Shown here: in pieces, positions 1-12,264 of the stretch | Layout: each line of letters starts with the position of its first letter | How positions within the stretch are numbered: the first letter of the stretch is position 1 | Source of the DNA: a virus | Taxonomy: Duplodnaviria; Heunggongvirae; Uroviricota; Caudoviricetes | Length of the DNA stretch: 12,264 bases | Virus record (IMG/VR): IMGVR_UViG_2537561977_000026 | Span: 1-12,264 of that record | Reading direction: 5' to 3' (one strand) | Program-made: the position numbers and the translations under genes | Notes under the pieces: model-generated | Seen by the model: the letters and a program-made list of their open reading frames with translations, nothing else | The model's database searches: none | What the model was told of the DNA's origin: nothing

Positions 1-1233
1 ATGGCACGAAAAACCACCCCACTAACTATTACGGAGATCAAAAACGCACGACCAGGGGAAAAGGAATATACCCTGCAGGATGGCGGAGGATTATTTCTTC
101 TGGTGAAGCCCTCCGGATCAAAAATCTGGCGTTTTACGTACTACCGCCCGGCAGATAAAAACGGACTATTATCAGCCTTGGATCGCTAAATGATGTTTCC
201 CTGTCTGAGGCCAGAGAGCGACGGAATGAATACAGGTCACTCATAGCAAAGGGAACTGACCCACAGGACTACGAACGCCGGAAACGTGAAGCAGAGAGCA
301 GGAAAAAGGGCAACACGTTCGAAAAAGTTGCCTCGGACTGGTACGAGATGAAAAAAGGCCAGAATCTGGCTTACAACACGATTAAGGATATCTGGCGATC
401 CCTGGAAAAATACGTATTCCCGTACATCGGAAACACGCCAATAGATACCCTCACCGCTCGCCGCTTTGTTGAGATACTCACACCCATTAAAGCACGCGGC
501 AACCTGGAAACTCTGAAACGCGTTTTACAACGCATCAATGAAGTGATGGATTTTGCTGCCAACAGTGGGCTGATTGACATCAACACCGCCGCGAACGTCC
601 GCAAGGCATTCCCTTCCCCCACTAAAAAGCATATGCCAACCATCCGACCGGAACAGCTACCGCAGCTAATGCACGATTTATCGGTCGCCAGCATAGAACG
701 GCAAACCAGATTGCTAATCGAGTGGCAACTGCTGACCGTAGCACGCCCAGCCGAAGCAGCCGCCGCACGCTGGGAAGAAATAGATCTCGATGCCGAAACA
801 TGGACGATTCCTGCCGGACGCATGAAGATGCGCCGTGACCATGTGATCCCTCTTTGCGGTCAGGCGATAGCTGTACTGGAAACAATGAAGCCAATCAGCG
901 CACACAGGGAACATGTTTTTCCCAGCCTTAAAAATCCAATGCTGCCAATGAGCAGCCAGACCGCTAACGCTGCATTGCGCCGGATGGGATACGCTGGTGT
1001 CTCACGGATTACGCGCCATATTCAGTACAGCAGCGAACGAGGAAGGATTCGAGCCGGACGTAATCGAGGCCGCACTCGCACACGTGGACACGAACGAGGT
1101 AAGGCGAGCATATAACCGAAGTAACTACCTGGAAAAGCGCGTGGTGCTTATGCGCTGGTGGGGTGAATTTGTGGAGGCTGCCGCAACCGGAGTGACCATA
1201 GCCAGCGGTAAAAGGGGTATCCGTGCCGTGTAA
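1..1233 (+). pseudogene. int: P4-family tyrosine integrase, reading frame broken twice
   Basis: Three collinear ORF pieces (1..189 frame 1; ~162..1115 frame 3; 997..1233 frame 1) together reproduce a full P4/CP4-57-type integrase: N-terminal MARKT.PLT..EIKNA arm-binding region, core IRPEQLPQLM / WQLLTVARPAEA / WTIPAGRMKMRRDHVIPL, C-terminal SHGLR...VIEAALAHVDTNEVRRAYNRSNYLEKR. Frame switches map to an A5 run (156-160) and a G3 run (986-988). Confidence 0.85.
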
Positions 1234-1331
1234 CTGTACAAAAAGCCAGTACAACCAGTGAAAACCATGCCAAACCATCGTATAATTGCCACAAATTTAA
1301 CGACAAGGCCGGAGTATATGAAAATTCTATT

Positions 1332-1562
1332 ATGCAAAATACCACCGCCTACGGCGAAGGCCTGCAACTGGCCTTAATGGCAAATCGTGAATTCTGGTCA
1401 ACATACGATCCAGAAGACAAAACGACAGCCCCCACAAAACACGAGGTAGTCAGTTTTTTGCGCTCGCGTGGTGCATCGAAAAATCTGGCTGAAAGCATCG
1501 ACAAGGTGCTGAGGCCCACCAGCCTTAAATGCGGTGGGCGACCTAAGAAGTGGAAACGGTAA
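1332..1562 (+). CDS. hypothetical small protein (76 aa) between int and alpA
   Basis: ORF in the int-alpA gap, followed by a hairpin terminator. No recognisable family; the nearest SD-like GGAG is 17 nt upstream, so weak. A 19-codon ORF from ATG 1318 has a better SD. Confidence 0.3.
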   Translation: MQNTTAYGEGLQLALMANREFWSTYDPEDKTTAPTKHEVVSFLRSRGASKNLAESIDKVLRPTSLKCGGRPKKWKR

Positions 1563-1569
1563 TCACAAT

Positions 1570-1597
1570 AGCGGCCCTTTGCGGTCGCTATTTTTTT
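1570..1597 (+). terminator. rho-independent terminator
   Basis: Hairpin AGCGGCC-CTTTGC-GGTCGCT (7 bp stem including one G-U) followed by A then T7 (1591-1597). Confidence 0.55.
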
Positions 1598-1632
1598 GCA
1601 GAAAGAAAAGCGTAATCAATGAGATAAAAAAC

Positions 1633-1667
1633 AGTGGGTACCGTTTTAAAACGGTGGGTACTGTTTT
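1633..1667. promoter_or_regulatory. candidate operator upstream of alpA: perfect 16-bp palindrome inside a 15-bp direct repeat pair
   Basis: ACCGTTTTAAAACGGT (1640-1655) is a perfect palindrome. AGTGGGTACCGTTTT (1633-1647) and GGTGGGTACTGTTTT (1653-1667) are near-identical direct repeats. Lies ~70 bp upstream of the alpA start. Confidence 0.4.
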
Positions 1668-1732
1668 TCCCGCCCTGCCCTGTTTTACCGTATTTATCAC
1701 CGGAATACGCCGGATTAACGAGGTAAAACATA

Positions 1733-1938
1733 GTGGAAACAATCAGAAAAATACTTACCCGTCAGGAAGTAAAAATATTCTGCGCATCAAGGCAGACAGT
1801 TCGCTACAGGACATGATCAACGCCGGAAAATTCCCGAAAGGCTTCAAAATCGGTCTGCGCCGTGTTGGCTGGTATGAAGATGAGGTGCTGGCCTGGCTGA
1901 AAGAGCGCGAGGAAGAAGCGCGCGGAACGGCTGCTTAA
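1733..1938 (+). pseudogene. alpA: AlpA-family phage transcriptional regulator (helix-turn-helix), apparent -1 frameshift in an A5 run
   Basis: GTG 1733 preceded by GAGG gives VETIRKILTRQEVK in frame 2. Frame 1 downstream gives ILRIKADSSLQDMINAGKFPKGFKIGLRRVGWYEDEVLAWLKER, matching the AlpA pattern (EV...SRSTIY..I..G.FP.P.KLG.R.VGW.E.EV..WL). Restoring A6 at 1771-1775 joins them into one ~69-aa protein. Confidence 0.6.
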
Positions 1939-1964
1939 CGGGTATCACAGATATGACAAACACG

Positions 1965-1997
1965 AAAAAAGCGGCCCCGATATGGAGCCGCCTTTCT
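1965..1997. terminator. possible bidirectional terminator between convergent alpA and minus-strand genes
   Basis: A6 (1965-1970), GCGGC (1971-1975), 11-nt loop, GCCGC (1987-1991), then CTTTCT. Short stem, so weak. Confidence 0.3.
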
Positions 1998-2086
1998 GAA
2001 CAATTAACCAGCTGCGCCTTATGTGTATATGATCCCAAACATAAGCACGGGGATGATAGCCGCTATCAGGCTGGTGGGCAATGCAA

Positions 2087-2275
2087 TCAGTCTGGTTCAG
2101 TTCGTTGCCATACCTGCAATGAGCGCTTTTCCCTGTACTCTTTAAGGAATTGCTCAAGGGCAAAAGCACATGGCGCGAATCTTTCTGATTCATGCTCTAT
2201 CTTTCTGCGCCGTCTTTTCCGTGCCGGTGATAATGTTTTGGTCAATTCTTTATCGGTCATTGTGTTGTCCTGCAT
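2087..2275 (-). CDS. hypothetical small basic protein (62 aa)
   Basis: Minus-strand ORF 43 nt downstream of the RHH regulator gene; K/R-rich (ARKRRRRK). No strong SD and no family recognised. Confidence 0.25.
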   Translation of the reverse strand: MQDNTMTDKELTKTLSPARKRRRRKIEHESERFAPCAFALEQFLKEYREKRSLQVWQRTEPD

Positions 2276-2317
2276 AGCAATGCGCCGTAATACCTTACAC
2301 CACGGCGCTGATGGTGA

Positions 2318-2623
2318 TTACTCTGGTTCTTTGGTCTTGCGACGCTGGAGTTCTTCGCGTGCAACGGTGACAAGCTGCCCGATTTCTTCCGCTGCTTTGA
2401 TGCCGATTTGTTCGACCTTAGCCAGGGCATCCAGTGACGACACAAGGGGATTTTCTCCGCTGCCTTCTGCTTGGCGGCGAGCTATTTCTCCGCGCATGGC
2501 GGTTACGATAAATCCGGCATTGCTTTCGCCGTCCAGCTTAACGGATTCCATCCCTTGCATAACATCTAGTGGGACTCTGACAGTTGTCAGTTGTGATTTT
2601 GCGTTTTTGTTAGCCGTTGCCAT
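2318..2623 (-). CDS. putative ribbon-helix-helix (Arc/CopG-like) DNA-binding regulator
   Basis: The only convincing minus-strand gene. AGGAG lies 8 nt before the ATG. The TTVRVPLDVMQGMESVKLDGESNAGFIVTAMRGEIARR segment resembles the Arc repressor beta-strand plus helix (compare FNLRWPREVLDLVRKVAEENGRSVNSEIYQRVMESF). Divergent from the primase operon. Confidence 0.55.
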   Translation of the reverse strand: MATANKNAKSQLTTVRVPLDVMQGMESVKLDGESNAGFIVTAMRGEIARRQAEGSGENPLVSSLDALAKVEQIGIKAAEEIGQLVTVAREELQRRKTKEPE

Positions 2624-2815
2624 TTCTGAAACTCCTAATCATCGGTGTGTTTCAGTATACACAAAAAAGAAATACAAAAAGCCTTGACGTGTGTTTCATG
2701 CGCTCATAACATGAAGCACACCGAAAGGATTGTTGAAATACAAAGAGCAACGCCCCGCAGTGCCGGAAACACATACGGGGCGTCTAACCACAAACACTAT
2801 AGAGAGGAAAAATTT
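2624..2815. promoter_or_regulatory. divergent control region between the RHH regulator and the Icd-like/primase operon
   Basis: Candidate sigma70 promoter: -35 TTGACG (2684-2689), 17-bp spacer, -10 TAACAT (2707-2712). GTGTGTTTCA direct repeat at 2645-2654 and 2689-2698. GC-rich hairpin ACGCCCCG (2750-2757) / CGGGGCGT (2776-2783) in the leader. Confidence 0.4.
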
Positions 2816-3013
2816 ATGGTTGCTGTAAATCATATACCACACCTTGTACACACACAAACGGCCTTTGTGTGGCGTTTTCTGGCCCTGAGTGCCGGAGAAT
2901 CTCAAATCATCCACGTAACCGCCTGGACGGAACGCGAAGCGCGTAGCCGTTGCCCGTACGGTTGTGTTGCTGTGTTCGCCGCCCGTATTCGCCAGGAGGT
3001 GAGTCATGCATAA
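2816..3013 (+). CDS. Icd-like small protein (Icd/Ash-family pattern)
   Basis: ATG 2816 preceded by AGAGGAAAA. MVAVNHIPHLVHTQTAFVWRFLALSAGESQIIHVTAWTEREARSRCPYGCVAVFAARIRQEVSHA fits the small Icd-like proteins usually found just upstream of P4-type primase genes. The track ORF 2645..3013 carries an N-terminal extension that is probably not translated. Confidence 0.5.
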   Translation: MVAVNHIPHLVHTQTAFVWRFLALSAGESQIIHVTAWTEREARSRCPYGCVAVFAARIRQEVSHA

Positions 3014-3233
3014 AATACCTTTTGATGTTCTTATTCATTCTGAGAATGCATTAATCCGCGCAAAGGAAATGGAGGCATTATTACTTAAGTTAATGGAAGT
3101 GCCGGAAAATGGCGATGAATCATATCCCATGATGTTTTCTGCCGTGCACACATTATTAACGCCAGTAATTAACGAATTAAATACGGTGATGGCAATTCAC
3201 GAGAATAATAAAGCGCATCACACCGGAGAATAA
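3006..3233 (+). CDS. hypothetical protein (75 aa)
   Basis: Strong SD AGGAGGTG; start overlaps the upstream stop (ATGCATAA), suggesting translational coupling within the operon. Confidence 0.5.
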   Translation: MHKIPFDVLIHSENALIRAKEMEALLLKLMEVPENGDESYPMMFSAVHTLLTPVINELNTVMAIHENNKAHHTGE

Positions 3234-3238
3234 AAACC

Positions 3239-3526
3239 ATGAAAAAGAAAAATTCTGGCTTTACTGTCAGCGGCCCCGCTCGGCCTGAAATCCGCCCCGG
3301 CGATATTTTCAAAGATAACTACGGCGGCACGATAACGATAAAAGACGTGGAAGAACGGCGCATCACCTACCGCCGTGAAGGCTACGACTATGACTGCGTG
3401 ATGCCTGTTTATCAGTTCCGGCGTGATTTTAAGCTGGTGGGCCATCGTAAAGCCGTAAATCAGAAACGTGCAGCAAGCTATATCCGCAAAATCCGTGAAA
3501 TGCTGGTCGCAGGGGGTAAAAAATGA
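3239..3526 (+). CDS. hypothetical protein (95 aa)
   Basis: SD GGAGAA; its stop overlaps the primase start (ATGA). Basic C-terminus. No family recognised. Confidence 0.5.
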   Translation: MKKKNSGFTVSGPARPEIRPGDIFKDNYGGTITIKDVEERRITYRREGYDYDCVMPVYQFRRDFKLVGHRKAVNQKRAASYIRKIREMLVAGGKK

Positions 3527-4258
3527 AACTGGCACCGAACGTAAAACAGCAGTCACGCGGCATAAAACACAAAGAAACAGAAGTCATTATTTTTGCGGGT
3601 AGTGATGCCTGGTCACACGCAAAACAATGGCAGGAACATGACGCGCGTATGGCCGGAGATAATGAGCCTCCTGTGTGGCTTGGGGAGCAGCAGTTATCCG
3701 AACTGGATAAGCTGCAAATTGTGCCGGAAGGCAGAAAATCCGTGCGCATATTCAAGGCCGGATATCTTGCGCCAGTAATGATAAAGGCGATTGGTCAGAA
3801 GCTGGCGGCGGCAGGCGTACAGGATGCAAATTTTTATCCTGAGGGTATGCACTGCCAGGAGGTGCAGAACTGGCGCGAATATCTGGCCCGTGAACGCCAG
3901 AATCTTTCTGATGGTCTGGTTATTGAGCTTCCGGTAAAGCAAAAAATGCAGCTTTCGCAGATGGCGGACAGTGAGCGCGCGCAGCTGCTTGCCGATCGCT
4001 TTGATGGCGTTTGTGTGCATCCAGAAAGTGAAATCGTTCACGTATGGCGCGGCGGGGTATGGTGTCCGGTCAGCACAATGGAACTTAGCCGCGAAATGGT
4101 GGCGATCTATTCAGAGCACAGGGCCACTTTCAGCAAGCGCGTAATCAATAACGCCGTGGAAGCATTAAAAGTTATTGCCCAGCCAATGGGGGAGCCGTCC
4201 GGCGATTTGTTGCCGTTCGCCAATGGTGCGCTTGACCTGAAAACGGGGGAATTTTCCC

Positions 4259-5552
4259 CTGAGGAATCCCCAGAAAACAAGACAGGCATAGTGAGATGTG
4301 ATCTAATTGATTGTGCTAACAATTTCAAGGAGATCACCACTATGCCTGCACGTTCATTATGCCAAAATTTCCTTAACAACATACTGGCCCCTTTGCATCT
4401 TTACCGTCAAAAATCACTGATTGACGCAACTAATGCTGTAATAAATGGCGCTTCCCTCACACTTACCAGTATCGGGCGTCATTTAACCGGTACGGCATCA
4501 GTTAAAAACAAAATAAAGCGGGTGGATCGACTGTTGGGGAATCGACATTTGCAAAATGAGGTTTCCACCATTTTTCAGCGAATTACCCAAAAGATTACGC
4601 GGGGAATGTCTCGTGTTGTGATACTCATTGACTGGAGTGCTTATCATGCCTCTCGTTTTCAGCTTTTGCGGGCAAGCCTGGCATGTGACGGGCGTTCTTT
4701 ACCGTTGATGAGTTGTGTCGTTCCATCATCACAGACAGCGAATGCAGATGTACATGAGCGTTTTCTGGAATCGCTTGCTGAGTGCTTTTCCCCCGGGACT
4801 GATGTCATTGTTATTACAGATGCCGGTTTTCAGGGGCGATGGTTCCAACAGCTCCGCTCCCGTGGCTGGACCTATATTTGCCGGGTACTGGGCAATCATT
4901 ATTACAATGTTGGTAATGGCTGGGAAAAGGTGTCGGACTCAGGCACAAAAGCATCAACGACAGCAATTTATTTAGGTGAAGGCCTGCTGGGTCGAGATAA
5001 AAATGCACAACATGAAGGGCATTTTTATCTTTATAAAAGTAAGCCTAAAGGTCGTAGATTTAAACGCTCGAAGGAAAGAGCAACCAGACCATCGGTGACG
5101 GCTAAAGCTCGTACTGCCGGGAAATCACCATGGTTTATTTTCACAAACAGTACTGAGTTCTCGCCAAAACAGGTAATGAAATTATACAGCCGTAGAATGC
5201 AAATTGAGCAAAATTTCAGGGATGAAAAAAATCCTCGCTGGGGATTTGGACTACGGTTTGGTGCCAGTCATTCATCCGGGCGGGTCACGGTATTGAGTCT
5301 GATCGCAACATTAGCCAGTATCATTATGTGGTTAAGCGGTTTCAGCCTGGAAAACAAAGGGATACATCATAAATATCAGGCAAATACAGTGAAGCACAGG
5401 CGAGTCATCTCGTTATTAAAACTGGCGGAGAATGTGATTCGACATTCTCCACTCATACTAAACACACTGTCACTTGACGCAGGGCTGAAAGTTCTACAGC
5501 AACGGTATACCAATATGATAATGGTTTACTAAATTTTCTGGGGATCCCTCAG
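4259..5552 (+). mobile_element. IS4-family (IS10-like) insertion sequence, ~1.29 kb
   Basis: Terminal inverted repeats CTGAGGAATCCCCAGAAAAC (4259-4278) and complement of ATTTTCTGGGGATCCCTCAG (5533-5552), 18/20 match. Flanked by direct repeat GGAATTTTCCC (4248-4258 and 5553-5563), consistent with a target-site duplication. Confidence 0.85.
4342..5532 (+). CDS. IS4-family (IS10-like) DDE transposase
   Basis: 396 aa, collinear with IS10 transposase: IKRVDRLLGNRHL, LIDWS, ITDAGF, YSRRMQIEQNFRD, QANTVKHRRV. In the track it appears fused in frame to the primase N-fragment (ORF 3523..5532). Confidence 0.85.
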   Translation: MPARSLCQNFLNNILAPLHLYRQKSLIDATNAVINGASLTLTSIGRHLTGTASVKNKIKRVDRLLGNRHLQNEVSTIFQRITQKITRGMSRVVILIDWSAYHASRFQLLRASLACDGRSLPLMSCVVPSSQTANADVHERFLESLAECFSPGTDVIVITDAGFQGRWFQQLRSRGWTYICRVLGNHYYNVGNGWEKVSDSGTKASTTAIYLGEGLLGRDKNAQHEGHFYLYKSKPKGRRFKRSKERATRPSVTAKARTAGKSPWFIFTNSTEFSPKQVMKLYSRRMQIEQNFRDEKNPRWGFGLRFGASHSSGRVTVLSLIATLASIIMWLSGFSLENKGIHHKYQANTVKHRRVISLLKLAENVIRHSPLILNTLSLDAGLKVLQQRYTNMIMVY

Positions 5553-5974
5553 GGAATTTTCCCCGCACACGCCGGAGAACTGGATCACCACGCACAACGG
5601 CATTGAGTACACGGCACCAGCACCAGGGGAGAACATCCGCGACAACGCTCCAAACTTTCATAAATGGCTTGATCACGCTGCCGGAAAAGATCCGGGCAAG
5701 ATGATGCGTATATGCGCCGCGCTATACATGATTATGGCGAACCGGTACGACTGGCAGATGTTTATTGAGGCCACCGGAGACGGCGGGAGCGGCAAGAGCA
5801 CTTTCACGCACATAGCCAGCCTTCTGGCAGGGAAACAGAACACAGTAAGGCAGTATGACTTTCCGTGAGACAGATGCTGGCCAACGTGGGATATTTAACG
5901 CGGGTTAACATCGTTGTCAGAGCCGCATGGGTGAGCTGTTGCTACACCCCGGTATTTCCACCACGGAGGCCAGC

Positions 5975-7102
5975 ATGAACAACAATAACACATTGTACGT
6001 CGGGTTAGATGTTCACAAAGAATCGATTACTGTCGCTTATGCTATCAATTCAGAACCTGTTGAACTGATGGGTAAAATTGGCACATCACCTACTGATATT
6101 CAGAATCTTTGTAAACGTCTCAGGTCAAAGTCATCGCAGGTCAGTATCGTTTATGAAGCGGGGCCCTGTGGTTATGGACTTTATCGTCGGCTGGTGAAAT
6201 CCGGTTTTGACTGCATGGTCTGCGCCCCCTCACTTATCCCGAAAAAACCGGGGGAGCGGGTTAAAACCGATCGCCGTGATGCCATCAGACTTGTGCGTTC
6301 ACTGCGTGCAGGAGATCTTTCTGCTGTCTACGTACCCGGCATTGAAGATGAGGCATTCCGGGATTTGGCCCGGGCATGGGCATCTGCCCGCGATGATTTA
6401 CGGCATGCAAGGCAACGTCTGAAATCGTTTCTTCTGGTTCATGGGGTCCATTATGTCGGGCGAGCAGATTGGGGCCCTGCACACCGACGCTGGCTCAGCA
6501 AATACTCATTCGAAAGTCCCTGGCGACAATTAGCTTTTGACGAACACCGTCGTACAATAGAAGACCGGCAGGCACAATGTGAACGGCTGGAATCCGCCCT
6601 GAAGGAGGCCGTTACCGAATGGAGGCTGTATCCGGTAGTAGAGGCGCTGCAAGCCATGCGAGGGATTCAGTTTATTACTGCGGTTGGATTAATTTCTGAA
6701 CTGGGTGATCTGACCCGTTTTGAACATCCACGACAACTGATGTCATGGTTTGGTATCACGCCATCAGAATATTCATCGGGTGGAAGCAGACATCAGGGCA
6801 GCATTACCAAAGCCGGAAACAGCTATGCCAGAAAGCTATTGGTCGAGGCAGCGTGGAGTTACCGTCATCCGGCACGCATCAGTCCGGCAATACAAAAAAG
6901 GCAGGAAAATTTACCCCGCCCCGTCATTGACAGAGCATGGGATGCTCAACTCAGGCTTTGTAAGAGGTATCGAAAACTTCAGGCCAAAGGAAAGAATGTC
7001 AATATTACAATTGTTGCTGTTGCACGTGAGCTGGCGGGTTTTATCTGGGATATGGGCCGAATAGCAATGTCTGTCGCACAACAACCACAATGTCACAAAT
7101 AA
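5975..7102 (+). CDS. IS110-family (DEDD) transposase
   Basis: GGAGG 5 nt before ATG 5975. N-terminal LYVGLDVHKESITVA and C-terminal LQAMRGIQFITAVGLISELGDLTRFEHPRQLMSWFGITPSEYSSGGSRHQGSITKAGNSYARKLLVEAAW are IS110/IS116/IS902-type motifs. The track ORF starts at 5927 but 5975 has the SD. Confidence 0.85.
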   Translation: MNNNNTLYVGLDVHKESITVAYAINSEPVELMGKIGTSPTDIQNLCKRLRSKSSQVSIVYEAGPCGYGLYRRLVKSGFDCMVCAPSLIPKKPGERVKTDRRDAIRLVRSLRAGDLSAVYVPGIEDEAFRDLARAWASARDDLRHARQRLKSFLLVHGVHYVGRADWGPAHRRWLSKYSFESPWRQLAFDEHRRTIEDRQAQCERLESALKEAVTEWRLYPVVEALQAMRGIQFITAVGLISELGDLTRFEHPRQLMSWFGITPSEYSSGGSRHQGSITKAGNSYARKLLVEAAWSYRHPARISPAIQKRQENLPRPVIDRAWDAQLRLCKRYRKLQAKGKNVNITIVAVARELAGFIWDMGRIAMSVAQQPQCHK

Positions 7103-7118
7103 AAAATGAGAATAACCA

Positions 7119-7307
7119 GTTCCCTGAAGGCGACGTAGCCCGGTACAAGAGTAACCCACGTTAGCGCTTGGCGACGGCGGAACAAAGCTGATTCGCGACG
7201 TAAGAAAGTGGCAGGCTCATATGACGGACCTCTGTAATGCGGTATCCAACCCGCGAATATCAGCGTGATTCACCGTCGGATTTACTGCTACGTCGCCCTC
7301 AGGGAAT
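7119..7307 (+). ncRNA. candidate bridge/seek RNA of the IS110-family element
   Basis: 19-nt inverted repeat TCCCTGAAGGCGACGTAGC (7121-7139) / GCTACGTCGCCCTCAGGGA (7287-7305), 18/19 pairs, extendable by 2 bp, enclosing ~147 nt. Internal ATATCAGCG (7257-7265) is identical to the IS-end/flank junction at 7363-7371; AGCGCT (7163-7168) matches the right flank. Confidence 0.3.
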
Positions 7308-8116
7308 TAAACCTAAAAAGAAAATCGTCAAAATTAGAGATTCCGGTTTGACACGGAAAGTCATATCAGCGCTGAGATGACATCGCTTGATGATGCTGGT
7401 GGGCGTGCACAGGTTGTCGGGAGTCGTCTTATCGTCCTGGCAGACCAGCCGAAATATACAGGCGAAGGAACGGGCATCAAGAAAATCACGGGCGGCGACC
7501 CCGTGGAAATTAACCCGAAATATGAAAAGCGTTTTACGGCGGTAATCAGGGCGGTGGTGCTGGCAACCAATAACAATCCGATGATATTCACCGAACGGGC
7601 CGGAGGCGTGGCACGTCGTCGCGTGATTTTCCGTTTCGACAATATCGTCAACGAGGCCGAAAAAGACAGGGAACTACCGGAAAAGATTGCGGCTGAAATC
7701 CCCGTCATTATCCGCCGATTACTGGCGAACTTTGCAGACCCTGAAAAGGCGCGGGCTTTACTACTGGAACAGCGTGACGGTGATGAAGCACTGGCGATAA
7801 AGCAGCAAACGGATCCGGTTATTGAGTTTTGCCAGTTCCTGAATTTTCTGGAGGAAGCACGTGGCCTGATGATGGGTGGCGGTGGCGATTCCGTGAAGTA
7901 CACGACCAGAAACAGCCTTTACCGCGTCTATCTGGCGTTTATGGCATACGCAGGCAGAACCAAACCACTAAACGTAAATGACTTTGGCAAGGCCATGAAG
8001 CCAGCCGCAAAAGTTTACGGACATGAATATATTACGCGAAAAATTAATGGAGTGACGCAGACTAACGCAATAACAACCGACGATTGCGACGCGTTTTTAT
8101 AATTTTTGGCAATTGC

Positions 8117-8333
8117 TGTCTACCTGATTACATAAAAGTTGTTTTAATTCAGTGTATTAATTTAGGTAGACAGCTTTTTTTACTGTCTACAAGCTGTCTA
8201 CCTTGTCTACCTGTTTTTGTAGCCAGTCGGAGGGATGGGTAGACATCAGGTAGACAGAGATTTTTTACTGTCTACCACCATAAAACCCGCGTCATTACTA
8301 GCCTGAGCATCCACCAGGTAGATAAGGTAGACA
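8117..8333. repeat. iteron array, candidate replication origin (P4 ori/crr analogue)
   Basis: Octamer TGTCTACC at 8117-8124, 8195-8202, 8204-8211, 8269-8276. Complement GGTAGACA at 8165-8172, 8238-8245, 8249-8256, 8326-8333. Variants at 8184-8191 and 8317-8324. Two palindromic units GTAGACAG-N9/10-CTGTCTAC (8166-8190, 8250-8275). AT-rich spacers. Directly downstream of the primase gene. Confidence 0.6.
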
Positions 8334-8382
8334 AGGTGGGGGTATCTCCAAAACTTTTTAAACGAGGGGGGTAAAAACAAAA

Positions 8383-8640
8383 ATGCACACATCAGGAAAA
8401 CTTAACAATCAGAAGAAGCAACATAACCGCGCCATTGACCTTACAGAGCACTGGCTGAGGGTGGCGATAAAAATCATCGACCGCAACGCGGGAGAAGGAT
8501 ACGCGAAAGCACATCCTGAACTGATAAGCGCATTCATGACCACGGCGGCAGCAAACTTTGCCACGCTGACAGAGCGGGAGATTGCCGAAGCGGAACAGGT
8601 GACAACCATCAACGTTAAAACCGGAGAGCAGACAGCATGA
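8383..8640 (+). CDS. hypothetical protein (85 aa)
   Basis: SD GAGGGGGG before ATG 8383; its stop overlaps the next start (ATGA at 8637). No family recognised. Confidence 0.5.
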   Translation: MHTSGKLNNQKKQHNRAIDLTEHWLRVAIKIIDRNAGEGYAKAHPELISAFMTTAAANFATLTEREIAEAEQVTTINVKTGEQTA

Positions 8641-9020
8641 CAGCACAGATAGCGGCTTACGGGCGGCTGGTGGCTGACCCGCAGTTAAAGACCACCAGCA
8701 AAGGGACACAAATGGCGATGGCGAGTATGGCGGTTCCCCTGCCGTGCAGCCAGGCAGATGACGGAACGGCGACGATGTGGTTATCCGTCCTGGCGTTTGG
8801 CAGACAGGCCGACGCACTGGCAAAGCACCACAAAGGCGAACTGGTGAGCGTGGCGGGTAACATGCAGGTAAGCCAGTGGACAGACCAGAACGGCGAAACG
8901 CGGCAGGGCTGGCAGGTCATCGCAGACAGCGTAATCAGTGCGCGAACGGCGCGACCGGGCGGCAGCCGACGCAAAACCACAGGCACACAGGGTAATCAGC
9001 CACCAGCGGGAGTACGGTGA
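8637..9020 (+). CDS. SSB-like OB-fold protein lacking the acidic C-terminal tail
   Basis: Collinear with E. coli SSB: IAAYGRLVADPQLK vs ILVGNLGQDPEVRY; TMWLSVLAFGRQADALAKHHKGELVSVAGNMQVSQWTDQNGETR vs [45 protein letters not shown]. Ends ...GNQPPAGVR with no DDDIPF-type tail. Confidence 0.6.
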   Translation: MTAQIAAYGRLVADPQLKTTSKGTQMAMASMAVPLPCSQADDGTATMWLSVLAFGRQADALAKHHKGELVSVAGNMQVSQWTDQNGETRQGWQVIADSVISARTARPGGSRRKTTGTQGNQPPAGVR

Positions 9021-9319
9021 TGATATTCCGTTCTGAGGGGGTGAGGATGGTACATGACCGCATAGCGGAGGAACTCGAAGCGAAAGGCTTTTACCGGAGG
9101 GCGTCGGCGCGATGGGGTGAAGTCATGCAGCTGGTGGAGACAGACAAAGAACGGCATCAGGTTACGATGCGACGGCTGGAATGTTCCAGGAAGGCACAGA
9201 GGCCACCGGAGCCGCCGGATAACTTAGGAGACCTGAAAAAAGCAGTAGATCGCACTTATGCCGAAATGGGTATGGGTGGTGCTGGTGATGAAATATGGCG
9301 CAATTACCAGGACAGCTAA
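9017..9319 (+). CDS. PerC/ANR-like small transcriptional regulator
   Basis: EELEAKGFYRRASARWGEVMQLVETDKERHQVTMRRLEC follows the PerC/ANR pattern (LE..G.WRRA..W......ETDEER......R..C). The start may instead be ATG 9046, which has a GAGGGGGTGAGG SD. Confidence 0.45.
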   Translation: MMIFRSEGVRMVHDRIAEELEAKGFYRRASARWGEVMQLVETDKERHQVTMRRLECSRKAQRPPEPPDNLGDLKKAVDRTYAEMGMGGAGDEIWRNYQDS

Positions 9320-9325
9320 TCACAC

Positions 9326-9348
9326 AGCCGGAGGAATCCGGCTTTTTT
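9326..9348 (+). terminator. rho-independent terminator
   Basis: AGCCGGA-GGAA-TCCGGCT hairpin followed by T6. Confidence 0.6.
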
Positions 9349-9354
9349 ACGCCT

Positions 9355-9396
9355 AAAAAAGCCCGATAAGGCCAGAGGAGTCTTATCGGGCTTTTT
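9355..9396. terminator. rho-independent terminator, probably bidirectional
   Basis: A6, then perfect 10-bp stem GCCCGATAAG (9361-9370) / CTTATCGGGC (9382-9391) with an 11-nt loop, then T5. Confidence 0.6.
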
Positions 9397-9476
9397 CATA
9401 TGAGGCTTTTATCTAACAGCATGGTGACTACTGTTGCCGGAAATCATTTCATAATTTGCAACACAAATCAATATTA

Positions 9477-9504
9477 TTGCACAAAATGCAATCATGATTA
9501 TAAT
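9477..9504 (+). promoter_or_regulatory. near-consensus sigma70 promoter for the head-gene operon
   Basis: -35 TTGCAC (9477-9482), 16-bp spacer, -10 TATAAT (9499-9504), in an AT-rich region with repeated TTGCA/TGCAA motifs. ~55 bp upstream of orf68. Confidence 0.5.
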
Positions 9505-9560
9505 CATAACTGGATGTTCATACAGTTATGATTTTTTAAGTCAAAGAGGAATTTCTGACT

Positions 9561-9767
9561 ATGGCAGAAGAGAAAAAAGGTGGGGTTACAGTCTACATAA
9601 GCCCCGACATTGTGGAGGCACTCAAGGAACGCCACCAGCAGAACGTAAAAGCGAGCATTGCGGCAGGACTTGATCCGCTGGCAATGGTTGAGCCGTCAAC
9701 AGGCTGGCAGGTGCGCGCCTATTTACGTGCGGCGTTGGGCATGAATCAGACTCATGGGGGTGAATAA
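9561..9767 (+). CDS. hypothetical protein (68 aa), first gene of head operon
   Basis: SD AGAGGA before ATG 9561; stop overlaps the capsid gene start (TAATG). Confidence 0.5.
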   Translation: MAEEKKGGVTVYISPDIVEALKERHQQNVKASIAAGLDPLAMVEPSTGWQVRAYLRAALGMNQTHGGE

Positions 9768-10821
9768 TGGCAGGTAAAGCAACGGCTCTTAACACTAACC
9801 AGCTTTTCGCGTACCTGAATCGTGGTGATATTGCTGAATTTAAATTCAGTCCGCTGTTTACCACGCTGTTTTTCCCGAACGTGGCGACATTCAGCACCCA
9901 GAACATCATGCTGGATACCCTGGACATTGAAGAAGTCACCATGTCAGCGTTTTGTTCGCCTATGGTGGGTAGTCAGGTCCAGCGCGATAAAGGGTACGAA
10001 ACCAGCACGATTAAACCTGGCTACATGAAGCCAAAGCACGAAATCGATCCAACAAAAACCATTATGCGCATGGCTGGAGAAGATCCGGCACAGCTTAACG
10101 ACCCTACATACCGCCGTATGCGTCTGATTACTGGCAACATGCGCCGCCAGGTCAACGCCATTAAAGCGCGCGTCGAATGGCTGGCGGTGAATGCGGTCAC
10201 GACCGGAAAAACATCATTGAGGGCGAAGGCATAGAACGCTATGAAATTGACTGGAAGATACCGGAAAGCAATATCATAGTGCAGGTCAAAGGCTGTAAAT
10301 GGTCTGAACAGGACAAAGAAACACACGATCCAATCTATGACATCGAGCTTTATGCGGATCAGGGCAGTTGCCCCGCCAACGTCATGATTATGGGCGCTGA
10401 TGTATGGCGCACGTTACGCAGCTTTAAAAAATTCCGCGAGCTGTACGATCTTTCCCGTGGTTCAGAATCCGCCGCCGAACTGGCGTGTAAAAACCTGGGC
10501 GAAGTGGTGAGCTTTAAAGGCTATCTGGGCGATATTGCCCTTATCGTCTATTCCGGCAAATACGCCGACAGCGACGGCACCGAAAAATATTTCCTTGAGC
10601 CTGATTTGCTTGTCCTGGGCAACACCAACAATAAAGGGCTGGTGGCCTATGGTGCGATTATGGATCAGGACGCAGTAAGAACGGGCGCAACGCAAAACAT
10701 GTTTTACCCGAAAAACTGGATTGAGGACGGCGATCCGGCGATTGAGTACGTGCAGACGCACAGCGCACCGCAGCCGGTTCCGGCAGATATTCGCAAATTT
10801 GTTACCGTCAAAATTGGTTAA
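9767..10821 (+). pseudogene. lambda gpE-type major capsid protein, -1 frameshift in an A5 run
   Basis: ORFs 9767..10234 (frame 2) and 10177..10821 (frame 1) together are collinear with lambda E: FKFSPLF..LFF, IKPGYMKPKHEIDP, DPTYRRMRLITGNMRRQVNAIKARVEWLAVNAVTTGK, then DPIYDIELYA...SRGSESAAELACKNLGEVVSFKGYLGDIALIVYSGKY...LVLGNTNNKGLVAYGAIMDQDA...FYPKNWIEDGDPAIEY. Restoring A6 at 10206-10210 gives one ~352-aa ORF. Confidence 0.85.
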
Positions 10822-10832
10822 CGGGGGATTCT

Positions 10833-11168
10833 ATGGACACTCCATACATTGAGTTATTTGCAGGCAGTCAGCAGGTCGCCACGACGCTGGTACATTTTGC
10901 CGCTGATGCTGGCGTTATTCAGGAATTTACCCCGCTGATGCTGGCGGACAATGGCGAGTTTAAGCCGTGGGATGGTAAGGAATCTGGCAAGGCTGTTTAT
11001 CTGACCTCGTACCCTGTGGACACGTCAGAGCAGAAATCAGCACAGTGTTACAAGACGGGGATATTCAATATTGCTGCCGTTAATTGGCCTGAGAGCGTCG
11101 ACACCGACGCGAAAAAATGCGCCGCCTTTGCGGGTTCTGGCGTATCCGTTCAGCCGCTGGCCCGATAA
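10833..11168 (+). CDS. lambda gpD-like head decoration protein
   Basis: SD GGGGGA. TPLMLADNGEFKPWDG...CYKTGIFNIAAVNWPESVDTDAKKCAAFAGSGVSV matches lambda D (TPLMLDTSSRKLVAWDG...[36 protein letters not shown]). Confidence 0.7.
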   Translation: MDTPYIELFAGSQQVATTLVHFAADAGVIQEFTPLMLADNGEFKPWDGKESGKAVYLTSYPVDTSEQKSAQCYKTGIFNIAAVNWPESVDTDAKKCAAFAGSGVSVQPLAR

Positions 11169-11180
11169 GCAGGGGGAACG

Positions 11181-11552
11181 ATGGCAACGAATGAAAGCAT
11201 CATGACGCTACCGCTGGCGAGTAAATTTAAAGCCGAAGCGCGGGCAATGGCTGACAGAGGGTTATCAACCTACGAGGCCATATATCAACTTAACAAACTG
11301 GAAGAGCAGGACAAGCCGCGCGCTGATGCGATTATGGCGCTTGATGAATCTGGCGACTATCAGCCGCTGTTACGTGCAATGGCAAACGTGCCTTGTATCG
11401 ATGTTGGTACGGCCAAAAGCATTCTTAGCATGACCATAGAGCAGGAACGCCAGAAGGTTGCACCAGAGCTTACCGCAGCCTTTGAAAACTTTATGGACAT
11501 GCACAGCCCGAAAGCCGTATCAGCTGGCATGGCATACGATAGCAGAAACTAG
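11181..11552 (+). CDS. hypothetical protein (123 aa), head-operon associated
   Basis: Strong SD AGGGGGAA; tightly spaced after the D-like gene; followed by a terminator. No family recognised. Confidence 0.55.
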   Translation: MATNESIMTLPLASKFKAEARAMADRGLSTYEAIYQLNKLEEQDKPRADAIMALDESGDYQPLLRAMANVPCIDVGTAKSILSMTIEQERQKVAPELTAAFENFMDMHSPKAVSAGMAYDSRN

Positions 11553-11600
11553 GGCGATGACGGCGACATCGATCGCATACTGAAAACCATCTGAGACAAG

Positions 11601-11622
11601 GCCGGAGAAATCCGGCTTTTTT
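11601..11622 (+). terminator. rho-independent terminator, same module as 9326-9348
   Basis: GCCGGA-GAAA-TCCGGC followed by T6; 24/25 identical to the terminator at 9326-9350. Confidence 0.6.
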
Positions 11623-11704
11623 ACGGGGCCTTTCCGGCATATGGACCCGTTACGGGGCGGGAGCGGCGCAGAATTTCACTATTTATGAAAATTTTTCGGA
11701 AACC

Positions 11705-11802
11705 ATGTCCGGTTTTTCTTGGAGTTAACTCTTTGAAAAATATAAAAATTCACTTTCTGTGAACCGGACGTGCGCAAAAATTGAACACTCAAACCGGACA
11801 TA
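11705..11802. promoter_or_regulatory. candidate regulated promoter with three ACCGGAC boxes
   Basis: -35 TTGGAG (11719-11724), 16-bp spacer, -10 TATAAA (11741-11746). Box AAACCGGACATG in reverse at 11705-11716 and forward at 11761-11772 (GAACCGGACGTG) and 11791-11802 (AAACCGGACATA). Confidence 0.35.
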
Positions 11803-11964
11803 TATGCCGCGTTTCATAAAGTTGTTCGCAAGATGCATGTTTAAAACGCATGAGGGGAGATTTTTTGGCGAGGTGAACAGTGGCTACTCAGACTGAAGTT
11901 GCCAGGCATTTGAGTCTGACCGATCGCCAGCTTCGCAGATTACAGAAATTGTTCCCCCATCACT

Positions 11965-12264
11965 ATGGAGACCATAACCATGACCGACGCCGAACTACTG
12001 AAAGTAATCCGCCGTATTACCGGAATCAGTCAGGCAACAGGCAAACAGGTGGCCACGCAGCCGGACAGCGTGACAGCCGAAAACTATGCGCGTGTTGTTG
12101 CTGAGGTTATGCGCCGTGACGGTATTGAGCTTAACGGCGTGGATATGCGCAACATACGAACCAGAGTCCTTGAGTTGCTGGCATACCGTCGCCGTTCTCA
12201 ACAACGGAGGGAGAGCATGAAAAATACTTACCAGTGGAAGAAGCCGGAACGGTTGCGGCGGTAG
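11965..12264 (+). CDS. hypothetical protein (99 aa; alternative start ATG 11980)
   Basis: ORF reaching the window end with a stop at 12262-12264. ATG 11980 has GGAGA 8 nt upstream. Function unknown; could begin a packaging module continuing beyond the window. Confidence 0.45.
   Translation: METITMTDAELLKVIRRITGISQATGKQVATQPDSVTAENYARVVAEVMRRDGIELNGVDMRNIRTRVLELLAYRRRSQQRRESMKNTYQWKKPERLRR

Follow-up and report, generated by a model that had tools for sequence, protein, structure and literature searches.

The reading frames of this locus are broken at several short homopolymer runs, which raises the question of whether its genes have truly decayed or were miscalled during sequencing and assembly. 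The DNA analysed (the window, 12,264 nucleotides; coordinates below are window positions, and all genes, insertion elements and runs lie on the + strand) corresponds to positions 70140-82403 of the Escherichia coli LT-68 draft contig ADUP01000047.1, which was the only contig matched by exact protein fragments of the window. A preliminary description had assigned every frameshift to a homopolymer and had offered sequencing error and real decay as the two options. Three of the four real frame breaks do lie in homopolymers, all of them A-runs, and for these the first option is strongly supported; the second break in the integrase gene lies outside any homopolymer, and there the second option is supported, at a site other than the G-run that had been named. 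The homopolymer frameshift cluster is thus mostly an artefact, almost certainly so for the three A-run undercalls, within an ordinary degraded phage-satellite island.

The element in the window is an EcCICFT073-type phage-inducible chromosomal island (PICI), already degraded. PICIs are defined by int, alpA and a pri-rep module followed by an iteron origin (PMC6092414), and this order is kept here, with int and pri-rep disrupted. Homologues of the capsid protein (PF03864) and of the head decoration protein (PF02924) follow 3′ of the replication module, matching the published gene order of EcCICFT073, which includes the capsid and head-decoration homologues c1499 and c1500 (PMC6092414). The integration site adjoins a tRNA gene, also as in EcCICFT073-type islands: in all relatives, the island lies directly 3′ of tRNA-Pro, between yejM and yejO, and the same-site island of Nissle 1917 has 87% nucleotide identity to that of LT-68. 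Unlike an EcCICFT073-type PICI, the LT-68 copy is defective, with its primase gene cut by an IS10-like element and ISSso6, an 8-bp deletion in int, a small-terminase gene (terS) reduced to 24 codons, and a nonsense codon in a connector-like gene. The LT-68 island, with int and the primase gene both broken, is not expected to be mobile.

Frame breaks at A5 runs were found in int (run at 157-161), in the PICI activator gene alpA (run at 1771-1775) and in the lambda gpE-like major capsid protein gene (run at 10207-10211). The preliminary description had recognised all three, although its positions for the int and capsid runs (156-160 and 10206-10210) were off by one, and its proposal that each break is mended by one extra A was borne out in every case. 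The integrase gene (1-1233; 413 aa when intact) is read here in frames 1, 3 and 1. After repair, it gave a full-length match to NF007246 (E 2.5e-166) and was nearly the same as the intact VL7S7 integrase (413 aa). With one A added, AlpA (1733-1938; 68 aa when intact; PF05930 on the relatives' protein) and the capsid protein (9767-10821; 351 aa when intact; PF03864) were both identical to the corresponding proteins of CP065611.1, and their genes are most likely intact open reading frames.

The runs were compared at 12-16 loci per A-run site, including near-identical islands from nine independent datasets (CP065611.1, UFYN01, AATFOA01, AATFNZ01, AATFNX01, and Logan SRR13627075, SRR2994196, SRR13627092 and SRR23544681). 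All comparators are isolates other than LT-68, so that real mutations private to LT-68 are formally possible. The nine datasets hold the LT-68 island at 99.7-99.95% identity and have the longer run at every covered site, and none of the LT-68 short runs was shared by any other assembly of the same haplotype. A6 was present in all other covering loci in int (13/13), alpA (16/16) and the capsid gene (14/14); in islands that are less closely related (87-96% identity), the three genic sites likewise read A6. All three short runs were judged to be LT-68 undercalls. For the int run, SRR23544681 was not accepted as sole witness, given its own odd short-run indels, and CP065611.1 and 11 other loci were added. 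At the capsid site, two A5-specific 48-mers had no match in complete E. coli genomes, in which the A6 positive control matched 36 records; none of 598 homologous capsid-site matches was an exact or one-mismatch A5, and the matches listed all span 49 bp. Another allele, found in 11 contigs (DEC3F and others), has a recorded capsid fragment of 155 aa (P0018) whose frameshifted tail is the same, and either the miscall recurs or slippage at the capsid run occurs in nature.

Two explanations in which the A5 runs would be neither errors nor lesions, or the A6 runs would be wrong, are both extremely improbable. If the other assemblies had overcalled and LT-68 were right, some support would come from the comparators' own run differences, namely three odd short-run indels in SRR23544681 and an A8 in place of A7 5′ of int (window position -7) in CP065611.1. 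The latter site was considered as a further LT-68 undercall and rejected, as all others have A7 and the A8 is private to CP065611.1. Against overcalling, the nine datasets, which stem from separate projects and evidently from different platforms, are consistent among themselves and with divergent outgroups, and their run lengths yield intact AlpA, capsid and CcmH proteins. The runs might instead be functional slippery sites, either phase-variable contingency tracts or sites of programmed transcriptional or translational frameshifting, given that the breaks lie in A-runs and that A-rich heptamers can be slippery. Known contingency tracts are far longer than A5 or A6, and A6 is invariant in the 12-16 loci and in hundreds of complete genomes, with no length polymorphism; with A6, the genes are simple uninterrupted reading frames.

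Polarised comparison over 29.8 kb gave at most one private LT-68 substitution against eight private 1-bp contractions and one probable ninth. Every 1-bp LT-68-specific difference fell in a homopolymer run; the other indels in the comparison, one 8-bp and one 9-bp repeat-unit change, were both common to other assemblies. The LT-68 contractions were all in A/T runs that have a length of 6-8 elsewhere, and all firm run changes were contractions, with no expansion. Sorted by true length (5, 6, 7 and 8), A/T runs were miscalled in 0/91, 5/40, 3/5 and 1/3 cases, giving a per-run miscall rate of ~19% for A/T runs of 6 or more, and G/C runs of length 4 or more were miscalled in 0/119 cases. Alignment to AATFNZ01 (8,401 bp) contained no substitutions and four gaps, and alignment to AATFOA01 (13,795 bp) contained one substitution and six gaps, every gap in both being an A/T run that is short in LT-68. 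In the assembled sequences, the short runs are therefore private to LT-68, length-dependent and restricted to A/T.

The proposed undercall sites within the window are 157, 1771, probably 2663, 8175 and 10207, and those 3′ of it are 13257, 13279, 17339 and 17760. Sites 8175, 13257 and 13279 are intergenic, and sites 17339 and 17760, 421 bp apart, split the core gene ccmH, whose product becomes a 350-aa protein identical to that of AATFOA01 when one T is added per site. In 8.7 kb of upstream core genes, none of 10 long runs was miscalled, which is compatible with the 19% per-run rate (P about 0.12), yet the errors are unevenly spread. Two of the LT-68-only run differences in the window had not been listed in the preliminary description: an intergenic A6 run (2663-2668), which is A7 in CP065611.1 and UFYN01 and is a probable undercall covered by one comparator lineage, and a T7 run inside the origin region (8175-8181), which is T8 in 9/9 comparators and was judged an LT-68 undercall.

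Genuine decay of the three genes, in which LT-68 itself would have gained 1-bp slipped-strand contractions in the int, alpA and capsid A6 runs after immobilisation and the genes would be true pseudogenes, is improbable. The island was already dead (two IS elements in the primase gene, the 8-bp loss in int, a truncated terS and a nonsense polymorphism), and relaxed selection on alpA and the capsid gene is therefore expected; homopolymers are natural slippage hot spots, and the similar 155-aa capsid fragment occurs in another lineage. The same private contractions, however, occur in intergenic runs and twice in ccmH, a core gene; every one of the 8-9 firm changes shortens its run, and no other same-haplotype assembly has any of them. 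In E. coli mutation accumulation, substitutions exceed small indels, about tenfold in the wild type and several-fold in mismatch-repair mutants, and the 8-9 private indels in 29.8 kb were accompanied by at most one private substitution.

The spread of the changes across island, intergenic and core DNA and their dependence on run length would also be expected of a repair defect, and LT-68 might thus be a hypermutator biased to homopolymer contraction (for example, through a mismatch-repair or polymerase defect), with real changes genome-wide. This is very unlikely: many private transitions would be expected in place of the single private substitution at most that was seen, and two ccmH knock-outs within 421 bp, together with changes in one direction only, better fit a signal-calling bias. 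There is little chance that the short A/T runs are real in LT-68, as a one-directional burst of contractions (about 9 in every 30 kb) nearly free of substitutions; if they were, an unusual mutational process would be implied, such as a defect of replication or repair that contracts A/T runs specifically, and core genes such as ccmH would be knocked out along with island genes.

Sequencing error is strongly favoured for the A-runs: no other assembly has the short forms, similar A/T-run undercalls extend to intergenic DNA and ccmH, and substitutions are almost absent. The pattern is that of an artefact: one assembly differs while the others agree (nine datasets, up to 16 loci per site), core and non-coding DNA are affected without substitutions (ccmH, the intergenic sites, at most one private SNP), one-base differences are confined to homopolymers, and the error rises with run length and is A/T-biased. 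A lesion in related isolates' assemblies, as a pseudogene would show, was absent at the three A-runs and present for the int 8-bp deletion. The A5 frameshifts in int, alpA and the capsid gene are very probably base-calling undercalls of the flow-sequencing type in the LT-68 draft assembly, with true runs of A6. In flow-based sequencing of the 454 kind, the light signal of 6-8 identical A/T bases would be read one base short, and the miscall would persist into the consensus.

In assemblies built from 454 data, homopolymer errors that favour A/T and longer runs introduce artificial frameshifts (PMC3277595). LT-68 is alike in that its one-base length errors are confined to homopolymers, are biased to A/T and to longer runs, and produce artificial frameshifts and split genes; it differs from this profile in its high per-run rate (~19% of A/T runs of 6 or more) and in that its firm errors are all undercalls, the platform being assumed from the pattern. 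A search of the literature for the sequencing platform or method of LT-68 found no record, the strain being merely listed, as ETEC. We infer the platform, and the read-level cause of the short runs, from the error pattern and from the accession series of the assembly, whose era we take to fit 454.

The second break in int is of another kind. The preliminary description had assigned it to a G3 run (986-988), which is unchanged in all relatives and is not the lesion; the alignment ruled it out by revealing the loss of an 8-bp repeat unit. Removal of one G at 986-988 would mend the frame arithmetically, and is not the actual event. A lone GCTGGTGT copy remains at 993-1000, its tandem second copy having been deleted (-8 bp), which is a real frameshift. 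Two copies are present in 13 other loci, and a single copy in LT-68, CP065611.1 (locus L019) and SRR23544681 (L005); the 350-aa int called in UFYN01 fits the 8-bp deletion as well. Because the deletion is common to two independent assemblies, it is taken as real, and the sequences support genuine decay by an 8-bp deletion as the second int break.

Like slipped-strand deletions between short tandem repeats, the int lesion removes exactly one perfect 8-bp unit (GCTGGTGT GCTGGTGT) and is inherited by several isolates. It would have arisen by replication slippage between the tandem copies, genuinely in the island lineage, and unlike the A-run sites it is no homopolymer event and lies away from the G3 run. 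The frameshift takes away the HxxR...Y catalytic C-terminus, and with only the A-run repaired, int encodes 371 aa with an aberrant tail. The gene is thus predicted to be non-functional under either reading of its A-run.

The replication module carries further damage. The P4-family primase/replicase gene (pri-rep, 3523-8102) is split by two IS elements into three pieces (3523-4259, 5552-5849 and 7368-8102), all of which align with the intact primase of Nissle; domain matches were to D5_N and TIGR01613. An IS4-family (IS10-like) element (4260-5551, ends within 1-2 bp; NF033591, E 3.6e-107) was delimited by its junctions and the duplicated target, and CP065611.1 and UFYN01 share the insertion. 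ISSso6 (IS110 family; 5850-7367; NF033542), whose transposase has an identical counterpart in S. sonnei Ss046, occupies the same insertion site in VL7S7 and O121 201805972. At the left IS junction, a C4 run (4256-4259) creates a 669-aa primase::transposase fusion reading frame; the run is C3 in CP065611.1 and UFYN01, a difference in the opposite direction to the undercalls. An iteron field (8110-8335), in which TGTCTACC(T) recurs about 10 times, in both orientations, around T-rich tracts, follows pri-rep on its 3′ side and probably represents the replication origin, in keeping with origin placement in PICIs (PMC6092414).

Further downstream, the gpD-like head decoration protein gene (10833-11168; PF02924) is intact, and its protein had exact matches in 16 contigs. 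The next gene (11181-11552) encodes 123 aa here; the 137-aa version in other haplotypes carries a head-tail connector annotation. The shorter form ends at a TAG (11550-11552) that is due to a real C-to-T nonsense polymorphism (T in loci L009, L010, L013 and L014, C in eight others). A 24-codon 5′ remnant of a lambdoid terS lies at 11880-11951, the remainder of the gene having been deleted: 11851-11951 was about 91-92% identical to terS genes in most of 1,766 matching records, homology stops at 11951, and the annotations of VL7S7, O121 and FDAARGOS_943 mark the remnant as "incomplete; missing C-terminus". The preliminary description had tentatively proposed that an HTH-like reading frame starting at this point (GTG 11880) joins a reading frame at 11965 across a C5 run (11954-11958). 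This run is no frameshift site: it is identical in L001, L002, L006 and L008-L011, five independent assemblies match the segment 11701-11990 at 100% identity, two less closely related ones align to it without gaps, and terS homology ends before the run. The invariance in relatives, together with a conserved 94-aa terminal island gene downstream (11980-12264) that is intact and free-standing in all relatives, led to the rejection of a fusion.

The main value of these findings is in data hygiene, and current knowledge is unchallenged. The LT-68 records of int, AlpA, capsid and CcmH as split fragments (e.g., EFZ57486, EFZ57487 and EFZ57502) should be left out of pseudogene counts, and any statistics on pseudogenes or "island decay" based on this assembly would be too high, with ~one false indel per 3 kb in the region. 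The view that the interpretation of the runs decides the function of int did not hold, as int is dead either way and alpA and the capsid gene are most likely intact. The genuine lesions of the island lineage are the int 8-bp deletion, the IS10-like and ISSso6 insertions, the terS truncation and the TAG at 11550, and the island would be truly immobilised by the int deletion, the two IS insertions in the primase gene and the truncated terS.

Exact matches to the products of the broken ORFs came from a single record, which puts the window at positions 70140–82403 of contig ADUP01000047.1 in the E. coli LT-68 assembly (GCA_000188815.2). The window starts at the start codon of the integrase gene, just 3′ of tRNA-Pro in the yejM–yejO interval, and the gene order runs int, a 76-aa gene, alpA, small regulators, a DUF4222 gene, a P4-family primase gene and an iteron field, followed by ssb, a PerC-like gene, a lambda gpE-like capsid gene, a gpD-like decoration gene, a connector-like gene, a terS remnant and a conserved 94-aa gene. 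This order agrees with that of EcCICFT073-type Gram-negative phage-inducible chromosomal islands (PICIs), which have int, alpA and pri-rep, an origin downstream of pri-rep, and homologues of capsid (c1499) and decoration (c1500) proteins, and whose induction requires AlpA as activator (PMC6092414). Many E. coli strains have a related island at this site, with identities of 87% for Nissle 1917 and ~96% for VL7S7 and O121 201805972.

A5 runs were confirmed at 157–161 (int), 1771–1775 (alpA) and 10207–10211 (capsid gene); the frameshifts reported there in the preliminary description all exist, two of the three coordinates having been given one base too low. In alignments, intact relatives carry A6 at each site, and adding one A produced a 68-aa AlpA and a 351-aa capsid protein, both identical to the CP065611.1 proteins. 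Among complete E. coli genomes, two 48-mers specific for the A5 capsid allele gave zero matches, and an A6 control query for the same site gave 36 records; across 598 genomes with a homologous capsid segment, no exact or one-mismatch A5 match was found, every listed match spanning 49 bp. P0018, a 155-aa fragment of another capsid allele (DEC3F EHU94871.1, VDG84109.1; 11 contigs), has 3 aa differences and the identical frameshifted tail ...TTGKTSLRAKA, which would imply that the A6-to-A5 change is also present in other assemblies, whether as a miscall that recurs or as slippage that has genuinely happened more than once.

Comparators of the same island haplotype were found via exact matches to the decoration protein and to the 76-aa protein, giving nine independent datasets at 99.7–99.95% identity, all from isolates other than LT-68 (the complete genome CP065611.1, UFYN01000002.1, AATFOA01, AATFNZ01, AATFNX01, and Logan assemblies SRR13627075, SRR2994196, SRR13627092 and SRR23544681). 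Two joined LT-68 segments (31.2 kb, contig 60140–91307) were aligned to all nine. The differences of LT-68 were almost exclusively A/T runs one base short: A5 against A6 at 157 (int), 1771 (alpA), 10207 (capsid) and, downstream of the window, 13257; A6 against A7 at the intergenic site 2663 (CP065611.1 and UFYN01 only); T7 against T8 at 8175 (putative origin region); and T6 against T7 at 13279 (downstream of the window) and 17339 (ccmH), with T5 against T6 at 17760 (ccmH). By direct run-length count (4–16 loci per site), the short run was found in LT-68 alone at eight sites. A tenth case, at window −7, was rejected, the difference there being private to CP065611.1. Error in all nine comparators is barely conceivable, since they are concordant with one another and with outgroups, and functional slippery or phase-variable tracts have equally little in their favour, given that run length is invariant.

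Substitutions were far scarcer than run contractions. LT-68 differed from AATFNZ01 by 4 gaps and 0 mismatches over 8,401 bp, and from AATFOA01 by 6 gaps and 1 mismatch over 13,795 bp. When polarised with all loci, every substitution except one (window −203) was either common to another assembly or derived in the comparator, leaving at most one substitution private to LT-68 against 8–9 contractions in 29.8 kb. By true length, the miscalled A/T runs were 0/91 at length 5, 5/40 at 6, 3/5 at 7 and 1/3 at 8, and G/C runs of at least 4 were never affected (0/119); in the upstream 8.7 kb, 0/10 long runs were miscalled (P ~0.12 under the pooled rate). The miscalls extend beyond the decaying island into ccmH, which is intact (350 aa) in every comparator and split into three fragments of 96, 138 and 124 aa in LT-68; adding one T at each of its two runs (421 bp apart; 16507 and 16928 in L007) restored a 350-aa product, the same as AATFOA01 CcmH. 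Separately, the near-identical island of SRR23544681 (loci L005 and L015) has private indels in short runs: at 8796 in ssb T4 replaces T3, at 9343 T7 replaces T6, and at 10371 in the capsid gene C3 replaces C4. They split ssb and the capsid gene and may be either real lesions or errors of that sequencing dataset.

Real slippage private to LT-68 is an unlikely account of the short runs, as it is disfavoured by the indel-to-substitution ratio, by changes that are strictly one-directional, by the two hits in ccmH and by the involvement of intergenic runs. In E. coli mutation accumulation, substitutions outnumber small indels ~10-fold in the wild type and still several-fold in mismatch-repair mutants; a mutator LT-68, itself very improbable, therefore does not save the slippage reading. 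From the error pattern, and from an accession series that we take to date the assembly to the 454 era, we infer that the errors are of 454 origin. The three A5 breaks are read, with high confidence, as artefactual undercalls superposed on a truly defective PICI. The run-error profile agrees with what has been published on Roche 454 assemblies, in which homopolymer errors are biased to A/T runs, become more frequent with length and create artificial consensus frameshifts (PMC3277595).

For the second int break, which had been attributed to a G3 run (986–988), the run was found to be the same in relatives and the true lesion to lie 5 bp downstream. In alignments, relatives carry GCTGGTGTGCTGGTGT, and the window has one GCTGGTGT at 993–1000. 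This 8-bp deletion is common to LT-68, CP065611.1 and SRR23544681, with both repeat copies kept in 13 other loci; the UFYN01 int, called as 350 aa, is consistent with it. Because the −1 and −8 changes total −9, the C-terminal ORF (997–1233) is back in frame 1. With the A run alone repaired, int encodes 371 aa, ending in ~40 aberrant residues and lacking the HGLR...H...Y catalytic tail, so the LT-68 integrase is dead whichever A-run length is true. At window 1050, a C-to-T change in CP065611.1 (L019) and SRR23544681 (L005) introduces a TGA into the shifted reading frame of int, and the truncated int is therefore 350 aa there against 371 aa in A-repaired LT-68. Of the two explanations originally offered, sequencing error thus fits the three A-run sites and decay the fourth.

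The primase gene is interrupted by an IS4-family (IS10-like) element (~4260–5551) and by ISSso6 (5850–7367). CP065611.1 and UFYN01 share both insertions with LT-68, and ISSso6 is also found in VL7S7 and O121 201805972, at the identical position in all five islands. The flanks of the latter two islands are ~95–97% identical to the window, and no mismatches occur in the IS or in the primase pieces next to it, which points to a possible mosaic or recombinant island history. At the left junction of the IS10-like element (4256–4259), LT-68 has C4 against C3 in CP065611.1 and UFYN01, opposite in direction to the undercalls; the extra C joins the primase N-terminal fragment in frame to the transposase (669-aa ORF, 3523–5532, EFZ57495), assemblies with C3 have separate 255-aa and 396-aa ORFs, and the target duplication does not decide the true length. 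In the connector-like gene, a TAG at 11550–11552 cuts the product to 123 aa, other haplotypes having CAG and 137 aa. It is a real C-to-T nonsense polymorphism, missed in the preliminary description, because the T allele is common to four other independent assemblies.

Just 3′ of the primase gene, ~10 copies of the iteron TGTCTACC(T) lie in both orientations around T-rich tracts (8110–8335), a field that is likely the replication origin. Isolates differ in whether they have a 9-bp iteron unit at 8117, a real polymorphism common to several assemblies, and the T7/T8 undercall falls within the field.

The fifth proposed frameshift, at a C5 run uniting an HTH-like ORF with ORF 11965, does not exist: the run is the same in relatives, and the 94-aa gene is free-standing in every one. 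Across window 11701–11990, five independent assemblies show 100% identity, and VL7S7 and O121 align without gaps. Positions 11851–11951 match lambdoid prophage genes annotated "terminase small subunit" at their 5′ end (~91–92% in most of 1,766 matching records), the match ending at 11951 and covering the 24-codon terS remnant plus 29 bp upstream. In EDL933, for example, the matching gene has terL and genes for portal, S49 protease, gpD-like and gpE-like proteins beside it. The NCBI annotation pipeline tags the remnant "incomplete; missing C-terminus" in three genomes. The match suggests that the satellite terS may have come from helper phages, or may mimic theirs.

Homopolymer frameshifts had thus been called correctly at three of five sites. 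The outcome, with nothing novel, is that the data quality of an old draft assembly needs flagging and that the true lesions of the island are listed more clearly.

Follow-up and report, generated by a model that had tools for sequence, protein, structure and literature searches.

Positions 3523–8102 of the window, the whole 12,264-nucleotide stretch of DNA analysed here, hold a single pri-rep gene interrupted by two insertion sequences (IS), ISEc60 and ISSso6. Three fragments of the gene are present, all on the plus strand. Fragment A (3523–4258, or 4259 in the rebuilt ORF) encodes residues 1–245, an N-terminal region of unknown fold followed by the start of a D5_N domain; fragment B (5564, or 5565 in the rebuilt ORF, to 5849) encodes residues 246–341, with the end of D5_N and the SF3 helicase Walker A motif GDGGSGKST; and fragment C (7370–8102) encodes residues 342–584, the rest of the helicase and an origin-binding domain resembling that of P4 alpha. 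The original prediction of one gene in three collinear pieces with an otherwise clean frame proved right: taking out 1305 bp and 1520 bp leaves an ORF (3523–4259 + 5565–5849 + 7370–8102) of 1755 bp and 584 amino acids with zero internal stops. We set the junctions by empty-site comparison, as a brute-force junction scan was uninformative, many choices leaving the frame open. The rebuilt gene is identical at 1754/1755 nucleotides (K78R) to an uninterrupted gene in the same tRNA-Pro island of E. coli FDAARGOS_943, and its product matches the intact protein of strain 181.1 without gaps at 567/584 residues, an end-to-end alignment with intact relatives that identifies the fragments as one gene. 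Intact pri-rep is represented by the protein record WP_000761838.1. The stretch of pri-rep between the two IS, predicted to be about 300 bp, measures 285 bp. The split lies far beyond chance, since each IS matches a catalogued element exactly and the three pieces reassemble into a genuine gene.

The proposal that this gene encodes a P4-type primase was borne out for the helicase and origin-binding part. Residues 143–573 align to P4 alpha 326–756 with 40% identity over 432 residues, Pfam D5_N covers residues 153–283, and fragment C matches both PDB 1ka8 (E 7e-6) and P4 alpha 525–756 (42% identity). The protein shares with P4 alpha the D5_N domain, the SF3 P-loop and a C-terminal winged-helix origin-binding domain, and in both cases iterons adjoin the gene. 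The primase domain itself was not found. Unlike P4 alpha, which carries PF08273 and PF13362, the rebuilt protein lacks the Zn-ribbon and Toprim primase domain; BLASTP gave no alignment before alpha residue 326, the N-terminal 142 residues have no detectable family, and residues 1–160 matched no family even at E<=10. Against TIGR01613, which describes the C-terminal region of P4-family primases, the protein scores 106.9 bits versus a cut-off of 108.7.

A phage-inducible chromosomal island at tRNA-Pro

The element hosting this gene is a phage-inducible chromosomal island (PICI) of about 12 kb and of the EcCICFT073 type, inserted at tRNA-Pro between yejM and yejO in an E. coli/Shigella-type genome known from one draft assembly (GCA_000188815.2). 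Judged against the published gene order (PMC6092414), it shows the expected tRNA site, length and arrangement, int - alpA - pri-rep - ori - capsid and decoration genes. As in EcCICFT073 (Fillol-Salom et al. 2018, PMC6092414), int lies beside the tRNA gene, pri-rep is followed by iterons, the capsid gene is lambda-E-like and the decoration gene lambda-D-like, a PerC homologue is present and the whole spans about 12 kb. A P4-type satellite was considered and rejected: a tblastn search with all P4 proteins matched only int, alpha and vis, with no sid, delta, psu, epsilon or cI region in the window, and P4-like proteins limited to Int, AlpA and Pri-Rep are likewise common to EcCICFT073. The island is mosaic, with positions 2091–2980 unmatched in strain VL7S7 and 2980–3522 only ~91% identical there.

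Directly downstream of pri-rep, positions 8116–8334 (no strand assigned) contain ~11 copies of GTAGACAG/CTGTCTAC in both orientations. Iteron matches number 22 in the window versus 5.0 expected, 10 of them inside this cluster, which, by analogy with PICI and P4 organisation, is a candidate replication origin served by pri-rep. EcCICFT073 requires its pri gene for replication, and a pri-rep deletion lowers transfer ~100-fold (PMC6092414). By the same genetics, the island described here has probably lost its own replication, though pri-rep might be provided in trans by another island of this genome.

Unlike EcCICFT073, the island has its pri-rep split by two IS and carries further lesions. For this assembly, the suggestion that regulatory and capsid genes persist did not hold: single bases are missing from int, alpA and the capsid gene, int has lost a further 8 bp, and a premature stop interrupts one more ORF. 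The three 1-bp deletions fall in A-runs, at about 156, about 1775 and 10206, and may be sequencing errors. The overall picture is one of general decay rather than selective retention.

Two insertion sequences and their target sites

ISEc60 (4259–5552, plus strand) is an intact IS4-family element of 1294 bp, beginning CTGAGG and ending CCTCAG, and matches many copies annotated 'IS4-like element ISEc60' at 100% identity from end to end. Its terminal inverted repeats lie at 4259–4277 and 5534–5552. The intact inverted repeats and target duplication that had been noted are both there: the inverted ends (4257–4277 and 5534–5554) extend over 21 nt with 95% complementarity, and an 11-bp duplication, GGAATTTTCCC, flanks the element at 4248–4258 and 5553–5563 (no strand assigned), the original target being ACGGGGGAATTTTCCCCGCAC. 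Compared with the empty site in E. coli VL7S7, the element is a 1305-bp insertion with a 13-bp overlap. Four other copies have identical ends and three have duplications of 10 bp (GGGTTTCCCC, GGGGTAGCCC and GGGATTTACC), which leaves one base of uncertainty in either the exact end or the length of the duplication. The transposase ORF (4342–5532, plus strand; 396 residues) is in frame with fragment A, and the two are read together as a 669-aa fusion ORF (3523–5532). It carries DDE_Tnp_1 (PF01609, E 1.8e-20), scores 360.5 bits against NF033591 (cut-off 152) and is 36% identical to the IS10 transposase, whose sequence we checked against R100, over ~375 residues, nearly the full length (E 1e-74).

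These similarities, together with a DDE transposase, a length of ~1.3 kb and similar ends (CTGAGGAATCCCC, compared with CTGATGAATCCCC in IS10), uphold the description of this element as IS10-like. It is nevertheless no IS10 isoform, as the catalogued ISEc60 duplicates 10–11 bp rather than 9 bp and targets a G-run followed by a C-run. These targets resemble the IS186 consensus, GGGG(N6/7)CCCC. An IS186-type identity, suggested by the target, was rejected since the transposase is unrelated to that of IS421/IS186. The motif GGGG-N6-CCCC occurs once in the window, at the ISEc60 insertion site. A literature search on ISEc60 targets returned nothing.

ISSso6 (plus strand) is an intact 1518-bp member of the IS110 family, IS1111 type. 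The original prediction had the family and the right end correct; its left end, about 5854, was not, the true limits being 5850–7367. Core AG dinucleotides lie at 5848–5849 and 7368–7369, and subterminal inverted repeats at 5853–5867 and 7353–7367. The copy is 100% identical in nucleotide sequence to annotated ISSso6 copies. Its DEDD transposase (5975–7102, plus strand; 375 residues, DEDD_Tnp_IS110 and Transposase_20) scores 273.7 bits against NF033542, 'IS110 family RNA-guided transposase', and is flanked by non-coding stretches of 125 nt upstream and 265 nt downstream. Both junctions show AG with zero target duplication; relative to the empty site in E. coli 181.1 the element is a 1520-bp insertion and only AG is shared. 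The absence of a duplication, the subterminal repeats and the long downstream non-coding region are the features by which IS1111-type elements are recognised (PMC11187229).

The insertion point, GTAAG/CGCT, lies in pri-rep codon 341, just 3' of the Walker A motif. Eight other ISSso6 copies have the same junctions, so that all nine sit in GTAAG / AGCG(Y). Of the eight, all outside the window, four have inserted at the tip of an IS66-family element; one intact member of that family starts with GTAAGCG and has an 8-bp duplication. In the rebuilt window GTAAGCGY occurs once, at the ISSso6 insertion site. ISSso6 also interrupts pri-rep in at least two islands, that of the window and VL7S7 and that of RMDEC465, whose allele is 7.8% divergent. 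As with ISEc60, the literature search on ISSso6 targets yielded nothing.

A candidate guide RNA in ISSso6

The 3' non-coding region of ISSso6 contains a candidate guide RNA of the seekRNA or bridge-RNA type (7121–7306, plus strand), predicted to form a long closing stem and an internal loop holding both guides. The stretch folds with an MFE z-score of -5.5, and a consensus fold of seven homologues has compensatory pairs in the inner stem. The putative right-flank guide, GTTAGCGCTT (7160–7169, plus strand), has a reverse complement, AAGCGCTAAC, that matches the target AAG/CGCTGA, and the putative left-flank guide, GUAAG (7200–7204, plus strand), has the same sense as the left flank, GTAAG. Searching the whole window against Rfam 15 (E<=1) found no bridge or seek RNA family, only three chance-level matches.

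Comparison across related elements supports the two guides. In seven of them, the reverse complement of the right-guide columns equals the element's own right junction over 6–7 contiguous nt, with the exception of L025, in which the first core base is mismatched. The left-guide columns vary in step with the left flanks, which are GTAAG or, in relatives, GCCAG, GGTAG and CATAG. Among the seven homologues the right flank takes five forms and the left flank four, each fitting its own guide columns, and in six Burkholderiales relatives the loop sequences covary with the insertion flanks. We scored exact contiguous matches, as wobble-tolerant scoring inflated cross-matches (mean 4.6 of 8); a relative of ISSso6 in S19-141 (95.7% identical) was unusable here, being truncated by another IS.

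From these alignments, ISSso6 appears to have a guide of the seekRNA type, with two stretches in the loop from which its targets can be predicted. It seems to prefer GTAAGCGCTAAC-type sequences and the tips of IS66-family elements, which begin GTAAGCG; the pri-rep site is a near-perfect look-alike. A seekRNA architecture has been described for IS1111 elements such as ISEc11 (Siddiquee et al. 2024, PMC11187229), and ISSso6 shares with these and with the IS110/IS621 bridge-RNA systems a DEDD transposase, subterminal repeats, a long 3' non-coding region and the lack of a duplication. As in seekRNA systems, there are two guides, the top-strand match lies 5' of the bottom-strand match, and the targets overlap at the insertion point. 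The ISSso6 system, whose RNA is predicted from comparative sequence, is a different element from ISEc11 and has a different target, GTAAG/CGCT or IS66-type termini.

Order of events and competing explanations

We are highly confident that an EcCICFT073-type PICI at tRNA-Pro lost its pri-rep replication initiator through two independent transpositions, of ISSso6 and of ISEc60. ISSso6 was probably the earlier. In the proposed course of events, an RNA-guided insertion would have placed it in GTA-AG-CGCT at codon 341 without duplication, at a site that could pair with both guides in the internal loop of the RNA specified by its 3' non-coding region. The cut-and-paste DDE element ISEc60 would then have entered the sole GGGG-N6-CCCC, 285 bp upstream, leaving an 11-bp duplication. 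Strain VL7S7 has the same pri-rep allele, with 2 SNPs across all three fragments, and contains ISSso6 and not ISEc60; O121 201805972 gives the same 73% coverage, at 99.2% identity. As ISSso6 is site-specific, the insertion common to VL7S7 and the window could be recurrent rather than inherited. The ISEc60 insertion was presumably neutral, because pri-rep was probably already dead. Both elements are intact and have identical, active-looking copies elsewhere, and pri-rep has acquired at most one substitution since, which makes both insertions recent, as had been suggested for ISEc60.

The double insertion might instead have been selected, if silencing pri-rep benefits the host, for example by preventing toxic runaway replication while PerC or the capsid genes are kept, a form of domestication that would enrich insertions in this gene. 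Uncontrolled EcCICFT073 replication does impair growth (PMC6092414), ISSso6 has broken pri-rep in more than one island, and the FDAARGOS_943 island, whose pri-rep is uninterrupted, is disabled by another route, an IS21 in int. However, target rules fully explain both insertion positions, the second insertion falls in a gene that was probably already dead, and nothing is visibly preserved, given the damage to int, to alpA, to the capsid gene and to one more ORF. The host lineage type is, moreover, IS-rich, with 38 ISEc60 places on the FDAARGOS_943 chromosome. We regard selection as improbable.

Far less probable still is a misplacement of repeated IS copies into pri-rep during assembly. The source is a single draft, and the A-run deletions elsewhere in the window resemble homopolymer errors, but complete genomes of other strains show identical ISSso6 junctions, and the perfect 11-bp duplication of the exact intact-gene target around ISEc60 is something a misjoin would not create. 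Given the mosaicism of these islands, the three fragments might also be a chimera of different alleles brought together by recombination between IS copies. We rejected this, and consider its chance close to nil, as the fragments jointly differ by 1 nt from the real uninterrupted gene of FDAARGOS_943 and by 2 nt from the VL7S7 allele. The double transposition stands as ordinary IS-driven gene decay, cleanly documented; its biology is already known. It provides a clean, fully reconstructed case of phage-satellite decay in an IS-rich background, a process well known in outline.

The candidate guide may be of wider use in explaining IS landing sites. Its natural reprogramming appears to be visible in Burkholderiales relatives. 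If confirmed, the guide would make ISSso6 insertion sites predictable by a simple rule and would account for repeated insertions in PICI replication genes without selection. We see roughly even odds for a broader proposal, that a guide set for the GTAAGCG tips of IS66-family elements also fits the conserved pri-rep codons T-V-S-A-E (ACAGTAAGCGCTGAG), making this satellite family a recurrent and independent casualty in EIEC/Shigella-type lineages, and that a hot spot in the same gene, GGGGGAATTTTCCCC, is used by two unrelated IS4-family elements. In strain VL40, an IS421/IS186 (IS186-type) element sits at the ISEc60 site of pri-rep, abutting exactly the same GGAATTTTCCCC.

One gene interrupted by two insertion sequences

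The ORF list contains three collinear primase pieces (fragments A, B and C) across positions 3523-8102, and taking out both insertions, the sizes of which (1305 bp and 1520 bp) were set by empty sites in other strains, yields a 1755-bp ORF of 584 amino acids without a stop. Intact genes are present in two E. coli strains: in FDAARGOS_943, pri-rep (the 'primase' gene) of the same island is identical to the rebuilt gene at 1754 of 1755 nucleotides and holds both targets unbroken, as ACGGGGGAATTTTCCCCGCAC and ACAGTAAGCGCTGAG; in 181.1, the intact protein aligns end to end with the rebuilt one (567/584 residues identical, no gaps). The original observation that one gene had been split by two ISs is borne out by these comparisons, and the double interruption is a genuine, clearly resolved and ordinary case.

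The IS10-like element, ISEc60 (4259-5552, 1294 bp), is identical over its full length to many annotated copies. It has GGAATTTTCCC on each side, and the 21-nt stretches at its ends (4257-4277 and 5534-5554) show 95% complementarity. The transposase belongs to the IS4 family and shares 36% identity with that of IS10 (the query being 100% identical to the plasmid R100 copy). From the 10-bp duplications at other copies, GGGTTTCCCC, GGGGTAGCCC and GGGATTTACC, ISEc60 favours a G-run followed by a C-run, and the only GGGG-N6-CCCC in the whole window is its insertion site. In E. coli VL40, an IS421/IS186 element, the transposase of which is unrelated, adjoins exactly the same GGAATTTTCCCC; this site is a hot spot. 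The VL40 element (5650-7010 of the compared locus) occupies the precise target of ISEc60 in a relative of the pri-rep gene, and the part of that island to its left has been lost entirely. Separately, fragment A reads in frame and stop-free into the ISEc60 transposase (3523-5532), giving a 669-aa fusion ORF that gene callers annotate as a single protein and that is probably a chance event.

The second element, ISSso6 (5850-7367, 1518 bp), is 100% identical to annotated copies. It fits the definition of the IS1111 group in PMC11187229 on three points: its inverted repeats are subterminal, its target is not duplicated, and 265 nt of non-coding sequence lie 3' of tnp. In E. coli VL7S7, which has this island too, ISSso6 is the sole insertion in the same pri-rep allele (2 SNPs), strain O121 201805972 has the same coverage pattern as VL7S7, and the ISEc60 insertion in pri-rep is absent from all complete E. 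coli genomes searched. Most simply, ISSso6 inserted before ISEc60. As ISSso6 is site-specific, the insertion shared with VL7S7 could conceivably be recurrent rather than inherited. In E. coli RMDEC465, ISSso6 sits at the same codon of a 7.8% divergent pri-rep allele in a different island, so at least two independent hits in this gene are likely. Rebuilding the interrupted homologues of VL7S7 and RMDEC465 left the ORF open in both. FDAARGOS_943, with pri-rep free of both ISs, has its int split by an IS21 element (520-3895 of the compared locus), an independent route to immobilizing the same element.

Target recognition by ISSso6

The junctions ...GTAAG / IS / AGCG(Y)... are common to all nine ISSso6 copies (the window copy and eight in E. 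coli genomes). Four of the eight outside the window lie at the tip of an IS66-family element; an intact IS66-family element in RMDEC465 begins GTAAGCG and has an 8-bp duplication. The 3' non-coding region of ISSso6 has a stable fold (z -5.5) and homologues of 75-84% identity on plasmids of Burkholderia, Paraburkholderia, Mycetohabitans and Cupriavidus; ISSso6 relatives on Burkholderiales plasmids are 67-73% identical over the entire IS. An alignment of seven elements contains two short variable blocks amid conserved sequence. In every element, the reverse complement of block 1 is that element's own right junction (AGCGCT, AGCGTC, AGCACCC, AGTTTTC, (A)GTTTTTG, ACCCTGG or AGTATCT) and block 2 is its own left flank (GTAAG in three, otherwise GCCAG, GGTAG or CATAG). 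In the RNAalifold structure the blocks face one another across an internal loop, and the stems that close it carry compensatory changes (54:76 AU/GC; 59:69 CG/GC/AU; 39:91 GC/AU). This is the published layout of seekRNAs, in which a top-strand match lies 5' of a bottom-strand match and both overlap at the insertion point. The Burkholderiales relatives have kept the scaffold of the candidate guide RNA with reprogrammed guide blocks, each fitting a different target.

The ideal ISSso6 target specified by this candidate guide is GTAAGCGCTAAC, which the primase site GTAAGCGCTGAG fits over 11 nt, including one G·U pair; beyond the ISSso6 site, GTAAGCGY does not recur in the rebuilt window. IS-driven pseudogenization is already well known in enteroinvasive E. 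coli (EIEC)/Shigella-type lineages, and the sole mildly new element here is the explanation by target rules, above all the candidate guide RNA. In RMDEC465 (9351-9966 of the compared locus), the final 205 bp of ISSso6, which begin at AGCGCT within the guide region and reach the right end, stand as three tandem copies whose right-end motifs lie at 9533, 9738 and 9943. Each copy begins in the guide block, itself similar to the target, which suggests self-targeted recombination.

Among 5426 complete E. coli genomes, 15 have full-length ISEc60 and 41 full-length ISSso6; carriers of either are mostly strains with large plasmids (about 240-300 kb). The ISSso6 3' region is common on Shigella plasmids too, and the host here is probably of an EIEC/Shigella-type lineage.

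The island and its replication protein

The whole island lies within the window (contig ADUP01000047.1, assembly GCA_000188815.2), flanked by yejM/tRNA-Pro on one side and yejO on the other. It contains genes for a P4-type tyrosine integrase (int, 1-1233; a pseudogene relative to VL7S7), an AlpA-like regulator (alpA), a YlcI/YnfO-family protein, a DUF4222 protein (before the 'primase' gene), an SSB, a PerC homologue, a lambda-E-like major capsid protein (9767-10821, PF03864) and a lambda-D-like decoration protein (PF02924). The interrupted gene had been called a P4-type primase gene. The gene organization of the island is that of EcCICFT073, an E. coli phage-inducible chromosomal island (PICI; PMC6092414), and when all P4 proteins were compared only Int, alpha and Vis had matches in the window, with sid, delta, psu and epsilon absent; this makes the island a PICI and not a P4-like satellite.

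Pfam assigns D5_N (residues 153-283), DUF5906 (SF3 P-loop, 316-417) and Pox_D5 (487-575) to the rebuilt protein. Residues 326-756 of P4 alpha, the primase-helicase-origin-binding protein of phage P4, align with residues 143-573 (40% identity, E 6e-110), and the solved origin-binding domain of alpha (1ka8) matches the C-terminal domain. The Zn-ribbon and Toprim domains of alpha have no counterpart in pri-rep, a Pfam search as lenient as E<=10 gives no family for the first 160 residues, and the TIGR01613 score falls slightly under the cut-off. Functionally, the product corresponds to the helicase-initiator portion of alpha; its sequence does not support a primase activity. About 11 GTAGACAG iterons clustered after the gene (8116-8334) are likely the origin. 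In EcCICFT073, pri is needed for replication, pri-rep deletion lowers transfer ~100-fold and int or alpA deletion abolishes it (PMC6092414); by analogy, the window island would be unable to replicate.

Other lesions were also apparent. Relative to VL7S7, int lacks 1 bp of an A-run at ~156 and 8 bp (GCTGGTGT) at ~992, leaving three ORFs, and alpA (~1775) and the major capsid gene (10206) each have one frameshifting 1-bp deletion. All three single-base losses turn A6 into A5, and because they share this A-run pattern they may stem from homopolymer-length errors in the draft rather than from mutation. The loss of 8 bp from int is probably real, as is a premature stop (11550-11552) that shortens the ORF after the decoration gene to 123 residues from 137 in VL7S7 (phrog_1999). 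Positions 2091-2980 are missing from the VL7S7 island, which is collinear elsewhere and has a SWIM zinc-finger gene in their place; they match strain 181.1, and these islands are therefore mosaic. Finally, two 30-nt direct repeats (9322-9351 and 11596-11625, 90% alike; GCCGGAG.AATCCGGCTTTTTT), after the PerC gene and after the ORF at 11181, look like intrinsic terminators.

What the first reader, a model, noticed from the sequence alone, without database searches (positions are those of the whole stretch)
7103..7367. Candidate bridge/seek RNA in the 3' non-coding end of the IS110-family element
The 265-bp region after the DEDD transposase stop contains a 19-21 bp near-perfect inverted repeat (7119-7139 with 7287-7307) that would close a ~190-nt structured RNA. 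Inside it, ATATCAGCG (7257-7265) is identical to the sequence spanning the IS right end and flank (7363-7371), AGCGCT (7163-7168) matches the flank, and GGCAG...CATATGAC (7211-7225) echoes the left end GGCAGTATGAC (5855-5865). IS110/IS1111-family recombinases are known to be guided by an element-encoded RNA with segments matching both donor ends and target, and the long non-coding region lies 3' of the transposase as in IS1111-type elements. This copy would give a natural donor/target pair to read the guide code from.
Basis: partly seen in the sequence, partly recalled or inferred. Interest (0 to 1): 0.7.

Follow-up and report, generated by a model that had tools for sequence, protein, structure and literature searches.

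The report
ISSso6 bridge (seek) RNA gene

Summary
The element is ISSso6 (IS110 family, IS1111 group), 1,520 bp at 5850-7369, inserted without duplication at an AG in a prophage primase gene.

Its 3' non-coding region carries a conserved structured RNA gene at 7119-7307 on the + strand.
- In 47 relatives the fold is 98.8% paired, with 8 compensatory pairs.
- One internal loop holds two hypervariable patches that covary with the flanks. [quoted passage not shown] GUA-AG (7200-7204) copies left flank+AG.
- A multiloop holds the donor guides. AUAUCAG (7257-7263) copies the right end+AG. CUGU (7232-7235) pairs with the first bases of the left end.

- The 9-mer is mostly a donor guide that is invariant across the family; only the next base tracks the target.
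- The "GGCAG...CATATGAC" echo is not supported.
- The left-target and right-donor guides were missed.

Durrant et al. 2024 (Supplementary Table 5) already list ISSso6 with a bridge RNA detected in its right end. The finding is therefore ordinary and already catalogued, although this guide map is new detail. No transcript or activity data were available.

The parts
5850..7369 (+). ISSso6 insertion sequence, 1,520 bp counting one copy of the AG core. Equally 5848-7367, because the AG is ambiguous.
   Evidence: The empty primase site reads ...CAGTAAGCGCTGAG...; the occupied site reads ...CAGTA|AG|GCAGTATGAC...GTCATATC|AG|CGCTGAG. RefSeq names the transposase of identical copies 'IS110-like element ISSso6 family transposase'.
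5845..5849 (+). Left half of the target: GTA plus the core AG at 5848-5849.
   Evidence: Invariant in 13 of 13 ISSso6 copies in different contexts.
5854..5867 (+). Left subterminal inverted repeat, TATGACTTTCCGTG.
   Evidence: 14/14 complementary to 7352-7365 (I3). The inner part covaries between the two ends in relatives.
5851..5856 (+). Possible -10 hexamer (CAGTAT) of a promoter assembled only at the circle junction.
   Evidence: Read directly from the sequence: TTGACA (7348-7353), then 17 nt across the joined ends, then CAGTAT. Inferred by analogy with ISEc11 (PMC11187229). Not tested.
5975..7102 (+). Transposase/recombinase gene, 375 aa, DEDD (RuvC-like) plus Transposase_20 domains.
   Evidence: Pfam PF01548 and PF02371. 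RefSeq CDS of identical copies is 1,128 nt.
7119..7307 (+). Bridge/seek RNA gene, the conserved structured core of about 189 nt.
   Evidence: Conservation block. Consensus fold of 45 pairs, 98.8% paired versus 32-43% when partners are slid, 8 compensatory pairs, 0/500 shuffles reach the observed values. Many G:U pairs fit the + strand only.
7119..7139 (+). P1 closing stem, 5' arm; pairs with 7287-7307.
   Evidence: Four of its 20 pairs show compensatory changes.
7287..7307 (+). P1 closing stem, 3' arm.
7161..7168 (+). Right target guide on the 5' side of the internal target loop. [quoted passage not shown] CU is the anti-core.
   Evidence: In 31 distinct relatives, right-flank positions 1-5 are paired 84/87/84/84/71% versus 62/38/47/41/42% when flanks are permuted. 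The mean is 4.10 of 5 versus 2.30, with a maximum of 3.13 in 2,000 permutations.
7171..7196 (+). P4 hairpin that caps the target-binding loop.
   Evidence: Helices 66-69/91-94 and 72-73/84-85 of alignment A1, with compensatory changes.
7200..7204 (+). Left target guide on the 3' side of the same loop. GUA + AG has the same sense as the left flank plus core, so it would pair with the bottom strand.
   Evidence: Identity to left-flank positions -1/-2/-3 is 92/92/76% versus 50/42/30% permuted (25 relatives). GTA|AG is invariant at 13 ISSso6 sites.
7232..7236 (+). Right donor guide. CUGU pairs with GCAG, the first four bases of the left end after the core (one G:U). It lies 3 nt upstream of hairpin P5.
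   Evidence: Cross-clade covariation at a fixed register in 36 distinct lineages: 3.58 of 5 paired versus 2.88 permuted, maximum 3.22 in 5,000 permutations. Examples: UGGUC/GACCA, UUCUC/GAGAA, AUGUC/GACAT. There is no covariation within the close ISSso6 group.
7239..7254 (+). P5 hairpin (GCGG...CCGC) between the two donor guides.
   Evidence: Invariant in 47 of 47 relatives. The motif GCGGUAnnCAACCCGCG retrieved more than 100 further loci.
7257..7264 (+). Left donor guide AUAUCAG, the same sense as the last 5 nt of the right end plus the core AG. It is followed by one base (C7264) that tracks the first base of the right flank.
   Evidence: Identical to 7363-7369. Across the clade the guide follows the right end: AUGAGAG, AUAAGAG, CAUCGGAG, CAUAGAAG. 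The score is 4.94 of 5 versus 3.92 permuted, maximum 4.61. Base 7264 equals right-flank base 1 in 94% versus 45% permuted.
7348..7353 (+). Conserved TTGACA just inside the right repeat; candidate -35 of a circle-junction promoter.
   Evidence: TTGAC(A) is present at this position in all relatives examined. Its function is inferred, not tested.
7352..7365 (+). Right subterminal inverted repeat, CACGGAAAGTCATA.
   Evidence: I3.
7368..7373 (+). Right junction: core AG (7368-7369) plus right target CGCT.
   Evidence: Empty-site comparison. CG[C/T] is conserved at 13 ISSso6 sites.

Best explanation
The region 7119-7307 is the gene for the guide RNA (bridge RNA / seekRNA) of ISSso6, read from the + strand. 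It is most likely the 3' part of the transposase transcript and then trimmed.

**Fold.** A long closing stem (P1) carries two modules.
- Module 1 is an internal loop capped by a hairpin. [quoted passage not shown] Together they specify 5'-GTA|AG|CG(C/T)-3'.
- Module 2 is a multiloop around hairpin P5. [quoted passage not shown] Together they recognise the joined ends of the excised circle (...ATATC|AG|GCAG...).

**Reaction.** The DEDD recombinase, holding this RNA, brings the two duplexes together and exchanges strands at the shared AG. The element is inserted with no duplication.

**What is shown here:** the structure and its conservation; covariation of all four guide segments with the flanks or ends; the AG crossover and the target consensus.

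**What is inferred by analogy with IS621 and ISEc11:** that the RNA is made, is bound by the recombinase and is required; the circular intermediate and its junction promoter.
For: - **Identity of the element.** Pfam DEDD_Tnp_IS110 + Transposase_20. RefSeq annotates identical copies as ISSso6.
- **Ends and crossover.** Comparison of empty and occupied sites shows a 2-nt AG overlap and no duplication.
- **Conservation.** The conserved block coincides with the stem-closed element.
- **Structure.** The fold is kept in 47 relatives: 98.8% of cells paired versus 32-43% when partners are slid, 8 compensatory pairs, 0/500 shuffles. This copy itself carries a compensated change (CCCACG/GUGG where most have CCCGCG/GCGG).
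- **Strand.** Frequent G:U pairs fit the + strand only.
- **Target guides.** They covary with the flanks. Examples: L004 GAUGCU versus AG|CATC; L062 CCACGCU versus AG|CGTGG; L024 UCCUGUU versus AA|CAGGA; L005 GAACAAG equals its left flank.
- **Same guides, same site.** Twelve further ISSso6 copies with identical guides lie in nGTA|AG|CG[C/T] in unrelated contexts.
- **Donor guides.** They covary with the element ends across a wider clade with 43-50% transposase identity and in metagenome loci.
- **Published support.** Durrant et al. 2024 list ISSso6 as 'Detected Bridge RNA End: RE; group IS1111'. The order found here, with the top-strand match 5' of the bottom-strand match and the two overlapping in the target, is the order Siddiquee et al. 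report for IS1111-type seekRNAs.
Against: - No transcript, processing or binding data could be obtained.
- No sigma-70-like promoter or intrinsic terminator was found flanking the RNA. Expression must therefore rely on read-through from the transposase gene plus processing.
- Rfam has no matching family.
- The minus strand folds about as well in energy terms (-81.8 kcal/mol, z = -4.7). The strand assignment therefore rests on G:U pairs and on the logic of the guides.
- The right donor guide is only 4-5 nt, does not covary within the close ISSso6 group (some relatives mismatch), and does not cover the core.
- The left target guide is short, 3-5 nt plus the core.
- Covariation of AUAUCAG with the right end would also be expected if the internal copy were a DNA-level repeat.
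Confidence: 0.9

Rival explanations
1. The internal ATATCAG(C), and possibly other patches, act as DNA rather than RNA: subterminal repeats of the right end that the transposase binds or cuts. On this view the conserved fold is incidental or serves only as an mRNA 3' structure.
For: ATATCAG is common to the family regardless of target. The internal DNA copy is evidently used as a recombination site. The 106-108 bp between the internal and terminal ATATCAG is exactly duplicated in tandem in two unrelated elements, L081 and L044. In four loci foreign DNA is joined exactly after the internal ATATCAG.
Against: It does not explain the hypervariable loop patches that track the left and right flanks on opposite strands. 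It does not explain the compensatory base pairs or the G:U pattern, nor the antisense 4-5 nt that tracks the left end. Use of the internal copy as a pseudo-end is what one would expect if the guide RNA recognises its own template DNA, so the two views are compatible rather than exclusive.
Confidence: 0.05
2. The structure is a generic 3' UTR element (stabiliser, terminator or attenuator), or a regulatory sRNA acting on transposase expression, with no role in choosing DNA sites.
For: It lies directly after the stop codon. The fold is strong. The left end carries a conserved motif, AACGCGGGTTA (5898-5908), complementary to two AACCCGCG motifs of the RNA, which could be a regulatory 5'UTR-3'UTR contact. 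ISPpu9 has sRNAs that regulate its transposase (PMC12288879).
Against: There is no T-run terminator. A pure stability or regulatory element would not need loop sequences that change with the insertion site. The left-end motif shows no clean covariation with the RNA.
Confidence: 0.04
3. The matches are chance resemblances in a conserved non-coding region.
For: Individual matches are short (5-9 nt). A single 9-mer repeat in about 270 nt is not rare by my estimate.
Against: Permutation tests across relatives never reached the observed values: 0 of 2,000 for the target guides and 0 of 5,000 for the donor guides. Thirteen ISSso6 copies share the predicted target.
Confidence: 0.01

Closest known systems
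seekRNA of IS1111-family elements (ISEc11, ISPa11, ISKpn4, ISPst6; Siddiquee et al. 2024, PMC11187229)
   Same: [quoted passage not shown] Insertion is site-specific with no duplication. A TTGACA in the right end is placed to form a junction promoter. The target-loop arm alone (7149-7218, 70 nt) is close in size to the 82-96 nt 'peak' seekRNAs, and the whole RNA is close to the 'long' form.
   Different: The transposase is 375 aa, against 330-350 aa stated for the IS1111 family. It shares only about 17-25% identity with the other ISfinder transposases in that paper's identity matrix. The extensions beyond the repeats are 4-6 bp on the left and 2-4 bp on the right, against the 7-bp left extension required for ISEc11. 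No experimental data exist for ISSso6. I could not retrieve ISEc11 DNA to compare the folds directly.
IS621 bridge RNA (Durrant et al. 2024, PMC11208160; Hiraizumi et al. 2024, PMC11208158)
   Same: There are two modules, one for the target and one for the donor. [quoted passage not shown] The pairings overlap at a 2-nt core, and a DEDD recombinase is the partner.
   Different: - The RNA is in the right end, 3' of the gene, not the left end.
- The order of guides is reversed in both modules (top-strand guide first).
- The donor guides sit in a multiloop, not a simple internal loop.
- The core is AG instead of CT.
- The left guides are shorter (3-5 + 2 nt versus 8-9).
- The right donor guide does not cover the core.
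- The extra base that reads the other partner follows a bottom-strand guide (7264 after AUAUCAG). In IS621 the handshake bases extend the top-strand guides.
ISSso6 entry in Durrant et al. 2024, Supplementary Table 5
   Same: It is the same element. The table records 'Detected Bridge RNA End: RE' and group IS1111 for ISSso6.
   Different: The table gives only the end in which a covariance model hit. In the sources I could search it gives no coordinates, fold or guide assignment. The map given here is new detail.
ISPpu9 of Pseudomonas putida (Pares-Guillen et al. 2025, PMC12288879)
   Same: It is an IS110-family element that recombines at an AG dinucleotide shared by the element and the target. 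It uses alternative end copies to make several circles and tandem modules. This resembles the duplications at the internal ATATCAG seen here.
   Different: Its downstream sRNA (Ssr9) is not required for transposition and is treated as a separate MITE-like passenger. Its bridge RNA is upstream of the gene.

Membership tests
IS110/IS1111 bridge (seek) RNA | Encoded in the long non-coding end of an element whose only protein is a DEDD (RuvC-like) + Tnp-domain recombinase | tested here: met
   PF01548 + PF02371 in the 375-aa ORF. The 3' non-coding end is 265 nt against about 125 nt at the 5' end.
IS110/IS1111 bridge (seek) RNA | Conserved secondary structure supported by covariation | tested here: met
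   45 pairs, 98.8% paired, 8 compensatory pairs, 0/500 shuffles; slid controls give 32-43%.
IS110/IS1111 bridge (seek) RNA | A loop with two guides that pair with opposite strands of the target and overlap at a core dinucleotide | tested here: met
   7161-7168 (top strand, AG + right flank) and 7200-7204 (bottom strand, left flank + AG). Both covary with the flanks in relatives, and the target consensus comes from 13 copies.
IS110/IS1111 bridge (seek) RNA | Segments that pair with both halves of the donor (the joined element ends) | tested here: met
   AUAUCAG (7257-7263) equals the right end plus core. CUGU (7232-7235) is antisense to the start of the left end. Both covary across the wider clade. 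The right donor guide is short and its support is weaker.
IS110/IS1111 bridge (seek) RNA | The RNA is expressed, co-purifies with the recombinase, and is required in cis or trans for circle formation and insertion | not testable with these tools
   No expression or biochemical data were available. No promoter or terminator was predicted next to the RNA.
IS110/IS1111 bridge (seek) RNA | Match to a curated or published covariance model | tested here: inconclusive
   No Rfam 15 match reached E <= 1 in the IS element; the three weak matches elsewhere in the window were all below their gathering scores, and no family of this kind matched. The published models could not be run, but their authors report a hit in the right end of ISSso6.
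IS1111 group of the IS110 family | Subterminal inverted repeats of 7-17 bp set back from the ends | tested here: met
   14-bp perfect repeats at 5854-5867 / 7352-7365, set 4-6 and 2-4 bp inside the ends.
IS1111 group of the IS110 family | The longer non-coding region and the guide RNA lie downstream of the transposase gene | tested here: met
IS1111 group of the IS110 family | Site-specific insertion in one orientation without target duplication | tested here: met
   Empty versus occupied site; 13 sites share nGTA|AG|CG[C/T].
IS1111 group of the IS110 family | Transposase of 330-350 aa related over its full length to that of IS1111 (Siddiquee et al.) | tested here: not met
   It is 375 aa and shares only about 17-25% identity with other ISfinder members in that paper's matrix. 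ISfinder, as relayed by Durrant's table, still groups it with IS1111. It is best described as a deep-branching IS1111-like lineage.

The most novel reading that the evidence does not exclude
In this deep-branching IS1111-like clade the exchange may have the opposite polarity to IS621. Two observations point that way.
- When the dinucleotide at the right junction is not AG, it was AA or GG in 11 of 12 loci. In 10 of those 11 the left junction is still AG (the exception, L024, reads CA at a doubtful left end), and the right target guide's anti-core is UU or CC to match. The left junction therefore keeps the donor's core and the right junction keeps the target's core.
- The only base that reads the non-cognate partner (7264, tracking right-flank base 1) extends a bottom-strand guide. 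In IS621 the handshake bases extend the top-strand guides.

Together these would mean a mirror-image handshake and a crossover fixed at the left edge of the core.

A further consequence is that the DNA encoding the left donor guide is itself a functional pseudo-end. It seeds 106-bp tandem duplications and truncated or chimeric elements.
Probability: 0.3. Interest if true: 0.5.

Novelty: already known. Interest (0 to 1): 0.3.

Why it matters
RNA-guided DEDD recombinases are being developed as programmable tools for inserting DNA. Most mechanistic knowledge comes from IS621, with some from ISEc11.

This copy, together with its empty site, 12 sister copies and about 100 relatives, gives a clean natural read-out of the guide code for a distant IS1111-like lineage. 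It shows which bases read the target, which read the element's own ends, and in what order. That would let someone design retargeting experiments for ISSso6, an element native to E. coli and Shigella.

As a discovery it adds little. The RNA class was published in 2024 and ISSso6 is already listed as carrying such an RNA in its right end.

Tried and rejected
- **Rfam.** A search of the whole window at E <= 1 found nothing in the element.
- **First right-donor-guide candidate.** UACUGCU (7283-7289), antisense to GGCAGTA, was rejected. It lies partly in stem P1, does not covary, and would break the symmetry of the two modules. The segment 3 nt upstream of P5 fits a fixed register across the clade.
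GGCAG pairs or bulges within helix P3. The variable bases 7219-7224 do not track the ends or the flanks. One of them extends helix P2 through a covarying pair between alignment columns 35 and 122 (U:A in some relatives, C:G in others).
- **Left-target-guide tail as a reader of the left end** (a handshake across the core). This holds for a few relatives, for example L095 CACUAGACCG, but not generally.
- **Bases 2-3 after AUAUCAG tracking the flank.** No signal; only the first base tracks it.
- **Left-end motif AACGCGGGTTA pairing with the RNA.** The complementarity is real, but covariation is not clean.
- **Promoter and terminator scan around the RNA.** Nothing convincing.
- **Strand choice from folding energy.** Uninformative, since both strands fold well.
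- **Retrieving ISEc11 (CP053751) for a direct comparison.** The record is not in the collections.
- **Coding alternative.** No ORF of 60 aa or more lies within 7160-7360, and the indel and hypervariable pattern is non-coding.
Full report
**What is in the window**

The ORF ending at 7102 carries the DEDD_Tnp_IS110 and Transposase_20 domains. Megablast finds the 1.5-kb element in 126 E. coli genomes and in 68 plasmid records, 44 of them Shigella and 18 Escherichia. RefSeq calls its product 'IS110-like element ISSso6 family transposase', and in one record 'IS110 family RNA-guided transposase'. RefSeq annotates a 375-aa protein in identical copies, which corresponds to ATG 5975.

The element sits inside a prophage DNA primase gene. 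An uninterrupted copy of that gene reads ...ACACAGTAAGCGCTGAGATGAC.... The window reads ...ACACAGTA|AG|GCAGTATGAC ... GTCATATC|AG|CGCTGAGATGAC. The element is therefore 1,520 bp (5850-7369, counting one AG). It inserted with no duplication, and the only ambiguity is a shared AG, which I call the core. Perfect 14-bp subterminal inverted repeats lie at 5854-5867 and 7352-7365.

**Checking the observation**

The inverted repeat (7120-7139 / 7287-7306, 20 nt, 95%), the repeated 9-mer ATATCAGCG (7257-7265 = 7363-7371) and AGCGCT (7163-7168) are all present. The region folds far better than shuffles (z = -5.3). The 9-mer alone would not be significant. What follows gives it meaning.

**Conservation and structure**

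A scan of one genome per species returned 77 loci encoding relatives, mostly Burkholderiaceae. The full-length transposase matches are 70-81% identical.
- Their 3' non-coding regions align to the window at 72-84% identity. The block conserved in most of them is 7118-7308, exactly the stem-closed element.
- In an alignment of 47 distinct sequences (A1) the scaffold is nearly invariant, but four short patches are hypervariable.
- RNAalifold predicts 45 pairs in 8 helices.
- Counting pairs on that structure gives 98.8% of cells paired, against 32-43% when partners are slid by 1-3 columns. Eight pairs have compensatory changes, and 0 of 500 shuffles reach the observed values.
- The window copy itself carries a compensated change (CCCACG...GUGG where most have CCCGCG...GCGG).
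- Many conserved G:U pairs (for example 40/47, 45/47 and 42/47) would be C-A on the other strand. The RNA is therefore read from the + strand, although folding energy alone does not discriminate.
- Window coordinates of the helices are listed.

**Target-binding loop**

Two of the hypervariable patches form the two sides of one internal loop, closed by helix P3 and capped by hairpin P4.

The 5' side is the reverse complement of AG + right flank. Examples: L004 GAUGCU versus AG|CATC; L062 CCACGCU versus AG|CGTGG; L024 UCCUGUU versus AA|CAGGA; L026 ACAACCC versus GG|GTTGT. The 3' side has the same sense as left flank + AG. Examples: L005 GAACAAG, L019 CGGAAG, L066 CCAUAG.

| Test | Loci | Observed | Permuted flanks |
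|---|---|---|---|
| Right-flank positions 1-5 paired, per position | 31 | 84/87/84/84/71% | 62/38/47/41/42% |
| Right-flank positions 1-5 paired, mean of 5 | 31 | 4.10 | 2.30 (max 3.13 in 2,000) |
| Left-flank positions -1/-2/-3 identical | 25 | 92/92/76% | 50/42/30% |

In the window the right target guide is UUAGCG-CU (7161-7168). It would pair with AG-CGCTGA, with one G:U pair. The left target guide is GUA-AG (7200-7204).

Twelve further ISSso6 copies taken from different chromosomal and plasmid contexts have identical guides. All of them lie in nGTA|AG|CG[C/T]. C or T at the third right-flank position is what a guide G would tolerate.

**Donor-binding part**

AUAUCAG (7257-7263) lies in a single-stranded junction after hairpin P5. 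It equals the last five bases of the right end plus the core. It is invariant in the close family because the ends are invariant.

To test it I took more distant relatives with 43-50% transposase identity: ISSfr2, ISEc45 and others from plasmids. I also took about 120 metagenome loci found with the P5 motif GCGGTANNCAACCCGCG.
- **Left donor guide.** In these relatives the segment changes with the right end: AUGAGAG / ...CATGAGAG, AUAAGAG / ...CATAAGAG, CAUCGGAG / ...CATCGGAG, CAUAGAAG / ...CATAGAAG. With right ends located independently through the subterminal repeats, identity is 4.94 of 5 versus 3.92 permuted, maximum 4.61 in 5,000 permutations.
- **Right donor guide.** The five bases ending 3 nt before P5 pair with the core G plus the first four bases of the left end. 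Examples: UGGUC/GACCA, UUCUC/GAGAA, AUGUC/GACAT. Across 36 distinct lineages the score is 3.58 of 5 versus 2.88 permuted, maximum 3.22. In the window this is CUGU (7232-7235) against GCAG, with one G:U pair.

This right donor guide is short and does not cover the core. It also does not covary within the close ISSso6 group, so it is the least secure assignment.

Both modules thus have the same layout: top-strand guide, then hairpin, then bottom-strand guide. This is the reverse of IS621. It is the order reported for IS1111-type seekRNAs. A donor site in a multiloop is what Durrant et al. describe for many IS1111 orthologues.

**The 9-mer**

Seven of its nine bases are the left donor guide. The eighth (C7264) equals the first base of the right flank in 94% of relatives, against 45% when flanks are permuted. 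The ninth shows no signal.

This one-base extension reads the non-cognate partner, like the handshake guides of IS621. However, it extends a bottom-strand guide rather than a top-strand guide. An alternative reading is an RNA-RNA contact with the complementary base of the right target guide. I cannot separate the two readings.

**What was not supported**

GGCAG (7211-7215) is part of helix P3 and its bulge. The TATGAC resemblance is specific to this copy. A candidate right donor guide next to P1 was dropped. A general handshake after the left target guide was not found.

**Expression**

No promoter or terminator was predicted around the RNA. A conserved TTGACA at 7348-7353 would lie 17 nt from CAGTAT (5851-5856) once the ends are joined. 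A junction promoter of this type is known for ISEc11. I infer that the RNA is made as the 3' part of the transposase transcript and then processed. Nothing here tests that.

**Comparison with what is known, and novelty**

The mechanism class was established in 2024 for IS621 (PMC11208160, PMC11208158) and for ISEc11, ISPa11 and ISKpn4 (PMC11187229). Supplementary Table 5 of Durrant et al. lists ISSso6 with 'Detected Bridge RNA End: RE' and group IS1111.

Points of difference:
- ISSso6 departs from typical IS1111 members in transposase length (375 aa against 330-350) and in very low identity to them. It is best described as a deep-branching IS1111-like lineage.
- The detailed guide map is, as far as I could find, new. 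The six papers that mention ISSso6 use it only as an IS name. The map is still incremental.

**Side observations with mechanistic flavour**

1. The 106-108 bp between the internal and the terminal ATATCAG is exactly duplicated in tandem in an E. coli ISSso6 copy (L081) and, independently, in a Paraburkholderia relative (L044). In four other loci foreign DNA is joined exactly after the internal ATATCAG. The DNA that encodes the left donor guide therefore behaves as a pseudo right end.
2. The right-junction dinucleotide is not AG in 12 loci: AA in 9, GG in 2, and AC in L200. In 10 of the 11 AA/GG loci the left junction is still AG; the exception is L024, whose left end reads CA and is doubtful. 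The right target guide's anti-core is UU or CC accordingly. The left junction keeps the donor core and the right junction keeps the target core.

**Verdict**

- The kind is already known and this member is already catalogued.
- Interest is modest.

Noticed in passing
L081:1481-1692 (E. coli FDAARGOS_943) and L044:1453-1668 (Paraburkholderia domus); corresponds to window 7264-7369: The 106-108 bp between the internal ATATCAG (the left-donor-guide template) and the terminal ATATCAG is exactly duplicated in tandem in two unrelated elements. Several other E. coli records matched in two pieces with a place 100-340 bp longer than a single copy (H5, H15, H17). The DNA copy of the guide seems to act as a pseudo right end.
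   Followed up: partly
L070, L047, L036, L029 (just after the internal ATATCAG): In four relatives unrelated DNA is joined exactly after the internal ATATCAG. In three of them (L047, L036, L029) it starts ATCCTATGAAGCG and runs into an unidentified ORF; in L070 it starts ATCCTCTCAAG. This is either another site-specific insertion in the guide-RNA gene or a use of the pseudo-end.
   Followed up: no
L003, L007, L027 (after ...CGG of helix P2, equivalent to window 7227): Foreign DNA interrupts the bridge-RNA gene at the same position in three loci. In L027 it runs into an IS1111-like transposase ORF (MNYTTVGVDIAKS...); L003 and L007 share the same insert start but end at the contig edge.
   Followed up: no
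Junction dinucleotides in L009, L019, L023, L034, L049, L145(-), L180, L209 (AA), L026, L088 (GG); window 5848-5849 and 7368-7369: In these ten loci the right-junction dinucleotide is AA or GG while the left junction is still AG. The right target guide's anti-core is UU or CC to match. The left junction keeps the donor's core and the right junction keeps the target's, which bears on where the strands are exchanged.
   Followed up: partly
window 5898-5908 (AACGCGGGTTA) versus 7153-7160 and 7247-7254: A motif in the left end (5' UTR), conserved in relatives, is complementary to the two AACCC(G/A)CG motifs that precede the right target guide and the left donor guide. Some distant relatives look compensatory (CGAGGGTT with AACCCUCG), but a class-by-class test showed no clean covariation. 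It may be a 5'UTR-3'UTR contact, a protein site, or a relic of a duplication.
   Followed up: partly
L049:2690-2730: One relative has lost the whole target-binding arm (P3, the loop and P4) but keeps P1, P5 and the donor guides. It is presumably a copy that can no longer choose a target.
   Followed up: no
window 3523-5532: The same primase gene appears to be hit a second time. One long ORF fuses a D5_N primase domain to a DDE_Tnp_1 transposase domain. RefSeq annotates an IS4-like IS421 transposase just upstream of the primase fragment in the identical locus of strain VL40.
   Followed up: partly
window 9353-9418 (- strand): A stem-loop followed by a run of U gave a weak sub-threshold Rfam match (NsiR1, 22.5 bits). 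It looks like an ordinary intrinsic terminator.
   Followed up: no

Follow-up and report, generated by a model that had tools for sequence, protein, structure and literature searches.

This locus raises the question of what the repeats between a primase remnant and orf85 are for, where copies of one 8-mer are crowded in both orientations, and whether they mark a replication origin as originally predicted. The window, by which we mean the whole 12,264-bp stretch of DNA that was analyzed, contains eight exact copies of GGTAGACA/TGTCTACC. All eight fall within 8117-8333, starting at 8117(-), 8165(+), 8195(-), 8204(-), 8238(+), 8249(+), 8269(-) and 8326(+). Dinucleotide-preserving shuffles of the window gave a mean of 0.17 exact copies and a maximum of 2. 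Two further copies with one mismatch are found inside the array, TGTAGACA at 8184(-) and GGTAGATA at 8317(+); the remaining six one-mismatch octamers are singly scattered over the window outside it. The hexamer core GGTAGA occurs nine times in the window, each time inside the array. The array is very probably an iteron-type replication origin (ori) of a Gram-negative phage-inducible chromosomal island (PICI) of the EcCICFT073 type. Its parts are as follows.

8107-8382, plus strand: whole ori segment, intergenic, from the Pri-Rep stop codon to the orf85 start codon; counterpart of the segment removed in EcCICFT073 pri-Δori
8117-8124, minus strand: left iteron TGTCTACC, a single site here and a tandem doublet in relatives
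8125-8164: AT-rich spacer of 40 bp, 82% A+T, the presumed DNA-unwinding region
8165-8211: central-left iteron block, with GGTAGACA (plus) at 8165, T7, TGTCTACA (minus) at 8184, TGTCTACC (minus) at 8195 and TGTCTACC (minus) at 8204
8238-8276: central-right iteron block, with GGTAGACA (plus) at 8238, GGTAGACA (plus) at 8249, T6 and TGTCTACC (minus) at 8269
8277-8316: non-iteron spacer of 40 bp, a partly conserved block reading AAA[C/G]CC...CATTACTGG in E. coli
8317-8333, plus strand: right-end tandem iteron pair, GGTAGATA then GGTAGACA, 9 bp apart
8350-8362: A4-C-T5-A3 tract AAAACTTTTTAAA, 3' of the last iteron pair and kept in related origins

From one iteron start to the next, the whole series runs 48, 19, 11, 9, 34, 11, 20, 48 and 9 bp. 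Sites 8165 and 8184 of the central-left block form a 27-bp palindromic unit (8165-8191) that reads GGTAGACAG-C-T7-A-CTGTCTAC, and sites 8249 and 8269 of the central-right block form a second (8249-8276). In both units the arms GGTAGACAG/CTGTCTAC surround a T6-T7 tract, T7 at 8175-8181 and T6 at 8261-8266. The original prediction had described at least ten copies of the octamer, two palindromic units of about 25 bp, tandem copies spaced 9-11 bp apart and T-rich tracts between copies, and each of these descriptions is borne out, the ten copies being the eight exact and two one-mismatch sites and the tandem spacings measuring 9 and 11 bp from start to start. The array is intergenic, lying in the 280-bp gap between the end of the primase C-terminal ORF (8102) and the start of orf85 (8383), with its first iteron immediately 3' of the former. 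A drop in G+C, to ~37%, extends across the array stretch. One iteron stands to the left of the AT-rich spacer (two in relatives) and nine to its right, which agrees with the two iteron sets around an AT-rich region that mark PICI origins of the EcCICFT073 type.

Judged from its genes, the element around the array is an EcCICFT073-type Gram-negative PICI, a phage satellite. The following features were located in the window.

348-1115: integrase fragment (Pfam), the int ORF apparently truncated (255 aa)
3239-3526: DUF4222 (Pfam)
3523-8102, plus strand: pri-rep gene in three pieces, 3523-4259, 5552-5849 and 7368-8102
3523-5532: D5_N fused in frame to a DDE transposase (Pfam)
5927-7102: IS110-family transposase (Pfam)
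7377-8102: DUF5906 and Pox_D5 tail (Pfam)
7809-8075, plus strand: winged-helix (Pox_D5) origin-binding domain within the Pri-Rep remnant, presumably the part that reads the iterons
8383-8640, plus strand: orf85, neighbour of the origin and not part of it
8637-9020, plus strand: SSB (Pfam), likewise a neighbour and not part of the origin
9017-9319: PerC (Pfam)
9767-10821: lambda-E-type capsid gene, split in two (Pfam)

Homologues of int, DUF4222, pri, SSB, PerC, capsid and decoration genes are present, and the order DUF4222, pri, orf85, SSB, PerC, capsid, decoration protein is that of EcCICFT073 (NC_004431 1377749-1389210, coordinates from the supplement of PMC6092414). An intact relative lies between cspD and clpS in E. 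coli Combat2C1, where int, an HTH regulator, an Icd-like gene, DUF4222 and a 582-aa 'DNA primase family protein' are followed, 3' of the primase, by a 288-bp gap, an 85-aa protein, SSB, capsid, decoration protein and small terminase; this gene order is the published Gram-negative PICI layout. When the primase tail, gap and orf85 were searched by megablast against 5,426 complete E. coli genomes, 438 genomes gave matches of at least 80% coverage, the best being 96.5% identical, and some genomes held up to 6 matching places. Queried as a whole against phage genomes by megablast, the window returned only ~100-bp matches near 11617-11951 and none at the array. At 11617-11951 the short matches are to lambdoid Escherichia phages, in their terminase Nu1/cos region, at 83-92% identity; this stretch is probably the island's cos site for hijacking helper-phage packaging, as described for EcCICFT073. 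An Rfam scan of the whole window gave zero family matches.

The pri-rep gene is split by two insertions, one IS4-like at 4260-5551 and one IS110-like at 5850-7367, as delimited by blastn against EcCICFT073 and by Pfam, which matches DDE_Tnp_1, Transposase_20 and DEDD_Tnp_IS110 in the inserted DNA. The IS4-like insertion yields the in-frame D5_N-transposase fusion ORF, and no intact Pri-Rep is encoded in cis within the window. E. coli VL40 carries the same two-insertion layout, where the elements are annotated as IS421 and ISSso6. The broken gene is a defect of the window copy and no bar to assigning the element to the family. The primase tail of the window (241 aa) is 98% identical to residues 344-584 of EcCICFT073 Pri-Rep, which has the accession WP_000761835.1, is encoded at 5242-6996 of the EcCICFT073 locus (L004), is annotated as a primase and contains D5_N, DUF5906 (SF3 helicase) and Pox_D5 domains; its first ~150 residues are without Pfam assignment. 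Residues 145-233 of the C-terminal ORF in the window match PDB 1KA8, the crystallised origin-binding domain of P4 α (E=2e-6), so that a C-terminal origin-binding domain of the α type is present, and Pfam Pox_D5 also matches the remnant. Elsewhere in the island, the capsid homologue (c1499 in EcCICFT073) consists of two overlapping ORFs, which suggests a frameshift and is a further sign of island decay.

Fillol-Salom et al. 2018 (ISME J, PMC6092414) reported that PICIs carry a replication origin after pri-rep, and Fig. 2 of that paper covers such origins in E. coli PICIs, EcCICFT073 among them. Plasmids with EcCICFT073 pri-ori, pri-Δori or Δpri-ori were scored there for maintenance at restrictive temperature. 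The pri gene plus the ori segment sustained the plasmid where its own thermosensitive replicon fails, and deletion of either pri or ori led to a significant fall in colonies, described as a reduction and not as abolition (PMC6092414). In order to delimit the published 'ori', primers from the supplement of that paper were mapped onto CFT073. Primer rep-1m maps to L004 5198; rep-3c, the end of the Δori clone, to L004 6980-7000, just past the pri stop codon and equivalent to window 8086-8106; and rep-2c, the end of the ori clone, to L004 7287-7308, in the first codons of orf85. One published pri-deletion primer contains CAGGTAGACAGGGTAGACAGC. From these primer positions the deleted 'ori' is L004 7001-7308, corresponding to window 8107 to about 8404, and the two segments can be aligned over their full length with octamers at corresponding positions. 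Because of the primer mapping and the alignment, the array can be recognized as homologous to a known origin whose function had been put to the test before. The call of a candidate origin therefore holds, the array being homologous to a segment whose deletion impaired the EcCICFT073 pri-ori replicon. The novelty that the call implied fails, as the feature is the published ori type of a well-studied satellite family, and in later literature (PMC10111431) 'ori downstream of pri' counts among the standard features of PICIs. Likeness to the EcCICFT073 ori extends to the position 3' of pri-rep, the word GGTAGACA/TGTCTACC at the same sites, the AT-rich spacer and the 98% identical initiator domain. 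However, in the window copy one of the two left-end iterons is missing, the spacers are ~10-40% divergent, and the initiator gene is inactivated by the IS4-like and IS110-like insertions.

Whether the window array is by now a dead relic, that is, a former origin without present activity, is an even call, and such a state would be compatible with the origin reading since it concerns activity and not identity. The splitting of pri-rep by two IS elements, the split capsid gene and the loss of one iteron all favor a relic. However, 10 of the 11 canonical sites and the AT-rich spacer are intact, and the Pri-Rep fragments still have 98% identity to the functional protein, from which the decay can be considered recent. 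Additionally, Pri-Rep could come from another island with the same specificity in the same genome, and some genomes do have several matching places. The left doublet, which is found in all relatives (for example L001 9318-9334 and L004 7011-7027), has been cut to one site by a 9-bp deletion in the window. This loss is consistent with slippage between tandem repeats, and the same 9-bp loss was found in none of the 5,426 complete E. coli genomes. With its initiator broken by two IS elements the window segment is left as an orphan origin, whose firing would require Pri-Rep from elsewhere in trans, and activity of this copy is doubtful. For annotation purposes, EcCICFT073-type PICI ori is a fitting label for the 8107-8382 gap, and the island can be entered as a decayed satellite with a dead initiator.

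Conservation of the array was examined through a primase-tail scan using one genome per species, which gave 14 loci, with 97% amino acid identity in Shigella flexneri and 57-67% in Rosenbergiella, Pantoea, Xenorhabdus, Symbiopectobacterium and Providencia. Wherever the match extends to the gene's end, the stop codon is followed after 15-36 bp by a GGTAGA/TCTACC array. Fifteen origins from the Escherichia/Shigella group, Rosenbergiella, Xenorhabdus and Symbiopectobacterium share one scaffold of 11-13 sites after the primase stop codon, which can be written << AT-rich > <<< >> < spacer >>, and in which two sites point left ahead of an AT-rich gap of ~38 bp, beyond which one site points right, three left, two or three right and one left, before a spacer of ~38 bp and two last sites pointing right. 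Of the 12 GGTAGA copies in EcCICFT073 and its flanks, 11 are inside the array. Comparison with the iterons downstream of related primases, a check put forward with the original prediction, thus finds arrays on the same scaffold in 15 origins, and the repeats are present in intact homologous elements.

Among nine representatives, hexamer core columns have a mean conservation of 0.946 (53 of 66 invariant), octamer positions 7-8 a mean of 0.71 (1 of 18 invariant) and spacer columns a mean of 0.646 (17 of 138 invariant). A one-sided Mann-Whitney test of hexamer versus spacer columns gave p ~4e-19, which, the columns not being independent, is an indication of effect size only. The comparison points to selection acting on the sites. 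Because the hexamer columns are conserved and positions 7-8 drift, GGTAGA appears to be the recognised unit. The octamer proposed earlier as the repeat unit is therefore present as a word, but the conserved unit is the hexamer and not the full octamer. The last two bases of the octamer vary by lineage, being CA in E. coli, TA in Xenorhabdus and Pantoea, and GA in Symbiopectobacterium. Two loci in Pantoea stewartii (L010, L011) contain only the first half of the scaffold, with its first six sites, and two in Xenorhabdus (L013, L021) have an internal deletion in which the central block is gone. These shortened origins may be decayed origins or minimal functional variants.

The position of the array immediately upstream of orf85, together with the operator-like appearance of the T-tract palindromic units, would also fit operator or regulatory sites for the promoter of the orf85-SSB-PerC genes, an explanation that we regard as highly improbable. 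No σ70-like promoter was found in a scan of 7900-8700, where shuffles gave a mean of 1.1, and the homologous segment of EcCICFT073 acts in cis for plasmid maintenance. The repeats can also be separated from the genes behind them. Four E. coli islands that match only the orf85-SSB part of the query were fetched and their gaps were read, with the following initiators and repeats.

RepA-type helicase (as in EcCIO42), strain 042 (L023) and strain CM2 (L025): repeat AAAGTGAG
DUF927 protein (L024): repeat TGGGAC(A/G)AC
Primase 51% identical to P4 α, E. coli D8 (L026): repeat TGTTCACC, the P4 type-1 word

These variants resemble the window island in occupying the same island slot with the same downstream orf85-SSB genes, and differ from it in the repeat word, with zero copies of GGTAGA in the four gaps. 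Homologous orf85-SSB genes are thus found behind four different initiator/iteron types, and entirely different words precede them when the initiator differs. Conversely, one locus (L005) has a CFT073-type primase and a GGTAGA-core array yet other downstream genes, and islands in Xenorhabdus and Rosenbergiella have kept the GGTAGA array with unrelated downstream sequence. Because the word changes with the initiator and not with orf85-SSB, the repeats track the initiator and not the downstream operon, as would be expected of an initiator-iteron pair. The operator alternative, which had been named alongside the original prediction, is accordingly not upheld, as islands with the same operon and another initiator have other repeats.

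P4 α reportedly binds the type-1 repeats of both ori and crr, in work attributed to Ziegelin and colleagues (1993, 1995) and Yeo and colleagues (2002). The GenBank record of P4 annotates type-1 repeats and places crr directly downstream of α and ori ~4.5 kb away. A P4-like organisation had been claimed for the array, and this likeness is real in several respects. Residues 141-573 of EcCICFT073 Pri-Rep align with residues 324-756 of P4 α at 41% identity, so that the initiators are homologous over the helicase and origin-binding domains. In each system the words are 8 bp long, occur in either orientation and are spaced 9-11 bp apart where in tandem, and in P4 it is crr that lies directly downstream of the initiator gene. 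As had also been claimed, the octamer is a different one, TGTCTACC in the window versus TGTTCACC in P4, the two differing at two central positions. The P4 word is absent from the array and occurs in the window as a single stray at 11872, which is the chance level. Furthermore, P4 has a bipartite ori and crr several kb apart, whereas the window and EcCICFT073 each have one hexamer cluster, and Pfam finds Zn-ribbon and Toprim primase domains in P4 α but neither in EcCICFT073 Pri-Rep. The element is a PICI and not a P4-like satellite, and identity of the array as a P4 ori/crr was rejected on account of the different word, the one cluster and the initiator lacking Zn-ribbon and Toprim domains.

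That the array is instead a cis-acting replication enhancer like P4 crr, with the ori proper elsewhere in the island, would agree with crr and not ori being the P4 element directly downstream of α and with the crr-unit-like right end (a tandem pair, then an A/T tract), but is most unlikely given that neither the window nor intact EcCICFT073 contains a second hexamer cluster and that the pri gene and ori segment alone sustained the plasmid in the PMC6092414 test.

Origins of the SaPIs offer a second comparison. According to PMC9371898, SaPI Reps are SF3 helicases that load themselves and bind iterons through a C-terminal winged-helix domain, the iterons being placed shortly after rep to either side of an AT-rich region. 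As in SaPIs, the iterons of the window origin follow the initiator gene directly and form two opposed sets with an AT-rich region between them. However, SaPIs belong to Gram-positive hosts, their iterons (words of 5-6 nt) are unrelated in sequence, and their proteins bear only a remote similarity. The helicase part weakly matched 7OLA/7OM0, a chain of 797 aa that was deposited under the name 'DNA primase'. An iteron plasmid oriV of the RepA/π/TrfA type, with 17-22-bp direct repeats and DnaA boxes, was rejected as an identity for the array, where the words are 6-8 bp, occur in both orientations and are not accompanied by a conserved DnaA box. A search for DnaA boxes (TTWTNCACA, up to one mismatch) found none in the window origin and none conserved across relatives.

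By analogy, the iteron-type origin proposed here would work like the P4 α/iteron and SaPI Rep/iteron systems. Upon helper-phage induction the island would produce Pri-Rep, an SF3 (D5/P4-α-like) helicase with a C-terminal winged-helix origin-binding domain. This domain would bind the GGTAGA-core iterons in both orientations on either side of the 82% A+T spacer, and multimers on sites phased by 9-11 bp would melt the AT-rich region, probably at 8125-8164, possibly assisted by IHF bending. Pri-Rep would then load itself as the replicative helicase, and the excised circle would start replicating. Pri-Rep-dependent replication has been published for the EcCICFT073 homologue; for the window segment it is predicted from homology to the tested segment, the conserved sites and scaffold, the co-variation of word and initiator, and domain homology to P4 α.

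The possible role of IHF is suggested by a consensus-like motif, ATTCAGTGTATTA, at window 8147-8159 in the AT-rich spacer. Of 18 related origins, 16 have a match to the IHF consensus WATCARNNNNTTR, with up to one mismatch, at this same position; loci with the motif at the same offset include L001, L002, L004, L006-L012, L014-L016, L020 and L026. In Rosenbergiella, and in the D8 origin with its P4 word, the motif fits the consensus exactly. A single match has a probability of ~22% by chance in sequence of that composition, and it is only the positional conservation that suggests a functional site.

The D8 island itself (L026 2649-2985) carries exact TGTTCACC sites on the same 11-12-site scaffold as the GGTAGA origin, an apparent word swap, so that the D8 type matches the window's site scaffold as well as its island slot. 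When the origin-binding domains of GGTAGA-type and GGTGAA-type proteins were aligned, a framework common to both was evident, with group-specific stretches, FGKAMKPAAKVYG versus FGLGLPVMLKEYG and TRKxKGVTQTN versus KRHTKQGIQTN, which may be specificity determinants. A broader proposal, which we put forward tentatively as possible but rather unlikely, is that PICI origins of this lineage have a fixed scaffold of ~11 sites (<< AT/IHF-like > <<< >> < spacer >>) in which only the word changes, co-evolving with the winged-helix domain of the initiator, and that a related island could still activate the IS-orphaned window origin in trans, in which case this origin would behave as a hitchhiker or would draw off initiator protein as a sink. 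If this were true, the GGTAGA type of the window and the GGTGAA type of D8, with its P4 word, would be a natural pair for origin-specificity switching, and would also help in learning how satellites that share a host evade cross-activation or turn it to their advantage. Having the P4 word and the GGTAGA word in origins of one scaffold would in any case be convenient for studies of initiator-iteron specificity and satellite cross-talk. The comparisons add to the published picture the hexamer core, the scaffold across several Enterobacterales genera and the tracking of word with initiator type; they leave the existing picture of PICI origins unaltered.

Hairpins in and near the array were also considered. 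A weak terminator-like hairpin at 8337-8350, from the scan of 7900-8700, is at chance level and is not conserved in EcCICFT073. A conserved hairpin in 8277-8316 was rejected, as stems of the GCCA-N4-TGGC type that could be drawn by eye in some relatives were inconsistent and absent from the window. The A4-C-T5-A3 tract may have some role in the origin; in P4 crr (L022 4291-4590), every unit likewise has an A-run/T-run tract of this kind after its last tandem pair. The spacer at 8277-8316, between the ninth canonical site (8269-8276) and the right-end pair, is unlike the other spacers in that an AAAGCC... block is kept across genera, with its non-iteron conserved columns at alignment positions 207-233.

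Follow-up and report, generated by a model that had tools for sequence, protein, structure and literature searches.

Gram-negative PICIs have EcCICFT073 as their prototype (Fillol-Salom et al. 2018 ISME J, 2019 Mol Cell). A capsid gene (c1499) and a decoration gene (c1500) have been described for this island, and the third gene of the same cassette, c1501, stands unlabelled in the gene table of the 2018 paper (PMC6092414). Of 29 reference Gram-negative PICIs, 21 have a capsid gene (PMC10111431), and "capsid morphogenesis" is a canonical core component of enterobacterial PICIs, being one of the five core PICI markers (PMC10085698). These genes pose an old puzzle, in that satellites riding in helper capsids keep capsid, decoration and scaffold genes of their own under purifying selection.

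In the window, the whole 12,264-nt stretch of DNA analysed here, we identify with high confidence the cassette at 9477-11622 as the late module for "capsid morphogenesis" in a classical Gram-negative PICI of the EcCICFT073 family. The locus as a whole is very probably explained by a PICI head-gene module in a damaged EcCICFT073-type island. BLASTP aligned the orf68, E, D and c1501-type proteins collinearly with four consecutive EcCICFT073 genes, with identities of 92.6, 95.2, 99.1 and 96.7%, respectively, and the sizes of the cassette proteins agree with the supplement of the EcCICFT073 paper (PMC6092414). Of 5426 complete E. coli genomes, 592 (~11%) carry the cassette, at 92-95% identity. The E/D module is an ordinary one, standard for a well-described E. 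coli satellite family; such a pair of genes both defines E. coli PICIs and is very common among them. The original prediction had regarded the E/D pair as atypical and possibly undescribed; as the literature above attests, it is a PICI gene set already known, c1499 and c1500 having been reported in 2018.

The major capsid protein E homologue, of the c1499 type, occupies 9767-10821 on the plus strand and is split in the window into two ORFs (9767-10234 and 10177-10821). Both halves match PF03864 (Phage_cap_E), at profile positions 14-131 (E 9.7e-15) and 130-328 (E 1.1e-29), respectively, and PHROG agrees, in keeping with the gpE-like capsid assignment first proposed. The gene is not one ORF in the given sequence, as the A-run at 10207-10211 has five A compared to six in all relatives; the repaired protein has 351 residues and is the one that shares 95.2% identity with c1499. 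Sibling assemblies carry A6 and an intact E gene. Across three of them, the right half of the island (~4.3-4.9 kb shared) shows 0-1 substitutions, and the sole indels are A6 versus A5 in E and T8 versus T7 at 8174. In the 9.3-kb chromosomal flank, the source and one sibling differ by no substitution and by four 1-nt deletions in homopolymers, and two of these disrupt ccmH. Judged from these alignments, the E frameshift is most likely a homopolymer error of the source assembly. A real or programmed frameshift was rejected, since the run is A6 and the ORF intact in all relatives and the siblings differ only at homopolymers. Such errors in an old draft assembly can look like gene decay.

The CFT073 c1499 protein gave a match to PDB 3BQW across all 351 residues (E 6e-241), and 3BQW appears to be the crystal structure of c1499. 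Compared to phage proteins, E is 45-46% identical to the E of Gifsy-1, PhiR12 and phage 21. No phage E in the collection is closer than 46% and the PICI copies are 92-96% alike, so the satellite E lineage would be old and maintained. The dN/dS of E is 0.06-0.20 at a dS of 0.23-0.34. In a variable patch at codons 151-210, dS is saturated (0.5-1.7) and dN/dS stays low (0.03-0.17), on which ground positive selection was rejected; the patch is a mosaic or recombinant segment without diversifying selection.

The head decoration D/SHP homologue of the c1500 type (10833-11168, plus strand) matches PF02924 (lambda head decoration D, E 2.8e-17), and PHROG agrees, which bears out its prediction as a gpD-like protein. 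It is 99.1% identical to c1500, and the solved structures nearest to it are 1TD0 and 1TD3, both of them head decoration proteins that we take to be phage 21 SHP. The order E then D had been described as inverted, and it is indeed the reverse of that in lambdoid prophages (L003, L004), which have C/Nu3-D-E.

The third head gene, orf123, encodes a mini-Nu3 scaffold homologue of the c1501 type (11181-11594, plus strand) that matches the C-terminus of phrog_53 (E 2.2e-8) and is cut from 137 to 123 residues. A TAG at 11550-11552 ends the ORF early; this codon reads CCG in relatives and CAG (Gln) in CFT073, where the ORFs reach 137 aa. The missing tail, DDGDIDRILKTI, shows little or no variation across the c1501 family, and the truncated allele is common to eight contigs. 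Comparison of the c1501-type protein with Nu3 of phage 21/PhiR12 gave an E-value of 2e-5 in tblastn and a probability of 96% in hhalign (E 2.8e-9). By these matches, orf123 is a nonsense-truncated c1501 and a putative mini-version of the phage-21-type Nu3 scaffold, so that the satellite set would consist of MCP, decoration protein and scaffold. Of the earlier statement that the window has no portal, protease/scaffold or terminase, the absence of portal, protease and terminase stands; that of a scaffold does not, orf123 being Nu3-like.

The cassette opens with orf68 (9561-9767, plus strand), which, like orf123 (11181-11552), exists as an ORF as had been proposed. It belongs to phrog_3255 and is 92.6% identical to the gene before c1499 in EcCICFT073, the unlabelled first cassette gene, which is c1498 by gene order. 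Its dN/dS is 0.05-0.29. The AF2 model (pLDDT 77) consists of a β-hairpin and two helices; a Foldseek search of the PDB returned no match with E below 3, and sequence searches gave no match in Pfam, NCBIfam or PDB. A ribbon-helix-helix regulator and a gpW analogue were both rejected as identities for orf68, given a model without a PDB fold match and the lack of profile matches.

Two copies of one terminator module bracket these genes, as predicted. They are 30 nt each and 90% identical (repeat D2), at 9322-9351 and 11596-11625 on the plus strand, and both have a hairpin (9327-9342 and 11601-11616, respectively) followed by T6. A second strong hairpin (plus strand) lies at 9356-9396, and the terminator region 9322-9396 (with inverted repeat I7) folds as RNA at -38 kcal/mol (z -7.3). 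With these tandem terminators separating it from the upstream genes, the cassette would form one transcription unit. The promoter-like site at 9477-9504 (plus strand) had been called near-consensus sigma70, a description that fits only its -10, TATAAT (9499-9504), with 6/6 positions; the -35, TTGCAC (9477-9482), 16 nt away, has only 3/6. The consensus scan did not list this site and found three sites compared to 4.6 expected in shuffled sequence, no excess over chance. The site is overlapped by a 14-bp palindrome (9494-9507) and by an inverted repeat (9502-9516 / 9519-9533), covered by repeat families I5 and I10. The region 9477-9533 is almost invariant among relatives, whereas the DNA upstream varies.

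Against the core PICI criteria of the SatelliteFinder set (PMC10085698), the remainder of the window shows the following architecture. A P4-family tyrosine integrase lies at one end (1-1233, plus strand; Pfam Arm-DNA-bind_3, Phage_int_M and Phage_integrase), damaged into three ORFs (1-189, 348-1115 and 997-1233). Compared to intact relatives of 413 aa, the gene is 1 nt short in an A-run at about 156, which is probably an artefact of the assembly, and lacks 8 nt at 992, one copy of the tandem GCTGGTGT. The regulator of the AlpA/MerR/Stl class is alpA (PF05930, about 1732-1938, plus strand), in which an A-run at about 1770 has lost 1 nt and so shifted the N-terminus, as seen in alignment to the alpA of L016. 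The D5_N/Pox_D5 primase-replicase (3523-8102, plus strand) is colinear with the intact primase of L001 and survives as D5_N, DUF5906 and Pox_D5 pieces, including a PHROG primase at 7377-8102. It is split by two insertion sequences, namely an IS4-type element at 4260-5551 with a 13-bp target duplication, where Pfam D5_N is fused to DDE_Tnp_1, and an IS110-family element at 5850-7367 (Pfam DEDD_Tnp_IS110/Transposase_20). Next comes an iteron-type replication origin (8111-8333, no strand assigned) of GGTAGACA / TGTCTACC repeats in direct and inverted families (D6, D7, I2-I4); an origin just 3' of the primase is the Gram-negative PICI arrangement (PMC6092414). It is followed on the plus strand (8383-9319) by orf85, an SSB (8637-9020) and a PerC-family regulator (9017-9319), identified by Pfam and PHROGs. 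The copy is probably immobile because of the two IS in the primase, the 8-nt int deletion and the scaffold nonsense mutation.

Downstream of the cassette, a lambdoid cos region (11623-11951, plus strand) comprises a cosQ-like site (11623-11637), cosN (11649-11669), a cosB-like stretch and the start of the Nu1 (TerS) gene, whose first ~24 codons lie at 11880-11951. Its nucleotide identity is 77% with PhiR12 phages, in a match that extends into Nu1, and 72% with the cos annotated in phage 21. The last conserved island gene is orf99 (11965-12264, plus strand; phrog_1561), with 70% BLASTP identity to the last EcCICFT073 gene. Neither orf99 nor the 74-aa ORF at 11880-12104 was accepted as an Rpp/TerS gene 3' of the cassette, as both lack PDB relatives and RppA similarity; the latter amounts to no more than the ~24 initial codons of a PhiR12-type Nu1. 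The source contig is 100% identical to the window over 1181-12264, and beyond the island it holds yejO, narP and the ccm operon but no phage genes; portal, protease and terminase are absent from the window and the next 9 kb. The island of relative L001 has the same right flank and sits beside tRNA-Pro and yejM, flanked by a 26-nt direct repeat whose right-hand copy is also in the source contig. Relatives stop right after the orf99 homologue, namely before yejO (L001), inside a split tqsA (L002) or before phoQ (L003). The cassette therefore belongs, as first supposed, to the int/alpA/primase island, the same combination being present at three chromosomal sites bounded by host genes.

Altogether, the island pairs a capsid morphogenesis gene with integrase, AlpA, primase and origin, and has the lambdoid cos in place of a TerS/Rpp gene, which is absent. 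Pfam and PHROG scans of the island ORFs found no tail, lysis, portal or TerL gene, and the tail, holin, portal and connector genes "forbidden" to PICIs were absent from the ORFs scanned with Pfam, PHROG and NCBIfam and from the source-contig flank. The same three scans gave no match to Psu, Delta or Sid, the operon of P4-like satellites. Hence the original view of a satellite with a P4-like backbone was right about the satellite, whereas the backbone is of the PICI type. The trio of int, AlpA and alpha-type primase is present, yet it is common to PICIs and hence non-discriminating; that P4 itself lacks E/D-type capsid genes was correctly stated.

The published tests of these genes were made in EcCICFT073, the relative for which helper-driven induction, excision and transfer have been shown. 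Deletion of c1499 or c1500 left transfer and lambda interference unchanged, the island with c1499 replaced by cat was transferred at 1e5-1e6 per ml, and EcCICFT073 DNA packaged with lambda was all phage-sized (PMC6092414). Among the cloned genes after ori, only c1503 (RppA) inhibited lambda (PMC6739421). The published c1499 and c1500 knock-outs were all built in islands already marked inside c1501 or c1499, and literature searches found no functional studies of PICI E/D genes after 2018.

Several other readings of the cassette were weighed. That it is the edge of an ordinary lambdoid prophage beside the int/primase island, the scenario originally set as a refutation, is barely credible, being already refuted by the host genes in the flanks of the source contig. 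The joint occurrence of E, D and Nu3 homology with a lambdoid cos and a Nu1 start would suit it, as would the ability of satellites of the EcCICFT073 family to sit inside prophages (L004). However, the contiguous Nu1-A-W-B-C/Nu3-D-E run of a lambdoid head region with its portal and protease was not found; the order is E-D-Nu3' and not the phage Nu3-D-E, terminase is absent, and the cassette travels with int/alpA/primase between host genes. It has no att sites of its own and is not contiguous with phage portal or terminase genes in the source contig, and L004 carries the E/D of the satellite apart from the D/E that belong to the prophage itself. A cfPICI or P4-like satellite with a new capsid strategy is very improbable. 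The int, alpA and primase backbone and the encoded MCP point that way, yet the portal, protease, head-tail adaptor/connector, HNH, TerS and TerL that define cfPICIs (PMC10085698) are absent beside the MCP and at the right end in the source contig, Psu, Delta and Sid were not found among the scanned ORFs, and PICI and cfPICI capsid clades separate almost perfectly in the SatelliteFinder phylogeny (PMC10085698). The capsid-forming role once suggested is also not supported because the model-island genes are dispensable for transfer and interference and packaging occurs in phage-sized capsids.

It is unlikely, though less so, that the E/D/Nu3-like genes are a functionless relic, namely helper late genes captured by recombination (e.g. 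in a helper-embedded phase) and hitch-hiking since. The lack of a c1499 or c1500 phenotype in the model island (PMC6092414), the capture/loss cycles of helper late genes proposed by Mageeney et al. (PMC10111431), the scaffold nonsense mutation common to several strains, and an E gene that is split or not called in Pluralibacter relatives would fit such a relic; the strong purifying selection on E and orf68 argues against it, as do the old and maintained lineage of E and the fact that about 11% of complete E. coli genomes retain E, D and scaffold as a matched set. Somewhat less probable still is an interference or defence module, in which the satellite E', D' and mini-Nu3 would act on lambdoid phages beyond the tested helpers, poisoning their capsid assembly or diverting it. 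The capsid homologue Ccm does so in SaPIbov5 (cited in PMC6092414), and the Pasteurella PICI PmCI172 encodes an MCP homologue and makes small capsids (PMC6092414). In EcCICFT073, however, cloned genes other than c1503 left lambda and phi80 plaques unreduced (PMC6739421), the deletions above did not relieve interference (PMC6092414), and a poison would need no matched decoration protein and scaffold.

For a PICI head-gene module, the following mechanism is possible, if tentative. Induction of the island by a lambdoid helper would act via AlpA; the mini-scaffold would be made together with E' and D' as a matched set, the three would assemble into shells on the helper portal and protease, and the helper terminase would fill these shells from the island's own cos site. 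The satellite proteins would thus supplement or modify the supply of capsids without being indispensable. Identity between E' and any phage E is only about 45%, so that co-operation of E' with helper portal and protease is a putative step. A stronger version, in which E', D' and mini-Nu3 are a self-sufficient kit building satellite-specific, possibly smaller capsids on the portal and protease of a phage-21/PhiR12-type helper, is doubtful. A capsid role may have been missed because every marked EcCICFT073 derivative was marked inside c1501 or by replacing c1499, and because the capsid-size test used lambda and not the cognate helper. Two modest additions made here are the proposal that c1501 is a truncated Nu3-type scaffold and the observation that the "no phenotype" tests were done in islands disrupted within the head-gene set.

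In SaPIbov5, which is likewise a cos-packaged island with a satellite-encoded MCP homologue, Ccm redirects capsid size and its small-capsid phenotype has been demonstrated; the E. coli protein has so far none. The int/alpA/rep backbone and an MCP of its own are also features of EcCIEDL933, a cfPICI (Alqurainy et al. 2023). However, cfPICIs use an HK97-type MCP, protease, portal, connectors, HNH, TerS and TerL and build complete small capsids, whereas the window's island has only an MCP, a decoration protein and a scaffold fragment; a shell kit, if true, would be an intermediate between classical and capsid-forming PICIs. The helper-embedded PICIs (Mageeney et al. 2023) are of the same satellite family and carry the same capsid gene; the window's island is chromosomal and not within a helper, whereas the Edwardsiella relative L004 lies inside a prophage portal gene.

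By sequence comparison, the phage-21/PhiR12-type lambdoid head region (gp5/gp6 = C/Nu3, SHP = D, gp7 = E, cos) is the nearest phage counterpart of all three satellite head proteins and of the cos, with homology in E, D, the C-terminal part of Nu3 and cos. Nevertheless, protein identity is only 37-46% and the gene order is reversed; the satellite scaffold is a separate gene retaining one of three repeats, whereas phage Nu3 is the protease C-terminus, and the satellite lacks W and FI/FII besides portal, protease and terminase. EcCICFT073 is far closer, differing in details: the CFT073 island adjoins phoQ, and the window's island lies elsewhere (L001, with the same right flank, at tRNA-Pro/yejM-yejO); the latter lacks RppA (c1503) and keeps a helper-like cosB and the first Nu1 codons, has cosN GGGCGGGAGCGG compared to GGGCGGCGACCT in CFT073 and one cos-like site found compared to two, and is damaged in primase, int and c1501. 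Both islands carry a lambdoid cos and measure 10-12 kb when intact, their cassette proteins are 93-99% identical, and they share the order int-alpA-...-primase-ori-SSB-PerC-orf68-E-D-c1501-cos-...-last gene.

On the + strand, the window opens with a P4-family integrase gene in three ORF pieces (1-1233) and alpA (about 1732-1938), both identified by domain searches, followed by a DUF4222 gene and a D5-type primase gene (3523-8102) broken up by IS4-type and IS110-type elements. On the - strand, a YlcI/YnfO-family gene (2318-2623; NCBIfam NF041551, E = 1.6e-17) lies between alpA and the replication genes. An iteron region at 8111-8333, found by repeat search, is followed on the + strand by orf85, an SSB gene and a PerC-family regulator gene, and then by the four-gene head cassette, also on the + strand. 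This cassette consists of orf68 (9561-9767), which matches only a PHROG family of unknown function, the capsid gene E in two overlapping pieces (9767-10234 and 10177-10821), the decoration gene D (10833-11168) and orf123 (11181-11552), whose PHROG matches are likewise to families of unknown function except for one to the C-terminal end of phrog_53, annotated 'head maturation protease' (E = 2.2e-8). The Pfam profile search confirmed the proposed capsid and decoration assignments, with matches to PF03864 (profile 14-131 and 130-328 for the two E pieces) and PF02924, respectively.

The original prediction placed these head genes within an int/alpA/primase satellite, which agrees with the organization of the relatives. 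Three annotated relatives share the order int, alpA, primase, SSB, with or without PerC, orf68, E, D, a 137-aa gene and a last small gene, in islands of about 10-11 kb with host genes on both sides: tRNA-Pro/yejM and yejO in L001, a split tqsA in L002, and phoQ at the right bound in the CFT073 locus. The source contig, ADUP01000047.1 (assembly GCA_000188815.2), 100% identical to window 1181-12264, continues past the window into a 41-aa ORF, yejO, narP and the ccm operon, and neither portal nor terminase was found in this continuation beyond the right end. In addition, a 26-nt direct repeat, TTTTTAGCTACACGTT(T/A)AGCTATACG (25/26 matches), flanks the island in L001 (3551-3576 and 16763-16788) and is a candidate att core. 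Its left copy lies between tRNA-Pro and int. The right copy, in L001 as in the source contig (L012 11968-11993), lies ~0.9 kb beyond the final gene of the island, and so ~0.9 kb outside the window's right end. The host-gene bounds of the relatives, the source-contig flank and this repeat therefore exclude the alternative that the cassette is the edge of a lambdoid prophage.

The CFT073 locus is the model PICI of Gram-negative bacteria, EcCICFT073. The cassette products share identities of 92.6% (orf68 and the gene preceding c1499, which gene order makes c1498), 95.2% (repaired E and c1499), 99.1% (D and c1500) and 96.7% (orf123 and the 137-aa c1501). Both c1499 and c1500 have been described (Fillol-Salom et al. 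2018, PMC6092414), and the supplement lists c1499 as a 351-aa 'capsid', c1500 as a 111-aa head decoration protein and c1501 as 137 aa, unlabelled. Along its full length of 351 residues, the c1499 protein aligns with PDB entry 3BQW, a 'putative capsid protein of prophage' (E = 6e-241). With none of the P4-defining Psu, Delta and Sid among the ORFs scanned, the proposed P4-like backbone is unsupported. Nor does a capsid-forming strategy find support, as the cfPICI-defining genes (portal, protease, connectors and TerL) are absent from the scanned ORFs and the source-contig flank. The E/D pair had also been called atypical. It is not: a major capsid gene occurs in 21 of the 29 reference Gram-negative PICIs (Mageeney et al. 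2023, PMC10111431), and the five-component core set used to define PICIs includes 'capsid morphogenesis', which is typical of enterobacterial PICIs (de Sousa et al. 2023, PMC10085698). A 4-kb query including the cassette (window 8300-12264) has matches in 2137 of 5426 complete E. coli genomes, and the cassette alone, at least 80% covered, is found in 592 of them at 92-95% identity. Altogether, the satellite reading is right and the observation largely correct, and the feature is a known and common one.

Sequence comparison identifies orf123 as a truncated c1501, a mini-Nu3 scaffold homologue. Over their C-terminal 70-80 residues, orf123 and c1501 show homology to the final repeat and tail of Nu3, the phage-21-type scaffold that is itself also the C-terminus of protease C. 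This homology was detected by a tblastn search of 2.3 Gb of phage DNA (E = 2e-5) and by profile-profile comparison (probability 96%, E = 2.8e-9), and agrees with a BLASTP match to the gpC C-terminus of a CFT073 prophage. Compared to three motif repeats in the phage protein, the island protein has one. Some E. coli islands encode 93-aa c1501 variants that lack exactly residues 21-64, between two 'RAMA' repeats. The island head set is of phage-21 type: the solved structures nearest to its decoration protein are the head decoration proteins 1TD0/1TD3, which we take to be phage 21 SHP, and the phage proteins closest to its capsid protein are those of Gifsy-1, PhiR12 and phage 21, at only 45-46% identity. 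The dN/dS ratios of E (0.06-0.20), orf68 (0.05-0.29), D (0.10-0.61) and c1501 (0.10-0.65) indicate purifying selection. Codons 151-210 of E (window 10217-10396) form a mosaic segment in which dN and dS far exceed those elsewhere in E (dS 0.5-1.7), suggesting recombination between divergent alleles; positive selection was rejected here.

E is split into two ORFs because A5 replaces A6 at 10207-10211. In the portion of the right half of the island that they share with the window (about 4.3-4.9 kb), three sibling assemblies have 0-1 substitutions, differ only at the A-run at 10207 and the T-run at 8174, and carry an intact 351-aa E. Over the 9.3-kb chromosomal flank, the source assembly has no substitutions relative to a sibling but four single-base homopolymer deletions (L012 12076-16579), two of which split ccmH; three more homopolymer losses lie in the left 2 kb, in int (156), an intergenic T-run (1590) and alpA (1770). 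GCA_000188815.2 has a systematic one-base loss in homopolymer runs of 6-8, which makes int, alpA, E and ccmH look frameshifted, and the frameshifts in E, alpA and the first in int are therefore most likely assembly errors. Unlike these, the loss at window position 992, within int, of one of the two tandem 8-mers that intact 413-aa relatives carry (GCTGGTGT GCTGGTGT), which shifts the frame ahead of the catalytic C-terminal region, is probably a real lesion. So, probably, are the two insertions within the primase gene, an IS4-type element (4260-5551) with a 13-bp target duplication and an in-frame fusion to the primase N-terminus (669-aa chimeric ORF), and an IS110-family element (5850-7367), since sibling short-read contigs end at the IS boundary and the insertions are therefore shared. 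A TAG in orf123 removes a C-terminal tail that is invariant or nearly so in the c1501 family, and this truncation too is probably genuine.

The terminator modules said to bracket the cassette are real: two 30-nt copies (9322-9351 and 11596-11625), 90% identical by repeat search, each predicted to fold into a hairpin followed by a U-run. The sigma70 promoter (TTGCAC, 16-nt spacer, TATAAT) is weaker than the near-consensus claimed, and a scan showed no enrichment against shuffled sequence; the promoter region is nearly invariant across relatives. The stretch 9494-9533 holds a perfect palindrome of 14 bp, ATGATTATAATCAT, that overlaps the -10 element, then an inverted repeat with 11-bp arms, perfect in relatives and with one mismatch in the window, and a T-run; a role as operator or read-through terminator is possible.

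Published evidence on EcCICFT073 speaks against a required role: deleting either c1499 or c1500 leaves transfer and lambda interference unchanged, transfer still reaches 1e6 per ml when cat replaces c1499, and DNA packaged with lambda is phage-sized (PMC6092414). Only c1503 (RppA) inhibits lambda when cloned (PMC6739421). All marked islands were c1501::tetA or c1499::cat (PMC6092414), and should c1501 be the set's scaffold, such backgrounds would not exclude a joint role of the three genes. We tentatively propose that matched major capsid, decoration and scaffold proteins would assemble a shell on the helper's portal and protease. A matched set under selection fits such assembly better, if only as a possibility, than a relic, which we consider unlikely, or an interference module poisoning the phage, which is somewhat less likely still.

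A lambdoid cos (11623-11951) lies 3' of the second terminator module. At the nucleotide level it is 77% identical to PhiR12 phages, in a match that extends across cosB into the Nu1 (TerS) gene, and 72% identical to the cos annotated in phage 21. Of this PhiR12-type Nu1, the first ~24 codons (11880-11951) remain after cosB before the match gives way to island sequence. The right half of cosN (11649-11669) reads GGGCGGGAGCGG, as also in the FDAARGOS_943 island, compared to GGGCGGCGACCT in lambda, phage 21, PhiR12 and EcCICFT073; this variant would imply that the cohesive end differs or that the site is not cleavable.

Related cassettes occur in other genera. In Edwardsiella tarda (L004 1810-11606), a satellite with int, alpA, primase, orf70, E and D is inserted into the portal gene of a lambdoid prophage, which carries separate D and E genes of its own; this is a helper-embedded PICI in another genus. 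In two Pluralibacter gergoviae loci, orf68-E-D is accompanied by another integrase and a primase of the DUF927 type; one assembly has E in two pieces (179 + 170 aa), and in the other E is not called. The window's island contains no Rpp gene, and its sub-family without one differs in this respect from EcCICFT073, which has it.
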